Made by a program: the position numbers and the translations under genes
The notes under the pieces: model-generated
Told to the model about the DNA's origin: nothing
Database searches by the model: none
The model's input: only the letters and a program-made list of their open reading frames with translations
Part shown: piece by piece, positions 1 to 64,000 of the stretch
Position numbering within the stretch: the first letter of the stretch is position 1
How the letters are laid out: the number at the start of each line of letters is the position of its first letter
IMG/VR virus record: IMGVR_UViG_3300020577_007133
Span: 32,001 to 96,000 of that record
Length of the DNA stretch: 64,000 nt
Source: a virus
Taxonomy: Duplodnaviria; Caudoviricetes
Reading direction: 5' to 3' (one strand)

Positions 1-57
1 TTTTTGTTTATATTTATACCATCAGTTCAAATAAACAAATTAAAAAACACAGAAATT

Positions 58-417
58 ATGGTAGATTTAACATCGTTCATTATGGGTATAGTTTTGGTTC
101 TCGGGGTACTGGGAGTTGGGGTTGTGGTTATGATGTACATTCAAATTAACAGATTAAAAAGAAAATGTGCTCAATTGGAACAAGTTCAGGGACATATTTT
201 TACAGAAATAAATAGAACAGGTGATGACCTACATCGTCGTATTGATGGTGAGATTGGTAGAACTGATAAAATGTATGAAGAAACTAATCGATACGTCAAT
301 GGAAGAATTGATAGTGTATACAAAGATATTGAAGAGGTATATAGAAATATGGATTCTAGATTAGATAGATTAACAAATAAATTAAATCCGGCAAAAAAGG
401 ATTTATTACAAGATTAA
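58..417 (+). CDS. Hypothetical protein, N-terminal transmembrane helix plus coiled coil
   Basis: ORF 4..417, but ATG at 58 after an A-rich leader is the more plausible start; hydrophobic FIMGIVLVLGVLGVGVVVMM segment followed by heptad-like repeats. Confidence 0.65.
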   Translation: MVDLTSFIMGIVLVLGVLGVGVVVMMYIQINRLKRKCAQLEQVQGHIFTEINRTGDDLHRRIDGEIGRTDKMYEETNRYVNGRIDSVYKDIEEVYRNMDSRLDRLTNKLNPAKKDLLQD

Positions 418-440
418 AAAATAAACATTGAACTGATAAC

Positions 441-473
441 AAAAAAACCCATCGTAATGATGGGTTTTTCTTT
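441..473. terminator. Bidirectional intrinsic terminator between ORF1 and tmRNA
   Basis: AAAAAAACCCATC-GTAAT-GATGGGTTTTTCTTTT hairpin flanked by A and T tracts between convergent genes. Confidence 0.85.
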
Positions 474-868
474 TGGTGGAGATGAGGGGAATCGAACCCC
501 TTTCTTGCATACCTTAAAAATTAAGGACTACACGCTTAGGACATTGTTTAGCTAACAATCCGAAATTTCACAATTCCCTTATTTTTTAAGTGGTTCGGTT
601 TACTGAGAACTAATCTTCCACTCGTACCTTTTCGGGTAGGTACCACACCTTTGTAGAGACTTCTGTTGCAAGGTTATATGTCCATCGACCCCGTGTTGTG
701 TTTCCGCTTAGGCTACTACAACTTCCTCAGCACGGATTAAACCGATAGCTGACATTTTGTCTAAAATGTTGCCATTTATAGTTTTGTTACTCATAGATTT
801 AAGTGATAGAGAACATCTCACTGCGTGCCCCGAATGATTAACAATACCAATCAATACCGGTCATCCCC
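474..868 (-). ncRNA. ssrA: tmRNA (transfer-messenger RNA)
   Basis: 5' GGGGATG pairs with 3' CATCTCC-ACCA, with a G3:U wobble (Ala identity) and encoded CCA; T-arm GGGGTTCGATTCCCC; 395 nt; pk1-like GTGA/TCAC stem; ATAAAT-GGC resume context then tag GNILDKMSAIGLIRAEEVVVA* (773..708). Confidence 0.93.
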
Positions 869-882
869 TTATTATTATGGTA

Positions 883-913
883 CAAAGATAATACAAAAAA
901 TTGAAAAACCAAA
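883..913 (-). promoter_or_regulatory. Bacteroidota sigma70-type promoter for tmRNA
   Basis: TTTG-N19-TATCTTTG on the minus strand, 14 nt upstream of the tmRNA 5' end; matches the Bacteroidota -33/-7 consensus. Confidence 0.8.
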
Positions 914-945
914 TTTTTTTTATATTTATTTAAAAATAAATATCT

Positions 946-2328
946 ATGCCTAACGAAAACGACAACCACGGAGAATCAAGAATCATTTTCGAAGATTATG
1001 ATTGGTTAATTGTGAACCCTTTAGATTACGAATCTTACGTATATCACGCTCCGGAAAATATGAAATCAAGGTTTGGTGAATTTAGAGATGGGTATATTTA
1101 TTTTATCGTGGATAAAAATAATAATGCAACATATGCGGGTGGATTCAAAACCTATATGATGTATTTGGATGATGACGTTACGCAATATTATAATTGGAAT
1201 GGTAAAGATATAAAAAACAAAAAAACATTCGTTGAAGATTTTCCCGATGAGATAATTAAACAAATAAATAATATTCTTGGTAATAGTGAATTATATGAGT
1301 TATTGGTAAAAATAGTTTCAGGTCGTACAGTCGGTCCGTATGAAATGAAAAACTCCGATGACCTAATTACTAAGTTCACATATAACGAATCAAATCCGGG
1401 TAAAAGTTTAATTCGATTAACCTTTTATGATACTGATGACTTCTTTAAGATTTTCAACATAGATGAAAATGATAAATGGTTTGTTGATAGAATGTTTAGT
1501 AGTTATGATAGTTATGATTTTTATGATAGTCACCACGCATATGAAGAATGGAAACAAGGATATATTATTGATGGTTTTAATGATGAAAATCTTCAAAAGT
1601 TTAAAGAAATTGTTAGTTTAGTTGCACCCCAATATAGTAATTTAAATGACGAGGATACCAAAGTAAAAGCGGCAGAATTAATGGATGAGATGTTTAGTGA
1701 AATTAGTGATATATATGATGATTGGGTAACTGAGTACAACTATTGTTTAAATCGTGGTGGTGTTGAATGGATTCAATCTGATTTATGTGGTATTTTTAGT
1801 AATTATGGTTTAGTGGAAAAAGAATGTATGAAAGAATATCTAACCACCGCACGTATTTTATTATCATTATATAATCAGGTTAAAGATAGTACTTTAACGT
1901 TAACCGAATTGTTAAGTGAGTTAGTTAAAGATAAAGACATTGGAGGGTGGGATGAACATATGTTTGAAGTTGATTGTGTTGATTTTGATGATGATTCGTT
2001 TCAAACATACGTAACAAACAGATTGGAAAAAATTTATGATAGATTGGAAGATGATGAGAACTTTGTTAACGTTTCAGAATATTCTAGATTATATCAAGGA
2101 ATAACTTCAAAATATAAGATAGATACTAACTATAAAACTAAATACGGAAAATCTTTTAAAATTATAAAAATAAACCCGGTGGATAATAAAATTCACGTTG
2201 CGGTTGATATGGGAGGTGGTAAAGGACAAGAAAGAAGTTATACCGAAGATGAATTTAATAACTTTTTAGTTTCTCCGGAATTATTTGAAAATAAAAAAAT
2301 TCGTAAAAAAACATTAACATTCAAATAA
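946..2328 (+). CDS. Hypothetical acidic protein
   Basis: 460 aa ORF; TATTTAT motif at 923-929; no recognisable domain. Confidence 0.7.
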   Translation: MPNENDNHGESRIIFEDYDWLIVNPLDYESYVYHAPENMKSRFGEFRDGYIYFIVDKNNNATYAGGFKTYMMYLDDDVTQYYNWNGKDIKNKKTFVEDFPDEIIKQINNILGNSELYELLVKIVSGRTVGPYEMKNSDDLITKFTYNESNPGKSLIRLTFYDTDDFFKIFNIDENDKWFVDRMFSSYDSYDFYDSHHAYEEWKQGYIIDGFNDENLQKFKEIVSLVAPQYSNLNDEDTKVKAAELMDEMFSEISDIYDDWVTEYNYCLNRGGVEWIQSDLCGIFSNYGLVEKECMKEYLTTARILLSLYNQVKDSTLTLTELLSELVKDKDIGGWDEHMFEVDCVDFDDDSFQTYVTNRLEKIYDRLEDDENFVNVSEYSRLYQGITSKYKIDTNYKTKYGKSFKIIKINPVDNKIHVAVDMGGGKGQERSYTEDEFNNFLVSPELFENKKIRKKTLTFK

Positions 2329-2335
2329 TTTGTTG

Positions 2336-2343
2336 TATCTTTG
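2336..2343 (+). promoter_or_regulatory. Bacteroidota -7 promoter element, probably giving a near-leaderless mRNA
   Basis: TATCTTTG only 4 nt before ATG 2348; no -33 TTTG at the canonical spacing. Confidence 0.55.
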
Positions 2344-2347
2344 CCTA

Positions 2348-3166
2348 ATGGAAAGAGCTTATCAATTATTAAAAGATGTTTTGTCGGTTCCGACTAAAAC
2401 ATATCAAGAAACCTTTATGGTTGAATTTCTAATCAATTGGTTAGAGGAAAATGGGATTCCTTTTAATGTGGATGAACATCAAAATATTTACGCAATAAAA
2501 CAAACCGATGAGTTTGTGGATTACTTCCCTTGTGTAATTGCTCATACGGACACGGTACATTCAATAGATAATATTATCGTAAAAGAAGAGACATTACCAA
2601 ATGAACAGGGTGTGATTAAACCATCCTTAAAAGCGTATAATCATTTAGGTAACCCAACCGGAATTGGTGGTGATGATAAATGTGGTATTTATGCTTGTTT
2701 AGAATTACTGAAAGAATTACCTAATCTAAAAGCCGCTTTTTTTGTGTCTGAAGAAACCGGATGTCACGGTTCTAAAAAGGCTGACCCAAATTTCTTCATC
2801 AATGTTGGATATGGAATTCAATTTGACGCTCCCGGGAATACTATGGTAACCGAATACTGTATGGGTACTAAATTGTTCGATAGAGATAGTGATTTCTTCA
2901 AAACTTGTGATGAGATATTAAATGAATGTTTCATTAGTACTCCGGTATATCATTCCAATCCATATACCGATGTATATGCGTTAAAAAATAGTTTTGATTT
3001 TGCTTGTATAAATTTTGCAATCGGATATTATAACTATCACACTCCACGAGAATATGTTGTAGTTGAAGACGTTTATAATGGAATCAAAACCGGTAAAAAA
3101 ATGATTGAGAAATTAGGTAATAAAAAATATCATTATATCGCGGAAACAAAATATAGATTGTTTTAA
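2348..3166 (+). CDS. Zn-dependent peptidase, M28/M20 family
   Basis: Metal-ligand motifs AHTDTV, GGDDKCG, SEETGC, QFD and YHT; ATG 2348 preferred over TTG 2330. Confidence 0.8.
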   Translation: MERAYQLLKDVLSVPTKTYQETFMVEFLINWLEENGIPFNVDEHQNIYAIKQTDEFVDYFPCVIAHTDTVHSIDNIIVKEETLPNEQGVIKPSLKAYNHLGNPTGIGGDDKCGIYACLELLKELPNLKAAFFVSEETGCHGSKKADPNFFINVGYGIQFDAPGNTMVTEYCMGTKLFDRDSDFFKTCDEILNECFISTPVYHSNPYTDVYALKNSFDFACINFAIGYYNYHTPREYVVVEDVYNGIKTGKKMIEKLGNKKYHYIAETKYRLF

Positions 3167-3188
3167 AGAGACTTCGGTCTCTTTTTTT
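3165..3188 (+). terminator. Intrinsic terminator
   Basis: AAAGAGAC-TTCG-GTCTCTTT-TTTT, a C(UUCG)G tetraloop hairpin. Confidence 0.85.
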
Positions 3189-3218
3189 ATTATAAGATAT
3201 TTATAAATAAAATATTTT

Positions 3219-3737
3219 ATGAAAAACTTATTTATTATATCCGAAGAAGAAAAGGAAAGAATTTTAAATATTCACGAAAGTGCAACAAAACGCCAATATC
3301 TAAAGGAAGAGGTAGTGACGATAACTGATAACGATAAAAATTATGATTATCAAAAAAATGGTCAGACATATTTTTTTAGAGTTAAACCTACAGCAACAGA
3401 TAAAAGAGCATTAAAATATAAAGATGGTAATTGGCACCAAGCAACCTTTGGTGCGATTAATGCAATTAAAGCCCTTTTTGATAAAAAACCAATGGGGACT
3501 CAAAAACAAGCTCAACCACAACAAAAACAAGTTCAACCACAACAGAAACAAGTTCAACCACAACAGAAACCAGTAACACCGACAACACCATCAGACGCAG
3601 CGGTTAAAACGGCCACAACAAGTCAACAAACAATACCACAAACTATTAAATCACCGGATAATACTCAAACTCAAAATAAAGAACAATCAGGAGGTAGTAG
3701 TTTTTCAGAAACAGATTTAAATAATATAATAGCATAA
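3219..3737 (+). CDS. Hypothetical late (probably virion-internal) protein with Q/P-rich repeats
   Basis: TATTTAT at 3198-3204; N-terminal IISEEEKERILNIHES motif; 21-nt tandem repeats encoding QKQVQPQ at about 3501-3570. Confidence 0.65.
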   Translation: MKNLFIISEEEKERILNIHESATKRQYLKEEVVTITDNDKNYDYQKNGQTYFFRVKPTATDKRALKYKDGNWHQATFGAINAIKALFDKKPMGTQKQAQPQQKQVQPQQKQVQPQQKPVTPTTPSDAAVKTATTSQQTIPQTIKSPDNTQTQNKEQSGGSSFSETDLNNIIA

Positions 3738-3767
3738 AAAAAGGGGGATTATTTATCCCCCTTTTTT
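3736..3767. terminator. Bidirectional intrinsic terminator
   Basis: AAAAAAAGGGGGA-TTATTTA-TCCCCCTTTTTT between convergent genes. Confidence 0.85.
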
Positions 3768-5788
3768 GTTTTACTACTTTTTACTTCTTGAAATTTCACT
3801 TCCTTATCCACAACACACAATGAGTAAGGTGTGTCTTCGGTAACATTCCCTTTAATAATTTCTTCGGATACATAATCCTCAATTTTATCTTGGATTGCTC
3901 GTTTGATTGGTCTAGCACCATAGGTTTCATCAAAACCAACTTCCGAGATTAAATCTAAAATAGTATCATCAAAAGTGATGTTATATTTTAGTCCGATTAA
4001 TCGTTTAGACAATTTATCTAATTCTAATTTAACTATCTTCTTAACTTCATCTTTACCTAATGAATTAAAGATGATAACTTCATCAATTCTATTTAAGAAT
4101 TCCGGGGTGAAAAATTTTTTAAGTTCTTTTTTCAATGTTTCTCGTTTGTATTCTTCCTCCGCGTATGAACTATTACCGGTTTTAAAACCAACACCGGAAC
4201 CGAAGTCTTGTAATTTTTTAACCCCCACGTTTGATGTCATAATGATAACACAATTTTTGAAGTTAATTTTTCTACCCATACCATCGGTAAGGTGACCATC
4301 GTCTAATACCTGAAGTAGTGAACCAAAGATGTCTTTGTTTGCTTTCTCAATCTCATCAAAAAGGATAACTGAGTAAGGTTTGTTTTTTACTTGTTCGGTA
4401 AGTTGTCCTCCTTCATCATATCCTACGTATCCCGGAGGTGCTCCGATTAAACGTGAGATAGAATGTTTCTCTTGGTATTCGGACATATCAACACGAATCA
4501 TATTGTCTTCACTACCGAACATTTGTTTGGCTAGTTGTTTTGCCAAATATGTTTTTCCTACACCGGTTGAACCAAGGAAGATGAAAGAACCAATTGGTTT
4601 ATTTGGGTCTTTAATACCAACTCTGTTTCTTCTAATTGATTTAACAATTTTTGAAACCGCGTCAGATTGTCCAATAACTTTATCAGAAAGAATGTTTTCC
4701 ATTTCAGATAATGTTTTGGTTTCATCTGAATTAATTTTGGTTACCGGAATTTTGGTCATATTGGAAACCACTTCATAAACCAAATCTAAGGTAATTTCTT
4801 TTTTATTGTTTAAGGATTCTTCCTCAAACTTTTTCTTTTCCGCTTCAAGTTTGTTAAGGATTCGTTTTTCCTTATCTCGAAGATTGGCTGCTTCTTCATA
4901 ACGTTGTTGTTTAACAACATCAATCTTTTCTTGTTTGATATCCGCGGCTTGTTGTTTAAGTTTTTCGATGGATTCCGGTAGTTTAACTTCAACCTGACTT
5001 CTCGCTCCTACCTCATCAATAATATCAAAAGCTTTATCCGGGAATTCTCTGTCGGTGATATATCTGTCCGCCAAATCAACACAAGTTGATAGTACCTCAT
5101 CAGAATAAGTTACCTTATGGTAATCTTCATATTTTGATTTAACATTTTGAAGAATAATTAAGGTTTCTTCTTTGGTTGCAGCATCCACAATTACTTTTTG
5201 GAAACGTCTCTCTAACGCTCCGTCTTTCTCAAAGTTTTTACGATATTCGTCTAATGTTGTTGCTCCGACACATTGAATTTCTCCACGGGCAAGTGCAGGT
5301 TTGAAAATATTTGATGCGTCCATTGAACCGGATGAATTTCCCGCTCCAACGATTGTATGAATTTCGTCGATGAATACAATTATGTTTGGGGCGTTTTGAA
5401 GTTCCTCAATAATTACTTTCATCCTTTCTTCAAATTGACCTCGATATTTGGTACCGGCAACAATTGAAGTCATATCTAATGATACAATACGTTTATCCAT
5501 TAAATTCCTTGGACAATCTCCTTCAAAAATCTTAATGGCTAATCCCTCAACAATCGCTGTCTTACCACATCCGGGCTCACCAATAATAATTGGGTTATTT
5601 TTCTTTCTACGAGAAAGAATTTGAGCAATTCGAGTAATTTCACGCTCTCGACCAACAACCGGGTCAAGTTTTCCTTCTTGGGCTAATTTAATAAGGTCTC
5701 TACTAAAATTATCTAATACAGGTGTAGAAGAGTCTGTTTTGACTGCTTTATTACCACCGTTTGCTCCACCATCTAATGAATCTGTCAT
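3749..5788 (-). CDS. clpC: ClpC-type AAA+ unfoldase lacking the N-terminal Clp_N domain
   Basis: Two AAA modules (GEPGCGKT/FIDE and GSTGVGKT/LFDE); pore loops KYRG and GYVG; UVR-type middle domain (QRYEEAANLRD); ClpP-docking VGF loop. Confidence 0.9.
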   Translation of the reverse strand: MTDSLDGGANGGNKAVKTDSSTPVLDNFSRDLIKLAQEGKLDPVVGREREITRIAQILSRRKKNNPIIIGEPGCGKTAIVEGLAIKIFEGDCPRNLMDKRIVSLDMTSIVAGTKYRGQFEERMKVIIEELQNAPNIIVFIDEIHTIVGAGNSSGSMDASNIFKPALARGEIQCVGATTLDEYRKNFEKDGALERRFQKVIVDAATKEETLIILQNVKSKYEDYHKVTYSDEVLSTCVDLADRYITDREFPDKAFDIIDEVGARSQVEVKLPESIEKLKQQAADIKQEKIDVVKQQRYEEAANLRDKEKRILNKLEAEKKKFEEESLNNKKEITLDLVYEVVSNMTKIPVTKINSDETKTLSEMENILSDKVIGQSDAVSKIVKSIRRNRVGIKDPNKPIGSFIFLGSTGVGKTYLAKQLAKQMFGSEDNMIRVDMSEYQEKHSISRLIGAPPGYVGYDEGGQLTEQVKNKPYSVILFDEIEKANKDIFGSLLQVLDDGHLTDGMGRKINFKNCVIIMTSNVGVKKLQDFGSGVGFKTGNSSYAEEEYKRETLKKELKKFFTPEFLNRIDEVIIFNSLGKDEVKKIVKLELDKLSKRLIGLKYNITFDDTILDLISEVGFDETYGARPIKRAIQDKIEDYVSEEIIKGNVTEDTPYSLCVVDKEVKFQEVKSSKTKKGDK

Positions 5789-5818
5789 AATTTTTTACTT
5801 AATTAATAATTTATGATG

Positions 5819-5849
5819 CAAAGATAAACATATTTTTTTTAAATCCAAA
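5819..5849 (-). promoter_or_regulatory. Bacteroidota sigma70-type promoter for clpC
   Basis: TTTG-N19-TATCTTTG on the minus strand, back-to-back with a late motif at 5850. Confidence 0.8.
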
Positions 5850-5860
5850 TATTTATTGAT

Positions 5861-6202
5861 ATGAAATTACAAAGCGGTTGGAAAAAATATTTGGAAGTAA
5901 TCGATGAGTTGAAAGAATTGGAATCAATTTATCGTGAATTACGTCACGCATTTAGACGTGAGGGTTGGACTGAAAAGGATTTAGAGAAACCACCATACTA
6001 CCCGACAGATATAATGAGAAATTTTCAAAGATATTCCGATGAGCAAACCAGAGTTTTTCATTTATTAAAAGATTATTTTGATATAAAAGATTTTAATGAA
6101 TACACTGATTACTTAAAAGAAAGACTTCGTATTATTGATTTAGAAATACCTTTAAAAGATGGCGATACTAAAAGAAACAATTCAAGGGACGAAGATAATT
6201 AA
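5861..6202 (+). CDS. Hypothetical protein
   Basis: 113 aa ORF; TATTTAT 4 nt upstream of ATG. Confidence 0.65.
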   Translation: MKLQSGWKKYLEVIDELKELESIYRELRHAFRREGWTEKDLEKPPYYPTDIMRNFQRYSDEQTRVFHLLKDYFDIKDFNEYTDYLKERLRIIDLEIPLKDGDTKRNNSRDEDN

Positions 6203-6401
6203 TGAAATTAAATCTTCAAACGTAAAAAAAACCGAATACGACACTGAAACAAAAAAATTAGTTGTGGAATTTAACAACGGATTAAAGTACGAGTATGATG
6301 ATGTTCCTCATCAAATATATACTCAATTCAGAATGGCAGAATCTCAAGGAAAATTCTTCTCTTCAAAAATAGTTAAAACTTACAAACACAAAAAATTGTA
6401 A
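6159..6401 (+). CDS. KTSC domain protein
   Basis: SSNVKKTEYD..LVVEFNNG..YEYDDVP..Y..F..AESQGKFF matches the KTSC pattern. Confidence 0.85.
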   Translation: MAILKETIQGTKIINEIKSSNVKKTEYDTETKKLVVEFNNGLKYEYDDVPHQIYTQFRMAESQGKFFSSKIVKTYKHKKL

Positions 6402-6431
6402 CAATTATACTTTTTAAAGTATTTATGGATA

Positions 6432-7205
6432 ATGAGTAATTTAAAAAGTATTTTATCAAGTTTTCATTTAAAGGATAAACTAAATCCTAAGATTTGGGTT
6501 TTACCTAATGAAAGAGCTATGTCCGACCCAAAAGGACAGATGGAGACTATGAGACCTAAAGTCAGAGAAAGATTAATTGATATCGCTGACGAATTTATAG
6601 ATTTCTTAGGTGTAGATGTGATAGTATCAGATGTAATGATGACCGGGTCATTAGCTAATTATAATTGGTCTCAATTTTCAGATATTGATTTACATATAAT
6701 CGTTGATTTTGAACAATTCTCAGATAGAGAATTACCATTATATGAAGAACTTTTCAAATTAAAAAAAACTTTATTTAACGATAAGCACAATATCACCATT
6801 TTTGGTTACGATGTTGAGTTATACGTTCAAAATGAATCAGAATCACATTTTAGTAGCGGTGAATACTCAGTATTATATGATGAATGGATAACGAAACCTA
6901 AAATAGATAATACTGAAGTTGATACTGAACTAATCAAGAAGAAGTCACAACAATGGATGAACCAAATTGATATGGTTATTGAAAACGCGAAAAAAGAACC
7001 ATTGGATGTTGCAATAGATTTAATTGATAAGTATAAAGATAAGATTAAGAAATATAGAACTGCCGGGTTAGAAAAAGGTGGTGAAATGTCTGATGAAAAT
7101 TTAGTTTTTAAAGTTTTAAGACGAAACGGTTATATCCAAAAACTTTTTGATTTTCAAACTGAATATAAAGATGAAAAACTTTCTTTAGCCGAAAAAACAA
7201 TATAA
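6432..7205 (+). CDS. Pol-beta superfamily nucleotidyltransferase
   Basis: TGSLANYNWSQFSDIDLH (GS...DxD) plus a third acidic residue in DVELY; TATTTAT at 6420-6426. Confidence 0.8.
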   Translation: MSNLKSILSSFHLKDKLNPKIWVLPNERAMSDPKGQMETMRPKVRERLIDIADEFIDFLGVDVIVSDVMMTGSLANYNWSQFSDIDLHIIVDFEQFSDRELPLYEELFKLKKTLFNDKHNITIFGYDVELYVQNESESHFSSGEYSVLYDEWITKPKIDNTEVDTELIKKKSQQWMNQIDMVIENAKKEPLDVAIDLIDKYKDKIKKYRTAGLEKGGEMSDENLVFKVLRRNGYIQKLFDFQTEYKDEKLSLAEKTI

Positions 7206-7289
7206 TTAATAATAAACCTAATGGAATTATAACATTTTTAATTCCGAATATATTTATATATAAAATAATTCCGAAAAAAACACTATAAA

Positions 7290-8633
7290 ATGGGAAACAA
7301 TTTAAAACCGATTGGTAGCGAAAAACTTGAAGGTTTGGAAAAAATCCAACGTATTATGGAAATCGCTAGATACAAAGAAAATATTCCTACGCCTATAAAT
7401 GAAGACAAATCAACTGAATATACAAAAGTTTTAGCTGATGGTAAAACTTATAGAATCGATAAGGAAAAAAATGGTTACGTTATCAAAAGAAGTTTAACTG
7501 AATCAACTGATGAATTTGATTATATGGAACCAATGAAAAATAGAAAATATTATTCATCATATTCTCAAGCGTTCAAACGTTTAAATTTAGTTGCAAAAGA
7601 GGTTAACATTAATGAAGGTAACGATAAAAATGTTAATTTATTTTATGAGAGTCCTGAAGAAGCCACTAAATACATTTTAAAAATGGGTGGTGGTGAAACA
7701 TCAGAACAAGCCGCTCCGGCACCTGCACCCGCTCCGGCACCTGCACCCGCTCCGGCACCTGCTCCATCTCCTGAACCATCACCGGCTCCTGAGGAACCGA
7801 TTGATGATGTTGACGTTGATGTAGATGTTGATATGGAAGAGGATAATGAACCGGTAAGTCTTAAACTTATTCAAAAAATCACAGGTAGGTTAGCTCAAAG
7901 AATTAGAGAATATCGTGAAACTGAGGAAGGACAACAAATGAGTTCAAATGATATTAAATATGTTATTAATTCTGTATTATCTTCATTAGATTTAGATTCA
8001 TTAGATGAAGAGGATAAGGAAGAAATTATGAACAAATTTGAAGGTGTTGAAGATGAAGGTGATATGGGAGGATTTAATCCTGATGAAATGGGTGGTGAAG
8101 AACCAACACCTGAGGGAGAACCAACTCCAACACCGGATTTAGAAGGTGAGATGGCGGAAGGTTTTGATGATTTTGAAGTTAAATCCAAATTCAGTGATTA
8201 TGACGATGATGATTTTAAAGAAATTGATTTTGAGAAAGATTTTGATTTTGAACCAAGACACCCGAAACATAGAAATTTAAGACATCCTGATATTAAGGAT
8301 GATGAGGCAGGTCATTTAGAAGATATGATTGAAGGTATCTTTACTGAGTCAAAAGTTGATAAAATTATCGAAGGGTATTTTAAAATTGACGAAAAAGAAA
8401 AACAATTAATCGAATCAAAACAAAGAAATGAAAAATTGTTAAAAGAGGAGAGAAAACAAAAAATATCAAAAATTAAAAAATTATCTGAAAGTATTTCTCA
8501 AGAAGTAGGTTCGACTAAATTTTTAAATTCAAATCCTAAAGCTAAATTAGTTGGTAAAACCAATAAGAAAAATTTAGTATTTGAAATGGATGGAAAACAA
8601 TATAGAGTAAATACTAAAGGTCAGGTGATATAA
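7290..8633 (+). CDS. Hypothetical late protein, acidic with Ala-Pro linker
   Basis: 447 aa ORF; TATTTAT at 7251-7257. Confidence 0.7.
   Translation: MGNNLKPIGSEKLEGLEKIQRIMEIARYKENIPTPINEDKSTEYTKVLADGKTYRIDKEKNGYVIKRSLTESTDEFDYMEPMKNRKYYSSYSQAFKRLNLVAKEVNINEGNDKNVNLFYESPEEATKYILKMGGGETSEQAAPAPAPAPAPAPAPAPAPSPEPSPAPEEPIDDVDVDVDVDMEEDNEPVSLKLIQKITGRLAQRIREYRETEEGQQMSSNDIKYVINSVLSSLDLDSLDEEDKEEIMNKFEGVEDEGDMGGFNPDEMGGEEPTPEGEPTPTPDLEGEMAEGFDDFEVKSKFSDYDDDDFKEIDFEKDFDFEPRHPKHRNLRHPDIKDDEAGHLEDMIEGIFTESKVDKIIEGYFKIDEKEKQLIESKQRNEKLLKEERKQKISKIKKLSESISQEVGSTKFLNSNPKAKLVGKTNKKNLVFEMDGKQYRVNTKGQVI
7711..7762 (+). repeat. 18-nt coding tandem repeat (APAPAP)
   Basis: CCGCTCCGGCACCTGCAC repeated about 2.9 times, identical. 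Confidence 0.85.
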
Positions 8634-9043
8634 TGAATTATTTAATATATGTTAATGAATTAGGACCGAACTATAAAGGAGATAACATATACGAATTTAT
8701 TTTTTCGGATGATTTGGAAGATGTATGGGGAGAAAATTGGGAGTCATCTCCAGCAAATGAAAACCCACTTCCACCGGATTTAGAACACATAAAAAAAGTA
8801 GGAGTTTTGAAGAATGACCAAATCACATTGTCAGTAATTCAAAACTCTGACTATTTTACGATGTTAGATTCGATTGACGGTATTATTGCTTTAGCATACG
8901 AAAACGATAGTAGTGATATCGATTTTGCTAAACAAAAACGATTGGTTTTTAAATACGGTGAAACCGAAGAATCAGTCAAAGATAAATTATATGAACGAGA
9001 TTTCGTTTTAGAATTTGAAAAAACATTAAAATATGAACACTAA
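8633..9043 (+). CDS. Hypothetical protein
   Basis: 136 aa ORF, TAATG-coupled to the upstream gene. Confidence 0.7.
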   Translation: MNYLIYVNELGPNYKGDNIYEFIFSDDLEDVWGENWESSPANENPLPPDLEHIKKVGVLKNDQITLSVIQNSDYFTMLDSIDGIIALAYENDSSDIDFAKQKRLVFKYGETEESVKDKLYERDFVLEFEKTLKYEH

Positions 9044-9992
9044 TAAGAAAAAATTAAAATTAGTTAAAGAAGGTATCAAAGCTTCTACTTTAAATAAAAT
9101 GTCTGATAAACAAGTCGACATTTTATTTAATCGATTATTGGAATCTAAGAAAGAAACTGACGAGGCTGTGACTCAAAATGTTCAAAAAACAACGTATAGT
9201 AATAGTGAGGCGAAAGGTAAAAGTTTTGCCGGAACGACTACTATTAATACGGATGGGTCTGTAACAGTTACCAAAGAAGGTGAAGTTAAAGAAGATGATG
9301 ATATTGATTTAGTCCAAGACCCGGACGCAAGTGCTGATGGTATGGGTATGTTTGAGGAAAAAGAAATTGACGAAAAATTTGAATCAAAAAAACAACAAAA
9401 ATATTTCTTCGCTAAATGTGGTGATGGAAAAACAACAGAACAAAAAAAATGGTGTAAAATGGCGGATGAATTCGCAAAAAAAACTAACTTTGCAAAACTT
9501 CCTGAAAAGAAAAAGAAAGAAACCAATGAAGGTTATAAAGATATGGTAGGTGGTGCGTTTAATAAAGTTATGAAAAGTAAACTTAATCAAATGGGTCCGA
9601 AACCAACTTTTGGGGAAAGCGAAATTGAAAAACAAATTTTAAGATTAGTGGAAAAACACATTACACCAAAGATGACGAAAAAAGAACTAGTTAATTTAAT
9701 TGAAGGTGATACTAAAACCGCACCTGCAAAACCAAAAGAAAAAGAAAGAGTAAAACCAAAACATCCTTTTAAACCTGACCCGGATAAGAAAGGGGCTCCA
9801 AAGGCTAAAAAAACTGAAATGGATGAGGACACTAAAACTGCACCGGTCAAACCTAAAGTTAAACCCGGTACAACTCCAAGACCTAAACACCCATTTCAAC
9901 CTAATCCGGATAAAAAAGGTGCTCCAAAAGCCCAAAAGAAAGAATTACCAAGTTTTTTAACATTTAACGCAATAGGTCTTAATAACAAATAA
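9033..9992 (+). CDS. Hypothetical protein with duplicated basic Pro/Lys repeat
   Basis: Two copies of DTKTAPxKPK...PKHPFxPxPDKKGAPKAxK near the C-terminus. Confidence 0.7.
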   Translation: MNTNKKKLKLVKEGIKASTLNKMSDKQVDILFNRLLESKKETDEAVTQNVQKTTYSNSEAKGKSFAGTTTINTDGSVTVTKEGEVKEDDDIDLVQDPDASADGMGMFEEKEIDEKFESKKQQKYFFAKCGDGKTTEQKKWCKMADEFAKKTNFAKLPEKKKKETNEGYKDMVGGAFNKVMKSKLNQMGPKPTFGESEIEKQILRLVEKHITPKMTKKELVNLIEGDTKTAPAKPKEKERVKPKHPFKPDPDKKGAPKAKKTEMDEDTKTAPVKPKVKPGTTPRPKHPFQPNPDKKGAPKAQKKELPSFLTFNAIGLNNK

Positions 9993-9993
9993 T

Positions 9994-11367
9994 ATGAGTG
10001 CAAATTTAAAAATGGATAACGTTTTAAAAGTCAAAAGTGACTTAGATAAAAAATTAATCAGTGAAGGATTGACCGAAAACGAAACTAAGATGTTAAATGA
10101 GATTAATCGTAGATTAAGTGAGGCACCTATTGATTATGAAGGACCTGAAAGAATGGAACCCGGGATTGAGAGACAAATAACTCAAAAACGAACACCATAT
10201 CACGAACATCCGGCATTACCAACTGATGGTGATAGAGATTATATTGAATTAATTTCTTCTCAACGATTTAAAGATTCTGTTGAGAAAGTTAGACAATTTT
10301 TAGGTGATACTAGACCAATCCAAGGTAATAACGCCTTTATGGGATTAATTTCTTCCATTATGGGTAGTTTAGGACAAATTGTTATGATTCAATCACAACA
10401 TAAAGAATATCTTGAAAATTTAGCCGTCGATTTAGTTAAAAAAGAATTAGGTATCCCTGAAGGTCAATTACAATTTGACGTTGAATTAGTTGGTGGAGGT
10501 ATGAGTGCCGCAGAAGGAATGCAAACACAACCTCAACAACCGGACGAAGAAGATGTTGAAGAAGCATTTAAGGAAGGTGAAGAACATCAGGAAGAGATGG
10601 AAGACTTTATGGATGCTATGGAAAAATTCAACTTAGAAAAAGCTAAGAGAAGAATGATTAATTCATTAGTTCAAGGTGCGGCTTTTAAAGGTGGGCATAT
10701 GTACGTATTAGTGAGTGATGAAATCAATAGATTAAATCCTCAATTATTAAACTTATATGGTGTTACCCAATCATTAATGGAACATTTATATTGGTTATAT
10801 CCTGATATGGAAGGAATGGCTGGTTCAGGTGGTGGTCAATTAGGACAATCAGAATCAGACCCTGAGACTGACCCACCAACAATTAAAGCAAAGGCGGTTA
10901 CTTTCCCATTATTAGTTCACGAAATTGTTAAAGGTATTTATTCTTTATATGGTGACCAAGGATTACCTAACGACCCGGTTCAAAGAAATATGGTTGTTAG
11001 TGCTGAGGATTCTTTACCATCGGAAATTTGGGATTCAAGGTTAGGTCCTATTTTTTGGGAGAAATTTAGAGACGCTTGGCCTGACAAATTATATGAAGAC
11101 GACCAAAGACATCTTCAACAATATTTATTTATGAGATTGTCTCAATTAGACGCGAGACAATTCCTAAACTTGGCTAACGCTATTTTAGCCGATAAACCAG
11201 AAGCAAAACAGGTAATTGATAGAATGGTTAATGAAATCGTCGATATTCTTAAAAAACACGAATACGAGACAAAAATGTATGACGATGAAAACGATGATGA
11301 TTATGGTGATGACGATGATGATTTTGACGATTTAGATGATATCGATTTGTCTTCATTAGGATTCTAA
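9994..11367 (+). CDS. Hypothetical protein directly upstream of the terminase
   Basis: 457 aa ORF with an acidic tail, in the same operon as the terminase. Confidence 0.7.
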   Translation: MSANLKMDNVLKVKSDLDKKLISEGLTENETKMLNEINRRLSEAPIDYEGPERMEPGIERQITQKRTPYHEHPALPTDGDRDYIELISSQRFKDSVEKVRQFLGDTRPIQGNNAFMGLISSIMGSLGQIVMIQSQHKEYLENLAVDLVKKELGIPEGQLQFDVELVGGGMSAAEGMQTQPQQPDEEDVEEAFKEGEEHQEEMEDFMDAMEKFNLEKAKRRMINSLVQGAAFKGGHMYVLVSDEINRLNPQLLNLYGVTQSLMEHLYWLYPDMEGMAGSGGGQLGQSESDPETDPPTIKAKAVTFPLLVHEIVKGIYSLYGDQGLPNDPVQRNMVVSAEDSLPSEIWDSRLGPIFWEKFRDAWPDKLYEDDQRHLQQYLFMRLSQLDARQFLNLANAILADKPEAKQVIDRMVNEIVDILKKHEYETKMYDDENDDDYGDDDDDFDDLDDIDLSSLGF

Positions 11368-11389
11368 AAAAATTACCGACAACGTATGT

Positions 11390-13159
11390 ATGTCGAATTT
11401 AACTAAAGAACAAGTATTAATTGAATACGTAAAATGTAATAGAGATACTGAATACGCATTAAGAACTTACTTAGAAACGTATGATAACACGGTAAAAAAA
11501 TATGTTCCATTAGAACTTTTTCCGGACCAAATTACTCTATTAGATGATTATGAAAACTACAATGAAAACATAGCATTAAAATACAGACAAGCCGGGGTAT
11601 CAACAGTTACCGCGGCTTGGATGTCTAAAAGACTGGTTTTCGCAAGAAAAGAAACTCCTGAAAAAATATTAATTATTGCGAATAAGTTGGATACCTCATT
11701 AGAGATGGCCAATAAAATTCGTTCATTTGTTGGTCAATGGCCATCTTGGACCGGTGTAGGTTTTGATAAAGCCAAAAATTCCCAAAAACATTATAAATTA
11801 ACAAATGGTTGTGAGGTTAAAGCCGTTGCGACATCTAAGGATGCGTTACGTGGTTTTACACCTACAATACTTGTATTTGATGAGGCCGCGTTTATCGAAG
11901 CAGACAGTGACTTTTGGTCTGCGTGTATGGCATCCCTATCTACAGGGGGTAAAGTAATTGTTGTTTCTACACCGAATGGTTATGACGCAATTTACTATGA
12001 GATATATGACCAAGCGTTACGTAATATGAATGATTTCAAAATTACGGAAATGTTTTGGTATAGAGACCCAAGATATACTAAAGATTTATTTTTTGTTAAA
12101 ACAGATAATATTATTCATTATTTATTAAATAAAGAAGAGTATGACCCTAATACGTTTATTGATTGGGGTGTTAAATCTTATGACTCGAGGAATTTTGATG
12201 AGGTCAAAATATTAATGGCTGACGGTTACAAACCTTGTTCTTCTTGGTTTGAGGCGATGGTTAAGAAATTAAAATACGATAAACGTAAAGTATCTCAGGA
12301 GTTAGAATGTAACTTCTTAGGTTCCGGGGATAACGTATTTGATTCATTAATGATGCAAGATATTCGTGAGAATATGATTTTGGAACCAATACAAAAACTT
12401 ATGGGTAATGCTCTTTGGATTTGGAAGGAACCGGTTGTTGGTCATAAATATATAATGGGTGTCGATGTTTCCCGCGGGGATTCTGAAGATTTTAGTTCGT
12501 TCCAAATTATAGATTTTGACGAAAGAGAACAAGTTGCGGAATACGTTGGTAAATTACCTCCTGATACTATGGCGGAAATTTGTTTTAAATGGGCTAAAAT
12601 ATATTCGGCATATGTTGTTATTGATATTACCGGAGGTATGGGTGTTGCAACATCAAGAAAATTACAAGAAATGAATTATAAGGATTTATATGTTGACGGT
12701 GTTGAATTAGGTAATCAATGGAAATATGACCCTAAGGCAGCAGAAAAAATCCCGGGAATTAACTTTAATAATAAACGTGTTCAAATCATCGCCTCGTTTG
12801 AGGAAGCGATGAGACACAAATTTAGAATTTATAGTTCTCGTTTATATAACGAGATGAATACATTTGTTTATATTAATGGTCGTCCTGACCACCAAAAAGG
12901 TCATCACGATGATATGATTATGTCTATTTCGATGGCAACATACGTGGGGGAATCATCCTTTGCTAAACTAACTAAAGTTACAGAACAAACTAAGGCTATG
13001 TTAGAGTCTTGGTCTGTTAGTAATAATGAAACGGTTAAAGAGCATATTCATTTTGACCCAGTAATTCCACATTATCAAGATAGAATTAACCAATTTAACG
13101 GACAACAACTTAGTCGAGAAGATTATCAAAGATATGGTTGGTTATTTGGTATGAGATAA
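11390..13159 (+). CDS. terL: Terminase large subunit (T4 gp17-like)
   Basis: Walker A KYRQAGVST, Walker B LVFDEAAF, coupling motif STPNG, QELECNFLGS, nuclease motifs MGVDVSRG and HDD. Confidence 0.93.
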   Translation: MSNLTKEQVLIEYVKCNRDTEYALRTYLETYDNTVKKYVPLELFPDQITLLDDYENYNENIALKYRQAGVSTVTAAWMSKRLVFARKETPEKILIIANKLDTSLEMANKIRSFVGQWPSWTGVGFDKAKNSQKHYKLTNGCEVKAVATSKDALRGFTPTILVFDEAAFIEADSDFWSACMASLSTGGKVIVVSTPNGYDAIYYEIYDQALRNMNDFKITEMFWYRDPRYTKDLFFVKTDNIIHYLLNKEEYDPNTFIDWGVKSYDSRNFDEVKILMADGYKPCSSWFEAMVKKLKYDKRKVSQELECNFLGSGDNVFDSLMMQDIRENMILEPIQKLMGNALWIWKEPVVGHKYIMGVDVSRGDSEDFSSFQIIDFDEREQVAEYVGKLPPDTMAEICFKWAKIYSAYVVIDITGGMGVATSRKLQEMNYKDLYVDGVELGNQWKYDPKAAEKIPGINFNNKRVQIIASFEEAMRHKFRIYSSRLYNEMNTFVYINGRPDHQKGHHDDMIMSISMATYVGESSFAKLTKVTEQTKAMLESWSVSNNETVKEHIHFDPVIPHYQDRINQFNGQQLSREDYQRYGWLFGMR

Positions 13160-13179
13160 TATTTATCTAAAAAGAATAA

Positions 13180-14961
13180 ATGGGATTTAGTGATAGAAAA
13201 CGAAGTATTGATGTTTCCGTTAACATTAACTTAGATTTAAACCAAGAAATAAAACCTAATCAATTTTTAGTTGATAACAACATTAAAAGTGGGGATTTTG
13301 TTACTCGAAAAAAATCAGGTAATATTTTAGCGGGGTCTAAACTTAATGTTGAAGGTCAAGGAATTTATAATGTTAAAGTAATAAAAGGTCTTACTAAGGT
13401 ATTACCTAAACCAATTGAGGTAAATGGGGGGATTCCTCCAACACCAACATTAACTCCAACACCATCTGTAACCCCAACATTAACACCAACACCAACAATA
13501 ACTCCTACTTCAAGTTGTAATTGTACTTATCTTGATGTTACTATTACAGAAAGTGATTTAATATTATCGGTGGGTAATACTGACTTATCACTAAATAATG
13601 CGGTTTTTGTTAAATACCGAAACTGTGGTACAAATACAGTTATAACTAAAAAATACACTTCGGAAGGGACATTCCTTAATGATATTTGTGCGGTTTCAAG
13701 TACTACACCTGGAACTTCTTATTATGCAAATAATTCTCAAGAATTTGGTAGCAGTACCGCGAATAATAATGGTATATGTTGTGTACCTCCAACACCTACA
13801 CCAACCCCAACACCTTCAATAACACCAACAAATACAATAACTCCGACAACAACCCCAACCACAACTCCAACTCCAACACCAACTCCAATATTCCAATTTA
13901 CTAGTCAAAACTTATCGGGTATTGGTGGTCCTAATTATTTTTATTTAACAGACCAAGTAGACAATACTACTTCGTCCTACTTATATGGATTCTTTACCGG
14001 TTACACTTATAATAACACATCTGTGAATTACATAATTAAATTAAATCAAGATTTAACTGTTGATTATAGTTTTACAGGTGGTACTCAATTTAATATTAGT
14101 CCTTGGCCGTTCTTATATAATTCATTGACACAACAACCTGATGGAAAATTAATTGCAACAGGTACTTTTACTCAGTATAGTGGCGTATCCAGAAATAGAA
14201 TTATTAGATTAAATACTGATGGGTCAATTGATAATACATTTAATATTGGTACAGGATTTAATAGTATTACAGAAGGAACGGCAATAGATTCGTTAGGTCG
14301 AATAGTTGTTGTTGGTTTCTTTAGTTCGTATAGTGGAACTTCAAGTTCAAGAATTGCAAGATTAAATAGTAATGGTTCTTATGATTCAACATTTGTAGTT
14401 GGTACAGGATTAGATAATACCGGAGTTGAAGTTTTAATGAATTCAGATGATTCTATGTTTATATCAGGATACTTTAGTTCTTATAATGGAACGTCAACTC
14501 CGAACCATATCACAAAATTATTATCTAATGGTACTATTGACACATCTTTTAGTGGTGGAACAGGTTTTAATACAATTATTTATCAACCAAATGGATTAAT
14601 GAGAATATCCGGGGAAACGTCGTTCTACGCCTTTGGATTCTTTACAACATATAGTGGAGTGTCGGCAAATAGAATTATTAAATTAAATATAAATGGTACT
14701 ATTGACAACACATTTAATAGTGGTACCGGATTTGATAATGTAGTTTCTTTTGGTAGTGTTATATGGGTAAATAAATTATTATTTAATGGTGCGTTCACTT
14801 CATATAACGGGGTATCTTCTAATGGTACTATTATTCTTAATTCTGATGGAACAATATACCAAACATTTACAACTTCATATACGTCAGTATTTACAATTGG
14901 TAGTAAATTATATGGACAACCATTAAATCAACCAATTGAATTACTAACAACATACCCTTAA
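13180..14961 (+). CDS. Putative virion decoration protein: N-terminal peptide, Pro-Thr linkers and delta-60-type beta-propeller repeats
   Basis: PTPTPT tracts; repeated G.FTxYSG.S.NRIIRLN.DGSIDNTFN.GTGF units; TATTTAT at 13160. Confidence 0.7.
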   Translation: MGFSDRKRSIDVSVNINLDLNQEIKPNQFLVDNNIKSGDFVTRKKSGNILAGSKLNVEGQGIYNVKVIKGLTKVLPKPIEVNGGIPPTPTLTPTPSVTPTLTPTPTITPTSSCNCTYLDVTITESDLILSVGNTDLSLNNAVFVKYRNCGTNTVITKKYTSEGTFLNDICAVSSTTPGTSYYANNSQEFGSSTANNNGICCVPPTPTPTPTPSITPTNTITPTTTPTTTPTPTPTPIFQFTSQNLSGIGGPNYFYLTDQVDNTTSSYLYGFFTGYTYNNTSVNYIIKLNQDLTVDYSFTGGTQFNISPWPFLYNSLTQQPDGKLIATGTFTQYSGVSRNRIIRLNTDGSIDNTFNIGTGFNSITEGTAIDSLGRIVVVGFFSSYSGTSSSRIARLNSNGSYDSTFVVGTGLDNTGVEVLMNSDDSMFISGYFSSYNGTSTPNHITKLLSNGTIDTSFSGGTGFNTIIYQPNGLMRISGETSFYAFGFFTTYSGVSANRIIKLNINGTIDNTFNSGTGFDNVVSFGSVIWVNKLLFNGAFTSYNGVSSNGTIILNSDGTIYQTFTTSYTSVFTIGSKLYGQPLNQPIELLTTYP

Positions 14962-15010
14962 CATATTATACAACTATTTATATAGGAAAAAAAATATTTA
15001 AATTTAAATT

Positions 15011-16927
15011 ATGGAAAATAATCAAAATACAGATTTAACAGTTTGGCAGAGGTTATCTAGAGCCTTTGGTCCAAATTCGTTATTAAATCAAGATTACCCA
15101 ACATATTCATTAGATAAAAAGGAGTTATTAAAAACAACTTCTAAAGCCGAATATGAAAGGGAAAAATTACAAGCACAACAAACTTATTACTTAGCCAACC
15201 AATGGACTAAAATTGAGAGTAATCTGTATACTCAAGCGGTTTATTATGAGCCAACACGTTTAGCGTCATTTTATGATTATGAATCTATGGAGTATACTCC
15301 GGAAATTTCCGCAGCTTTAGACATTTATGGTGAAGAATCTACCACAGTAGATGAAACCGGTCATATGTTACGTATTTATTCCGAGTCAAAAAGGGTTAAA
15401 TCAATCTTGGATGATTTGTTTAATAATGTTTTAGATATTAATACAAATTTAACTATGTGGACAAGAAATACTTGTAAATATGGTGATAATTTTGTATATC
15501 TTAAATTAGATTCTGATAAAGGTGTTATTGGATGTATGCAATTACCTAACATAGAAATCGAACGTTTGGAACGAGGTATGGCTGCGAAATCAGCAAATAT
15601 TGAGGAACCTATTGAAAACAAAGGTCTCCGTTTCAAATGGAAGGCTAAAGATATGGAATTTAACTCTTGGGAAATCGCCCACTTTAGATTATTAGGTGAT
15701 GATAGAAAACTCCCTTATGGTACTTCTATGTTGGAAAAAGCGAGACGTATTTGGAAGCAATTATTATTATCTGAGGATGCAATGTTAATTTATAGAACAT
15801 CAAGGGCACCGGAGAGACGTGTATTCAAGGTATTCGTTGGTAATATGGATGATAAGGATGTTGAAGCTTACGTACAACGTGTGGCTAACAAATTTAAACG
15901 AGACCAAGTTGTAGATGCTAAGACAGGTAATGTTGATATGAGATTTAATCAGATGGCTGTTGACCAAGATTATTTTATCCCGGTACGTGACCCGGCACAA
16001 ACAATGCCGATTGAAACTTTACAAGGAGCTCAAAACTTATCAGAAATTGCTGATATCGAATATATCCAAAAGAAATTACTTACAGCACTCCGTGTTCCAA
16101 AATCATTCTTAGGGTTTGAAGAAACTGTTGGTGATGGTAAAAATTTATCTTTACAGGATATTCGTTTTGCAAGAACGATTAATAAAATACAAAAATCTAT
16201 GGTTGCCGAATTAAATAAAATCGCAATTATACATTTATTTTTATTAGGTTTTGAAGATGAGTTATCAAACTTTACTTTAACATTAATCAACCCATCAACA
16301 CAAGCGGATTTATTGAAAGTTGAGGTATGGAAAGAAAAAATTAATTTGTATCAACAAGCGGTTGCTGCAATTGATGGTATTGCACCTGTGTCAGTTTCTT
16401 GGGCTAAGAAAAATATTTTAGGTTTCTCCGACGAAGAAATTAAACTAGATTTACAACAACAACGTATTGAAAAAGCGGTTGGTGCTGAATTAACAAACAC
16501 TGCGACAATTATTACTCATACCGGTATTTTTGATAATATCGATAAATTATATGGTAACCCATCAGGGTCAACAAGTGGAGGTGGTGTAGAACCATCATCA
16601 CCGGCACCACCGGGAGGTGGAGGAGGTTTTGGAGGTGGAGACTTCGGAGGAGGTCCTGAACCTGATTTAGGTGGTGAATTAGGTGGTACACCTGAAACAC
16701 CAGGAGGTACACCTGAAACACCGGAAGGTGCTCCTGAAACACCGGGGGCAGAAACACCACCGGAAGGAGAAGAAGAATTAACTCCGGAATCATTTAATAG
16801 AGATAACCTTAAAATCTTATTAGAAAATGATAGTCTGATTGAAGAATCCTCTTATATTGATTTATCCAAGGGTAAAAATTCTTTAGGTGAAATTGAGTCT
16901 CAATTAGGAAAACTTCTAAAAGATTGA
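15011..16927 (+). CDS. Portal protein (T4 gp20-like)
   Basis: LLSEDAMLIYRTSRAPERRVFKV, DYFIP and TLQGAQNL motifs typical of gp20; Gly/Pro/Glu-rich tail with GGTPETP repeats. Confidence 0.92.
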   Translation: MENNQNTDLTVWQRLSRAFGPNSLLNQDYPTYSLDKKELLKTTSKAEYEREKLQAQQTYYLANQWTKIESNLYTQAVYYEPTRLASFYDYESMEYTPEISAALDIYGEESTTVDETGHMLRIYSESKRVKSILDDLFNNVLDINTNLTMWTRNTCKYGDNFVYLKLDSDKGVIGCMQLPNIEIERLERGMAAKSANIEEPIENKGLRFKWKAKDMEFNSWEIAHFRLLGDDRKLPYGTSMLEKARRIWKQLLLSEDAMLIYRTSRAPERRVFKVFVGNMDDKDVEAYVQRVANKFKRDQVVDAKTGNVDMRFNQMAVDQDYFIPVRDPAQTMPIETLQGAQNLSEIADIEYIQKKLLTALRVPKSFLGFEETVGDGKNLSLQDIRFARTINKIQKSMVAELNKIAIIHLFLLGFEDELSNFTLTLINPSTQADLLKVEVWKEKINLYQQAVAAIDGIAPVSVSWAKKNILGFSDEEIKLDLQQQRIEKAVGAELTNTATIITHTGIFDNIDKLYGNPSGSTSGGGVEPSSPAPPGGGGGFGGGDFGGGPEPDLGGELGGTPETPGGTPETPEGAPETPGAETPPEGEEELTPESFNRDNLKILLENDSLIEESSYIDLSKGKNSLGEIESQLGKLLKD

Positions 16928-16948
16928 TATTTATAATAAAAACATATT

Positions 16949-17665
16949 ATGAAATTCGGAATATTAAAATCAAAAATAGAGAACGTATTATTAGAATCAT
17001 ACGCCAACGATACATTTAAAGATGAAATTAAAAATTTCAAAAAATTAGTTTTGGAGAATAAAAATGTAAGTAAATTATTTTACTTGTATGATGAATTAAA
17101 TTCCCCAAAATCATTAAGTGAGTCGTATGCAAGAGAATACATCAATGAATGTATTAAGATGTATGAGAACACAATTAATAAAGTAAAACCTTCAGATTTA
17201 GATAAAATTAAATCTTGGGTTGGTAATAAACAGGTAGAAAATCTTTATGAAAATATTGATACATTATTTTCTACGGATGTATTAACGATTGAATCAAAAA
17301 TTAAAAGTCGTAATATTATTGTTGAGTCATTAAAAAAATTACCGGTTAAAGAAACTACGGGTATTGAATTACCATTAAGTACTATGGTAAGTGTTGCTAA
17401 TAAAACTATTAAATCTTATATCGAAACTCTTAATGAGTCAGAAAGAGAAGAGTTAAAAAAATTATTAAGTGAAGATGATTCAAAATTAAGTTCAGAATTT
17501 GAGGTTATCAAAGAAGACGTGGTTTCAAAATTAACAGAAATGAAAAATGCTAGCACTGATACCACAATGCAAAATAGAATAGATGAAACTTTAACTAAAG
17601 TATTATCTGAAAAATATGACAAATTAACTTATTTCAAACTTAAAGGACTAAAAGAAAATCTTTAA
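16949..17665 (+). CDS. Hypothetical head-module protein
   Basis: 238 aa helical ORF after the portal; TATTTAT at 16928. Confidence 0.7.
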   Translation: MKFGILKSKIENVLLESYANDTFKDEIKNFKKLVLENKNVSKLFYLYDELNSPKSLSESYAREYINECIKMYENTINKVKPSDLDKIKSWVGNKQVENLYENIDTLFSTDVLTIESKIKSRNIIVESLKKLPVKETTGIELPLSTMVSVANKTIKSYIETLNESEREELKKLLSEDDSKLSSEFEVIKEDVVSKLTEMKNASTDTTMQNRIDETLTKVLSEKYDKLTYFKLKGLKENL

Positions 17666-17856
17666 TTATTGTTTGATTTAAATTTTTTCTGAACATATTT
17701 AGCTTTATTAAGACCGTCACGTTTAATTACTGACGGTTTTTTAAATTCTTTTCTTTTTGCTAATTCAGAACTCTGTCTTGTTTTGATTACTTTACTTTTG
17801 TAAATTTTCAAAGCTTTCTCAATTGTTATATTATTTTCTAATTTAACTATAATCAT
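17662..17856 (-). CDS. rpsU: Phage-encoded ribosomal protein bS21
   Basis: 64 aa basic protein with IEKALKIYKSKV...ELAKRKEFKKPSVIKR...KAKY; Bacteroidota-like; lies on the opposite strand inside the head module. Confidence 0.88.
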   Translation of the reverse strand: MIIVKLENNITIEKALKIYKSKVIKTRQSSELAKRKEFKKPSVIKRDGLNKAKYVQKKFKSNNN

Positions 17857-17953
17857 ATACTACATATATCACAAAATTCGGTAAAATTTGACTCCGGGGG
17901 TAAAAATACTTATTTTTTTATTATAATCAATAAACATTATAATATGAAAAAGA

Positions 17954-18412
17954 ATGAAGAAGGGGAAAACCTCTCAACTAAAGGGTTTTAAAACCGCAAA
18001 AGTGTTATACGGAACAGTAGATTCGGTAACATTAAAATCACTTTACTTAAATATTCAAACTTGGGTGGAGCCAATAATTGAGTGTGAAAATTGGAACAGA
18101 ATTGTTCTTAATATGAGTAGAAATGTAAAACACTCAGTCTATAAGACGATAAACAAAAAAATCTTCGACGAAAAATTTATAGTTGATTTAGACCTACGGT
18201 CAAGTGGTTTAAACGTTGATAAAAAATCATTTATGAATCTTGAAATTAATTTTTATCTAATCGATAATACTATAGATTTTAAATCCCTAACAATTAAAGA
18301 AACGTTAAATGATATTACAAATCAAATTTTTATGGATAACTTTTTGAACAATGAAATATTCAAATTTTATCTAACAAAAAAAGATAAATTGTTACAAAGT
18401 GATAATGTTTAA
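17954..18412 (+). CDS. Hypothetical protein
   Basis: 152 aa ORF divergent from bS21. Confidence 0.7.
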   Translation: MKKGKTSQLKGFKTAKVLYGTVDSVTLKSLYLNIQTWVEPIIECENWNRIVLNMSRNVKHSVYKTINKKIFDEKFIVDLDLRSSGLNVDKKSFMNLEINFYLIDNTIDFKSLTIKETLNDITNQIFMDNFLNNEIFKFYLTKKDKLLQSDNV

Positions 18413-18435
18413 TATTTATTATTAAAACATTGAAT

Positions 18436-19161
18436 ATGAATTTAAAAATATTACAACCAAATGAATCAGGAAGAGGTATTCTTATCGAATATGATGCGGG
18501 TTATATTTCACCAACAGAAACAAGAAATATTGAAATAATCCGTGAATCTAGAGAAATGTTAGACCATTCAAAACCATTTGAGTTTTATGCTGTATTACAA
18601 AAATATAATACACCAAATAGAAATGGTCGTGTTTATCCTGAAAAAATATTAAAAAGAGAAGCAGAAAATTATAAAAAGATGATTAATAAGGGAATTGCTC
18701 TTTCAGAGTTAAATCACCCTGAATCATCTTTAATTGACTTGGATAGAGTTTCTCACGCTATCACAGATGTTTGGTGGGAGGGTAATGTGTTAATGGGTAA
18801 AATTAAATTACTTACCTCTCCGGGATTTCACGAAAGTGGGATTTGTTCTACTAAAGGTGATTTGGCCGCGAACTATCTAAGACAAGGTGTAACTTTAGGT
18901 ATATCATCAAGAGGTGTTGGGTCATTAAAAAAAGTAGGAGAACAAAACGAAGTTCAGGATGATTTTGAACTAATTTGTTTTGACTTAGTATCTTCACCTT
19001 CAACTCCGGGGGCTTATTTATTTTTAAATAAAGAAGACAAACATCTTTATGATGAAAATCTTGAAGAAGAGAAAAAAATGAGTGTTGAAAGACACGTTGG
19101 GGATTCTGGTAATAAATCTCTTGACTTAATGAAAAAATTAAACGATTATTTAGGGTATTAA
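18436..19161 (+). CDS. Prohead core protease (T4 gp21-like)
   Basis: NRNGRVYP, ELNHP, GISSRG and FDLVSSPS motifs; TATTTAT at 18413. Confidence 0.92.
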   Translation: MNLKILQPNESGRGILIEYDAGYISPTETRNIEIIRESREMLDHSKPFEFYAVLQKYNTPNRNGRVYPEKILKREAENYKKMINKGIALSELNHPESSLIDLDRVSHAITDVWWEGNVLMGKIKLLTSPGFHESGICSTKGDLAANYLRQGVTLGISSRGVGSLKKVGEQNEVQDDFELICFDLVSSPSTPGAYLFLNKEDKHLYDENLEEEKKMSVERHVGDSGNKSLDLMKKLNDYLGY

Positions 19162-19178
19162 ACTAAATAGAAAAAAAT

Positions 19179-19388
19179 ATGGACGAAAAGTATTTCATTG
19201 CAAAAATTGCGTTAGAGACCGTGGATAATGAATCCGGTAAAGTAAAAATTAAAAGAGAAGAAAAATTAGTGAGTGGGTACAACCCTACAGATGTGGAGGC
19301 AAAAGTTACTAAAGTTTTTGAAAACTACACAATGGATTGGAGAATCACTGCAATTGTTGAAAGTAAAATTGATGAAGTGATAGAGTAA
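19179..19388 (+). CDS. Small hypothetical protein
   Basis: 69 aa ORF with an A-rich leader, followed by a terminator. Confidence 0.65.
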   Translation: MDEKYFIAKIALETVDNESGKVKIKREEKLVSGYNPTDVEAKVTKVFENYTMDWRITAIVESKIDEVIE

Positions 19389-19410
19389 TAATTTTATTCA
19401 ATAATTTAAT

Positions 19411-19437
19411 AAAGAGGACATATCGTCCTCTTTTTTT
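19411..19437 (+). terminator. Intrinsic terminator
   Basis: AAAGAGGAC-ATATC-GTCCTCTTT-TTTT. Confidence 0.85.
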
Positions 19438-19525
19438 ATGCTTTTTAATTTTTTGATAATATTTATAGAAATATAAAAACCTGTTATGAATTTAGTAAAA
19501 ATTGAACTTTTTTCATAATGGGAGA

Positions 19526-19532
19526 TATTTAT
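19526..19532 (+). promoter_or_regulatory. Phage late-promoter motif TATTTAT (representative copy, before scaffold/capsid)
   Basis: The same heptamer lies 4-32 nt upstream of about 17 late-type start codons in the window, on either strand. Confidence 0.75.
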
Positions 19533-19557
19533 ATATTAAAATAACATTAAAACAAAA

Positions 19558-21126
19558 ATGGCAAACGAAAAATCTTTAGTTGAAGAGGCTATCATTCAAA
19601 TGAAAAATTTGGAAGAAGCTGTCGCTGAGAATGCAAAAGGAATACTTGCGTCAACAATGTCGCGAGAAATCAAAGAATTAGTAAAAGAATCTCTTACTGA
19701 ACAAGACGAGGATGAGATTGAAACTGACATTGATGTAGAAGAACCTTCAGGTTCTGAGGATATTGCTGACATTGAAATGGATAGTGATGAATTAGATGAT
19801 GAGGATGATGATACAGATATGGATAATATAGATATCGATATGGATATTGATGACGAAGATATGGACGACGAAGATATTGAGGATATGGACGACGAAGATA
19901 TGGACGACGAAGATACCATAGATTTAACTGACGCAGACGATGAAGAAGTTTTAAGAGTGTTTCAATTAATGGGACCGGATGATAATATTGTTGTTACTAA
20001 AGACGACAAAGGAAACACCCACCTAAAAGATGAAGAAACAGGTAAAGAGTATATGATTGTTGGCGAAAGTGAAGAAGAAGAAATGGACGAGTCTTGGGAT
20101 GAGGAAATGGACGAAGAGTGGGGCGGAAACAAAGATGATTTTAAAAGACGTGATGGTCATAAAATTGGTGATGTTGACGGACACTATAAAGATTATGAAT
20201 CAGACGAAGAAGAAATGGACGAGTCAATTGAATCTATCGTAGAAAGAATGTTTAATTCTGATGACGAAGATGATGAGGAAATGGATGAAGAAATGTATGA
20301 ATCTGACGACGAGGAAATGGACGAAGAAATCGTCTATGAAATTGAAATGGATGAAGAAATTGAAGAATCTATTTATGAGTCAAAATCAACAATCAAACCT
20401 AAAGGTGTTGGTATGGGAAAACCTAAGTTCTCATATGATTCAAAACCAAATCAAGGTGAAGGTTTTAAAACTAAAATGAAAGAGGGACCAAAAACTATGG
20501 GTACCGGAAAAGCTAAATTTACTTATAAAGATGGTGAAAACGCCGGAAGTAAATTAAGTAAAAATAAAATGGTGAAAAAATCTGAAACTAAAGAAGGTTC
20601 AACTGTTAAAAAAACAGAAACTAAAGAAGCTTCAAGAACATTAGGTAATGGGTCAGCATTTAGAAAAGGAGGTTTACCAAAACCAAGAGCACATTCTAAA
20701 GTAAATTCATCAATTAAAGAAAATACTTCAAATACCGAATTACAAGTTTTAAGAGAAAAGAATGAAGAATACAGAAAAGCTTTAGATATTTTTAGAAATA
20801 AATTAAATGAAGTTGCGGTATTTAATTCAAACTTAGCTTACGCTACTCGTTTATTTACAGAACATTCTACTTCAAAACAAGAAAAAATAAACATTTTAAG
20901 AAGATTTGATAGTGTTGAAACAATCAAAGAATCTAAAAATTTATATCAGACAATTAAAAATGAATTATCAGAAGTTGGAATTAAAACTCAGTCTGTTAAT
21001 GAATCACTTGAAAGAAAAATTGCTAAAGCACCTTCAACAGGTTCAGCGGTTAACTTAATTGAATCAAAAACATACGAGAATCCACAATTCTTGAGAATGA
21101 AAGATTTAATGTCAAAAATTAAATAA
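19558..21126 (+). CDS. Prohead scaffold/core protein (gp22-like position)
   Basis: Lies between protease and major capsid genes; very acidic central repeats and a coiled-coil C-terminus; TATTTAT at 19526. Confidence 0.7.
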   Translation: MANEKSLVEEAIIQMKNLEEAVAENAKGILASTMSREIKELVKESLTEQDEDEIETDIDVEEPSGSEDIADIEMDSDELDDEDDDTDMDNIDIDMDIDDEDMDDEDIEDMDDEDMDDEDTIDLTDADDEEVLRVFQLMGPDDNIVVTKDDKGNTHLKDEETGKEYMIVGESEEEEMDESWDEEMDEEWGGNKDDFKRRDGHKIGDVDGHYKDYESDEEEMDESIESIVERMFNSDDEDDEEMDEEMYESDDEEMDEEIVYEIEMDEEIEESIYESKSTIKPKGVGMGKPKFSYDSKPNQGEGFKTKMKEGPKTMGTGKAKFTYKDGENAGSKLSKNKMVKKSETKEGSTVKKTETKEASRTLGNGSAFRKGGLPKPRAHSKVNSSIKENTSNTELQVLREKNEEYRKALDIFRNKLNEVAVFNSNLAYATRLFTEHSTSKQEKINILRRFDSVETIKESKNLYQTIKNELSEVGIKTQSVNESLERKIAKAPSTGSAVNLIESKTYENPQFLRMKDLMSKIK

Positions 21127-21161
21127 TAAATAAACTAAAAAAACAAATAAAAACCAAAAAA

Positions 21162-22979
21162 ATGGGAGCATTATTAGAATCAGGTCTAGTTGGTAATATT
21201 GGGTTAAAACACCTTAAAGTTATCAAAGAAGATACTATCAACAAATGGGATAAATTAGGATTCCTAGAAGGTCTTAAAGGACACTTAAAAGAAAACGTAG
21301 CTCAGTTATATGAGAACCAAGCGTCTTTCTTAATTAACGAGGCAACAGGTGAAGGTTCAAACGGTTCATTCGAAACGGTTGTATTCCCTATTGTAAGAAG
21401 AGTTTTCTCTAAATTATTAGCGAACGAAATCGTATCAGTACAAGCAATGAACTTACCAATCGGTAAATTATTCTACTTTGTACCTAAAATTCAAGGTTTC
21501 TCAGGTGGAACTATTAGTCAATCAGGTGACCACTACTCACCGGTAGGTTCTCCGGGTAATTACCCTGGTAATCCAACTAATGGTTATACAGGTGCAGGAG
21601 CATACCAAAAAAACCTTTATGATTTATTCTACGAAGGTACTGAACCAGGTTTAGACCCTGAAGGATTATTCGACTATTCAAAAGGTAGATGGTCGGCTAT
21701 TACGGCTAACTGTCAAACTGTTGCGTGGTCTAATGGTGATTTAGTAACATCAGCATATACTGCGGGAGAATTTAGAAAAATTTTAGTTGCTATGTCAGGT
21801 TTCTCATCTACGGGTGATGGAAAATTAATCGGACCTAACGGTCAAGAAATGGATACTGAAGAGTTTTTATCAGGTCTTAGATTATTCACTTCTGACTCAA
21901 CTGTGGCAACACAATTAGGTACATCAACTTATAGTAATTTATTATTTAGAGTTGTAACTCAAAAATACGGTAAAGGTATTGCACAATATGGAACTACAAC
22001 AACTACTACTTGGCCTACTGATGGTAATGGTGGTTCATTTAAAAACATTTGTGACGCTACAGGTGTTATCTATTTAGAAATTGATACTCAAGTACCGGTT
22101 TGTGTTTCTTGTGGTCAATCAACACCTGATGGTTATTCAGGAGCTACTATTACAACAGCAGCTTGGTCAGGTACAGGTGCTAGCTCACCAATTAAAGCGG
22201 CTTTCAGACGTTACGAAGAGTTAGAGTTTGAAGATAAAATCGGTGAAGTTTCTTTCGATTTAGAATCTGTTACAGTTTCTGTTACTGAAAGAAAATTAAG
22301 AGCACAATGGTCTCCTGAGTTAGCTCAAGACGTTGCGGCTTTCCACAACATCGATGCTGAAGCTGAATTAACAGCTTTATTATCTGAACAAGTTGCAGCA
22401 GAAATTGACCGTGAAATCTTACGTGATTTACGTAAAGGTGCAGCTTGGACATTACGTTGGGATTACAACGGATGGAGAAGATTATCAGCAACAACTTCTT
22501 ATACTCAAAAAGATTGGAACCAAACGTTAATCACTGCGATTAACCAATTATCAGCACAAATCCACAAATCTACATTAAGAGGTGGTGCTAACTGGATTGT
22601 AGTTTCATCTGAGGTTTCAGCTATCTTTGACGATTTAGAATACTTCCACGTATCTAACGCGTCTCCTGAGCAAGACCAATACAATATGGGTATTGAAAGA
22701 GTTGGTACATTAGCAGGTCGTTACCAAGTATACCGTGACCCTTACTTCCCAGCAAACACTGTGTTAATCGGTCACAAAGGTACATCGTTACTTGATACAG
22801 GTTACATCTACGCTCCGTACGTACCGTTACAATTAACACCAACAATGTACAACCCATTCAACTTTACACCTATTAAAGGTATAATGACACGTTACGCTAA
22901 GAAAATGGTTAACGACCGTTTCTATGGTAAAATCACAGTTGATGGTGTTAGAACATTCGATTTAAGAGAATTGAGATAA
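21162..22979 (+). CDS. Major capsid protein (T4 gp23-like) with a large central insertion
   Basis: VSVQAMNLPIGKLF, RKLRAQWSPELAQD, DAEAELTALLSEQVAAEIDRE, YAPYVPL and FTPIKGIMTRY motifs. Confidence 0.95.
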   Translation: MGALLESGLVGNIGLKHLKVIKEDTINKWDKLGFLEGLKGHLKENVAQLYENQASFLINEATGEGSNGSFETVVFPIVRRVFSKLLANEIVSVQAMNLPIGKLFYFVPKIQGFSGGTISQSGDHYSPVGSPGNYPGNPTNGYTGAGAYQKNLYDLFYEGTEPGLDPEGLFDYSKGRWSAITANCQTVAWSNGDLVTSAYTAGEFRKILVAMSGFSSTGDGKLIGPNGQEMDTEEFLSGLRLFTSDSTVATQLGTSTYSNLLFRVVTQKYGKGIAQYGTTTTTTWPTDGNGGSFKNICDATGVIYLEIDTQVPVCVSCGQSTPDGYSGATITTAAWSGTGASSPIKAAFRRYEELEFEDKIGEVSFDLESVTVSVTERKLRAQWSPELAQDVAAFHNIDAEAELTALLSEQVAAEIDREILRDLRKGAAWTLRWDYNGWRRLSATTSYTQKDWNQTLITAINQLSAQIHKSTLRGGANWIVVSSEVSAIFDDLEYFHVSNASPEQDQYNMGIERVGTLAGRYQVYRDPYFPANTVLIGHKGTSLLDTGYIYAPYVPLQLTPTMYNPFNFTPIKGIMTRYAKKMVNDRFYGKITVDGVRTFDLRELR

Positions 22980-22996
22980 TCAAAATCTTAAAATAT

Positions 22997-23026
22997 AAAA
23001 AAAGAGGACTATATGTCCTCTTTTTT
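22997..23026. terminator. Bidirectional intrinsic terminator after the capsid gene
   Basis: AAAAAAAGAGGAC-TATAT-GTCCTCTTTTTT; same stem as the terminator at 19411. Confidence 0.85.
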
Positions 23027-23227
23027 ATTTGTTACCCTAATCGCTTTGGATAAGACCTCACATTCACCCAATGAATATATTCCGGATTGATATGCGTATT
23101 TAACGGCTTGTGTTAAATAATAAATTCCGTGTTCTTTTGTCATAGTTGATATGATAGCATCCAAATGTTGTTCTGTTTGTATTGGGATAGATTCAAATAA
23201 TTTTCCGAATAAAGATTGTTCTTCCAT
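23009..23227 (-). CDS. Small hypothetical protein
   Basis: 72 aa ORF ending in the terminator. Confidence 0.6.
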   Translation of the reverse strand: MEEQSLFGKLFESIPIQTEQHLDAIISTMTKEHGIYYLTQAVKYAYQSGIYSLGECEVLSKAIRVTNKKEDI

Positions 23228-23255
23228 TTTAGTATTTTTAGATATTTATAATTAT

Positions 23256-23639
23256 ATGAAAAAAAATAACAAAATACAGATTACAGAAGCAACCGGTGAT
23301 AGTTCCGGGGGAAGAGGTTCTTATGTCGCACCAATGCAATTGGGTATTAGACAATTTAAAAAATCTCAGATGGGGCCGTTTACCATTCCGGTATCCAAAT
23401 ACGATAGTCCGGAATTAGAGTACGATAGTTATGATGGTTCGATGGATGAAACAAATAAACAGATTAAGAAAATAGAATCCAAAGCAAAAAAAGTAACTAA
23501 TTATATTAAAAAACACCCAAATTCAACATTTAGTGATGATGAAGGTAATAATATAAATCAAACTCCCGGTAAAAATAAAACCATTGTCCCAATTATTGGA
23601 GAATGGATTGAGATAACCCAAGATACTATTATAGAATAA
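23256..23639 (+). CDS. Hypothetical late protein
   Basis: ATG 23256 follows TATTTAT at 23243; starts MKKNNKIQITEATG. Confidence 0.65.
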   Translation: MKKNNKIQITEATGDSSGGRGSYVAPMQLGIRQFKKSQMGPFTIPVSKYDSPELEYDSYDGSMDETNKQIKKIESKAKKVTNYIKKHPNSTFSDDEGNNINQTPGKNKTIVPIIGEWIEITQDTIIE

Positions 23640-23668
23640 AAAACCCCTACTCTAAAGAGGGGTTTTTT
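23638..23668. terminator. Bidirectional intrinsic terminator
   Basis: AAAAAACCCCT...AGGGGTTTTTT between convergent genes. Confidence 0.75.
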
Positions 23669-24090
23669 GTTTTAATCAAAATTTTATTTTTTAGTTTTGA
23701 TAATGAATATTCAACCTGTGATTTCATTTGGTCAATTCTCTTCATTCTATTTTCTTGTACTTTATTGTCGTACATATTAATCATTTTTTTCCATTCTCTA
23801 TCACTTAATGGTATATTACTATAATAACATACGTGATTAATTATTGTTATTTTTTTATCATCAAGTATTATAAAAATGCCCAATTTTTTATTCTCAACTA
23901 TTCTGTGTGATGATAAAGGTGCAATCTCGTAAATTGAGTTAATATGTCTAAGTACGTTCCGGAAAATGAATTTACAATCATTAATATCGGCTAATCTTCC
24001 CGGGTCAACAATATCATAAAAGTTTTTTAACTCTAAAAGTTTTTTCTTAACTCTTCTTCGTTTTATTTTACGTTTTAAAAATTTTATCAT
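23647..24090 (-). CDS. Hypothetical basic protein (host-type promoter)
   Basis: ATG 24090 lies downstream of TTTG-N19-TATATTTG. Confidence 0.65.
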   Translation of the reverse strand: MIKFLKRKIKRRRVKKKLLELKNFYDIVDPGRLADINDCKFIFRNVLRHINSIYEIAPLSSHRIVENKKLGIFIILDDKKITIINHVCYYSNIPLSDREWKKMINMYDNKVQENRMKRIDQMKSQVEYSLSKLKNKILIKTKNPSLE

Positions 24091-24108
24091 AACTTTAAAA
24101 TTATTGGA

Positions 24109-24139
24109 CAAATATACGAATAAAAAAATAAACACCAAA
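24109..24139 (-). promoter_or_regulatory. Bacteroidota sigma70-type promoter
   Basis: TTTG-N19-TATATTTG on the minus strand. Confidence 0.75.
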
Positions 24140-24195
24140 AAAAAATGGAAAAAAATTAATTTTTCCATTTTAAATAATTTTTTTCCTATAACTTT

Positions 24196-24582
24196 TTAAT
24201 TATTTAAACCATTAAAACCTCCAATACTCACCGTATTATTTTGGGAAATTGCACGATTTTGAGAATTAACATATATTGCGTGAGGAACAGTTGTTGCAGT
24301 AACTGATTCAACTGAATCGCAACTTGTACAATTTATTGACGTAATACCTGCACTATTGGCCGGTGTTATACATTGTGTACAAGAAGTGTATGGTCCATAT
24401 GCTAATGTTAGTGTAGAATCATTTGTTGTTGTTACACCTGATGATGATATTGTGATACATCTACCATCATTAACTTGATAAATTCTGTTAATCGGGTTTG
24501 CAGTTATAATTAAATCATCCGTAATGAAAGTTATTGAGGTACTATCATTACAAGTTGTTGCTGTAAAATATCTATTTGCCAT
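24196..24582 (-). CDS. Cys/Thr-rich small virion-type protein
   Basis: 128 aa with CxxC pairs; late motif at 24597-24603 (minus strand). Confidence 0.6.
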   Translation of the reverse strand: MANRYFTATTCNDSTSITFITDDLIITANPINRIYQVNDGRCITISSSGVTTTNDSTLTLAYGPYTSCTQCITPANSAGITSINCTSCDSVESVTATTVPHAIYVNSQNRAISQNNTVSIGGFNGLNN

Positions 24583-24608
24583 AATGTTTTTTATTTATAA
24601 ATATCTAA

Positions 24609-26069
24609 TTATTCCAAATACTTTAAATTTACTATTTGGAATTTAATTTGTTTTTTATATGTATTTATTTCACCACTACTTATCACTTTTAAATCAATAT
24701 AATATTCATTAGGTATTTTGTCTCTAGTGTCAAATATAAAGTAATATTCGTTTGGTGTTCTATTTATTTTAGTCCAATCCTGAACTTCAACCTCGGTTTG
24801 ACCTTCACGTACATATACCCGATAATAAGCCTCTACGTTTGGTAATAATTTTTGAGTGGTATATGCTTGTTTAATAACAACTCCGACTTTTCTAATATCA
24901 GTATTATATATTTTTTCATCCTGTTTAATTCCGTAAAAATCAAAACCATACACTTTGGGTTCTTGTGTTGTGGTACCAATTTGAATCGATTTTTTCAATG
25001 GATGAATTGTAAATGAATTTGTAACATTTGGTAATGAAAAACCATTTAAAGTTAATCCCGACCAAATATCATAAAAAGAACAAGGGGTTTGATATCCAAT
25101 CAGAGGGGGAATTGTTACTTCATAGACACCTTTGGTTCTTTGGCACACATCTAAATAAGGGGTTGATAATCCTAATATTGGTGTTCCATTTGCATCGGAT
25201 ATAGAAACTGAAGGTAATGAGTCTAAGTTAATAGGGTTACCATCTTCATAAAGATATAGATACAACTTATTAACTTTACCTAATGAGAATGAATTTCTAT
25301 CATCTTCAATTAAGTCATCATAGTTAGTTTCTAAGAATGGTTCGTAGAATGTTTGAGTATGTCTAGTAAAGAATTGTACTTCGTAGTTCTCAGTTAATCC
25401 TGTTAGGTTTTCCACTTGTGGTAGATAAGCAATTCCCCACCCGGTAACATTAGTTAATTGACCGGTTAAAATACTGTTAATTTCATTCGTCATATCAAAT
25501 GAAATATTTTCATTACCAAATTGGAAATGTTGAGTATCCACGATTGTTAATGCACTATAAGGGAACATTCCGGTATTCTTATTGTTATAGATACCCGGTT
25601 CAGTCCAACCACCGATTGTTGTTGTTTGAATCCAATTGGAAGGTCTTGTAGAGAAGTTTTTATCTGAATTACTATAATCGTAAATTAAGTCGGCAAAATC
25701 ATAACCAACACCTTCATCCCATATTTGGTTATCCGGTATTCTAAATAGAATTAAGTCAAATGATGTTGCACGTAATCTACCTTGGGAAGTACTCGTATTT
25801 AATGTTTCAAGATTAAATGTTGAAGTATTAACCATTCTTAATGTGTGGGTCATACCATCAGTACAAGTTGTAGATATTGTTCCATCGGCAACCTTTTCTT
25901 GAAGAAGTGTAAGGTCTAAATCAAATATGAAACGACTATAACCATTTGGGTACTGTGATGTCGCCAACGAACCATAAAATAGTTCAGTCACCGGGTTTCT
26001 TCCGGTGTTGGTTAAACTATTTGATATGATTGTATTGTTTTTACTAAAATAGGAATTGTTAATTGACAT
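24609..26069 (-). CDS. Putative virion structural protein
   Basis: Beta-rich ORF of about 486 aa; ATG 26069 after late motif 26084-26090. Confidence 0.6.
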   Translation of the reverse strand: MSINNSYFSKNNTIISNSLTNTGRNPVTELFYGSLATSQYPNGYSRFIFDLDLTLLQEKVADGTISTTCTDGMTHTLRMVNTSTFNLETLNTSTSQGRLRATSFDLILFRIPDNQIWDEGVGYDFADLIYDYSNSDKNFSTRPSNWIQTTTIGGWTEPGIYNNKNTGMFPYSALTIVDTQHFQFGNENISFDMTNEINSILTGQLTNVTGWGIAYLPQVENLTGLTENYEVQFFTRHTQTFYEPFLETNYDDLIEDDRNSFSLGKVNKLYLYLYEDGNPINLDSLPSVSISDANGTPILGLSTPYLDVCQRTKGVYEVTIPPLIGYQTPCSFYDIWSGLTLNGFSLPNVTNSFTIHPLKKSIQIGTTTQEPKVYGFDFYGIKQDEKIYNTDIRKVGVVIKQAYTTQKLLPNVEAYYRVYVREGQTEVEVQDWTKINRTPNEYYFIFDTRDKIPNEYYIDLKVISSGEINTYKKQIKFQIVNLKYLE

Positions 26070-26094
26070 AAAATGTTTTAACAATAAATATCTT

Positions 26095-27388
26095 CTAACT
26101 TAAAAACTTTTTTTATATTTTTTTTTTAGATAAAATTAATAAAAAATCTAAACTTTTACTAAATTTGTGATATTTATATATAAGATGATTTATAAATCGT
26201 ATAAATATAGAATTTATCCTAACAAACAACAAGAAGAACTTATATTAAAACATATGGGTTGTTCTCGTTGGATTTATAATTATGGGTTGTCTCGAAAAAT
26301 ACATCATTACCAACAAGTCGGGAAAGGGTTATCCAAATTTGATTTAAAAAAAGACCTACCCGAACTTAAAAAAAATGAAGAAACATCTTGGTTAAAAGAG
26401 GTTAATTCTCAAACCCTACAAGCGTCATTAGAAAATTTAGATAAAGCCTTTACCAAGTTTTTTAAAGATAAAAAAGGATTTCCAAAATTTAAGTCAAAAA
26501 AAGATAACAGACAAAGTTTTAATATACCACAAAACACAATAATTGATTTTGAATCCGGAAAAATAAATTTACCAAAATTTAAAACGGATATTAAAGTTAA
26601 GATTGATAGAGTTTTTGATGGAACAATTAAAACCAGTACAATAAGTAAAACACCAACCGGAAAATATTTTATTTCTGTTTTGGTTGAGTCGCAACAAGAA
26701 TTACCAAAGAAAAAACCATTGAGTGAAAAACAAGCCATAGGAATTGATTTAGGTGTTAAAACTTTTGCAACATTATCAAACGGAATGGAAATAGAAAATC
26801 CAAAACATTTAAAAAAATCATTAAAAAAATTAAAGAAATTACAACGTAAAGTCTCTAAAAAACAAAAAGGAAGTAATAACAGACTAAAATCCGTTAAAAA
26901 ACTAGCAATACTTCACGAGAAAATAACCAATAAAAGAATGGATTTCTTACATAAAACATCACATTATTTGGTTACAAATTTTGATACTTTATGTTTGGAA
27001 ACATTAAAATCCGGTAATATGATGAAAAATCATACATTGGCTCAAGCTCTTAGTGATATATCTATTAGTAAATTTAATGAGATGATTGATTATAAATCCG
27101 AATGGTATGGATGTAATATTTTGAGGATAGGACAATTTGAACCTAGTTCTAAAATGTGTTCTTGTGGTGTTATAAATAAAGAATTAAAATTAAATCAAAG
27201 AGTTTGGACTTGTAATAGTTGTGGAACAACACATAATAGAGATATTCTAGCGGCAAACAATATTAAACACTTTGCTTTTACAAAAAATAATACTGCTGGA
27301 ACGGCAGAAATTTACGCTTGTGGAGATATGAAAGACAATAGTCGGTCAGCCCAAGAAACCCTACAATAATTAATTGTAAGGTGGTTCA
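26095..27388 (+). mobile_element. IS200/IS605-like tnpB-only element 1 (left boundary approximate)
   Basis: tnpB, subterminal hairpin CCTACAAT-AATTA-ATTGTAAGG and right end GGTTCA at 27383-27388; no tnpA. Confidence 0.7.
26185..27369 (+). CDS. tnpB: TnpB RNA-guided endonuclease (IS200/IS605 family, tnpB only)
   Basis: HTH KSYKYRIYPN; RuvC motifs GIDLG, LCLETL, HNRDILAA; Zn finger CSCG..CNSC. Confidence 0.93.
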   Translation: MIYKSYKYRIYPNKQQEELILKHMGCSRWIYNYGLSRKIHHYQQVGKGLSKFDLKKDLPELKKNEETSWLKEVNSQTLQASLENLDKAFTKFFKDKKGFPKFKSKKDNRQSFNIPQNTIIDFESGKINLPKFKTDIKVKIDRVFDGTIKTSTISKTPTGKYFISVLVESQQELPKKKPLSEKQAIGIDLGVKTFATLSNGMEIENPKHLKKSLKKLKKLQRKVSKKQKGSNNRLKSVKKLAILHEKITNKRMDFLHKTSHYLVTNFDTLCLETLKSGNMMKNHTLAQALSDISISKFNEMIDYKSEWYGCNILRIGQFEPSSKMCSCGVINKELKLNQRVWTCNSCGTTHNRDILAANNIKHFAFTKNNTAGTAEIYACGDMKDNSRSAQETLQ

Positions 27389-27408
27389 ATTTATACGAAT
27401 ATTTTGAT
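27285..27408 (+). ncRNA. Predicted omegaRNA (reRNA) of TnpB1 with flanking guide
   Basis: Scaffold overlaps the tnpB 3' end (CTGCTGGAACGGCAG hairpin, GCTTGTGGAGA...GCCCAAGAAACC) up to the right end TTCA; guide would be ATTTATACGAATATTTTGAT; boundaries inferred. Confidence 0.6.
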
Positions 27409-28954
27409 TTAGAACAGTATTATTTACATCGGCTAATAATTGGTTAATACTGGTTTTGGTTGTTTTGGAACCTTGGGTCGCTTCATCCGGTACCATATTA
27501 GAGTGAGGGTGAACGTGATTGTTCATAAAATCAACAATTTTTTCAATTAACTTGATTAATTCTTCACCCCTAACAGAAGAGTACGTTTTTTCAAATAAAG
27601 TATCTCCAACACCAACAAATCTATCTTGAGGAATACCATAAAGGGTATCAGATAAATTAATAATACCTTTTGGACTACCTGAGTTTTGAGATAATAAATA
27701 AACTTTTTGAGCCCCTAATACCCCATAACTAATATCTTCACTTTGTATTTTTGAAGGGGTTATACTTTCTTCTTTTAAATCAGACTGAGGTCCAAATAAT
27801 GGTTTTCCTCCTTTATTTCCGGAAACTAAAAACCAACCTTCCTCTTTTGAGTTATTAAGTTTTATATTGTTGTAGAAACGACGATAATTGATATATTCCA
27901 ACACATCAGGTAATGCGGTTGATGGTGAGAATTTTTTACCGGTTTCGTAGGTTTGTTTTGATGGGGTTACAATAAATGGAAATGCGTTTCTTAAATTCTG
28001 AATGTTATTAACGGTTATACCGGTAAATAAAATGTTTGGTGAATATATTAGTGATATGAAATCATTAATAATTTTCACACATTCAGTAAAAGGTTTACCC
28101 ATAAAAGAAACTGATTCCAATTCGGCACCATAATCCTCACCACTAGTTAAATCTAATATTGTATCAAACTTAAAATTTTGAGTATTAACTTTTGAACTTG
28201 GTTTTAGATTATATAGTTTAACAGAACCGGTAAATGAATCGGCACTCGAGTTTAGTGTAGTAATATCCCAAACAATCATTTTTTGAACCATTTGGATATT
28301 CTCAACTAATCTATATTTTGTTTCTTTTGGTAAATTTGTTTTTGTTTGAGTGAATCTTGTTAATTGTAAAAACGCTCTATTTTGATTTCCAACCGGGAAT
28401 TTATCTTTTGATAATTCTTTTGTTTTTCCGGCACGAATTAAAACTTCATTTTCTTTAACAATAACATCGGCAGTTCCACGACCCAATAAAGCATTATCTC
28501 CCGGTTCCGGAAATACCCCTTTACTTTTATCATTACGATATTCCCCGTCTTGGTTTTTCAAACTCATACCTTGTTTGATTCTATCACCGGTTGCCAAGAA
28601 TTTTTTAGCCCCTTGGTAATATTCAAATGGTGAAGTCATTGGGGATGAAAACGGACCTTGAAGATAAAATTGATTTTTATATGGGTATTTTTTATTCATA
28701 TAAATAATATGAACGTACTCATCTATTTTAGGTGTTTGACTAATATAGAAAGGTAATAAAGGTAAAAAGATTAACGGGTCTTTAGATGTCCATTTATCCG
28801 TCTCTTCATTCCAATCAGGAACTGACGCAATAATATCTTGATAGTTCTTCGTTTCAGGTATAATACGAAGTCTACCTAACATCATCGGGTCTTGGTTGTC
28901 ATAAACATACCCCGGAAATAATATTTGATATTTATTTTCGTTATCTATTGTCAT
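27386..28954 (-). CDS. Baseplate hub/central spike-like protein (gp5/VgrG-type OB-fold)
   Basis: N-terminal DNQDPMMLGRLRI and PKIDEYV motifs like gp5 OB-folds; C-terminal HVHPH resembling spike-tip metal-binding HxH. Confidence 0.65.
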   Translation of the reverse strand: MTIDNENKYQILFPGYVYDNQDPMMLGRLRIIPETKNYQDIIASVPDWNEETDKWTSKDPLIFLPLLPFYISQTPKIDEYVHIIYMNKKYPYKNQFYLQGPFSSPMTSPFEYYQGAKKFLATGDRIKQGMSLKNQDGEYRNDKSKGVFPEPGDNALLGRGTADVIVKENEVLIRAGKTKELSKDKFPVGNQNRAFLQLTRFTQTKTNLPKETKYRLVENIQMVQKMIVWDITTLNSSADSFTGSVKLYNLKPSSKVNTQNFKFDTILDLTSGEDYGAELESVSFMGKPFTECVKIINDFISLIYSPNILFTGITVNNIQNLRNAFPFIVTPSKQTYETGKKFSPSTALPDVLEYINYRRFYNNIKLNNSKEEGWFLVSGNKGGKPLFGPQSDLKEESITPSKIQSEDISYGVLGAQKVYLLSQNSGSPKGIINLSDTLYGIPQDRFVGVGDTLFEKTYSSVRGEELIKLIEKIVDFMNNHVHPHSNMVPDEATQGSKTTKTSINQLLADVNNTVLNQNIRIN

Positions 28955-29165
28955 TTGGATTCATTCGTTTTTGATATTCTTTTAATATCATATTATATGT
29001 TGTCTCAATTCTATCAATTTGTTCGGTACCTTTTAATACCATATTTTTGGTAAATTCAAAATCTTCTTGAAGATGGTCCATAACCATCACCAAATCTTTA
29101 TTTGATGAATTTTTATAATCATTGATTATACTTAATATTTTTGCTGATTTCTCTTTTCTATCCAT
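28941..29165 (-). CDS. Small coiled-coil hypothetical protein
   Basis: 74 aa ORF within the operon. Confidence 0.6.
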   Translation of the reverse strand: MDRKEKSAKILSIINDYKNSSNKDLVMVMDHLQEDFEFTKNMVLKGTEQIDRIETTYNMILKEYQKRMNPNDNR

Positions 29166-29167
29166 AA

Positions 29168-31072
29168 TTAGAATTTTTTACCGTAAGCATTTGCCGGAAC
29201 CGTTAACATAGCCGGTGTAATTGTTAATGGTCCGATGGCGATTTGTACTTTATTATTTTCAGCATCTTCAGTTGCCATTGCTTTCATTTGTCCGAATTTT
29301 CCTAAAATATCTAAATTAGGGGCTCCACTTGGCATTGCACCGGTTGGAATACCCAAACTTTGCATTTCCTCAATAACACCAATAAATGCTCTTGATTCTG
29401 AATAACCATCCAATAATTGGGATGCAAATAACAATGGTAAAGGAATACCTCCACCACCAAGTCCCGGAAGATTAATTAAATTAAGAATCGCGAATATCTC
29501 ATCAACCAAACTTTTACATTTCCTATAATCACTTATTATTGAAACGATAGCTAATAACAACGCGATTAATTTTAATATCATTGCGTATTTTTTAAACACT
29601 TTTTCTTTAACAATATCGTTAATAATTTGTTGTATCAATTTTAAAATATCTTCCTTGATTAATTTAAACAATTCCTCAACAAATATCGCCCCGACTTTAG
29701 AAACAAGATTAATGAAGAATTTTTTAAATATTTTAGCAAAGTCAGTAAATGTTGTAATACTATCCGCCAAAATATTACCTAAGGCTTTATACATCACAAT
29801 TATAGGTAATATCATTTTTGGAGTGATTAATGCACTAATCATCCCGTGGGTGATTAACTTAATAAAATTAGTATCAACCACAACTTGTGGGTTTACGTTA
29901 ATACCAGCACCAATCCAAGCAGGATTATTAGCTAATACATCAGTAATGTTATCGGCAGCATTTTCAAATTCGGTTCCTTCATAAAAATTTAATGTTCCTA
30001 ATGCCGATACTATTTCATCAAAATTAACCGGTAATAATATATTATCACAATCTTCAAATTGGATTACCCCATTTTTAATATTCTGTACTCGAGTTTCAAT
30101 ATTACGTAAATCAATTTCTGTGAACTCAAAAAAAGCATCATCAATAGCTCCATCTAATTCAGGTACCTTAGCTATTCCACTAGTATCAATTTCGTTTCCT
30201 CTATTATCAAAACACAATCCTAATATTCTTGCAAGGATTAATTCAAACTTACTAGCGTTTTCCACCTGTGAAATACCCGCATCAATTTTCATTGAGATTA
30301 CACCTGATAATGATTCCATAATCGATGCAATAATATCAGTATCCTCTGCCATTCTTATGGTATCATAATAATCAACCATAAATTCACCAACTTTTAAAGG
30401 ATTACTTCTATTTTTTAATGTTACCTCAAACCAAGGACCAGTCGTACCTAAAACAGGGTGTAATTCATAATATTTAATATCAAATAAATCTTGACCTGAT
30501 TTACCAACGTGAGAATAGGTTGTCGTAGGATTCATCGTTAATTGATGTAACTCACGATTCATTGAGAATGGAACTTGACCTATTTGAATTGATTTTTTTT
30601 CGTAAATAATAACTCCAACCTCGTCTTGGGGGTCAATAAGTAATCTATTAAATAAATCAATAGAACTTACTTTAACATAAACAGGACCCGGGTTATATGT
30701 TTGTTGTTGGTCACAACCTAACGCAGTTAAACAATCTTTGATAACGATTGTTCGTAATCTTGGTTGAACATTTTTAATGGTTCTTAGTAATAATCTTTTA
30801 ATATATTTTGGAGAACCACTACCATTTCCACCTGTAGTATTGGATAAATCCAAAAGTTGCTCAAATTGATTTTTAACTTGTCTTTGATAACGCTTGGTTT
30901 GTTCTTTAACACTTGTTAATGATTCTGAAACATTTGATTTAGTTTTCTCAAATGATTCACCGGCTTTTTTAGTTGCGTCATTATATTGAGATTTAACATC
31001 ACCAAATGATTTTGTTGCGTTAACTCTTTTTTGAATTTTATTATAATCAAAGTTAATATCTAATGACGGCAT
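29168..31072 (-). CDS. Hypothetical late protein with C-terminal hydrophobic helices
   Basis: 634 aa ORF in the baseplate operon. Confidence 0.7.
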   Translation of the reverse strand: MPSLDINFDYNKIQKRVNATKSFGDVKSQYNDATKKAGESFEKTKSNVSESLTSVKEQTKRYQRQVKNQFEQLLDLSNTTGGNGSGSPKYIKRLLLRTIKNVQPRLRTIVIKDCLTALGCDQQQTYNPGPVYVKVSSIDLFNRLLIDPQDEVGVIIYEKKSIQIGQVPFSMNRELHQLTMNPTTTYSHVGKSGQDLFDIKYYELHPVLGTTGPWFEVTLKNRSNPLKVGEFMVDYYDTIRMAEDTDIIASIMESLSGVISMKIDAGISQVENASKFELILARILGLCFDNRGNEIDTSGIAKVPELDGAIDDAFFEFTEIDLRNIETRVQNIKNGVIQFEDCDNILLPVNFDEIVSALGTLNFYEGTEFENAADNITDVLANNPAWIGAGINVNPQVVVDTNFIKLITHGMISALITPKMILPIIVMYKALGNILADSITTFTDFAKIFKKFFINLVSKVGAIFVEELFKLIKEDILKLIQQIINDIVKEKVFKKYAMILKLIALLLAIVSIISDYRKCKSLVDEIFAILNLINLPGLGGGGIPLPLLFASQLLDGYSESRAFIGVIEEMQSLGIPTGAMPSGAPNLDILGKFGQMKAMATEDAENNKVQIAIGPLTITPAMLTVPANAYGKKF

Positions 31073-31078
31073 ACGGTA

Positions 31079-31459
31079 TTATTTTTTCAATTTATATGAA
31101 TCCATATCTTTGGAAATATCTTTTTCCATTAAAGTTCGTAATAATTCATCATCACCTAAATCTGTAATTGAAAAACTACCACCCCCATCATTACTGTTAA
31201 CCGTTTTTTCCCATATTGAGGATTGTAATTTTGAAAGAGTTAATTTTTTCTCAACGCAATCATTGATTATTTTTTGTTGTTTTTCGATAACCGGACCTAT
31301 GACTGTCATATCTTCCGGGTCTTTCATCATAGTAAGCATTTTATTTTGGATTCTAATAGCGGTACTTCTTTGTTCCACAAGTTCATTGTAGATTTCTTGC
31401 ATCAACGCTAACATTGATTCCTTACTAAGATTGATTTCTTTTTTTGTCGGTCTTGCCAT
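31079..31459 (-). CDS. Hypothetical coiled-coil protein
   Basis: 126 aa ORF; late motif 4 nt upstream (31464-31470). Confidence 0.65.
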   Translation of the reverse strand: MARPTKKEINLSKESMLALMQEIYNELVEQRSTAIRIQNKMLTMMKDPEDMTVIGPVIEKQQKIINDCVEKKLTLSKLQSSIWEKTVNSNDGGGSFSITDLGDDELLRTLMEKDISKDMDSYKLKK

Positions 31460-31484
31460 ATTAATAAATATTAAAAATCATATT

Positions 31485-32234
31485 TTATTTAACCATACTC
31501 TGAACTAAGTCAAAATACATATTCTTATATTTTTTCATAGAACCTCGAATTTCTTTTGTTGAAAGATTAGTCATTTCTCGTAATGAGAGTAAAATGATAT
31601 TTTTATTGAATTTATTATTATCGTTACCAACAAAAATATTTTCATAATTGTCGAATAAATCATACAACGCTTGACCAAGTTTTATTTCGTTTTCATTCAA
31701 GTTTTCTGATTTAATAAATATTTCTAGTTTAATTAAAAAATGATGTATAACTTTTTCAGAATCTAAATTATCATTTTCAATATAATAGGAATACTCTTCA
31801 TTATTCTCCAAATTAGTTGAAATATCTTCGTAAGATATTTTTCTATTGATGTCTTTTTGGTCTTTAATAATTTGACCCATCAAATAGTTTTTACATATGG
31901 TACCAAAATAAGAGTAAGCCTTCTTTTCTTTAGAAGGCTTAAACTTATCAATTTTTGTCATTAAAAATGAGTGAGTGTCTATATGGATTTCCTCGAAGTC
32001 CATATCTTTTCTATATAATTTATATCTTCTAATAATTGAAGATATCATTTTATCTAAAGGTTTTCTTAAAAACTCATTATATATTTTATTTCGTTCTTCA
32101 GATGATTCAGTTTCTAAAAACCTAATAACCGCCATCTCTTCTCTAACATCAAAATAATTTGTTTGTGTGGGTTTTCTACCTTTCTTTTTTAACTCAACAT
32201 TCGTATCTCCTGTTAAATTAATTATGTCAACCAT
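31485..32234 (-). CDS. Phage late sigma factor (T4 gp55-like, sigma region 2)
   Basis: KIDKFKPSKEKKAYSYFGTICKNYL resembles the gp55/sigma region 2 pattern FDP...AYFT.I..N. Confidence 0.65.
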   Translation of the reverse strand: MVDIINLTGDTNVELKKKGRKPTQTNYFDVREEMAVIRFLETESSEERNKIYNEFLRKPLDKMISSIIRRYKLYRKDMDFEEIHIDTHSFLMTKIDKFKPSKEKKAYSYFGTICKNYLMGQIIKDQKDINRKISYEDISTNLENNEEYSYYIENDNLDSEKVIHHFLIKLEIFIKSENLNENEIKLGQALYDLFDNYENIFVGNDNNKFNKNIILLSLREMTNLSTKEIRGSMKKYKNMYFDLVQSMVK

Positions 32235-33046
32235 TAAACTTCTACCGGTTCGTATTTTATGGCTCTATCATTAATGAAAAAATATTCTTTTTTGGCTGAT
32301 TCTACCCAAAATTTAACCTCATCAGGTGTTAATACATCTTCACCATTTTTGTAATTCCAAAAAATTGACCCTTCTCTTAAATTCATATGTTTATATCCAA
32401 TTCTTGGGATTGACATAATTCTAACCGAATTGTAAGTTAATCTTAAAAATAACTCATAACCAAATGTCAATTTAAAAGATGGTTTTAATAAACCAAAATC
32501 AATAAAAGTATCTTTTTTAATAACCATTCCGGAAATTTGGAAATTTTGATATTCCATTAAAGTTTCATTGGTTAAGATACCCATTTCCGGAGTAAAATTA
32601 GCTGCAAATGTTGCTTCATTAGTAAATCCGGCGAATTTAGTATTTTGGTCGACATCAACAACTATTGGTAAAAATACTTGAACATCCGGATATGATTCCG
32701 AAAATTTCAATACATTTTTAAACCAAATTGATGAGTATTCATCGTCAAATTCAAACAATGAAACCCAAGTAGATTTAGCACTTCTAACACCATAATTAAT
32801 TTGAGCCGAATAATTAGGTTCTTTAGTCCATTCTACTTTTACCACAGGTAAATCTCCGAAATCAAAATTATTTAAATATTCAACCAAGGAAGTTTCATTA
32901 GTGTGAACGATAATTAATTCATTAATCTCTGTTTTTTGAATTCGTAGTGATTCAATAGCTTTTTTAAAATATTCATCAAAATCTCTAACTTTTGATGATT
33001 TGATTGGTAGTATTACTGATACGTCAAATTTTGTTACTTCTTCCAT
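32234..33046 (-). CDS. Glycosyltransferase family 2
   Basis: VSVILPI, INYGV and EFDDE (DxD) motifs; GT-A fold. Confidence 0.75.
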   Translation of the reverse strand: MEEVTKFDVSVILPIKSSKVRDFDEYFKKAIESLRIQKTEINELIIVHTNETSLVEYLNNFDFGDLPVVKVEWTKEPNYSAQINYGVRSAKSTWVSLFEFDDEYSSIWFKNVLKFSESYPDVQVFLPIVVDVDQNTKFAGFTNEATFAANFTPEMGILTNETLMEYQNFQISGMVIKKDTFIDFGLLKPSFKLTFGYELFLRLTYNSVRIMSIPRIGYKHMNLREGSIFWNYKNGEDVLTPDEVKFWVESAKKEYFFINDRAIKYEPVEV

Positions 33047-33047
33047 A

Positions 33048-34106
33048 TTATTCAATTGTTTGTAATTTAGATAATTGTTCTTCAAATGATTCTCTTCTTG
33101 TGTTCAAGAATTTCTCAAATAATGAAACACATTCAGTGTCAAATGATTCTTTGGTTGGTAAAGAGTCTATTGTTTTTTTCATTTCAACATATAAATTTTC
33201 ATTAACATTATCCTCTAACCAATTTTGTAGATAATCGGCAACGAAATCCACCATTTGAATTTTATTATTAACCCAAAGACCATTGTCTTCAGTCATCCAC
33301 TCAGGGATTAAATTAGGTACTAAACCTAAAACCGGTACTCCGGATTTCATAGATTCTAACGGAAATGTACCATAACCACTTGTTTCGTCAATCCAAACTG
33401 ATAAACAAGAACTTTCTAATCCTTTGGCGAATTCTTTTTCTGTTAATCCTCTCATATCTCTAAATGTAACCCATCGATATTGTGGAAATTTAACATAAAA
33501 AGATTTAATTAGATTTGCGGTATCTCTAGGTTCTCTTGAATGAACCGAAATAATAGGTTTAGAAGGTAATGTTTGAGGTTTAAATTCGTCTGAAATGTAT
33601 GGGGTTAATATATCAAAAGATACATTTCTCATTAAAGACTCAATCTGTTCTTTTTGTTTATTTGATGTTGTTATACATTTTAAAAACCCTAAATCAGACC
33701 ACGATTGTCCCGGTTGTAATGTTTCTAATATATGGTCATATGCTTGACACAAAACAATTTTACCACAAGGTAAGTTTGTAATTTGTGACATAACAAAACC
33801 ATATAATTCCGGAATAACAATTAAATCTTCTGGTGATATTTCTAAGTTTTGACCTTCAATAGATTTATGTGGTAATTTCATATATTCTTCACCTAACCAA
33901 CTTGAAACTCCTGTATAATCAGGGGTCTCGTGTAAAATAATTGGATTATAACCCGAGTTTAGTAACGATAAACCTAATCTATAGATATATGCGATAGATG
34001 CTTTGGCATTACCTTTTGTGTCTTGAGAGATAAGATAAATTCTTGATTGCTTATTTTTCATATTCTCAATAGACAATTCTAGTTTTGTAATTTGTTCTTG
34101 ATTCAT
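33048..34106 (-). CDS. Glycosyltransferase (GT-B, GT4-like)
   Basis: IVIPE and SGYGTFPLESMKSGVPV motifs. Confidence 0.75.
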   Translation of the reverse strand: MNQEQITKLELSIENMKNKQSRIYLISQDTKGNAKASIAYIYRLGLSLLNSGYNPIILHETPDYTGVSSWLGEEYMKLPHKSIEGQNLEISPEDLIVIPELYGFVMSQITNLPCGKIVLCQAYDHILETLQPGQSWSDLGFLKCITTSNKQKEQIESLMRNVSFDILTPYISDEFKPQTLPSKPIISVHSREPRDTANLIKSFYVKFPQYRWVTFRDMRGLTEKEFAKGLESSCLSVWIDETSGYGTFPLESMKSGVPVLGLVPNLIPEWMTEDNGLWVNNKIQMVDFVADYLQNWLEDNVNENLYVEMKKTIDSLPTKESFDTECVSLFEKFLNTRRESFEEQLSKLQTIE

Positions 34107-34107
34107 A

Positions 34108-34386
34108 TTATATTTTATTTAGTAAGTTTTTATATAGTAGTGTATTAAACGCTATTTTAAATGGTATTGATATATTATTTGTCGCTTTCGCACCCAATGT
34201 TTCGTCAATCTCTTCCTGTTCATCCATAATGATTTCCATCATTAATTTAACCGTTTCGTATTTAATTATACTAATATGTGCCGATTCAGTAACACCTGAT
34301 GTGACAATTTTGTCCCCTTTAATTTGAACGTAGTCATCTATTTTGTCTAAATCCAAATAATAATTTTCTCCTAATACTTTTAACAT
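34108..34386 (-). CDS. Hypothetical protein
   Basis: 92 aa ORF, translationally coupled to neighbours. Confidence 0.65.
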   Translation of the reverse strand: MLKVLGENYYLDLDKIDDYVQIKGDKIVTSGVTESAHISIIKYETVKLMMEIIMDEQEEIDETLGAKATNNISIPFKIAFNTLLYKNLLNKI

Positions 34387-34982
34387 TACATTAATTTTGT
34401 TAATTCAAATTCTAATTCTTTAATTGTTTTTATAGAATTATCTGATTTGATATGTTTATTGTACTCCGTTTGATATTTTATGATTATTTTATCTTCCGGA
34501 TGTTCTAATAATAGTGCAGGATTTGAGGTAAGTAAAACATCAATTTCACTCCACATCGAATTTATTGTTGAATTGCTATAAAATTTTACTTTTTCAATTA
34601 AACAACCGAACTTAGAAAGGAAGAATAGTGATGCTGGTTTAGATTTACCTATTTCATCTGAAACGATTATTAAATCGTGACTATCTCGTAAATTTAAATA
34701 AATGTCATTTAATTCATTAAAACTTGAATATTCGGTTGATTGTGCGTGTCCAAAAATTTCCATCGGAAATTCTTCATACAAAAAAGAATATAAATCATCA
34801 TTAGAAGGAAACTCAAAATGATTTTTAAGTTCTAACGATGTTACCGGTAGATTCATTTCATATTTAAATGATTCATCATCTTCAATACCTTCTGTTTTGT
34901 CAATATAAAACTTTTGATATGTCTGTTCTATTTTACCAATGGTGTTTCTTAAAACACCATTAATCTCAATTGCTATTCTCAT
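34386..34982 (-). CDS. HAD-fold 5'(3')-deoxynucleotidase-like protein with degenerate catalytic motif
   Basis: RIAIEINGVLRN occupies the DxDGVL position; YNKHI near the C-terminus. Confidence 0.55.
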   Translation of the reverse strand: MRIAIEINGVLRNTIGKIEQTYQKFYIDKTEGIEDDESFKYEMNLPVTSLELKNHFEFPSNDDLYSFLYEEFPMEIFGHAQSTEYSSFNELNDIYLNLRDSHDLIIVSDEIGKSKPASLFFLSKFGCLIEKVKFYSNSTINSMWSEIDVLLTSNPALLLEHPEDKIIIKYQTEYNKHIKSDNSIKTIKELEFELTKLM

Positions 34983-35727
34983 CTTCCTCTTCGGTTTTAT
35001 CGTATTTACTTAAAATTCTACTAATTAATGGGTTTCTAACAATATCTTTTTTATCTTTAAATTCAAAAACAGAAATATCCCTATCTTCTCTGAATTTTTC
35101 AATTGCATCCCATAATCCACTATGTGTTTTATTTTTGTATTTATCGGACTGTTCAACATCCCCGGAAATAAAAAATTTACTATTAAACCCAATTCTTGTT
35201 AAAAGTAATTTCATTTGACTTGGAGTTGCGTTTTGACCCTCTTCAAAAATTAAAATAGAGTTGTCAATATTCATACCTCTCATAAAAGCTAATGCAAATA
35301 CTTCGATAATATCAGCGTCTTTTAATTTTTCCCTATTTTCTTTCCCAATAATTTTATTCATTAAATAATATGATGGAAAAATATAAGGGTCTAATTTTTC
35401 CTCAACGTTTCCGGGAAGAGAACCTAATTTTTCTTCAGCCTCCACAGCCGGTCTAACAATGATGATTTTTTCATATGGAGTTTCCGGGTCGGCCAACAAA
35501 TCAAGTGCAGCTTTCATAGTTATATAACTCTTACCTACACCCGCGGGTCCTGAACAAATAGTTACTTCACTACTAATCAAAGTCTCATAATATTTTTTTT
35601 GATTTGTTGTGAGGAATTTTTCTTTAGTTTTCCTTTTAATTACTTGAGTTATAAACTCTTTTTTATTAATTGGTTTTGACACAACCTCAGGAGTTGGTTT
35701 AGGTTTGTTTTTGTTGCTTACTGCCAT
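34966..35727 (-). CDS. phoH: PhoH-like ATPase
   Basis: GPAGVGKS, RPAVEAEEKLGSLPG, FMRG, EEGQN, LTRIG, GDVEQSD and DIVRN motifs. Confidence 0.92.
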   Translation of the reverse strand: MAVSNKNKPKPTPEVVSKPINKKEFITQVIKRKTKEKFLTTNQKKYYETLISSEVTICSGPAGVGKSYITMKAALDLLADPETPYEKIIIVRPAVEAEEKLGSLPGNVEEKLDPYIFPSYYLMNKIIGKENREKLKDADIIEVFALAFMRGMNIDNSILIFEEGQNATPSQMKLLLTRIGFNSKFFISGDVEQSDKYKNKTHSGLWDAIEKFREDRDISVFEFKDKKDIVRNPLISRILSKYDKTEEEDENSN

Positions 35728-35734
35728 TTTTAAA

Positions 35735-36715
35735 TTATTGTTGTTTATAGTAATCTAACCAATGTTTAATCATTTCATCTAACATACTTTCAAAAGTATA
35801 GTCGTGAGACCAACCGGTTGCTTTTACTAATTTAGAAGAATCACCTTTTAAATTATGTAACTCTTCAGGTCTTAAAAATTTTTCATCTTGTTTAACGTAT
35901 GTTTTCCAATCTAAACCTAATTTACCGAATACGTATTCACATAATTCTTGAACTGAATGTGAAACACCTGTTGCACATACAAAGTCATCAGGTTTATCTA
36001 ATTGTAATATTTCCCACATAGCTTTCACGTAATCTTTGGCGTGACCCCAATCTCGTGTAGCATCTAAGTTACCTAATTTTAATTCATTTGATAAACCAAG
36101 TTTAATTTTAACCGCTTCTTTACAAACTTTATTAGTTACAAAGTTTGTACCTCTTCTTGGTGATTCGTGATTAAATAATATTCCATTTGAAATAAACATT
36201 CCGTAAGAATTTCTATAATTACGACAAATATTGTAACTAAATACTTTGGCACATCCATAAGGTGATACCGGATTCATTGGTGTAGTTTCTCTTTGATAAC
36301 CATCCTCATCAATAGAATTACCAAACATTTCTGATGAAGATGCTTGATAAATTTTAATCAATGGGTTTATTAATTTGACTGATTCTAAAATATTTAAAGT
36401 CCCTATACCTGTAACATTTGCGGTATATAAAGGTTGGTCAAATGAAATTCTTACGTGAGATTGTGCTGCTAAATTATATATTTCGTCAGGATTAACCTCA
36501 CTTACGACTCTAACCAATGATGATAGGTCAGTTAAATCAGCGTAATGTAATTTTATTTTATCATAAATTTTATCTAATCTAGATGTTTGATTTTCAGAGA
36601 CAGAATTTCGTTTTAAAGTTCCGTGAACTTCATAACCTTTTTCTAATAAAAATTCAGCAAGATATGAACCATCTTGACCATTTATTCCAGTTATCAAAGC
36701 AATTTTATTTTTCAT
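35735..36715 (-). CDS. gmd: GDP-mannose 4,6-dehydratase
   Basis: ALITGINGQDGSYLAE, NLAAQSHV, QASSSE, SPYGCAK, FNHESPRRG and RDWGHA motifs. Confidence 0.95.
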   Translation of the reverse strand: MKNKIALITGINGQDGSYLAEFLLEKGYEVHGTLKRNSVSENQTSRLDKIYDKIKLHYADLTDLSSLVRVVSEVNPDEIYNLAAQSHVRISFDQPLYTANVTGIGTLNILESVKLINPLIKIYQASSSEMFGNSIDEDGYQRETTPMNPVSPYGCAKVFSYNICRNYRNSYGMFISNGILFNHESPRRGTNFVTNKVCKEAVKIKLGLSNELKLGNLDATRDWGHAKDYVKAMWEILQLDKPDDFVCATGVSHSVQELCEYVFGKLGLDWKTYVKQDEKFLRPEELHNLKGDSSKLVKATGWSHDYTFESMLDEMIKHWLDYYKQQ

Positions 36716-37518
36716 ATTTCATCAATTGTTTTCCAATTATTTAATTTAGGGTGAAACATACCATTAGTTGGGTATATTACCGTGTTGTCGTTTAAAATAC
36801 CGGCAGAATAACTAAACGCACTTTTACCGATAACTAAAATATCTGAATTTATAAAATCTAACCATACTTCATTATCTAATGTTTTATCATCATATTTAAT
36901 ATCATACTCTTTAAATAATTCGTTATTAAAATTTTTTCTTTGTGTGTATATGGTAATTTTATAATCACTATTTATTTTTGTTTTTAATTTATTGATAACA
37001 TCCAAATAATACTCATCACTCAACCATCTATCTTCCGGATGATTTTGAGAAACATCTCCCCTTCTTATATGAATTTTAATATCTAAAAAATCTTTTTTTT
37101 GTTTTTTAGGTAATTTAAATATTTCATTTTTTAACTTTGTTTTTATTAATATAGTATGATTAAAAACTTCTAATTCCGTTTCACCACTTAAATTAGGGTG
37201 TACTAAAAAAATAACATCGGTATGATTAACCTCAGTAATTAATTTACCCGAAAATTGTAAAAAATTTTCCCATCTATCACAAACATCTAAATACTCATCT
37301 CTTAAATTTTCAATGGATTTATAATGGTATAATATAAATTGATTAGAATTAAAATTGATACCAAAGCCTTCATAGGTTAAAGGTGTGTATACAAATTCAT
37401 AATCAAACCCTTTATTTCTTAAATAATCAACATATGATATCAAATTGATTATTTTTAAAATCCTTGACCCAATTCCGTGGTCTAAAATTTTATTTGTTAT
37501 ATATTTATACTTCATCAT
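36712..37518 (-). CDS. Putative fucosyl/colitosyl transferase (GT11/GT23-like GT-B)
   Basis: HGIGSR, IHIRRGD and KSAFS GDP-sugar-binding motifs. Confidence 0.6.
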   Translation of the reverse strand: MMKYKYITNKILDHGIGSRILKIINLISYVDYLRNKGFDYEFVYTPLTYEGFGINFNSNQFILYHYKSIENLRDEYLDVCDRWENFLQFSGKLITEVNHTDVIFLVHPNLSGETELEVFNHTILIKTKLKNEIFKLPKKQKKDFLDIKIHIRRGDVSQNHPEDRWLSDEYYLDVINKLKTKINSDYKITIYTQRKNFNNELFKEYDIKYDDKTLDNEVWLDFINSDILVIGKSAFSYSAGILNDNTVIYPTNGMFHPKLNNWKTIDEI

Positions 37519-38659
37519 TTATAATATTTAAAATAATGTTAATTTGAGTTTCTGTTAAATCTTGATGGTTGGGGATATAAAAACCATACTCATTTACTAA
37601 CTCACAATTAGGTAATGATTGATTACCATATTTTTCATACCACATTGGTTTCTTACTCATATCACCAGCAATTAACGGTCTAACCTCTATATTATTTTTT
37701 TGTAATCTATCAATAATTTTTTGTTTATTTTTATGTACGATAGGAAATGCAAAATTAGATATAAAATTTTCATTTAAATTAACAATGTTTAACTCTGAAT
37801 TTTCAACACCTTTTAAATATTGTTTAAAATTCTCATTTCGTTTTAATGAATAATTATCTAATTTATCGATAGCTCTTAAACCTATAAATGCTTGTAAATC
37901 TGTTGCTCTTAAATTAAATCCCGGGACATAAAAATTATATAATGATGTGAAATTATCAACGTTGTACTTTACTCTTAATTCATTTTGTTTCCATTCAGGT
38001 AAATCTCTATCCCACCCGTGACTTCTCATCATTAATAATAAATGATAAAAATCTTCATCATCGGTGTTTACAAACCCACCTTCAATAGTGCTCAAATGAT
38101 GACCAAAATACATTGAGAAAAATGAGGCGTATCCAAATGACCCTAAATATTTATTTTTATATTTAGACCCCATACTTTCACAAACGTCTTCAAACAAAGT
38201 TACGTTATATTTTTCACATAGATTAATAATTTTATCCATATTAGGTACTAGTCCTAATGGAGAAACTAAAATAAATGATGAGGGTGACTCAGTTTTAAAA
38301 ATTTCTTCTAAATGAATTAAATCACAAGATAAATCCTCAAGATTACAATCACACATAATAGGTTCCATTCCTAATAACATTGGTGAACTTACGTCAGTTG
38401 CCCAACTTAATGATGGTATTACAATTTTTTTATTTTGAATATTTTTGGAATATAAATATGCCGCCAAGGATAGTAAAATTGCGGATGAGCCTGAATTAAC
38501 AAATACGGAATACTTTGTTCCTATTTTACGTGCCCATTTTTTTTCTAATTCAATTGTTAAATCTCCTTTAGTTAACCTTGGTATCTCATCTTGAGATAAC
38601 CACTCAATAAGATGTTTAATATCATCCCTATCTATTGTATCACTTACTAATTTTATCAT
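37505..38659 (-). CDS. colD: GDP-4-keto-6-deoxymannose 3-dehydratase (ColD-type, PLP-dependent DegT family)
   Basis: VNSGSSA, EDVCESMG, FSMYFGHHLSTIEGG (His replaces the Schiff-base Lys), RSHGWDR and PGFNLR; no Fe-S Cys motif. Confidence 0.8.
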   Translation of the reverse strand: MIKLVSDTIDRDDIKHLIEWLSQDEIPRLTKGDLTIELEKKWARKIGTKYSVFVNSGSSAILLSLAAYLYSKNIQNKKIVIPSLSWATDVSSPMLLGMEPIMCDCNLEDLSCDLIHLEEIFKTESPSSFILVSPLGLVPNMDKIINLCEKYNVTLFEDVCESMGSKYKNKYLGSFGYASFFSMYFGHHLSTIEGGFVNTDDEDFYHLLLMMRSHGWDRDLPEWKQNELRVKYNVDNFTSLYNFYVPGFNLRATDLQAFIGLRAIDKLDNYSLKRNENFKQYLKGVENSELNIVNLNENFISNFAFPIVHKNKQKIIDRLQKNNIEVRPLIAGDMSKKPMWYEKYGNQSLPNCELVNEYGFYIPNHQDLTETQINIILNIINDEV

Positions 38660-39542
38660 AAACTTGTTTTATACCTTTTTCAAAAGGTAATGGATTGAAG
38701 TTAGGAAGTAAATTATATAACTTATCTATCGACACATCTTTTCGATATTGACCATCAGGTTTTGTTGTGTCAAAATTAATTTTTATATGTTCCAATTTTA
38801 ATACTTTTAAAGTGATTTCCGCCATTTCTTTAATAGAAAGATTTTCTCTATTGGCAACATTAAAACTTTCGTATATGTTTTTTGTTAAACATTCATTTAT
38901 CACCCAAGCTAAATCATCTGAGTACATAAATTGACGTAAAGGTTTTCCTGTTCCAAATAAAATTATCTCATCTTTATTTTCATTTTCCGCTTTCATTATT
39001 TTTTCTAATAAAGCCGCCACAAAATGACTATTGTGACCCATTTTATCATTTTCACCATATAAATTACAAGGTGTTAAATATTGATATTTGGTTCCGTGTT
39101 GTTTATTTAGAGCATCTATTTGAACGGCAAATGACCTTTTTGAATACCCATATGAAAAATTAGTAATTGTTGGTGGTCCTAAATGTAAATCGTCCTCAGT
39201 CATCGGGTAATTTGGGACGGTATCGGGATAAATGCAAGTTGATAGAATCCCAATAAATTGTTTAACTCCGTATTTGAATGATTGCTCAACCATATAAGTA
39301 TTCATTTTAATATTTTCGATGTAATAATCGTGAGGGTTTTCTATATTATCAATAATACCACCAACTCTGGCGGCTAAATGAACGACTTTGGTTGGTTTAT
39401 ATTTTTCAAACATTTCTTTAACTTCACTCTCGATGGTTAAATCATAATCTTTTGATGATATATAAATCGCATACGGCATAATTTTTTTTAATGACTTACC
39501 AACCATTCCGGAACCTCCGGTTATTAGTATAATTTCTTTCAT
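38640..39542 (-). CDS. GDP-L-fucose synthase / GDP-colitose synthase (Fcl/ColC family)
   Basis: ITGGSGMVG, HLAARVGGI, STCIYP, YGYSK, PCNLYG, GTGKPLRQF and KPDGQ motifs. Confidence 0.88.
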   Translation of the reverse strand: MKEIILITGGSGMVGKSLKKIMPYAIYISSKDYDLTIESEVKEMFEKYKPTKVVHLAARVGGIIDNIENPHDYYIENIKMNTYMVEQSFKYGVKQFIGILSTCIYPDTVPNYPMTEDDLHLGPPTITNFSYGYSKRSFAVQIDALNKQHGTKYQYLTPCNLYGENDKMGHNSHFVAALLEKIMKAENENKDEIILFGTGKPLRQFMYSDDLAWVINECLTKNIYESFNVANRENLSIKEMAEITLKVLKLEHIKINFDTTKPDGQYRKDVSIDKLYNLLPNFNPLPFEKGIKQVYDKISK

Positions 39543-39546
39543 ATTA

Positions 39547-40338
39547 TTATTTATTAAACTCATTTAATATCGTGGTTTTTAACCTTTCTCTAAAATCAAG
39601 ATATTCCATACTCTTTATGTAGTTGGATTCAATAAATTCTAATTTTGAGTTATAAGTTTCAGGTGTTATTGTATCTATTAATGGTAAAATATCATCATAA
39701 TTTTCAATAATAAACATTCCTCGTTTATCAAAAAAATCACCTATATTAGGTGCACCAAAATAAATAGGTATCGTTTTAGTTTGGAAACAATCAATTAATT
39801 TCTCACTAAAATAATTGTTATGTCTAATGTTTTCAATTGATATGTGATATTGGGAATAGAATATTTCATTTTTTTTAAAGGGGTCTTTGATTTCTTTAAA
39901 TTCATACAAGTTTGGGTTAGGTGAATTTCTACTATTAAAAATATCAACAGGGATTTTAGAATCTTTCAGTATTTGGGGGAGTTTATGTCTTATCTGATGA
40001 CCAATTAATGAATATTTATTACCAATTAATGTAGTTATTTTATATTCTTTATCATTAAAAGAATAATCCAAAATCCAAGATGTACCAAAAGGAAATAAAC
40101 GACTATTACTACATTTAGATAAAATCTCGGTATCCCAAGTTAATATTAGATTAAAATTTTTATGATTTTTTATTACCGATTCTTTTATATGGGAAATTTC
40201 GTTAGGTTCTATAACCCATAAAATTTTAAAACTGTCCGTCAATGATGGATTAGGTTTATCAACGTATAATTCACAAGGAATCGGGGTTTTTAAATTTAAA
40301 CCTAAATCGAACGTGCTATTTACTAATAAATCATACAT
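39547..40338 (-). CDS. Glycosyltransferase family 10 (alpha-1,3/4-fucosyltransferase-like)
   Basis: YHISIEN...NYFSEKLIDCF..KTIPIYFGA is the GT10 signature. Confidence 0.82.
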   Translation of the reverse strand: MYDLLVNSTFDLGLNLKTPIPCELYVDKPNPSLTDSFKILWVIEPNEISHIKESVIKNHKNFNLILTWDTEILSKCSNSRLFPFGTSWILDYSFNDKEYKITTLIGNKYSLIGHQIRHKLPQILKDSKIPVDIFNSRNSPNPNLYEFKEIKDPFKKNEIFYSQYHISIENIRHNNYFSEKLIDCFQTKTIPIYFGAPNIGDFFDKRGMFIIENYDDILPLIDTITPETYNSKLEFIESNYIKSMEYLDFRERLKTTILNEFNK

Positions 40339-40350
40339 TTATTTATATGT

Positions 40351-41088
40351 TTATAAATTTATAATTTTTTCAATAAGTTTTAATTTAACCATATTATTTA
40401 TTTTATGAAGTTCAATTAAATCGTTACCGGTAATTTTTTTATTTTTAAATTTGTCATAATTAATTGTTTCTATACCATTTTGACATTCCACTTGTAATCC
40501 ACAAAAAATCATTTCCAAAAATTTTGCTTTATTTTGATAAGTAATATCATTTTTCTCTCCTTTACCTTCAGTTGTTATATACCCTTTTGAATATGTTGAT
40601 ATAATCTCATAAACGTCTTTAAGAGTATTTCCCCGAACATACTCACACGTTTCCGGGATATTTCTACCATATAATTTATGACCGAAGTAACATTGTCTAT
40701 TATTTCGTTCTTCTTTATAATCAGGAAAATGAGTGTCTAGTAAGTAATAGTCACTTATGTAGGTGGAAATTGGGAATCTATCCTGATATTTCTTATCAAA
40801 TAAAATAATCATATCAATTAAATTCTCGTTAATTAAAGTATCAACAAACGGAAATCTTGATTCATCATAAAATAACGATACAATTTTTATTCCTTGTTTT
40901 TTTGCTAAAATTACTTCATTTTTTCTGACCCCAATTTCTTCCGGCATATCTATGAAGAGCCAATATTTAGTATTATCAAGTGTTTGTCCCTTATCCTCAT
41001 AAAAATATTCAGGTTTTATTGAGTGGAGACCATAATAACCGTGAATTTTATTAAATTCAAAGCTCCCGTCAAATGTGCATTTAATCAT
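40351..41088 (-). CDS. Possible divergent GT-B glycosyltransferase
   Basis: KAKFLEMIFCG resembles the K.R.FE..ACG motif of CgeB/YkvP-like GTs; cluster context. Confidence 0.4.
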   Translation of the reverse strand: MIKCTFDGSFEFNKIHGYYGLHSIKPEYFYEDKGQTLDNTKYWLFIDMPEEIGVRKNEVILAKKQGIKIVSLFYDESRFPFVDTLINENLIDMIILFDKKYQDRFPISTYISDYYLLDTHFPDYKEERNNRQCYFGHKLYGRNIPETCEYVRGNTLKDVYEIISTYSKGYITTEGKGEKNDITYQNKAKFLEMIFCGLQVECQNGIETINYDKFKNKKITGNDLIELHKINNMVKLKLIEKIINL

Positions 41089-41104
41089 AATAATTTTGAT
41101 TATT

Positions 41105-41875
41105 TTATATTTTTATCCATTCATTAGGTATTATATCGGTGGTTGGATGTTTTATCAAATCTCCAAACCATAATGACGGAGCAATTACTTTTTTATTTTG
41201 GTTATTATTTAACCAAGCTCCCCACCAACTGAAAGTAGAGTTTGATATTATATTATGATTACACAATGACATCATATATAAATCATTAATGTTACTCTCA
41301 CCTTTAATATAATGGATGTTATCAAAAATTAAATGTTTTTCACACCATTCTATATCATCAGAAAATATTATAACATTCACATTTTTATCGTTAATTATAT
41401 CATATGAATCTTCATAATACTTAACGCTTTGTATTGGGTGATAATTAGATAATCTTACGTAATCACCTCTTCTAACGTGAATTGAAATAGTGTTTTCAGT
41501 TAAAAATGGGTATTTTTTATTTAAATAACTTTTAACATCCTCAGGTATTTCTAATTCACTTCTGATTATATTTTCGTTTTCTTTAAAATATTTTTCAGAT
41601 TGCCAATACCCGTCCAAATATGTATTATCACCTATGTTTTTAAAAGTAAAATCATCGGTAATTCTATTTAAAATGGGGTTGTATGATTGGTGGTTAACAC
41701 TAAGTTTTTTAAATTTATCAAGTTCTAAACCTCTACTACTAACATCGGGGAAACTTTTACCTATTTGATTTAAATCAAAATAATATTCGGTATTATGAGT
41801 GATAGATAAATTTCTAGTGACCGCCCATTGAAATAATTGATTCCCTAAACCTCCTTGTATTTTTGTTACTATCAT
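41105..41875 (-). CDS. Glycosyltransferase family 11 (alpha-1,2-fucosyl/colitosyltransferase)
   Basis: QGGLGNQLFQ, GYWQSEKYF, IHVRRGDY, FSDD and NSTFSWWGAWL motifs. Confidence 0.9.
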   Translation of the reverse strand: MIVTKIQGGLGNQLFQWAVTRNLSITHNTEYYFDLNQIGKSFPDVSSRGLELDKFKKLSVNHQSYNPILNRITDDFTFKNIGDNTYLDGYWQSEKYFKENENIIRSELEIPEDVKSYLNKKYPFLTENTISIHVRRGDYVRLSNYHPIQSVKYYEDSYDIINDKNVNVIIFSDDIEWCEKHLIFDNIHYIKGESNINDLYMMSLCNHNIISNSTFSWWGAWLNNNQNKKVIAPSLWFGDLIKHPTTDIIPNEWIKI

Positions 41876-42499
41876 TTATTTTATTAACCAATCATAATTA
41901 ACAACTTTATTTTCAATATCAGAATGTCCAACAAGTTGAGTAGTTATTTTAGTTGATGTACAGTAAGTGTTATACTTTTTTTGTAAATAAGTCATTGCCA
42001 CATCAACTTCAAGGTCCATAGGTGTAATAATTTTAATAAGTTCTTCAAAAACATAATTCTTCATTACTAAACAATGAGTTGTAAATGTATGATTTAACTT
42101 AATACAATACTCATTTATATTTTCGGTTTTATGACCCATATGGTAATTATGGTTACCACCAAAATATAAAATCTCCCAATCATTAGGTGTGTGATTTAAA
42201 AAAGTTTTTAAATCTTCATTAAAATTATCTAAAAAAACACAATCATCCTCAATTAAACAAACAACACCATCGTTATTTTCTATCCACTTATCATAAATTT
42301 TTAAATAAGTTTTTGCTAATCCTAAAGCTCCATTAGTTATTCTTGTTATTTTAGGTAGTTCGTGACCGTTAATAGCCTCTATTATTTCGTAAGTGTTACA
42401 CTCAGTTTTTTTTAATTCTGAGATAATATGATTTCTTCTATCTTCACGATGTTTGAGGTTAATCACATATATATTATTGGTTAAGTAATTTAACGTCAT
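41876..42499 (-). CDS. Glycosyltransferase family 25
   Basis: YVINLKHREDRR, EAING, LIEDD and LYFGG motifs. Confidence 0.82.
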   Translation of the reverse strand: MTLNYLTNNIYVINLKHREDRRNHIISELKKTECNTYEIIEAINGHELPKITRITNGALGLAKTYLKIYDKWIENNDGVVCLIEDDCVFLDNFNEDLKTFLNHTPNDWEILYFGGNHNYHMGHKTENINEYCIKLNHTFTTHCLVMKNYVFEELIKIITPMDLEVDVAMTYLQKKYNTYCTSTKITTQLVGHSDIENKVVNYDWLIK

Positions 42500-43890
42500 A
42501 TCAAAACATTATTAAAATTTTTATTCATTATTTTATTATACAACTCTTGTTGGTTATTATTTGCTTCGGTTGAAACCGTACCATCACTTTCGTGATGAAA
42601 ATACATAAACAAAGGTTTTGGGATTCTTTTACCGGAATAACCATTTATTCCCATTCTAATCCATAAATCATAATCTTCCCAACCTTTTAATGACACATCA
42701 TATCCTCCACATATTTCAAAAGCTTTTTTATGAAACATAGAACAATTCACAATAAAAGGTCCTTGTTTTAATCTTTCCAATGACCATTCAGGTCTTTGCT
42801 CAATACCTTGTAATTGACCTATGTGATGTGTGTCACAATATACCGGGCTAATATCTTTATTGTTTTTTAATATATTAACACAAGATTGTATATAATCCGG
42901 GTGTATAGTATCATCAGCATCCAAGGGTAATATAAAATCACCAGAGGAAAGTGATACACCATTATTTCTTGCAGAAGACGGACCTTGATTTTCTTGGTGA
43001 ATAATTTTTATATTAGGATGATTTTTAATACTTTCCAATTTCAGTTTCACGTAGATATCTGAAGAACCGTCATCGACGATTATAATTTCAAAATTTTTAT
43101 AGGTGGAATTAAAAACGGATTGTAATGTTTTTTCAAACTGAATCCCGTAGTTGTAAATCGGTATAATAACAGATACAAGAGGTTGTTTATGATTAATTTT
43201 AATCGTAGGGTATTGAGATTCTAATTTAATTGGTAAATTATCTTTATACGTATCAACAAATTGTATTCTATTTTTTTCCCATTCATCATTAGTCATTCCT
43301 ATTGATAAGTGGGTAAGGGGTACGTTAGAAATGGTCCCGACTTTAACTCCTTGAATAAAATTACTCATACAAAATGAGGTGTCATAAAAGTGAAAACCTT
43401 TAAACGATTCATCAAAATTTGTTTTAAGATTACTTTTTTTAACCGAAAATAAAACACCATCAACAATAACCGAATCAATAATTCTAGACCCAAAAGGTCT
43501 ATTGTATTCTGATAACCATTTTCTACCATTGTGTTGGTGATATACCTGTCCAACCATTTCACCTTGTATATCCCACCATCTTCCGGATTCTGGATAGTAA
43601 GTTGTTCCGGCAACCCCTAAAATACCATATTCAGGTTTTTTAGTGAAATGTTCTAAAATTCTTTTACCCCAATATTTTTGTTCAAAAATGATATCATTAT
43701 GACAAAAAATAACAATATCATATTTAGAATCATTTAATCCTTTATTATAAACCTCAGTTAAACTAAACTGATTGTAATTGAGATACTCTAATAACTGAAC
43801 ATCTTTTAGACCTACAGTATCTAAAAGATGTTGTTTAAATTTATTATTATATTGTTCGTCTTTATGAGTTGAATAAACTATTGAAATCAT
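42496..43890 (-). CDS. Two-domain GT-A glycosyltransferase (GT2-like)
   Basis: N-domain FCHNDI..GFHFYD; C-domain VSVIIPIYN, VDDGS, ARNNG, LDADD and WEDYD. Confidence 0.85.
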   Translation of the reverse strand: MISIVYSTHKDEQYNNKFKQHLLDTVGLKDVQLLEYLNYNQFSLTEVYNKGLNDSKYDIVIFCHNDIIFEQKYWGKRILEHFTKKPEYGILGVAGTTYYPESGRWWDIQGEMVGQVYHQHNGRKWLSEYNRPFGSRIIDSVIVDGVLFSVKKSNLKTNFDESFKGFHFYDTSFCMSNFIQGVKVGTISNVPLTHLSIGMTNDEWEKNRIQFVDTYKDNLPIKLESQYPTIKINHKQPLVSVIIPIYNYGIQFEKTLQSVFNSTYKNFEIIIVDDGSSDIYVKLKLESIKNHPNIKIIHQENQGPSSARNNGVSLSSGDFILPLDADDTIHPDYIQSCVNILKNNKDISPVYCDTHHIGQLQGIEQRPEWSLERLKQGPFIVNCSMFHKKAFEICGGYDVSLKGWEDYDLWIRMGINGYSGKRIPKPLFMYFHHESDGTVSTEANNNQQELYNKIMNKNFNNVLI

Positions 43891-44492
43891 ACTAAACCTG
43901 TTGAACCAAATCCGTTGGCACCTCGTTCTTTTTTATTTATTTCACTAACCTCAGTTAAATCGACCCAACCACCATTTACTACAGGACAAACAACCGCTTG
44001 TCCAAATTTCATACCTTTCGGTATTGTAACTTCAGTAGGGTTAGTATTAAATATTATACCTTTAACTTCACCGGTATAACCATTATCTACGGTTCCCGGG
44101 GAATTTAATACCATAAGACCTTGGTTAATTGCTAATCCACTTTTTGTTCTAACTTGAATCTCAAATCCGTCTTTAATATCGAAACATAATCCACTTGGAA
44201 CTAATGCTCTACCAAAAGGTGGTATTACAACATCTTCCGTTGAATGTAAATCAAATCCGGAATCACTATCGTAATTATATTTTGGGGTAATAGCGTCAGG
44301 GTGTAGTTTTTGAAATGGTAATGGTAATTTAGCTCCACCTTCAATCATTTGTTTTTCAAGTTCTTCTAAATCATAATCCATTTCTTTCATTATGTCATTA
44401 TAATTAATCTCACCTGTTTCTGATGAGAAAGTTTCTTGAAGTCCCATTAGTTTTTTTCTAAGTTCTTCTAATTGTTCAAAATTATTCTCCAT
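43887..44492 (-). CDS. dut: dUTPase (trimeric) with N-terminal extension
   Basis: SGFDL, KSGLA, PGTVDNGYTGE and RGANGFGSTG motifs. Confidence 0.92.
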   Translation of the reverse strand: MENNFEQLEELRKKLMGLQETFSSETGEINYNDIMKEMDYDLEELEKQMIEGGAKLPLPFQKLHPDAITPKYNYDSDSGFDLHSTEDVVIPPFGRALVPSGLCFDIKDGFEIQVRTKSGLAINQGLMVLNSPGTVDNGYTGEVKGIIFNTNPTEVTIPKGMKFGQAVVCPVVNGGWVDLTEVSEINKKERGANGFGSTGLV

Positions 44493-45193
44493 TATTCTAA
44501 ATTCATTAATTTTTTGATTACGTCAATTAAAACTAAAACATCTCTCTCACAATACGCTGAAATTTCAACTAACATACCTTTATTCCAATAACAATCGTGA
44601 ACTTTATCTCCGGTAACATCACCTTCTTTTGGTGATGGAACTTCTAAACTTGTACACATAAGGTCTAAGGAACCAATAGCGGTATAAGCCCCATATTGCC
44701 AAACTTCTTTGGTGTCAATAGCTTTTACTTCCCAAGGTTTTGTGTCGTAAGATGGTAAAATTGATGGTGGCATAAGATTATTAATAATCATTCTTTTTGC
44801 CATCATTGGTATATCAAAGTTTTTAAGGTTATGACCACACAAATAGAAATCTAATTTACCACAACGATTAAGTAATGATTGAGCTTCTTTTAATACTTGT
44901 TTTTCATCATCACCCGAGAATGTTTGTTTTTTGATTGTTCCGTTGTCCATAACGAAAGCAACACTAATACAAACAATCTTCGCAAACTCCGGAACCAAAG
45001 CGGTTCTTGTTGCAAATACTTCATTTTTAGTTCTGTCTTTATCCTCCGGAAATCGTTTTAAAAACCAATCATAATATTTATCAAATTGTTTTGCAATCTC
45101 CGGTCTTTTTTCAAGACAAGTATCATAATCTTTTTCAATTCCAACTGTTTCTATATCAAGAAACAAAATTTTTGTAAGCGGTACTCTAATCAT
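44492..45193 (-). CDS. DEDDy 3'-5' exonuclease (PolB exonuclease-like)
   Basis: FLDIET, HNLKNFDIP and YCERD motifs. Confidence 0.85.
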   Translation of the reverse strand: MIRVPLTKILFLDIETVGIEKDYDTCLEKRPEIAKQFDKYYDWFLKRFPEDKDRTKNEVFATRTALVPEFAKIVCISVAFVMDNGTIKKQTFSGDDEKQVLKEAQSLLNRCGKLDFYLCGHNLKNFDIPMMAKRMIINNLMPPSILPSYDTKPWEVKAIDTKEVWQYGAYTAIGSLDLMCTSLEVPSPKEGDVTGDKVHDCYWNKGMLVEISAYCERDVLVLIDVIKKLMNLE

Positions 45194-45203
45194 TTTTTTA
45201 TTT

Positions 45204-46421
45204 TTATTTAATTAAACTTTTGTACCAAATCGCTCTATCATCGGTTACTTTATTAAGGTCGTATTTATCTTTTACTGTGTTGTATAATCTCTCACCAAGT
45301 TCTTTAATCATCTCAGGGTTCTGAACTAATTTTTTAATGGCTTTTGACCAATCACTATGGTTTCTACTTTCCGGGATTAAGATTGCATTACCTTCTTCGT
45401 TAAACTCTCCATTTTTCAAACAGTGTACTAAATCAATTGTATATGGACCAACTTCTGATGCAATTAAAGCTTTCTTATAAAACCCTGCCTCAATTACTTT
45501 AAGTTGTGATTTCATACGATTAAAGATATGATTTTTAATTGGTGCTAAAGATATATCAAATTTTGAATAATTCATAGCATATGTGTTGACAGGTTTTGTC
45601 CATACTCTGACATATGGTAAATCATTTCCTGATTGATATTCACCTTCTTTAAATTCTAATAAGAATTTTTTATAATCATCTTCGATAGTTCTGTAGTTTG
45701 TTGTGAATATCTCCTCATAACGAGCCCAAACAGTTTCTTCCGGTTTAATATCTCTTTGTTTTTGTTCATTGGTTTGTGGGTTAATTTCCGTTACAGTTCC
45801 TCTTGTATCAAAACCACAAATTACATATTGAATTTTATCGTTAATGTCGTTGTTTTTTTGAACGAATCCGTCTAATAACATTAAATCGTGTAAGTGAGAT
45901 GAGCCACCTAACCAACCAACTCTAATTTTATCTGATGGTGGTGTAGGTTGATTAAATTGTAGTTCTTTTGGATTAATAGCGTTTGGAAAAACAATAACAT
46001 TTTTATTTAATTTTTTAATTTCGTCCGCAAAAATTTGTGTCGTTGTGGTAACATAACTAGCCACCCTTAAATTATTTTTAATTTTTTCATCAATTTTATT
46101 TTGTACTATAATATTATGGATTGGGTGTTCTTTGGTTGGTAACCAATAATCATCTAAATCGATTATAACAATAATACCAATTGATTTTAACCACTCAATA
46201 ATTTGAGTTGACATATCGTAATCTTGACCAATAGTTCTATGAGCGTGAACTATCTGATACTTCTTCCAATATTCAATATTATTTATTTGAGGTTCATAAT
46301 CAATATCTACGTGAAAATCATCCGGATATAGATTTTGTAACATAACGTGAGGGTCAACAGAGCGAAATTTCGAGACTCCTGTAGTATCTGAGGGCAGAAC
46401 TAATACATTAATTTTTTTCAT
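45204..46421 (-). CDS. Glycosyltransferase (GT-B)
   Basis: DLDDYW, GWLGGSSHLHDL, DISLAP and FNRMKSQLKVIEAG motifs. Confidence 0.8.
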   Translation of the reverse strand: MKKINVLVLPSDTTGVSKFRSVDPHVMLQNLYPDDFHVDIDYEPQINNIEYWKKYQIVHAHRTIGQDYDMSTQIIEWLKSIGIIVIIDLDDYWLPTKEHPIHNIIVQNKIDEKIKNNLRVASYVTTTTQIFADEIKKLNKNVIVFPNAINPKELQFNQPTPPSDKIRVGWLGGSSHLHDLMLLDGFVQKNNDINDKIQYVICGFDTRGTVTEINPQTNEQKQRDIKPEETVWARYEEIFTTNYRTIEDDYKKFLLEFKEGEYQSGNDLPYVRVWTKPVNTYAMNYSKFDISLAPIKNHIFNRMKSQLKVIEAGFYKKALIASEVGPYTIDLVHCLKNGEFNEEGNAILIPESRNHSDWSKAIKKLVQNPEMIKELGERLYNTVKDKYDLNKVTDDRAIWYKSLIK

Positions 46422-47166
46422 ATTTTTCTAATATAGTTTTAAGATTATTAGGTTTGTCTAAATCACACTCCCAAATAATTTCTAAATTATAACCATATTT
46501 TTTAATATTATCAACTCTTAAATTATCCTCATCCCAAATTTCTTTAGCTGTCTTTTTCTTATGAGGATGAAAATAATCTTCATCGTATTTATTAGGGTTA
46601 CAATGCCAATAATCACCATTAAATTCAATTATTAAGTTTAATGATTCAATATAAATATCACAAACATATCTACCAACCGAATATGAACCAGTTGGTTTAT
46701 ACTTTAATTTTTTAACTTGTGTTAATAATTTTTTTTCTTTATTAGATACCGAATTTTGTCTTGGGGGGTTTTCAGATATTTTTTTTGAAATTAACTCAAC
46801 TGTTTCTTTGGTATGTGTTTTACCATAAAAAGGATTCATTTTACCTACTTGTAACTTTAACGAACAGGGTTTACATAATGAAGTCCCATTTATTTTTCTA
46901 AAGTGATTTCTACAAGCAATAGCTTTATCTTTTGAGGTTGTTTTGATGTTTTTATTACAACTTGGACATTTACGAGTTACATAATATTTACCACTTTCTT
47001 TTTTAATATCTAATGTAGAACATCTATCCCTTTTTCTAACGAGATTATGTTTGTTTAATACTTTAAGAATTGTAGGTTTTGATAAACCAACTATTTTAAC
47101 AATTTCTAAACTACTTTTTCCCTTCTTATATTCTGAAATAATTTTTTTTTCAGTTTTAATATCCAT
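46408..47166 (-). CDS. Free-standing homing-type endonuclease: HTH, Zn finger, NUMOD3 and Vsr/DUF559-like nuclease domain
   Basis: CPSC..CKPC; NPFYGKTHTKET (NUMOD3); DIYIESLNLIIEFNGDYWH..D..R..IWE; late motif at 47189-47195. Confidence 0.75.
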   Translation of the reverse strand: MDIKTEKKIISEYKKGKSSLEIVKIVGLSKPTILKVLNKHNLVRKRDRCSTLDIKKESGKYYVTRKCPSCNKNIKTTSKDKAIACRNHFRKINGTSLCKPCSLKLQVGKMNPFYGKTHTKETVELISKKISENPPRQNSVSNKEKKLLTQVKKLKYKPTGSYSVGRYVCDIYIESLNLIIEFNGDYWHCNPNKYDEDYFHPHKKKTAKEIWDEDNLRVDNIKKYGYNLEIIWECDLDKPNNLKTILEKYEKN

Positions 47167-47230
47167 AACGTAATCCTTTTTTATGATAATAAATATCAGA
47201 GGTTTAATCAAAAGGAAACTTTTTTACATT

Positions 47231-47260
47231 AAAAAACCCCAATCGATTAAGATTGAGGTT
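47231..47260 (-). terminator. Intrinsic terminator
   Basis: Minus strand AACCTCAATC-TTAATC-GATTGGGGTT-TTTT. Confidence 0.7.
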
Positions 47261-47280
47261 GTTTTGTTGAGTAAATAAAG

Positions 47281-47895
47281 TTAAGAGATTTTTTTTATCT
47301 TAGTAACCTTACCTTCAAATATATGTTTTCCAACTTTAAAAGAAAAGACTTCATTTGATTTTTGTGTTGATTCTGTTAGAATTCCATTTTCTTGTAGAAC
47401 TTCCTCAACAACTTCTTTAAGTAAAGATTTTAATTGATTAACATTTGGTAATACTTGTTCTTGTAATGGTTGTCTATTTTGTGTTGGTTGATTGTTTTTA
47501 GGTTTTGTTCCCATCAATCTCGATGCCTTTTCAACTAAGTCATCAGACAAAACTGTATTACCACCCATTGAGCTCGGTTGTTCTATTGGATGTTCAATCA
47601 TTAATCGTTTAATTGCATCCGGTAATTTTGATGCCATAACTCTATCAGATGTTAGAGGTTGTGGTATATTAATTTGACTTGGAACTGATGATAAATAAGG
47701 TTGTGTTACATCTGATTCTTGTAATAATTCTTGTGGAATATTATATCTACTTGATACAGGTTCAAATGATTCTACTTCAGGAATATTATATGTTGCAGCT
47801 GCGGTCATATCTCCTGACCTTGGCATATGATTATGTTTTTCCATTATTTGTTTGGAAATCATTAATTTTTTAATTAAATCGTCTTCACTATTCAT
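47281..47895 (-). CDS. Hypothetical protein
   Basis: 204 aa ORF, last gene of a minus-strand operon. Confidence 0.7.
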   Translation of the reverse strand: MNSEDDLIKKLMISKQIMEKHNHMPRSGDMTAAATYNIPEVESFEPVSSRYNIPQELLQESDVTQPYLSSVPSQINIPQPLTSDRVMASKLPDAIKRLMIEHPIEQPSSMGGNTVLSDDLVEKASRLMGTKPKNNQPTQNRQPLQEQVLPNVNQLKSLLKEVVEEVLQENGILTESTQKSNEVFSFKVGKHIFEGKVTKIKKIS

Positions 47896-47897
47896 AA

Positions 47898-48512
47898 TTA
47901 TCTATTTTGTGTTTGTCTGATGATGTCCGCAATTTGAGGTCTTAATGAGTTTTTCTCTTCATCAGATAATTTTTTATTGGTTTTAGATTCAATACCCGCA
48001 TAAATTCTTCTATACGCTTCTGCGGCTTTTGATAAATCAACACCTTCTAACCCACCTTGTCTTTGGATATCATTTAACATTTGATTTACCACTGATGTTA
48101 TAATATTTGTATATGGTGATGATTGTTGATTATCAAACACTGCGTTAATTATAACTCTAGTCATACTTTTATCACCATTAAAATTATATCCCGGTTTCGG
48201 AGTTGTAAATTTTTCACCTGAAGGTTTAAAAGATTGTATTTTATCTACTCTAAATAACCTCCAACCAGGTAAGGGTTGTTCTCCTTTATATGCGGTGTGT
48301 GAAGCACCTTCGTCGTCCCAAGCTCTTAAAACAGGGTTTCCTGCTTTAGAGTATCCGAAACAAACAGGTTCAATACTTCTTAAACCTCGTCCTCCGGGTT
48401 CATCACCATCATAATAAATGATAACCTTATCTTTGTTTTTAATAGCATTAACAATCGAATCGATTGATGCTATTTCTAAAATAAGGGATTTTATGGTGTT
48501 GTAAAGTTTCAT
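47898..48512 (-). CDS. Stand-alone WYL-domain protein
   Basis: AIKNKDKVIIYY...RSIEPVCFG...LRAW...WRLFRVDKI matches the WYL pattern; no wHTH domain. Confidence 0.75.
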   Translation of the reverse strand: MKLYNTIKSLILEIASIDSIVNAIKNKDKVIIYYDGDEPGGRGLRSIEPVCFGYSKAGNPVLRAWDDEGASHTAYKGEQPLPGWRLFRVDKIQSFKPSGEKFTTPKPGYNFNGDKSMTRVIINAVFDNQQSSPYTNIITSVVNQMLNDIQRQGGLEGVDLSKAAEAYRRIYAGIESKTNKKLSDEEKNSLRPQIADIIRQTQNR

Positions 48513-48808
48513 TATGCACTTGGAGTTGTGTAAGGTGCGTTTGGTTTATATTCATTAATAACTATTTCAGAATTTCTTTCTTGAATATCTTGAATAGCTC
48601 CTGCTTGTTGATTATAAACATCTAAAAATCCTCCGGTACCTTTACCTTGAGCATCTCCGGTTGCCAATGCGTCAGGATTTACGGTCGAATATTCGTTTGA
48701 ATTTTTTTTATAATCGTTTTTTGGGAACAACATAGCTCTTTGCATATCGGCAATTGCTGATAAATCGTTTGATGGTTGTTCAAAATTTAATGGTTCATTT
48801 ACTGCCAT
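48512..48808 (-). CDS. Hypothetical protein
   Basis: 98 aa ORF, translationally coupled. Confidence 0.65.
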   Translation of the reverse strand: MAVNEPLNFEQPSNDLSAIADMQRAMLFPKNDYKKNSNEYSTVNPDALATGDAQGKGTGGFLDVYNQQAGAIQDIQERNSEIVINEYKPNAPYTTPSA

Positions 48809-48810
48809 AA

Positions 48811-49281
48811 TTATAATATTTTTTTCATTAATTCGTTTATTCTTTTCAGATTTTCGGTAATTGCCGTATCATATTTATTAATTGTTGAGTTATGATTTTG
48901 ACTTGGTCTATTCATACTAACAATACCGTCTTTTTCGTGTGGTTTAATATGTTGGTTTGGTAGTACTTCGGATTTGGCGTTTTTAGCCGATTCCAATGAA
49001 TCTCTATCACCTTTTAAAGTATTTTCAACCCAATTTCTTACATAATGACCACCATTTAAAATATGAGGAATTTCGTCTTGATGACCATTGAAATTATCAA
49101 ACCAATTTTTCATACGTTTTAATTGTTGATAAGTTATTTCACCTTTCTCACGTAAATCTTTATTTCGTTTGAAACCTTCGGTTGTCTCATCAACTTCTCC
49201 AACTGCTTTGAAACATTTGTCTAAATATTCAAGAACATCTTGAGGAACCGGATATGTTTTACCATATAATTCACTATTCAT
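48811..49281 (-). CDS. Hypothetical protein
   Basis: 156 aa ORF ending ITENLKRINELMKKIL. Confidence 0.65.
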   Translation of the reverse strand: MNSELYGKTYPVPQDVLEYLDKCFKAVGEVDETTEGFKRNKDLREKGEITYQQLKRMKNWFDNFNGHQDEIPHILNGGHYVRNWVENTLKGDRDSLESAKNAKSEVLPNQHIKPHEKDGIVSMNRPSQNHNSTINKYDTAITENLKRINELMKKIL

Positions 49282-50110
49282 TATCCGATGATTTTAAAAC
49301 TTTAATTAGTTCATTTATACTAATACCTTCTTTTTTTGCCATATTTTTAATGGATTTAAGATTTTTCTTTAATATTTTACTAACACTAACATCTTTTCTA
49401 ACAACATCAGAATCTGATTTTGATTTTTTGGTTAAAATATCTTCAACCATTTTTCTCATCATTTGTTTTTGTTGTTCTTCGAGTGAATTTTTTTCTGATA
49501 ATCGTTGTCTTAATTCACCATCTTCAACTTCTTCTTTTGGTAATTTACCAAATTGTTTTGCTCGTTCAACAGGATTTTCAACACCCATCTCTTTTAATTT
49601 TTTGACGGTATCATTGTAATCCATATCTTTAGTTTCTTCGTATCCAAATGCCTCAGAGTAATCCACTTCATTTAATACATCTTCACCTTCAGTACTTTCA
49701 CCATAATAAACTCTATAACCTCTCATTACCGGGTCATTAGTTGTTCTTGCAGCTTGAACCGTTTGGTCCATAGTTTTCTTAGGTGCTAAATATTGATTAT
49801 AACGAGGGATTCTTGACCCCAACATATTACCATCTTCATCTACCAATTCGTCAATTTCTTTTTTAGATTTAATACCTTTTAATTTTTTATCTAATGCTTT
49901 TTTGGTAACTTTTGATTTTGTTTTCATTGCACTTGAAACAACTCCCTTAACTTTTTTCTCATCTTTTTTATCAAAATCAATTTTCTCATCTGATTTCCTT
50001 GATTCGGTTATAGTTTCGGCCACATTATAATATAATGATATTTTATCACCTCTATCTTTCAAATAGAAATAACAATTGTTTTCAAAATATTCAGTATTAA
50101 AATTAATCAT
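49274..50110 (-). CDS. Hypothetical protein
   Basis: ATG 50110, 16 nt beyond the TnpB2 right end, preferred over TTG 50137. Confidence 0.65.
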   Translation of the reverse strand: MINFNTEYFENNCYFYLKDRGDKISLYYNVAETITESRKSDEKIDFDKKDEKKVKGVVSSAMKTKSKVTKKALDKKLKGIKSKKEIDELVDEDGNMLGSRIPRYNQYLAPKKTMDQTVQAARTTNDPVMRGYRVYYGESTEGEDVLNEVDYSEAFGYEETKDMDYNDTVKKLKEMGVENPVERAKQFGKLPKEEVEDGELRQRLSEKNSLEEQQKQMMRKMVEDILTKKSKSDSDVVRKDVSVSKILKKNLKSIKNMAKKEGISINELIKVLKSSDNE

Positions 50111-50126
50111 ATCAACTTTTTCTATT

Positions 50127-51353
50127 TGGACTACCAATATTATTTGGATTCTGAAACATTATTCAGAAGTTTAAACGTTTCATCGATTGTGCCAACTGAA
50201 GTTGGTCTTATTTCATCTCCACGTCTGTTATCGTCAGTCCCTGACGATTTATGTTTATATCCTTCTTTAAGGATGTTTATACTTGCGTTTAAATCTCTAT
50301 CTAATTTTATTTTACAAGATGGACAAGTCCATTCTCTAATATCAAGTTTTAGATTTTGATTAATGTATCCGCAACAATTACAAGTTTTACTGGAAGGAAA
50401 AAATCTATCAATTTTAACTATTTCTTTATCATTCCATTCCGCTTTATATGTTAAAAGTTCTATGAACTTACTCCACGAAGCATCTGAAATATGTTTTGAT
50501 AATTTATGATTTTTAATCATTCCTTTAATGTTTAAATCTTCCAATACAATTACATCGTATTTTTTGATTAATTCTGTGGATACTTTGTGCAAATTATCTA
50601 ACCTAGAATTGGTTATCTTCTTATAAATATTTGCAACTTTTAATTTTTCTTTTAAATAACGATTTGACCCATAAGTTTTTCTACTTAAATGTTGTTGATG
50701 TTCTTTAAGTTTTCTTTCATAGGTTTTTGTATATCTATTATTTTTGTATTTAAATCCTTCGGATGTAATCACAAAATCCTTTAAACCCAAATCAATTCCG
50801 ATTGATTTTCCTGTTTTTGGTAAGACTTTATGAGTTGTTTCTACCAAAATGGAAACAAAATATTCATTTGTTGGTGTTTTTAATATCGTACAGGATTTAA
50901 TTATTCCGGAGAAACTTCTTGATAAAATTAAATCAATCGGTTCTTTAAATTTAGGTATTTTTAGTTTTCCATCTTCTAACTTAACAAATTGTGGAACTTT
51001 AAAACTATTTTTAGATTTTTTTGATTTAAATTTTGGGAATTTTGTTCTTTTTTTAAAAAAACCATTATAAGCATCGTCTAAATTTTTTAACGATGATTGT
51101 AATGATTGAGAATTAATTTCATTTAACCAAAAATATTCTTTTTGTTTTTTTAATTCGGTTAATGATTTAGAATTATCGGAATAATTTAAGTTTTGTTTGT
51201 TATTCTCATATTCTTTTTTTCTTTCATTAAGAAAATAATTATAAGCAAACCTAATGGAACCAAAATGTTTGTTTAAAAGTACTTTTTGGTCTTCATTCGG
51301 TTTTAATTTATATTTATATGATTTTAACATTTATTCTATTTTCTTTATATAGA
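50127..51353 (-). mobile_element. IS200/IS605-like tnpB-only element 2 (left boundary approximate)
   Basis: omegaRNA-like hairpins at the 3' end (ATCGTCAG-GGA-CTGACGAT; CCAAC-TTCA-GTTGG; TTCTGAA..TTCAGAA) and right end GGTAGTCCA at 50135-50127; no tnpA. Confidence 0.65.
50140..51330 (-). CDS. tnpB: TnpB RNA-guided endonuclease (IS200/IS605 family, tnpB only)
   Basis: KSYKYKLKPN HTH; RuvC motifs GIDLG, VLEDL, DRDLNAS; Zn finger CNCC..CPSC. Confidence 0.93.
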   Translation of the reverse strand: MLKSYKYKLKPNEDQKVLLNKHFGSIRFAYNYFLNERKKEYENNKQNLNYSDNSKSLTELKKQKEYFWLNEINSQSLQSSLKNLDDAYNGFFKKRTKFPKFKSKKSKNSFKVPQFVKLEDGKLKIPKFKEPIDLILSRSFSGIIKSCTILKTPTNEYFVSILVETTHKVLPKTGKSIGIDLGLKDFVITSEGFKYKNNRYTKTYERKLKEHQQHLSRKTYGSNRYLKEKLKVANIYKKITNSRLDNLHKVSTELIKKYDVIVLEDLNIKGMIKNHKLSKHISDASWSKFIELLTYKAEWNDKEIVKIDRFFPSSKTCNCCGYINQNLKLDIREWTCPSCKIKLDRDLNASINILKEGYKHKSSGTDDNRRGDEIRPTSVGTIDETFKLLNNVSESK

Positions 51354-51432
51354 ATAAATATCATAAAAAATAGAAAAAACCTAATTTAATTACAGATTAT
51401 TTTATTTTTAACTATTTATTGTAAAAAAGATT

Positions 51433-54400
51433 GTGAGTCAGAATATAAATCAATATCCAAGACCTAATTGGGGTATAAAGTTAGCGATTGATGCTAGTGA
51501 TATGACCTTAGTTAATGATGAGAGAAACTATAATGAAGAAGTGGTTTTCTCACCATATCTTATTGCTCAAACATACGGTAATAGATTACCTTTTTCTTTT
51601 GATACTAATAATTCAGATTCGGTACAACCATTAGATTTGAGTTACAAACAATATGATTTTGATAATGTTTTTGTATCAACGAATTATTATAACCCGGACA
51701 ACATTGATTTAAGTTGTTTAACCGCAAACACATCTTGTGATATCGGTTTAACAGGTATTGACAATGGTTTGGTTACGGATATGACGGGTCAAACAATAAC
51801 ATTTACGAATGGAATTAATGATTTCACCAAATTTGATAGATTATCGTTTGATAGAAGATTAAAAATGTTCCAAGTTACGGGATATACCAGTTCAAATGTT
51901 AGATTCTCGGGATTTGATAAGACCATATTATATGAGGTTGTAAGTAAAAACGATTCTGTTGGGTATTATCACGAATTATATGGTGGTTTCTACCAAGGGT
52001 TTTATAAGTTATTTGGTTATGATTATGAAATTTTCCCTGAAAGAATGAATAAGGGATGGTCGGTTGAGATGTTATTAAAACCAAGATTAACTAACGAATA
52101 TGGACCATCTTCAGGTGAAACAACATTAAACGAAATATACCCGGAAAATAAAGATATTTTCTTTTATTTTGGAACTCGTGCTGAGAATAAATTTTATCAT
52201 TATGCTGATGGACATCCAAGATGTTTAACTGGATATAATAGAGTAACTTCAGAGGTTACCGGATTAACAACTTGTGCTTGTTGTGATAATTCTGTGGTTA
52301 ATAGTAGATGTATCTATGTTTATCCACCAAGACCAACAGATAAAGATTGTAATGGATGTATAACTTGTGGATGGGAATATAAAATTCACGATTGTCCGGT
52401 TGTTACCCCAACTCCAACACCAACCCCTACACCGTCACCGACACCGTCAAATTGTGAACCTATTACCGCTTGTACCGAAGGTTGTACTTGTTTAAATTGT
52501 ACAACTTGTAATGAATGTAAAGTGTGTGATACTTGTAATTTAACACCGGGTTCGGTTGAGAATACTTGTGAGAGTGACCCGTTATATGATTCGATGTCTA
52601 ATGTAATTGCATTAAAATTATGTGGTGACCCAAAAAACCCACAAATCGGGGTTAGATTATTAAGATTTACCGGAGATTGTGTAACAACCGGTAGTTGTTC
52701 AACAACAGGTATAACATATTCAACAGGTTATACAATAGATAATTATTGTACTCCAAACGGAATATATGATTATTGTGAGAATATAAATCCGGATTATTTG
52801 GAAAGCGAACATTGGTTCCACGTAACGGCCGTTTGGGAAAGATATACTTGGTTAGATACTTGTGATTTATGGTATAGAGGTGGATTAGGAGATATAACTG
52901 AAACTAAATACTTAGATGGTTTAGCGGAAAATTCTGTTGCACTAATTACTGTACCATATACTCAAACTTGCGGAACTGACCCACAACAAATCGATTTGGT
53001 TAATCTAAATGAAAAATGGTTAATCGATAAAGATTTCAGAAAAGGAAGATTAAAAATTTATGTTAACGGAAGGATATTCCATACATTCCAAGACATTGAA
53101 GAAATAATACCGAGAGGTTTAAATACCGATAAAGAGAAACAGGTTGGAGTCCCATTTAATATTTCTTGGGGTGGTGGAACACAAGGTTTAAGAGAGAATT
53201 TAACATTCTCATCAACAACCGGAACAACATATATCCAAGACCCAGAATCTTTACCAACAAATGACTTAAGTGGTACCACATATAGTGGTTTAACTACTAA
53301 TATATTATTGGAACAAAATTTCGGTGGAACATTTGAGGGGGGGGTATCTCAATTCAGAATGTATGTATCACCATTATCAGCACCTGAGGTTAAACATAAT
53401 TTCAACTTATTAAAAGATACTTTTGATATGTTTAATCCGGATTGTCCTGATTGTGGTGAAAATTTCTGTCCGGTAAATGATTTTAGTTACGAAATTAATG
53501 GTGAAACCCCAACACCTACACCTACGATAACAGAAACTCCGACTAATACCCCAACTCTAACCCCAACACAAACACCGACAAATACTCTAACACCAACACC
53601 TACAATAACAGAAACTCCAACTAATACACCAACAATGACACCCACGCCAACTCTTACGTCAATCCCGCCACAATTAACCCTTATAGTTGATTATACACCA
53701 GGCTCTATCATTGCTTCATATTCATTATTTTTAAATCGTTTATTTACCGAAGAGATAAATGTTACTTTTGAAAATATTTTAGATGTTTATAGTGGCAACC
53801 CAATTACGATAGTTACGGGTGTTACTATTAATTTAGGTAATTTTTCAGGACAAACTATTGTAACAATAAATGAAGATTACAATAACTTTAATGGTAATGT
53901 TAGTTTTAGTCAATTATCTGGTACTCCAAGTGGAAGCACATATACAATTGAGTATATTAATCCATTTCCCACACCAACACCAACTATAACCAATACTCCA
54001 ACCGAGACTCCAACTCAAACACCGACCGAGACTCCTACAAATACGCCAACACCAACGGTGACTGAAACTCCTACAAATACACCTACTAATACACCTACAC
54101 CTACTGTAACTGAAACGCCAACTAATACACCAACTCCAACTGTAACAGAAACTCCAACAAATACTCCTACTCCAACAGAAACTCCTACACCTACTGTAAC
54201 TGAAACTCCTACGCCTACTGTAACCGAAACTCCGACAATTACACCTACCCCAACAGTAACGCCAACTCCAGGACTATCACAAACACCTACACCTACAAAT
54301 ACTGTAACTCAAACCCCAACTAACACCCCTACAAATACTGTAACACCAACAATGTCGTCACAAACAGTTACATATTCAACATCAACATCTATTATTGCAA

Positions 54401-55674
54401 ACCCTGAAAGAGGTTTACAAAAATATTCTAAAAATGTGAGTAGTAATGGTTCTTACGATTTTGTTAATCAAACCACATTAATTAATAATAGAACGGGTAG
54501 TGATAAAGTAACAGTTTTATATAGATATATAATCCTGAGTGGGTACAATAATACGGATATTATAGATTCCACTTATTTGGATAATTTACAAACAGATTTT
54601 AATAGAATAAGAAATGCTGGAGTTAAAGTGATTCCTAGAATTAGTTACAATATAGTAACAACCGCTAATACACAACCTTCAAAGGCTAGAATTATATCAC
54701 ATATAGAAGCATTGGCGAGTACAATAAATGCAAATAAAGATATTATTTTATCTATACAAGCAGGTTCTATTGGATTATATGGTGAGTGGTATTATACTGA
54801 TAGTAGTGTTGAGTTTGGAGACCAAGGTAATATATCCCCAAGTCAATGGTTAAACAGAAAAGATGTTGTTGATGCTATGTTAACTAACTTTGAAGATGTC
54901 CCTATTCAGGTAAGAACTGCTAAGGCTAAACAAGAAATGTACGGTAGTACTTTAATATCAGGTTCAACAGCTTATCAAAATACACCATTGGCTCGTGTTG
55001 GTTTTTATAATGACGCATTATTGAATGATTATGGGGATGAAGGTACATATGATGTTAGTGGTCAATGTACAAATCCTGTTGGTTCATTTGATTATGATTT
55101 TATATCTAATGCAGGTTTTTATCTACCTAACACCGGAGAATCAAATGGTTTTAATTCGTGTGATGGAGGATTAAGGACTAGTGGTGCAAACGCAACCTAT
55201 GAATTTAATTTATTAAATTTTAGTGTTATAAATAGAGATTATTACCTACCAATTTGGGATAATTGGATATCAACTGGTTATTATGATGAAATACTAAAAA
55301 ACATGGGTTATAGATTAGAATTAATCTCTTCAACTTTAAGTGGTAGTAATTTATCATTAATTATTGATAATGTAGGATACTCAAAAATACTTTTTGAGAA
55401 AAAAACATATATAATATATAGAGATAATTTAAATAACGAATATAAAAGACTTTTACCGTTAGATATAAGAACACTAACTAAAGGTCTTAATACTGTCAAT
55501 ATTACGCTACCGAATGATGTGCCAAGTAATTCTTATTCATTGTTACTACAAATAACGGATAAAAATAGTGGCTTGGAAAATAGAGTAGAATACTGTATCC
55601 AATTAGCAAATATCGGATTATGGGAATCAATTACGGGTTATAATAATTTATTACAAACAGTTATAGTAACTTAA
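51433..55674 (+). CDS. Large virion protein: LamG/concanavalin-like region, Pro-Thr stalks and C-terminal DUF4874/DUF4832-like putative glycoside hydrolase
   Basis: [21 protein letters not shown] (LamG-like); TETPTNTP repeats; C-terminal [32 protein letters not shown] and GYRLEL motifs; late motif at 51413. Confidence 0.7.
53968..54350 (+). repeat. Coding Pro-Thr (mucin-like) tandem repeat
   Basis: About 125 codons of [12 protein letters not shown]-type units. Confidence 0.9.
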
Positions 55675-55689
55675 AACATAAAATAAAAA

Positions 55690-56709
55690 ATGAGTACAAT
55701 TACAATACAAAGTATAAATTATAGTGGTGAGGTTGCAAATATTATATTTAAACCTTACGGACTAAATAATGTGATTAATTTAGGGAATCAAACGTTACCT
55801 TATATTTTTAACCCAACATTATTAACACCACCCCAAAATGTATATGGTGTTTATACCATATTGGTTGAGGGTGCGGATTGCCCGTCAATATTAAATGTTC
55901 CATTACCAACACCAACTCCTACACCAACAATAACTGCAAGTCCAACACAAACACCAACACCTACGGTTACCCCTACAGTAACACCAACATTTGACCCTTG
56001 TAAAATAACACCAACTCCGACTAATACCCCAAGTGTAACCCCAACAAAAACACAAACACCAACACCGACACAGAGTCCGGGGGCGTCTCCAACACCAACG
56101 AATACACCAACCACAACAAAAACACCTACACCGACACCAACACCATTATATTTTGCGTATTTATTTATAGAACCGGTTTCAGGGTCAACAGATATTGGAC
56201 AATGGATGTATGATAATGGAAGAAATTTCTTTGGATTTACTAATTATTCCCAACCAACTCAAGACCAAACTGAGTTTGATATCGATATGAATACTTATGT
56301 TGATTTTAGTGGTTGGACTGACGGTTTGTTCCCGGCATTAATTAAACAAACGGTTCCACAAATATCAGGTGGTGAAGATAGTTTTAATAATTCAATCGTT
56401 GCTTACAATTTCTTAACAACTGAAATACCTAGTGATTACGTTAATGGATTTGGATGGTACTCTTGGATGATTCCGGTTTCATTAACAAATAATGAAAGAC
56501 AAATTATGATTGACTTGAATACTAGTAATAATCCTAATTTATTAACCGGTGTTGGTACAGAATTAACAATTAACTCTTACACTTTCACCTATACAGGAAC
56601 AACGATTCCGCAAACAACTTATAGAGTTTACACAACGTATCCTAATACTATATTTAAAATAATAGACACTCAAAATATTTATATGAGAGGTAATACAATA
56701 GCACCATAA
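55690..56709 (+). CDS. Virion protein with Pro-Thr linker
   Basis: 339 aa with an ~80-aa PT tract. Confidence 0.65.
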
Positions 56710-56710
56710 T

Positions 56711-59700
56711 ATGAGTAATTTTTTAGAAAAAATACCGGTTTCACCTATAACTTCTTTTGGTAGTCCATCAGTAACGAATGGTTCTACTATTGGAACTAAC
56801 TTCAGTATTTTACAAGTTGGTGGATATATGGAAGTATATTCATTATCAGGTTTAACATATACAATACCACCGGTTACCGGTCAAATTGAATTTACCGGTA
56901 ATACAATTCCGATTCATTTTACAAAAGGTTCAGGGTCTGTATTCTCACCTGACGTATTAACACTTAACTCTGACAATATTTCTTCGGGTAGAAGAAAATT
57001 GGGAATGTTAGTTTATGTATATGAAACGGAGAAAATTTATCAATATACGATTGACAATTATGAGACATTATGGAATAACGCGACCGGAGCAACCGGTCCT
57101 GGTGGACCAACAGTGGTTATCTCAGATTTTGGAACAACAGTAAAAAATAACTCACCTGAAGGGATTGCTTTTATAAATGCTTGGACATCATCTACAATAT
57201 CAGGAATTGATGGTTATGACGATACAAATGCGTCTTGGAGAGTGTTACAAACAGGTGGGAGTGGAGTTTCAATAACCGGAGGTTCATTTAATAATACTAC
57301 GGATACTTTAACCTTAAATAATTCAACCGGTGGTACAATAACTATTACCGGATTCACAGATTATTATACAACCGGATTTACCTTTAATCCTTCTAACTAT
57401 GATTTAACGATAGAAAGAAATGACGGATTACCTAGTTTATCCGTTAATTTATCAATTTTAGCTTCGGATGTAACAATTACCGGTGGTACGTACAATTCAT
57501 CCACAGGTACCGTAACATTTACTAATAATACTGGTGGGACATTTAATGTTACCGGTTTTCTAACCGGTTTTACTGACATTTATGTAACCGGAGGTACATT
57601 TAATAATAGTACTAAAATACTAACATTAAGACGTTCAGATAATATTAATATCAATATCTCAGGGTTTACCGATACTTTTGTTACCGGAGCAACTAAGTCA
57701 GGGACGGTTGCAACATTTACTAATAATACCGGAGGTACATTTACATTAACAGGTTTGACGGATGTTTTTGTTACCGGTGGTACTTATTCATCATCAACCG
57801 GTATTACTACTTTTAGAAACAATACTGGTGGTACATTTAATATTTCGGGATATTTTAAACCTTCAGATGATATATATGTTACCGGAGGTACTGTTAGTCA
57901 CGGTCCAAACGAAGCAAATAATGTTTTATATTTAAACAGAAGTGATAATAATACGGTAACCATACAAAATCTTGTGGATGTTTACGAGATAAGTAGAAAT
58001 GATTTATTAGGTGTTATTGCAGATAAAGCTGTAATTAAAGGTAAAACATATAAAGTCAATAAATGTGACTCAGTATTATATGATAATGGTACAAATAGTG
58101 AAAGTGATAATGTTTATACCACGATATATTTAATAGGTGTTTCAAATAGCAAGGTGTCTGAGTCTGGTATTGGTGTATTTTATACCCCTAAATATTCTGA
58201 TATATCTATATTTGTTGAACTTTATGTGTATACAGAATCTGATTTAGTTATCTGGGGTGGTTATGTTTGGAAATGTAAAACAAGTGGTACGTATAATAGT
58301 CTTGACACTTTTACGTTAGATACTAATTATTGGGAGCTAATATTACCTTTTACCAATTCAAATGAACTTAACACTGAAGATTACACAATTCGTTATGATG
58401 ACGTTATTTATGATATAGATAATGATATAATCATTTATCGTAATGAAGAGAATATTAATATAGTAAGTACTACTGTTGAAAATATTGATTATTGGGTTAA
58501 TAAAAAATCATTTTATAATCCAATTAGAGCATTCCAATGGGGTAATATTTATACTAATGATAAAGGTATCGGGAACCAAATTATTATTAATTCATACAAT
58601 GAAAATATAAATTATACAGGTGATTACCAAATAAATTTTTACTTTGAAGGTGGAAGTTATTTGAGAAATAATTTTGTAGAGGTTGGTTCGTATCAAAGAA
58701 ATTTCTATTTTAAGGATAATTCATACCAAGATGATAGTACTTTAACCAGAATATCAAGTCAAAATTCTTTGTTTTTAACAAATAATTCTTATATATCAAA
58801 AATTACCCTTAGTCAATCATATCAAGACAATATCTATTTAGATAATGATTCTTATATGGACAGTATATTGATAACTAAAGGTTCAAATCAAACCTCTATA
58901 AAGTTAAATGGATATTCATATTTTGAAAATATTATATTAAAATCCGATAGTTCTTATCAAGATAGTTTATGTTTCACTAATAATTCATACCAATCTAACA
59001 TTACTTTTGGTCCTGAGTGTTATCAGTTTAATTTTAATTTTAATAATGGTTCATATCAAAATATTATAAATTTACAAAACAACGGTAAATTTTCACAACA
59101 AGAATATTTTGATTTTAATAACGGTTCTTACCAATCTAACATAACCATTGATTCTAATAAGCAAGAATATTTTACATTTAATAATGGTTATCAAGATAAT
59201 TGTAGTGATAATAAAGGTCAATCTTATATCGTAATTGAAAATGGTTCTCAGATAAAGGGTTTTACTGACGCTCAAGATAAAATAACAATTAAAGGTTATA
59301 ATTTAGATTGGGGAAGTTACGCATCAATAGCACAAAGTGGATTATTTTTCATCCACAATTTACCAAACGAAACAACAACAAGTCTTATAGGTAAAAAAGA
59401 TAACAGACTTGTTGAAGTTAGTGATTTATATTTTGATGGTAATAAATGGGTGTTAACTGGTAATATAACGGTTGGAGGTTTAACCGCAACAACACTTTCG
59501 GCATCCACATATTTAGGATTACCAATTGATATTAGAGTTACCGGAGCAACTAAATCAGGGACGGTTGCAACATTTACTAATAATACCGGAGGTACTTTTA
59601 CTCTAACAGGGTTGACTGATACATTTGTAACCGGTGTAACTTATATAAATAACACGTTCACATATACAAATAATACCGGGGGAACTTTCAGTGTGTTTTT

Positions 59701-61948
59701 CAACACTATGACGGGATTAACAGTTAATACTATATCAGCACAAACATTTTACAATCAAGGAGTTGATATTATTAGTTCATTATATAACGTAGAATCTACC
59801 GGTACCGATGATTTTAGTGGTTTAACTAGAGTGTCAGCAACTCAGTTTAATGTTGCTCCGGTACACGGATATATAGTTAATAATGATTCTATTAATAAGA
59901 CTATTATAGAAGTTAATTATTCTGGGATTACTAATCAAACAACACCATTTTTAAATACGGATGTTGCAACCTATGTTTTAATAAATTCAGGTTCAACCTT
60001 AGTATTACAAAACACATATCCAACACCAACAGAAAGAAGAGATAATATATTTTTAGGTCGTATTGCTCATCCGGATAAAACAAGTATTGTAACGGCAAAT
60101 AATACTTCTGATTTTATTCAGTCACCTATGTCTGTGATAAGGGATATGTTTACTCCAATTCCTTTAATTAATTCAGGTATTGTTGTTACACCTAATGGTA
60201 CTAATTTAAGTATAAATACTTCGGCAGGTTCTTTATATGGTTTAGGTATTAATTATTATTTAAACAAAAAAAATCCGGATGTTGTTTCTATTTCAGGTAA
60301 TTCACCTACGACTTTTCAATATAGAACTCAAACAGGTGGTACATTATCAAATACAACGTTAATTGACCCGACTAACTATGATTTAAATGGTGTAATAACA
60401 CCCATAGGTAGTCCTGCGAAACAAGCCACAAATCAAAGAATATATTTATTCCCTTCGGGACAAATAAGAATCCAATATGGTCAACAAAAATATTCTGATT
60501 TAACAAGTGCGGTTGCAAATGTATTAACAGAACCATTCATTACGTTTTCAAACAACAGAGATAATGCAATACTAATCGGTATTATTTCAGTGGCGTCTGA
60601 TGCTACTGATTTATCAAATCCTTTAGAGGCGTATTTCAGTAGTGTTTCAAAATTTGGTGAGTTATTAGGAGGTACGGGAGGTCTTTCAACTACTACATTA
60701 CAACAAGCTTACGATAATTCAACAACACCTGAGATAGTTATAAATTCAACATTAGATGGATTATCAATTAAAAATGGAACCGGAAATGCCGATAATATAA
60801 CAAACTTAATTGAAGGTATTAATTCAGGTGGTACTACAACCTCGTTTGTTCGTTCGGATGGGTTATTTTCAGGTAATTCTGTATCAACCCCGGGATTCAC
60901 GGCAAACACAAATGGTGCTACGGGTGTAACTATTTCGGCATCAACATATCTAGGTTTACCAACAGATATTAGAGTTACCGGTGGAACTTATAGTGGTGAT
61001 ACTATAATATTTACCAATAACACCGGTGGAACTTTTAGTGTAACAGGGATTACAACAAGTTCATCATTTACCGGAGGAACTGTGTCAGGAGAGACTAACT
61101 TTACCGGTGGTTTAACCGCTAACACAATATCTGCAACAACATATCAAAATTTACCACCTATTAGTTTAGATGGGTTATCAGATGTTACTATTTCAACAGG
61201 TGTTACAACAGGTAATACTTTAATGTTTGATGGAAGTTTTTGGCAAAATGTTGACCCATTTGATTATTTTGATGCTAAACCTGTTATATATCAAAAACAT
61301 ACCAACATACCAACATTTGGTGGTCTTGGTATAAATAATGTTGAAGGTGTTGGTATCATAGCAAATGGTGCAACATTAAGAAGCTGGGCAGATACTAATT
61401 TGGTAACAAGAGGACAAAGACTTGGTATGGTTGTTTCTACGACTGGTAGTTTATCACAATTAAGACAAACTTTAAATTATATGAGTATAAATGGTGGGTT
61501 TGACATGATAACTGCTTTTAGTATGTCAGAAAATGCAACCGATACTGCTATTAGATTTTTTATAGGACTTACAACGAATATTATTTTTACCAATGTTGAG
61601 CCTGACACTCTATTAAATATTATTGGTATCTGTAGATTATCATCCTCTAATAACTTACATTTAATCAATAATGATAATACTGGCACAGCAACAACTTTAG
61701 ATTTAGGTTCAAATTTTCCAGCCAATACAATTGATACTGATAAGTATCAATTAAATATTAAAACAATATCAGGGGGTATTTATCTCAAATTAGATAGACT
61801 TGGTACATCTTTTTATTATGAAACAATAATAACATCAGATATACCATCAAATTCAACTGGTTTAAAATTTGGAGCATATATTGTCGATACATCAGGTCCG
61901 AATGTTAGCACTGGTTTCGATTGGTATGGAACACATATAAAAATATAA
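56711..61948 (+). CDS. Long tail-fibre-like protein with TFTNNTGGTF repeats and modular cassettes
   Basis: 1745 aa; repeated D.yVTGGT..TFTNNTGGTF units; central NNSYQ beta-helix-like repeats. Confidence 0.7.
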   Translation: MSNFLEKIPVSPITSFGSPSVTNGSTIGTNFSILQVGGYMEVYSLSGLTYTIPPVTGQIEFTGNTIPIHFTKGSGSVFSPDVLTLNSDNISSGRRKLGMLVYVYETEKIYQYTIDNYETLWNNATGATGPGGPTVVISDFGTTVKNNSPEGIAFINAWTSSTISGIDGYDDTNASWRVLQTGGSGVSITGGSFNNTTDTLTLNNSTGGTITITGFTDYYTTGFTFNPSNYDLTIERNDGLPSLSVNLSILASDVTITGGTYNSSTGTVTFTNNTGGTFNVTGFLTGFTDIYVTGGTFNNSTKILTLRRSDNININISGFTDTFVTGATKSGTVATFTNNTGGTFTLTGLTDVFVTGGTYSSSTGITTFRNNTGGTFNISGYFKPSDDIYVTGGTVSHGPNEANNVLYLNRSDNNTVTIQNLVDVYEISRNDLLGVIADKAVIKGKTYKVNKCDSVLYDNGTNSESDNVYTTIYLIGVSNSKVSESGIGVFYTPKYSDISIFVELYVYTESDLVIWGGYVWKCKTSGTYNSLDTFTLDTNYWELILPFTNSNELNTEDYTIRYDDVIYDIDNDIIIYRNEENINIVSTTVENIDYWVNKKSFYNPIRAFQWGNIYTNDKGIGNQIIINSYNENINYTGDYQINFYFEGGSYLRNNFVEVGSYQRNFYFKDNSYQDDSTLTRISSQNSLFLTNNSYISKITLSQSYQDNIYLDNDSYMDSILITKGSNQTSIKLNGYSYFENIILKSDSSYQDSLCFTNNSYQSNITFGPECYQFNFNFNNGSYQNIINLQNNGKFSQQEYFDFNNGSYQSNITIDSNKQEYFTFNNGYQDNCSDNKGQSYIVIENGSQIKGFTDAQDKITIKGYNLDWGSYASIAQSGLFFIHNLPNETTTSLIGKKDNRLVEVSDLYFDGNKWVLTGNITVGGLTATTLSASTYLGLPIDIRVTGATKSGTVATFTNNTGGTFTLTGLTDTFVTGVTYINNTFTYTNNTGGTFSVFFNTMTGLTVNTISAQTFYNQGVDIISSLYNVESTGTDDFSGLTRVSATQFNVAPVHGYIVNNDSINKTIIEVNYSGITNQTTPFLNTDVATYVLINSGSTLVLQNTYPTPTERRDNIFLGRIAHPDKTSIVTANNTSDFIQSPMSVIRDMFTPIPLINSGIVVTPNGTNLSINTSAGSLYGLGINYYLNKKNPDVVSISGNSPTTFQYRTQTGGTLSNTTLIDPTNYDLNGVITPIGSPAKQATNQRIYLFPSGQIRIQYGQQKYSDLTSAVANVLTEPFITFSNNRDNAILIGIISVASDATDLSNPLEAYFSSVSKFGELLGGTGGLSTTTLQQAYDNSTTPEIVINSTLDGLSIKNGTGNADNITNLIEGINSGGTTTSFVRSDGLFSGNSVSTPGFTANTNGATGVTISASTYLGLPTDIRVTGGTYSGDTIIFTNNTGGTFSVTGITTSSSFTGGTVSGETNFTGGLTANTISATTYQNLPPISLDGLSDVTISTGVTTGNTLMFDGSFWQNVDPFDYFDAKPVIYQKHTNIPTFGGLGINNVEGVGIIANGATLRSWADTNLVTRGQRLGMVVSTTGSLSQLRQTLNYMSINGGFDMITAFSMSENATDTAIRFFIGLTTNIIFTNVEPDTLLNIIGICRLSSSNNLHLINNDNTGTATTLDLGSNFPANTIDTDKYQLNIKTISGGIYLKLDRLGTSFYYETIITSDIPSNSTGLKFGAYIVDTSGPNVSTGFDWYGTHIKI

Positions 61949-61954
61949 AAAATT

Positions 61955-62377
61955 ATGACTTATAAAATATCAAAATATGGAAATATAATTAAAGTTGATG
62001 ATGGAATTATCACTTTAATTCCGATGGACGAAGGCTCATCATTATATCAAGAGTATGTTCAGTTTTTAACAGCTGGAGGTACTGTTGAACCAAGTAATTT
62101 ATTTACTGAAGAAGAAGAGTTAGAATTTAACACACCTTCTGAGGTTGCTCTTTGGAAATTAAGATTTGTCTTATCACAAATGCAACTTGCAGATTCGATA
62201 ACTGATGCTATGAATCAATTACCGGAACCACAAAAAACAGCTTCGAATTACATTTGGAACTACGGTAACAGTATTGATAGACAAAGTTCAACAATCTCTT
62301 TTATCCAAACCGCTTTAGGTCTTACAGATAATCAAGTTAATAACATATACATACAAGCAAATTCTTTAAGGTTGTAA
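61955..62377 (+). CDS. Putative tail fibre assembly/chaperone protein
   Basis: Directly follows the fibre; YQEYVQFLTAGG and W.YG..IDR...LGLTD.QV..IYIQA patterns resemble fibre-associated small proteins. Confidence 0.5.
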   Translation: MTYKISKYGNIIKVDDGIITLIPMDEGSSLYQEYVQFLTAGGTVEPSNLFTEEEELEFNTPSEVALWKLRFVLSQMQLADSITDAMNQLPEPQKTASNYIWNYGNSIDRQSSTISFIQTALGLTDNQVNNIYIQANSLRL

Positions 62378-62389
62378 TATATAATAATT

Positions 62390-62593
62390 ATGATAGAAAT
62401 TAAATACCCCCCAGTTACAACGTACTTTATCTCATATGAAGATAACGATACTAACCCTCATTATGGTGAGGTTAATTCGGACCAATATATGATTACTCCG
62501 AAACCTAATTTATTTTCAACTACGAATAAAGAAGAATATATTACGGAGTTATTAACTTATGGAATAACTTTAGACACAACAGATATCGTATAA
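62390..62593 (+). CDS. Small hypothetical protein
   Basis: 67 aa ORF, TAATG-coupled to the next gene. Confidence 0.55.
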   Translation: MIEIKYPPVTTYFISYEDNDTNPHYGEVNSDQYMITPKPNLFSTTNKEEYITELLTYGITLDTTDIV

Positions 62594-64000
62594 TGCAAGT
62601 AATTCAAATCACTAGTTTAACGGGGCATTCTCCTTATGATATTACAATTTGTGATATTACCAACACATATTGTTATTCCGGGGTAACCGGAGCAACAAGT
62701 GTTCCGTTAACTATTGATATACCAACAGAATTGTCGGGTACAACAGAATTATTAGTCGTTGTTACAGATTCAATTGGTTGTCAAGAAATTCAATATCATA
62801 TTTGTGATGAACCGATACCGTCTCAAACTCCAACCCCAACCCCAACAATTACACCAACAAATTTAACGTGTAATTGTATTTCAATTGAGAACCCTTCCGG
62901 GGTTACATTAAATTTTGGGTATACTCAGTGTGATGGATTACCTTTTTATGGTCCAATATATTCCGCAACAACATTATATGTTTGTGGTAAAGACCCCTAT
63001 GGTGATGTTGGTTTAAATATTAATATATCTACCGAGATTTGCACCGGGGATGTTTGTTTAGGTCCAACGCCTACACCAACAACAACACCTACCCCAACGC
63101 CAACCTTACCACCGGTTGTAGGGTATTTCCAAGATACTTGTGATTTATCATACGAATTTGTATTAACCAATTTACCACCATCATTTGTTCCTACCTATGG
63201 AATTTATTACATCCAAAGTTCGGGTTATGTTGGTTGTGCGATAAGTATAACAGGGACAAGTTCTACTAATATTTTTTCATTTGTAGCTTTAGGGTCTCAA
63301 CCAAGTACTTACCATTGTCAAAAGGCTAATTTCATTTATCCTTGTCCGACATTAACACCGACTCCGAGTATTACTCCTACAATAACACCAACCCCAACAG
63401 TTACAATGACGGTCACGCCAACAAATACTATTACACCGACACCAACAACATCCTCAATATACAATATTTTTAAAGTTAGGTCTTGTTGTGACGGTGATGA
63501 AATAATAAAATTTATGAGTTTGCCGTCATATTTTTTACCCGGAATATCGGTTGTTGATAATTCTGGTAATTGTTGGAGAATTTTATCAACCTCAACAATT
63601 ACCCCAAATGAATTTTGGAATCACGGAACAACATATCTTTTTTGTGACCCTTGTATTGATGTTCAAACTTGTTCCCCAATACCTACTGTCACGCAAACAA
63701 CAACTCCAACACCAACTGTAACACCTTGTGTTCCACAAATGATATATAGTGGTGAAAACTTTACTAGTATGGAACTTAGTAATGGAGCGTCTTTCAAGTC
63801 GGACGGTACAATAGTATACGTTAGCACTCATAATGGTTCACCACTTGATAATATTAGTGCTTATTCATTATCAACTCCGTGGGATGTTTCGACAATTAAT
63901 TTACCAAAAATTGGAAATTCAATTGGGTTCCCATTGGGTAACCCTAGTTCGGTGATTGGTCAGTATTTTTCACCGGATGGTCTTAACTTATTTTTTGCAA
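62593..64000 (+). CDS. Partial virion protein with Pro-Thr linkers, Cys-rich modules and beta-propeller repeats (runs off the window)
   Basis: Absent from the ORF track because it is open-ended; starts MQVIQITSLTGHSPYDITICD, several PTPTPT tracts, and FKSDGT..YSLSTPWDVST in the same frame. Confidence 0.75.
   Translation, partial: MQVIQITSLTGHSPYDITICDITNTYCYSGVTGATSVPLTIDIPTELSGTTELLVVVTDSIGCQEIQYHICDEPIPSQTPTPTPTITPTNLTCNCISIENPSGVTLNFGYTQCDGLPFYGPIYSATTLYVCGKDPYGDVGLNINISTEICTGDVCLGPTPTPTTTPTPTPTLPPVVGYFQDTCDLSYEFVLTNLPPSFVPTYGIYYIQSSGYVGCAISITGTSSTNIFSFVALGSQPSTYHCQKANFIYPCPTLTPTPSITPTITPTPTVTMTVTPTNTITPTPTTSSIYNIFKVRSCCDGDEIIKFMSLPSYFLPGISVVDNSGNCWRILSTSTITPNEFWNHGTTYLFCDPCIDVQTCSPIPTVTQTTTPTPTVTPCVPQMIYSGENFTSMELSNGASFKSDGTIVYVSTHNGSPLDNISAYSLSTPWDVSTINLPKIGNSIGFPLGNPSSVIGQYFSPDGLNLFFA

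Follow-up and report, generated by a model that had tools for sequence, protein, structure and literature searches.

The window analyzed in this study, a single stretch of 64,000 nucleotides, stems from a jumbo phage of Bacteroidota of about 300 kb (contig 35% complete), a member of a large freshwater clade with Bacteroidota-type promoters. Close to its left end are genes for a tmRNA, a peptidase and a ClpC, all of them intact-looking. A gene for SmpB (G000:C1:31557-31985, plus strand) lies 16 nt beyond the left end of the window and borders an island of 22 tRNAs located immediately upstream on the contig; tRNA island, SmpB and tmRNA are contiguous. The ORF between SmpB and tmRNA (58..417, plus strand) and orf460, between tmRNA and peptidase (946..2328, plus strand), have no family match in Pfam, PHROG and NCBIfam-type profile searches. 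The latter encodes a conserved, clade-specific protein (73 of 80 loci), for which the AF2 model (pLDDT 87.7) has no fold match in the PDB and no recognizable fold. A third ORF, orf172 (3219..3737, plus strand), is a variable insert found in only 12 of 80 relatives, and has no family match in Pfam or PHROG.

ARAGORN places a one-piece tmRNA (ssrA) with a 21-residue tag at 474..868 on the minus strand, and Rfam RF00023 matches over the full model (positions 1-374) with 84.5 bits, compared to a gathering score of 47. The tRNA-like domain can be read in the sequence, with a G3-U70 pair in the acceptor stem and an encoded 3' CCA, and the tag reading frame (708..773, minus strand) consists of the resume codon GGC, 21 codons in all, and then UAA. 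The tmRNA reported in the preliminary description is therefore real. Its homologues occupy an unchanged position in 67 related contigs, and Rfam tmRNA matches were obtained in the relatives G001, G002, G003 and G005. ARAGORN recovers only 4 of the 67 tmRNAs of the clade, suggesting that earlier surveys probably undercount phage tmRNAs. The SmpB assignment is equally clear (Pfam, 167.8 bits; NCBIfam equivalog, 167.6 bits with a cut-off of 130), and the conserved DKR motif is present in the C-terminal tail. By these sequence matches, SmpB and tmRNA are a complete, phage-encoded trans-translation pair, and the adjoining SmpB, out of sight of the preliminary description, strengthens the idea of a rescue route owned by the phage.

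The tag, 21-22 residues long, is conserved across 66 related phage contigs. Over its first 14 codons, variable sites number 11, 3 and 13 at the first, second and third codon positions, respectively, which leaves the second position near-invariant, and Leu and Arg codons switch synonymously among the relatives. Judged from this pattern of variation, the tag is clade-specific and under selection as a peptide. It has a conserved internal core (N2, K6, G11-L12, R14) and ends in V-A, and it is unlike the tags of two Bacteroidota MAGs, which are of the GERNYALAA type (9 residues, ending in ALAA), in agreement with the earlier proposal that the phage has a tag of its own. In a second, distant phage clade the tag is also long (25 residues). 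Two clearly different tag versions coexist among phages with a ClpC at least 89% identical to the one in the window, indicating that the tag varies independently of ClpC. Host ClpXP may still recognize the V-A at the C-terminus, and the tag would then not be private.

The peptidase gene starts at the ATG at 2348, not at the TTG at 2330 that begins the listed ORF, and extends over 2348..3166 on the plus strand. The 272-residue product was described beforehand as an M28/M20 peptidase. It scores just under the Pfam cut-off for M20 (23.1 bits, with a gathering threshold of 24.6), and likewise for M42, but matches phrog_4191, annotated as "peptidase", with an E-value of 2.9e-38. PepT (3gb0) aligns in two blocks, skipping from chain residue 169 to 331, so that the lid/dimerization domain is absent from the phage protein by this alignment. 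In 121 homologues, conservation is at least 98% at H66, D68, D109, E135, E136, D160 and H231; aligned with PepT, these residues comprise the M20 di-zinc ligand set and the catalytic Glu. The enzyme is thus best described as a lid-less, M20/PepT-like di-zinc peptidase. Its family is very large and phage-associated (2013 matches).

The clpC gene (3749..5788, minus strand) encodes a ClpC-type Hsp100 unfoldase of 679 residues without N-domain. Pfam detects AAA, AAA_lid_9, AAA_2 and ClpB_D2-small, and Walker A and B motifs can be located in both AAA+ modules. Clp_N was found by Pfam neither in this protein nor anywhere in 9 phage genomes, whereas the cellular Bacteroidota ClpC (841 residues) has this domain. 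The alignment to S. aureus ClpC covers residues 153-807 (E-value 1e-224) with D1, M-domain, D2 and ClpP loop, and the match to phrog_4871 ("ATP-dependent protease", 1e-242) is limited to profile positions 166-758 of 764, which means that the first 165 or so positions, the expected site of an N-domain, are missing. The short UVR-type M-domain is kept, and so is the VGF docking loop, as had been noticed before together with the missing Clp_N; all 83 phage copies have (V/I)GF, including those of phages without ClpP. At the M-domain tip, the equivalent of S. aureus F436 is Tyr in all phage copies but one (Phe in LR756508), and this position is also aromatic in cellular Bacteroidota ClpC. The N-domain has been lost naturally, and the loss is fixed in at least three phage lineages. 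In each of the phage genomes searched, ClpC is the sole AAA_2 protein, and neither ClpX nor ClpS was found.

The phage ClpC had been thought to act on host ClpP, an idea that our data weaken. Of five relatives in the initial search, three (two of them at least 90% complete) encode ClpP, as does the DTR-complete G016. The carriers are G001, G004 and G016, with ClpCs 90-92% identical to that of the window, and G005 (83%), and all four ClpPs have the catalytic Ser and His motifs, as expected for bona fide enzymes. The source contig, a 35% complete fragment that does not include the ClpP neighborhood, has no ClpP, but because close relatives encode their own, host ClpP is probably the wrong partner for this phage. 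G002 and G003, two clade members that are complete and more distant, lack ClpP and keep both the docking loop and the tmRNA.

The primary sigma promoter of Bacteroidota consists of a -33 TTTG and a -7 TAnnTTTG, with a spacer of about 19 nt. As originally reported, the full motif, TTTG-N19-TATCTTTG, is found upstream of the tmRNA (883..913, minus strand, with 14 nt between its end and the mature 5' end) and of clpC (5819..5849, minus strand, 30 nt before the ATG). The peptidase gene has only the -7 box (2336..2343, plus strand, ending 4 nt before the ATG). In the window, TATCTTTG occurs 10 times, with 4.6 expected, and as 5 of 100 shuffles reach this number, window counts alone are weak. Among relatives, a TAnnTTTG box is present upstream of the tmRNA in 67 of 67, and at -4 or -5 of the peptidase ATG in 74 of 77 despite divergent flanks. 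For clpC, 31 of 72 relatives have the full motif and 12 the -7 box alone (43 of 72 with box). This conservation makes the tmRNA and peptidase boxes convincing, whereas that of clpC is conserved only in part. The box 4-5 nt before the peptidase ATG suggests a leaderless mRNA.

Neighboring genes follow a different pattern, again as anticipated. TATTTAT, suggested earlier to be a late motif, is present in sense orientation at -45..-1 of 27 of 111 genes (3 expected; 8 for the reverse complement), and the genes that flank tmRNA, peptidase and clpC, orf460 included, are among the carriers. As read from motifs and predicted hairpins, the tmRNA, peptidase and clpC are three separate transcription units: a host-type promoter element precedes each of them, and each has a terminator to itself. 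A bidirectional intrinsic terminator (443..469, a 12-pair stem followed by a T run) is common to the plus strand ORF at 58..417 and the tmRNA 3' end; another is placed 3' of the peptidase gene (3165..3184, plus strand), and a second bidirectional one is located between orf172 and the end of clpC (3737..3767). With host-type elements of their own, the three genes could be transcribed by host RNA polymerase without phage factors. No such promoter was seen for smpB.

Overall, we lean towards the view that the best explanation for these findings is a tmRNA-SmpB rescue system, an N-less ClpC-ClpP protease and an exopeptidase that operate during infection. With tmRNA-SmpB, the phage would raise the capacity of the cell to release stalled ribosomes, such as those on mRNAs cleaved in the course of host shut-off or by defense RNases, and the phage tag would mark the truncated products. 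ClpC-ClpP would degrade proteins without N-domain adaptors, and the exopeptidase would trim the peptides that it releases. It fits that the ssrA degron is recognized by the Hsp100 pore and not by the N-domain, and that ClpC without N-domain but with opened M-domain degrades GFP-SsrA adaptor-free (PMC12583610). It speaks against this explanation that an engineered S. aureus ClpC lacking the N-domain is proteolytically inactive unless the M-domain tip residue F436 is mutated (PMC12583610), and that the phage copies keep the aromatic tip; the missing host-type promoter of smpB also counts against it. Rings of the engineered protein pair head-to-head, and with ClpP it assembles into rods (PMC12583610). 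As the construct is inactive alone, activity of the phage form may depend on a partner, or its assembly may be different. It may also be that the rescue system and ClpC-ClpP act in parallel, each on substrates of its own, and a single pathway of tmRNA-SmpB, ClpC and peptidase is plausible but unproven. The most attractive link between them would be a phage protease that reads the phage tag; we regard it as possible, with the balance against it. Of the phage-owned rescue and degradation route that was originally envisaged, the parts are real and SmpB adjoins them, but the reliance on host ClpP is weakened, and the genes are not linked in a distant clade, an outcome that had been named in advance as a refutation.

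All 67 related contigs that extend far enough have the order clpC - peptidase - orf460 - tmRNA. However, the genes that flank the other side are equally syntenic, and with the entire region collinear in this clade, synteny there is of little weight and not specific evidence. In the more distant clade (373 kb), there is no peptidase, and the other four parts (tmRNA, SmpB, ClpP and N-less ClpC) are found at 26, 157, 167 and 215 kb along the genome, a spread of about 190 kb. N-less ClpC also accompanies ClpP in published huge phages, with no tmRNA close by; in two of these, LR745206 and LR756502, no tmRNA is detectable. It is thus quite possible, if short of probable, that the genes are neighbors and not a pathway. 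The tmRNA and SmpB would then be a rescue boost that belongs to the translation island, host ClpXP, Lon and Tsp-like proteases would clear the tagged products by way of the hydrophobic C-terminus, N-less ClpC-ClpP would serve for other proteins (host regulators, defense proteins or misfolded phage proteins), and the peptidase would recycle peptides in general. The contiguity of tRNA island, SmpB and tmRNA is in line with this, as are the collinearity and dispersal just described, the published huge phages, the retention of the tmRNA in G002 and G003, where ClpP is lost, and the different tags of phages with nearly identical ClpC. Yet a long motif inside the tag is strongly conserved as a peptide. 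This points to a specific reader; host ClpX would not require it. Moreover, the host-type promoter elements are common to the three genes while interleaved genes carry the phage motif, and tmRNA, SmpB, N-less ClpC and ClpP co-occur at the genome level in two distant clades.

A more far-reaching version of our preferred explanation, with rescue and proteolysis joined by the tag, would be an orthogonal tag-and-destroy system. Its private degron of 21-22 residues (core and V-A) would be read by the pore of N-less ClpC, which, free of host adaptor and phospho-arginine control, would feed phage or host ClpP. We consider this version unlikely. If it were true, the phage would itself control the removal of truncated proteins and the recycling of ribosomes and amino acids, for example after host mRNA decay or defense RNase attack.

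It is very unlikely, in our estimation, that degradation is not the main role of the tag, and that rescued polypeptides are instead sequestered, used to report translation stress to the phage or inactivated without proteolysis, with ClpC being chiefly an unfoldase or disaggregase. The tag has twice the usual length and a conserved internal core rather than a conserved C-terminus alone, the second phage clade has its 25-residue tag, and two complete clade members do without ClpP. However, the tag ends in a small hydrophobic pair, like degradation tags, the ClpP-docking tripeptide is invariant even in phages without ClpP, and no candidate tag-binding protein was found, orf460 having no recognizable fold. 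The ssrA gene is the integration site of many temperate elements, and these carry a 3' fragment of it, but a remnant of such an event, or host DNA mis-assembled into the contig, is refuted as the origin of the tmRNA by the full-length gene (Rfam model positions 1-374), its own promoter and terminator, the distinct tag, the same position in 67 phage contigs and the accompanying phage SmpB, and has next to no chance of being correct.

The findings may matter beyond this phage. The clade is very abundant in lake metagenomes, with more than 2000 homologues for the peptidase alone. A private degron, if that is what the long conserved tag is, would define a protein-quality pathway that is insulated from the host, with a bearing on the takeover of translation by giant phages and possible use as an orthogonal degradation tag. 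The natural N-less ClpC offers a ready test of the gating of Clp proteases by N-domain and M-domain.

The kinds of components are already known; new are the naturally N-less ClpC and the private tag. Phage genomes of more than 200 kb with tmRNA and SmpB among many translation genes have been reported on the basis of ARAGORN (Al-Shayeb et al., 2020; PMC7162821), but the genes were only listed, and no tag, conservation, promoter or Clp link was described. Jumbo-phage ClpP, ClpS, ClpA and ClpX are thought to act on host or phage proteins, in a review that mentions neither ClpC nor tmRNA (Iyer et al., 2021; PMC7824862). With bacterial trans-translation and its Clp proteases (ClpXP and ClpAP, helped by SspB in E. 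coli), the phage system shares the one-piece tmRNA with resume codon, short ORF and stop, the DKR tail of SmpB, a tag ending in small hydrophobic residues, and a Clp unfoldase with ClpP-docking loop, plus ClpP in phage relatives. It differs in being phage-encoded, in the 21-22-residue V-A tag with internal core, and in that ClpC is the only unfoldase in the phage genomes searched, which are without ClpX and ClpS. The phage peptidase has the His, Asp, Glu-Glu, Asp, His ligand set of Peptidase T and other M20 di-zinc exopeptidases, but makes do with 272 residues and no lid/dimerization domain. ClpC shares the aromatic M-domain tip with the Firmicutes enzymes (S. aureus, B. subtilis), and its N-domain deletion is natural. 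It begins at the same point as the engineered S. aureus protein without N-domain (Jenne et al., 2025; PMC12583610), and would be the first natural counterpart of that construct.

The tmRNA, the ClpC without an N-domain, the peptidase and the promoter elements that the preliminary description reported for the left end of the window are all confirmed, and the set is extended by an SmpB gene just outside it. As to the interpretation of these parts as a proteostasis module, there is a good foundation for a rescue system owned by the phage and for a phage Clp protease, but the proposed reliance on host ClpP is probably wrong here. That tmRNA, ClpC and peptidase form one pathway is unproven.

The window covers bases 32001-96000 of an IMG/VR virus contig of 104,772 bp (GC content 31.5%), which CheckV rates as 35% complete, implying a full genome of about 300 kb. 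With the ClpC protein as query, 221 related stretches are found in viral contigs. Identity is 78-93% for the best 80, and several of these relatives belong to contigs of 308-322 kb, some of which have terminal repeats. This is a large and abundant clade of jumbo phages. The first 8 kb of the window have no megablast match among GenBank phages.

ARAGORN places the tmRNA at 474-868 on the minus strand, with the tag GNILDKMSAIGLIRAEEVVVA. The gene scores 84.5 bits in Rfam (gathering score 47) with the entire model covered, has G3-U70 in the acceptor stem and encodes CCA, so that the claim of a tmRNA at this site holds. By blastn, 67 related loci carry it, with Rfam confirmation in four complete or large relatives. 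We relied on blastn and Rfam because ARAGORN at default settings saw a tmRNA in only 4 of the 80 loci and produced spurious tags at lower thresholds. In these loci, where the tmRNA lies about 2-7 kb downstream of clpC, the default search thus recovers 4 of the 67 genes known from blastn and Rfam, and phage tmRNAs are probably more numerous than ARAGORN-based surveys, such as that in the 2020 huge-phage paper, have counted. The SmpB gene occupies contig positions 31557-31985 and ends 16 nt short of the window start; its product reaches 167.6 bits, where the equivalog cut-off is 130, and retains the DKR tail motif. The gene overlaps the preceding ORF, and a host-type promoter of its own was not found. 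With 22 tRNA genes upstream, SmpB and then the tmRNA both lie on the margin of a translation island, and the huge-phage translation genes listed by Al-Shayeb et al. (PMC7162821) include tmRNA and SmpB. The match over the whole Rfam model, the 67 related loci and the nearby phage SmpB lead us to reject the idea that the tmRNA is an attachment-site remnant. One tRNA-like gene of the tRNA island, which lies left of the window (contig positions 1-29000), has an "anticodon" of 4 nt (gaaa), and odd tRNA-like genes of similar type (ccct) occur in the relatives L025, L028 and L036.

Judged by its codons, the tag is under selection as a peptide and not as RNA alone. The frame is intact in 66 loci, which together specify 24 peptide versions of 21-22 residues, all sharing Asn or Asp at position 2, Lys at 6, Gly-Leu at 11-12, Arg at 14 and, as the last two residues, V-A (in one case A-A). 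Across the first 14 codons, 11, 3 and 13 sites vary at codon positions 1, 2 and 3, respectively, and the Leu and Arg are preserved through multi-base synonymous switches. Two tags from Bacteroidota MAGs have 9 residues and an ALAA ending; by this comparison the phage tag is distinct and clearly the phage's own. Whether it is also functionally private is unproven. Phages with a ClpC at least 89% identical to that of the window have two clearly different versions between them. G011 and G012, of a more distant 373-kb clade, have a different tag of 25 residues with a V-A-A ending, specified by a tmRNA of 460 nt without encoded CCA (L230, 1501-1960, minus strand). Long phage-specific tags recur in jumbo phages; phage tmRNA tags are the subject of no paper in the literature searched.

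The order clpC, peptidase, orf460, tmRNA is kept in all 67 contigs that reach far enough, with 2.1-7.2 kb (median 2.5 kb) between clpC and the tmRNA. SmpB adjoins in the nearer relatives, but a long distance separates it from the tmRNA in G002 and G003. On its other side, too, clpC is flanked by genes that are equally syntenic; the shared order within the clade is whole-genome collinearity. Among these flanking genes, immediately next to clpC, are those for an 80-aa protein of unannotated function (6159-6401, plus strand; phrog_3292/phrog_8113) and for one of 257 aa that weakly matches a nucleotidyltransferase (6432-7205, plus strand; phrog_36119), both conserved in 80 of 80 relatives. In G011 and G012, which have terminal repeats and an SmpB 59% identical, the N-domain-less ClpC lies at about 26 kb, SmpB at 157 kb, ClpP at 167 kb and the tmRNA at 215 kb, and the peptidase is absent. 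Among the published huge phages, the tmRNA of LR756508 lies 360 kb away, and Rfam detects none above threshold in LR745206 and LR756502, where a tmRNA of very divergent sequence or in two pieces may have escaped notice. SmpB is present in both (LR745206.1 and LR756502.1, 634-642 kb, the sources of L096 and L097; 167-177 bits). tmRNA, SmpB, N-domain-less ClpC and ClpP thus often occur in the same genome, while their tight linkage is peculiar to the clade of the window.

ClpC (Hsp100; 3749-5788, minus strand) has 679 residues with two AAA+ modules and, as the preliminary description held, no Clp_N domain. It aligns with residues 153-807 of S. aureus ClpC (E 1e-224) and with positions 166-758 of the 764-position PHROG 4871 profile, and therefore starts where the N-domain of an ordinary ClpC ends. 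No Clp_N domain, whether split off or stand-alone, is encoded at any place in the contig, in five of its relatives or in three huge phages from the literature. The clade genomes have neither ClpS nor a second Clp ATPase, ClpC being the sole AAA_2 protein in each, and a UVR motif is absent from the gene at 5861-6202, which is divergent from clpC. All 83 phage ClpC copies carry the ClpP-docking tripeptide (V/I)GF.

ClpP was not found on the window's contig, but G001, G004, G005 and G016 each encode one, which scores 177-192 bits, has the Ser and His motifs of the catalytic site and does not lie among capsid genes. The surroundings of these genes have no counterpart DNA on the contig, so that the absence of ClpP here is an effect of the fragment. 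Since the ClpCs of G001, G004 and G016 are 90-92% identical to that of the window, it is very likely that the window's phage, too, encodes its own ClpP. The proposed host ClpP does fit G002 and G003, which are complete, have a ClpC about 80% identical with IGF kept, and lack ClpP; there the host enzyme must serve. LR745206, LR756502 and LR756508 also have N-domain-less ClpCs (701, 707 and 657 aa), each with its own ClpP genes, and the two thus travel together across phage lineages. The jumbo-phage Clp proteins listed by Iyer et al. (PMC7824862) are ClpP, ClpS, ClpA and ClpX, and no paper in the literature searched deals with a natural N-domain-less ClpC.

Work on S. aureus ClpC indicates how such a protein might function. 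Removal of its N-domain destabilises the resting state and permits ClpP binding, but yields ring dimers mediated by the M-domain, and rods, that are not proteolytic; adding F436A at the M-domain tip gives degradation of GFP-SsrA equal to that by the adaptor-activated wild type, which the authors attribute to degron reading by the pore and not by the N-domain (Jenne et al., PMC12583610). These findings make it mechanistically reasonable that a natural N-domain-less ClpC would read tmRNA tags. All phage ClpCs but one (Phe) have Tyr at the M-domain tip, as in cellular Bacteroidota ClpC, and the phage protein may still require help in opening its M-domain contacts. A MecA-like adaptor in orf460 (946-2328, plus strand), the conserved gene between peptidase and tmRNA, is without support: MecA is named only by a noise-level row (0.80) of the ESM Atlas, and the whole of the confident AF2 model (pLDDT 87.7) has no fold match in the PDB (best Foldseek E 0.036; best Z in the wide VIA-align search 5.1 over 57 residues). 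orf460 is a fast-evolving, clade-specific protein without recognisable fold; 73 of 80 relatives have it, with identities of no more than 26-50%.

Hairpin terminators of their own follow the tmRNA, peptidase and clpC genes, making them three monocistronic units. The pattern TTTG-N19-TATCTTTG occurs on the minus strand at 883-913, 14 nt ahead of the tmRNA 5' end, and at 5819-5849, 30 nt ahead of the clpC ATG; the peptidase has the -7 box and no further element (2336-2343, ending 4 nt ahead of its ATG). Counts in the window (octamer 10, full pattern 9) against expectations of 4.6 and 4.5 are too weak a statistic, and the case for promoters rests on conservation in relatives. TAnnTTTG is found upstream of the tmRNA in 67 of 67 relatives. 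At the peptidase, 74 of 77 relatives have it at a distance of 4-5 nt from the ATG, in spite of diverged flanks; the clpC motif is kept in 43 of 72. Host-type promoters common to the three genes are thus well supported for the tmRNA and peptidase and only partly for clpC. The constant gap of 4-5 nt predicts a leaderless peptidase mRNA. On the same contig, the host-type -7 box of a 79-aa ORF at window coordinate -22650 also ends 4 nt before the ATG; two such genes suggest that the phage makes leaderless mRNAs from host-type promoters. TATTTAT stands in the sense -45 to -1 region of 27 of 111 contig genes, against 3 expected and 8 for the reverse complement, among them orf460, orf172 (3219-3737, plus strand) and genes right of clpC. 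The preliminary description was therefore right to contrast two promoter types; the labels "early" and "late" are inferred.

The peptidase ORF is listed from a TTG at 2330, but its real start is the ATG at 2348. The protein matches the Pfam M20 and M42 families slightly below their cut-offs and phrog_4191 ("peptidase") at 2.9e-38, and the residues of its His/Asp/Glu-Glu/Asp/His ligand set show at least 98% conservation across 121 homologues. Whereas PepT-type M20 enzymes have a lid domain, the phage peptidase is built without one.

Follow-up and report, generated by a model that had tools for sequence, protein, structure and literature searches.

Genes and features at the tnpB locus

The window, i.e. 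the whole stretch of 64,000 nucleotides that was analysed, corresponds to bases 32001-96000 of a 104,772-bp IMG/VR virus record (completeness rating ~35%) and has a G+C content of 31%, with 95% of it coding and 4.5% non-coding. The relatives of the record include complete genomes of 308-318 kb, and the phage is therefore a jumbo phage. A megablast search with the tnpB locus against GenBank phages gave zero matches. In the window, tnpB lies between a divergently read gene for a 1413-aa protein and a five-gene operon that is read in the same direction as tnpB itself (Table 1). The first minus-strand terminator-like site found in a search between tnpB and the operon and onward is that at 47260-47235, i.e. 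past the entire operon. Beyond it, at 46408-47211 on the minus strand, lies a free-standing NUMOD3/HNH-like endonuclease gene with a match to a homing-endonuclease PHROG, which has a TATTTAT of its own at 47189, so that its true start is probably an ATG near 47158.

Table 1. Features of the tnpB locus (positions are those of the window)
Feature	Positions	Strand	Basis or remark
Terminator-like hairpin, first downstream of the tnpB promoter	47235..47260	-	after the fifth operon gene
Five-gene operon	47281..50110	-	ORF list; tightly packed genes; native promoter displaced
Predicted guide (16-nt operon leader + start codon)	50107..50126	-	DNA immediately 3' of the conserved right end
omegaRNA scaffold, overlapping the tnpB 3' end and ending at the right end	50127..50290	-	31-copy covariation; 5' limit approximate
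tnpB, intact, 396 aa, ISDra2-like predicted RNA-guided nuclease	50140..51330	-	Pfam, structure match, dN/dS
Truncated left part of the element	51331..51410	-	aligns with the left-end interior of full copies; no left-end hairpin, no TAM
Element-borne promoter core TATTTAT	51354..51360	-	T-rich box upstream, ~51373-51381; 23 nt before the tnpB ATG (51330)
Retained phage flank with the divergent promoter of the 1413-aa gene	51411..51432	+	TATTTAT 51413-51419; position conserved in 74 related loci

The tnpB ORF contains HTH_OrfB_IS605, OrfB_IS605 (RuvC) and Cas12f1-like zinc-ribbon TNB domains (Pfam, E 8e-17 to 6e-24), and the ISDra2 TnpB structures 8BF8 and 8EXA match its product with an E-value of 8e-79. 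In the alignment to 8BF8 the RuvC Asp/Glu/Asp residues (D191/E278/D361 in ISDra2) are conserved at all three positions. The dN/dS ratio relative to five family members is 0.14-0.26, a value that averages over the history of the family, and by this measure tnpB appears to be under purifying selection. A Y1 (HUH) tnpA (PF01797) had zero matches in the 104.8-kb record, which represents ~35% of the genome. The description in the initial annotation of an intact tnpB without tnpA is thus borne out for the record.

A second tnpA-less TnpB element occupies 26096-27389 on the plus strand of the window (tnpB at 26185-27369), its protein being 45% identical to the first. It has the same T-box and TATTTAT promoter upstream, has no left-end hairpin, and occupies a site that is empty in relatives, while the last three bases of its right end form the TGA stop codon of a convergent gene (27386-28954) that ends in TAA in the relatives.

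Right end, scaffold and guide

The right end of the element (GGTAGTCCA, 50135-50127) is separated by 16 nt (50126-50111) from the operon's ATG at 50110. In an alignment of 31 copies, representing ~30 distinct ones, some 170 nt are conserved before a common GTAGT[T/C]CA and similarity ends exactly there, from which it follows that the predicted right end and the start of the guide (50126 onward) are correct. Both the position of this end and the identity of guide and operon leader had been proposed in the initial annotation and agree with the alignment.

The scaffold upstream of the right end is predicted to fold into hairpins at 50248-50230, 50206-50191 and 50168-50149, followed by a shortened terminal hairpin at 50147-50134. 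RNAalifold, run on the 31-copy alignment, predicted two hairpins with compensatory changes in 13 of the 18 predicted pairs, and the same alignment shows another two covarying hairpins; the single-sequence fold has a z-score of -2.5. The closest copy of the family, L077, resides in a related jumbo phage and encodes a TnpB that is 90% identical; its scaffold is nearly identical to that of the window except for the terminal hairpin, which is reduced to 4 bp in the window copy and likewise reduced in the sister copies L091 and L094. An Rfam scan of 49900-51500 returned no family at E <= 1, and no second, solo scaffold was found in the record. The guide has a single full match in the 104.8-kb record, near-matches being no commoner than in the control.

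The promoter before tnpB and the truncated left end

The motif TATTTAT occurs 78 times in the window, 21 of these within the 4.5% that is non-coding, and most of the non-coding copies are located 4-32 nt upstream of a start codon on the same strand, the portal gene included. The motif therewith behaves as a real signal, judging by its placement, and its presence before the portal gene fits late expression, without being proof of it. For a subset of the motifs (at 5850, 6420 and 31464) the distance to the start codon is no more than 4-5 nt, so that the transcripts may be leaderless or nearly so; sites with this same spacing are also found with the sister TnpB copies L083 and L081.

The initial annotation took the TATTTAT at 51354-51360, which indeed stands 23 nt before the tnpB ATG, to be the native promoter of the phage. 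That reading does not hold. Across many unrelated contexts, copies have a T-rich box and then (G/A)ATATTTAT at 23-24 nt before the tnpB ATG, downstream of the left-end hairpin, and this fixed placement in unrelated surroundings means that the motif belongs to the element and travels with tnpB. Its two-box layout is the same as that of the native promoters of the window.

What the site looked like before insertion can be read from 74 loci related to the first operon protein. In all relatives with upstream sequence, the 1413-aa gene and the operon are divergent and ~55 nt apart, with no TnpB between them (all 74 loci are empty), and this spacer holds two divergent TATTTAT motifs that are 13-15 nt apart, an arrangement that is kept even at 41-50% identity of the flanking proteins. 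In the window the divergent motifs are 52 nt apart. Homology to the relatives' flank stops at ~51411, just past the divergent motif, and the next 80 nt correspond to the interior of full elements. The left-end hairpin (loop TCTTTAG, present in 16 other copies), the TAM and the native promoter are all absent from the window copy, and TATTTAT does not occur between right end and operon ATG, in keeping with the initial observation that the five-gene operon has no such motif of its own. Because hairpin, TAM and native promoter are gone, a TnpA could presumably neither excise nor move the copy, and no other recognisable promoter is left to the operon. For tnpB, guide RNA and operon alike, the element promoter is then the sole recognisable one, which the operon would share through read-through.

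A simple deletion between the native and the internal TATTTAT repeats was considered as the cause of the truncation and rejected, since it would leave ~13 nt between the divergent motifs rather than 52. The left-end hairpin is also missing from L091, L094, L081 and L090, the proteins of L091 and L094 being only 65-68% identical to the window TnpB; loss of the TnpA-binding ends thus seems recurrent among the phage copies.

The family and its TAM

A set of 53 IMG/VR loci encoding TnpB relatives was compared, and the flanking genes of the window are found in none of the other 52. Sixteen distinct copies carry a left-end hairpin with an 8-bp stem, the loop TCTTTAG and a tail ATGAA..., ~100-165 nt upstream of tnpB. 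At 15-19 nt 5' of the hairpin foot, 15 of the 16 read TTTAT and one reads TCTAT; in seven of the 16 the full TATTTAT is present. The TAM of the family, as deduced from these flanks, is TTTAT, i.e. the core of the motif that serves as phage promoter. The most direct case is L077, where the order is TATTTAT, element, 19 nt, ATG, compared to TATTTAT, 19 nt, ATG in its relatives; the comparison with these empty relatives shows that the element starts directly after TTTAT and stops at the common right end.

The closest cellular relative found, L232, lies in Algoriphagus resistens (NZ_LMXN01000014.1, 51700-57788) and forms a complete element of the IS605 type: its Y1 tnpA is divergent, its left-end hairpin is of the same kind, its flank reads TTTAT and its TnpB is 61% identical. 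Since the bacterial element also has the TTTAT flank, TTTAT is a property of the family and the TAM did not evolve for the phage promoter. The TnpB proteins of the phage copies are 65-90% identical to that of the window, versus at most 61% for the cellular copies found, and the relationship to L232 suggests that the phage lineage derives from Bacteroidota, which is perhaps also the phylum of its hosts. A TTTAT-type TAM, which had been suggested from the window, is therefore supported both by the copies with a left end and by the Algoriphagus relative. The accompanying suggestion that the phage promoter supplies the TAM stands in part: the family TAM is the promoter core, and L077 sits between a TATTTAT and its 19-nt leader, whereas the TATTTAT at 51354-51360 is borne by the element and is not a TAM.

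About half of the sister copies are located 1-40 nt upstream of a gene on the same strand, while the rest are not. Survivorship alone would enrich for intergenic TTTAT sites, which are mostly promoters, in a genome that is 95% coding. Insertions are also not always clean. In L084 (2880-4225) the native promoter adjoins the left end and only 2 nt separate the right end from the ATG, the leader of its relatives (L132-L163) being ~30 nt long; it seems that the leader was deleted, or that the L084 phage has a promoter with short spacing, and this missing leader was counted against the explanation preferred below. For L083 the empty site was not recovered, its relatives being too distant and lacking the N-terminus.

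The element-free allele and signs of spread

In the relatives, the operon-side TATTTAT stands 13-17 nt before the operon ATG, and the 15-nt leader of the closest ones matches the last 15 positions of the 16-nt leader in the window at 14. The expectation that the empty site would read TATTTAT followed by the sequence of the guide is hereby largely borne out, in relatives rather than in a conspecific phage. The flanking protein of the nearest relatives is at most 82% identical, and their leader is one base shorter than that of the window. Read from TTTAT, the guide is out of register with these leaders by one base, and for this reason the relatives at hand would not be expected to be cut by the TnpB and guide of the window; the alternative register has two seed mismatches and the wrong TAM.

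Exact searches of IMG/VR and of metagenome contigs for the guide-matching allele did not find a conspecific empty allele. The IMG/VR search gave only an unrelated chaperonin-like gene, while the search of metagenome contigs gave a single contig (L227, from ENA, 2091 nt) in which the same allele is occupied rather than empty. Compared with 49222-51309 of the window, this contig has 0 differences over 49698-51309 (1612 nt), followed by 24 differences in 476 nt (5%). The identical stretch comprises tnpB, the scaffold and the leader, continues for 413 nt into the first operon gene and breaks off sharply at ~49698; by our own arithmetic, ~18 differences would be expected in it under a uniform rate. 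Such a boundary is of the kind that co-conversion around a homing element would leave, although it concerns one contig and one side, and mosaicism is common in phages. In three relatives with a completeness of at least 91%, a search for TnpB gave no match at E <= 0.001, due to which both TnpB genes of the window look like recent arrivals.

Interpretation and rival explanations

Following these results, the stretch from 50127 to ~51410 is best explained as a tnpA-less, left-end-truncated ISDra2-like IS200/IS605 element that may act as a homing cassette at a promoter. We regard this explanation as a whole as probable; its anatomical part is held with considerable confidence, while active homing is a tentative proposal for which the balance tips slightly to the negative. 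It is known that TnpB cleaves TAM plus guide at the donor joints (PMC8612924), and non-restorative homing, with plasmids or co-infecting phages as recipients, figures as a proposal in a 2026 review (PMC13565253), for phages as a theoretical one. In the preferred explanation, the element lineage is resident in a clade of ~300-kb AT-rich phages, where the family inserts 3' of TTTAT, the core of the TATTTAT promoter motif of these phages. Insertions thereby often fall between a promoter and the operon leader, which makes the guide RNA carry that leader, and each copy brings its own phage-type promoter before tnpB. Most likely, the element originally inserted at the promoter that was native to the five-gene operon; native promoter, TAM and left-end hairpin were lost afterwards, leaving the element promoter to serve tnpB, guide RNA and, via read-through, the operon. 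During co-infection, TnpB and its guide could cut element-free conspecific genomes at TTTAT plus leader, upon which recombinational repair would copy the cassette into the cut genome, i.e. non-restorative homing in the manner of a free-standing homing endonuclease gene. Between co-infecting phages, such homing is plausible; transcription, read-through and the 'late' timing are presumed. Counted against this explanation are the negative outcome of the searches for an element-free conspecific genome, the register of the nearest relatives, the single visible boundary of the identity island in L227, the terminal hairpin of 4 bp, and the loss of the left end, which could be simple decay.

Such decay is indeed the basis of another explanation, in which the locus is an immobile IS remnant without a current nuclease role, kept only for the promoter that drives tnpB and the operon. 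The missing left-end hairpin and TAM, the eroded right-end hairpin and the lack of a tnpA in the record are all in agreement with it, as are the absence of the element from all 74 relatives and an operon without any other promoter motif. Against it stand the intact ORF of 396 codons with its catalytic triad and a scaffold that is practically the same as that of L077 outside the terminal hairpin, and an identical copy is present in a second sample (L227). The low dN/dS points in the same direction, be it that it is averaged over family history. We consider decay unlikely, while giving it appreciable weight.

The other two explanations fare worse. According to the literal version of the initial annotation, the TATTTAT at 51354-51360 is both native late promoter and TAM, and no more than the 23 nt before the tnpB ATG form the left end of the element. 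In its favour, the motif conforms to the native type, the flank at the right end continues as the operon leader, and the divergent-promoter spacing in the sister copy L091 is compatible with this version. It is nevertheless very unlikely, as it leaves the 52 nt between the divergent motifs at odds with the spacing in the 74 relatives, and as the alignment places the 80 nt before tnpB in the interior of full elements, whose own copy of this promoter occurs downstream of the left-end hairpin. Finally, the element could be a domesticated TldR-like regulator, or an anti-competitor weapon, directed at the operon leader or at other phages without copying itself. Its guide equals a leader that is close to a promoter, and promoters are where TldRs act (PMC10705468). 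Unlike in TldRs, the RuvC triad is intact; the resident site has no TAM beside the guide match and should hence not be bound, there is no second target in the record, and the available relatives are out of register. This last explanation is the most improbable of all.

Comparison with known systems

The locus is a variant of a known selfish element and not a new system. With ISDra2 TnpB (PMC8612924; 8BF8, 8EXA, 8H1J) it shares the protein architecture, a scaffold over the 3' end of tnpB and a guide taken from past the right end. Both ISDra2 and the family of the window have a pentanucleotide TAM at the left flank, TTGAT in ISDra2 versus what the flanks indicate to be TTTAT in the family. The window copy differs from ISDra2 in that tnpA, left-end hairpin and TAM are absent, that it is carried by a jumbo phage of the lytic type and that a phage-type element promoter precedes tnpB; two structural parts of a complete IS200/IS605 element (the left-end hairpin with its TAM, and TnpA) are thus missing, while the nuclease module is kept. 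The tnpB-only IS1341-type elements and the Algoriphagus element have in common with the family the right end GGGTAGTTCA and a left-end hairpin with a TTTAT flank; unlike the window copy, the Algoriphagus element possesses a Y1 tnpA, which is divergent, and its tnpB is not preceded by a TATTTAT promoter.

T-even phages have free-standing homing endonuclease genes, responsible for intronless homing and marker exclusion (e.g. SegF; PMC13565253), which resemble the locus in being selfish genes for nucleases, placed in the intergenic space of conserved phage genes, with a phage-type promoter, and in having an island of identity that reaches into the flanking gene. In contrast to these, recognition by the window element would be RNA-guided, and what marks a genome as self would be the insert that it carries instead of a sequence polymorphism. 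TldRs likewise have guides toward promoter-proximal DNA; they differ from the window element, of which the catalytic residues are intact and the resident target is without TAM.

Significance

In bacteria, TnpB is established as a nuclease that maintains transposons. What it does in lytic phages has hardly been studied, the literature search having yielded no more than speculation and a single theoretical reference to homing into co-infecting phages, and no paper was found in that search on TnpB elements lodged at phage promoters. The locus and its sister copies provide a concrete, testable case, with TTTAT as the TAM, the operon leader as the guide and promoter core plus leader as the predicted target. 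Since the window copy is a natural TnpA-incompetent derivative, any spread of it must be driven by TnpB. If active, the compact scaffold with its shortened terminal hairpin may also interest TnpB engineers.

As a speculative generalisation, which we hold to be unlikely, phage-resident TnpB/guide-RNA cassettes would be RNA-guided homing endonuclease genes for which the promoter core TTTAT is both landing pad and TAM, with the carried promoter sparing the operon, and with the loss of end and promoter locking the cassette in. For the phage of the window itself, the arrangement of the locus illustrates how a selfish element may take over the promoter of host-phage genes.
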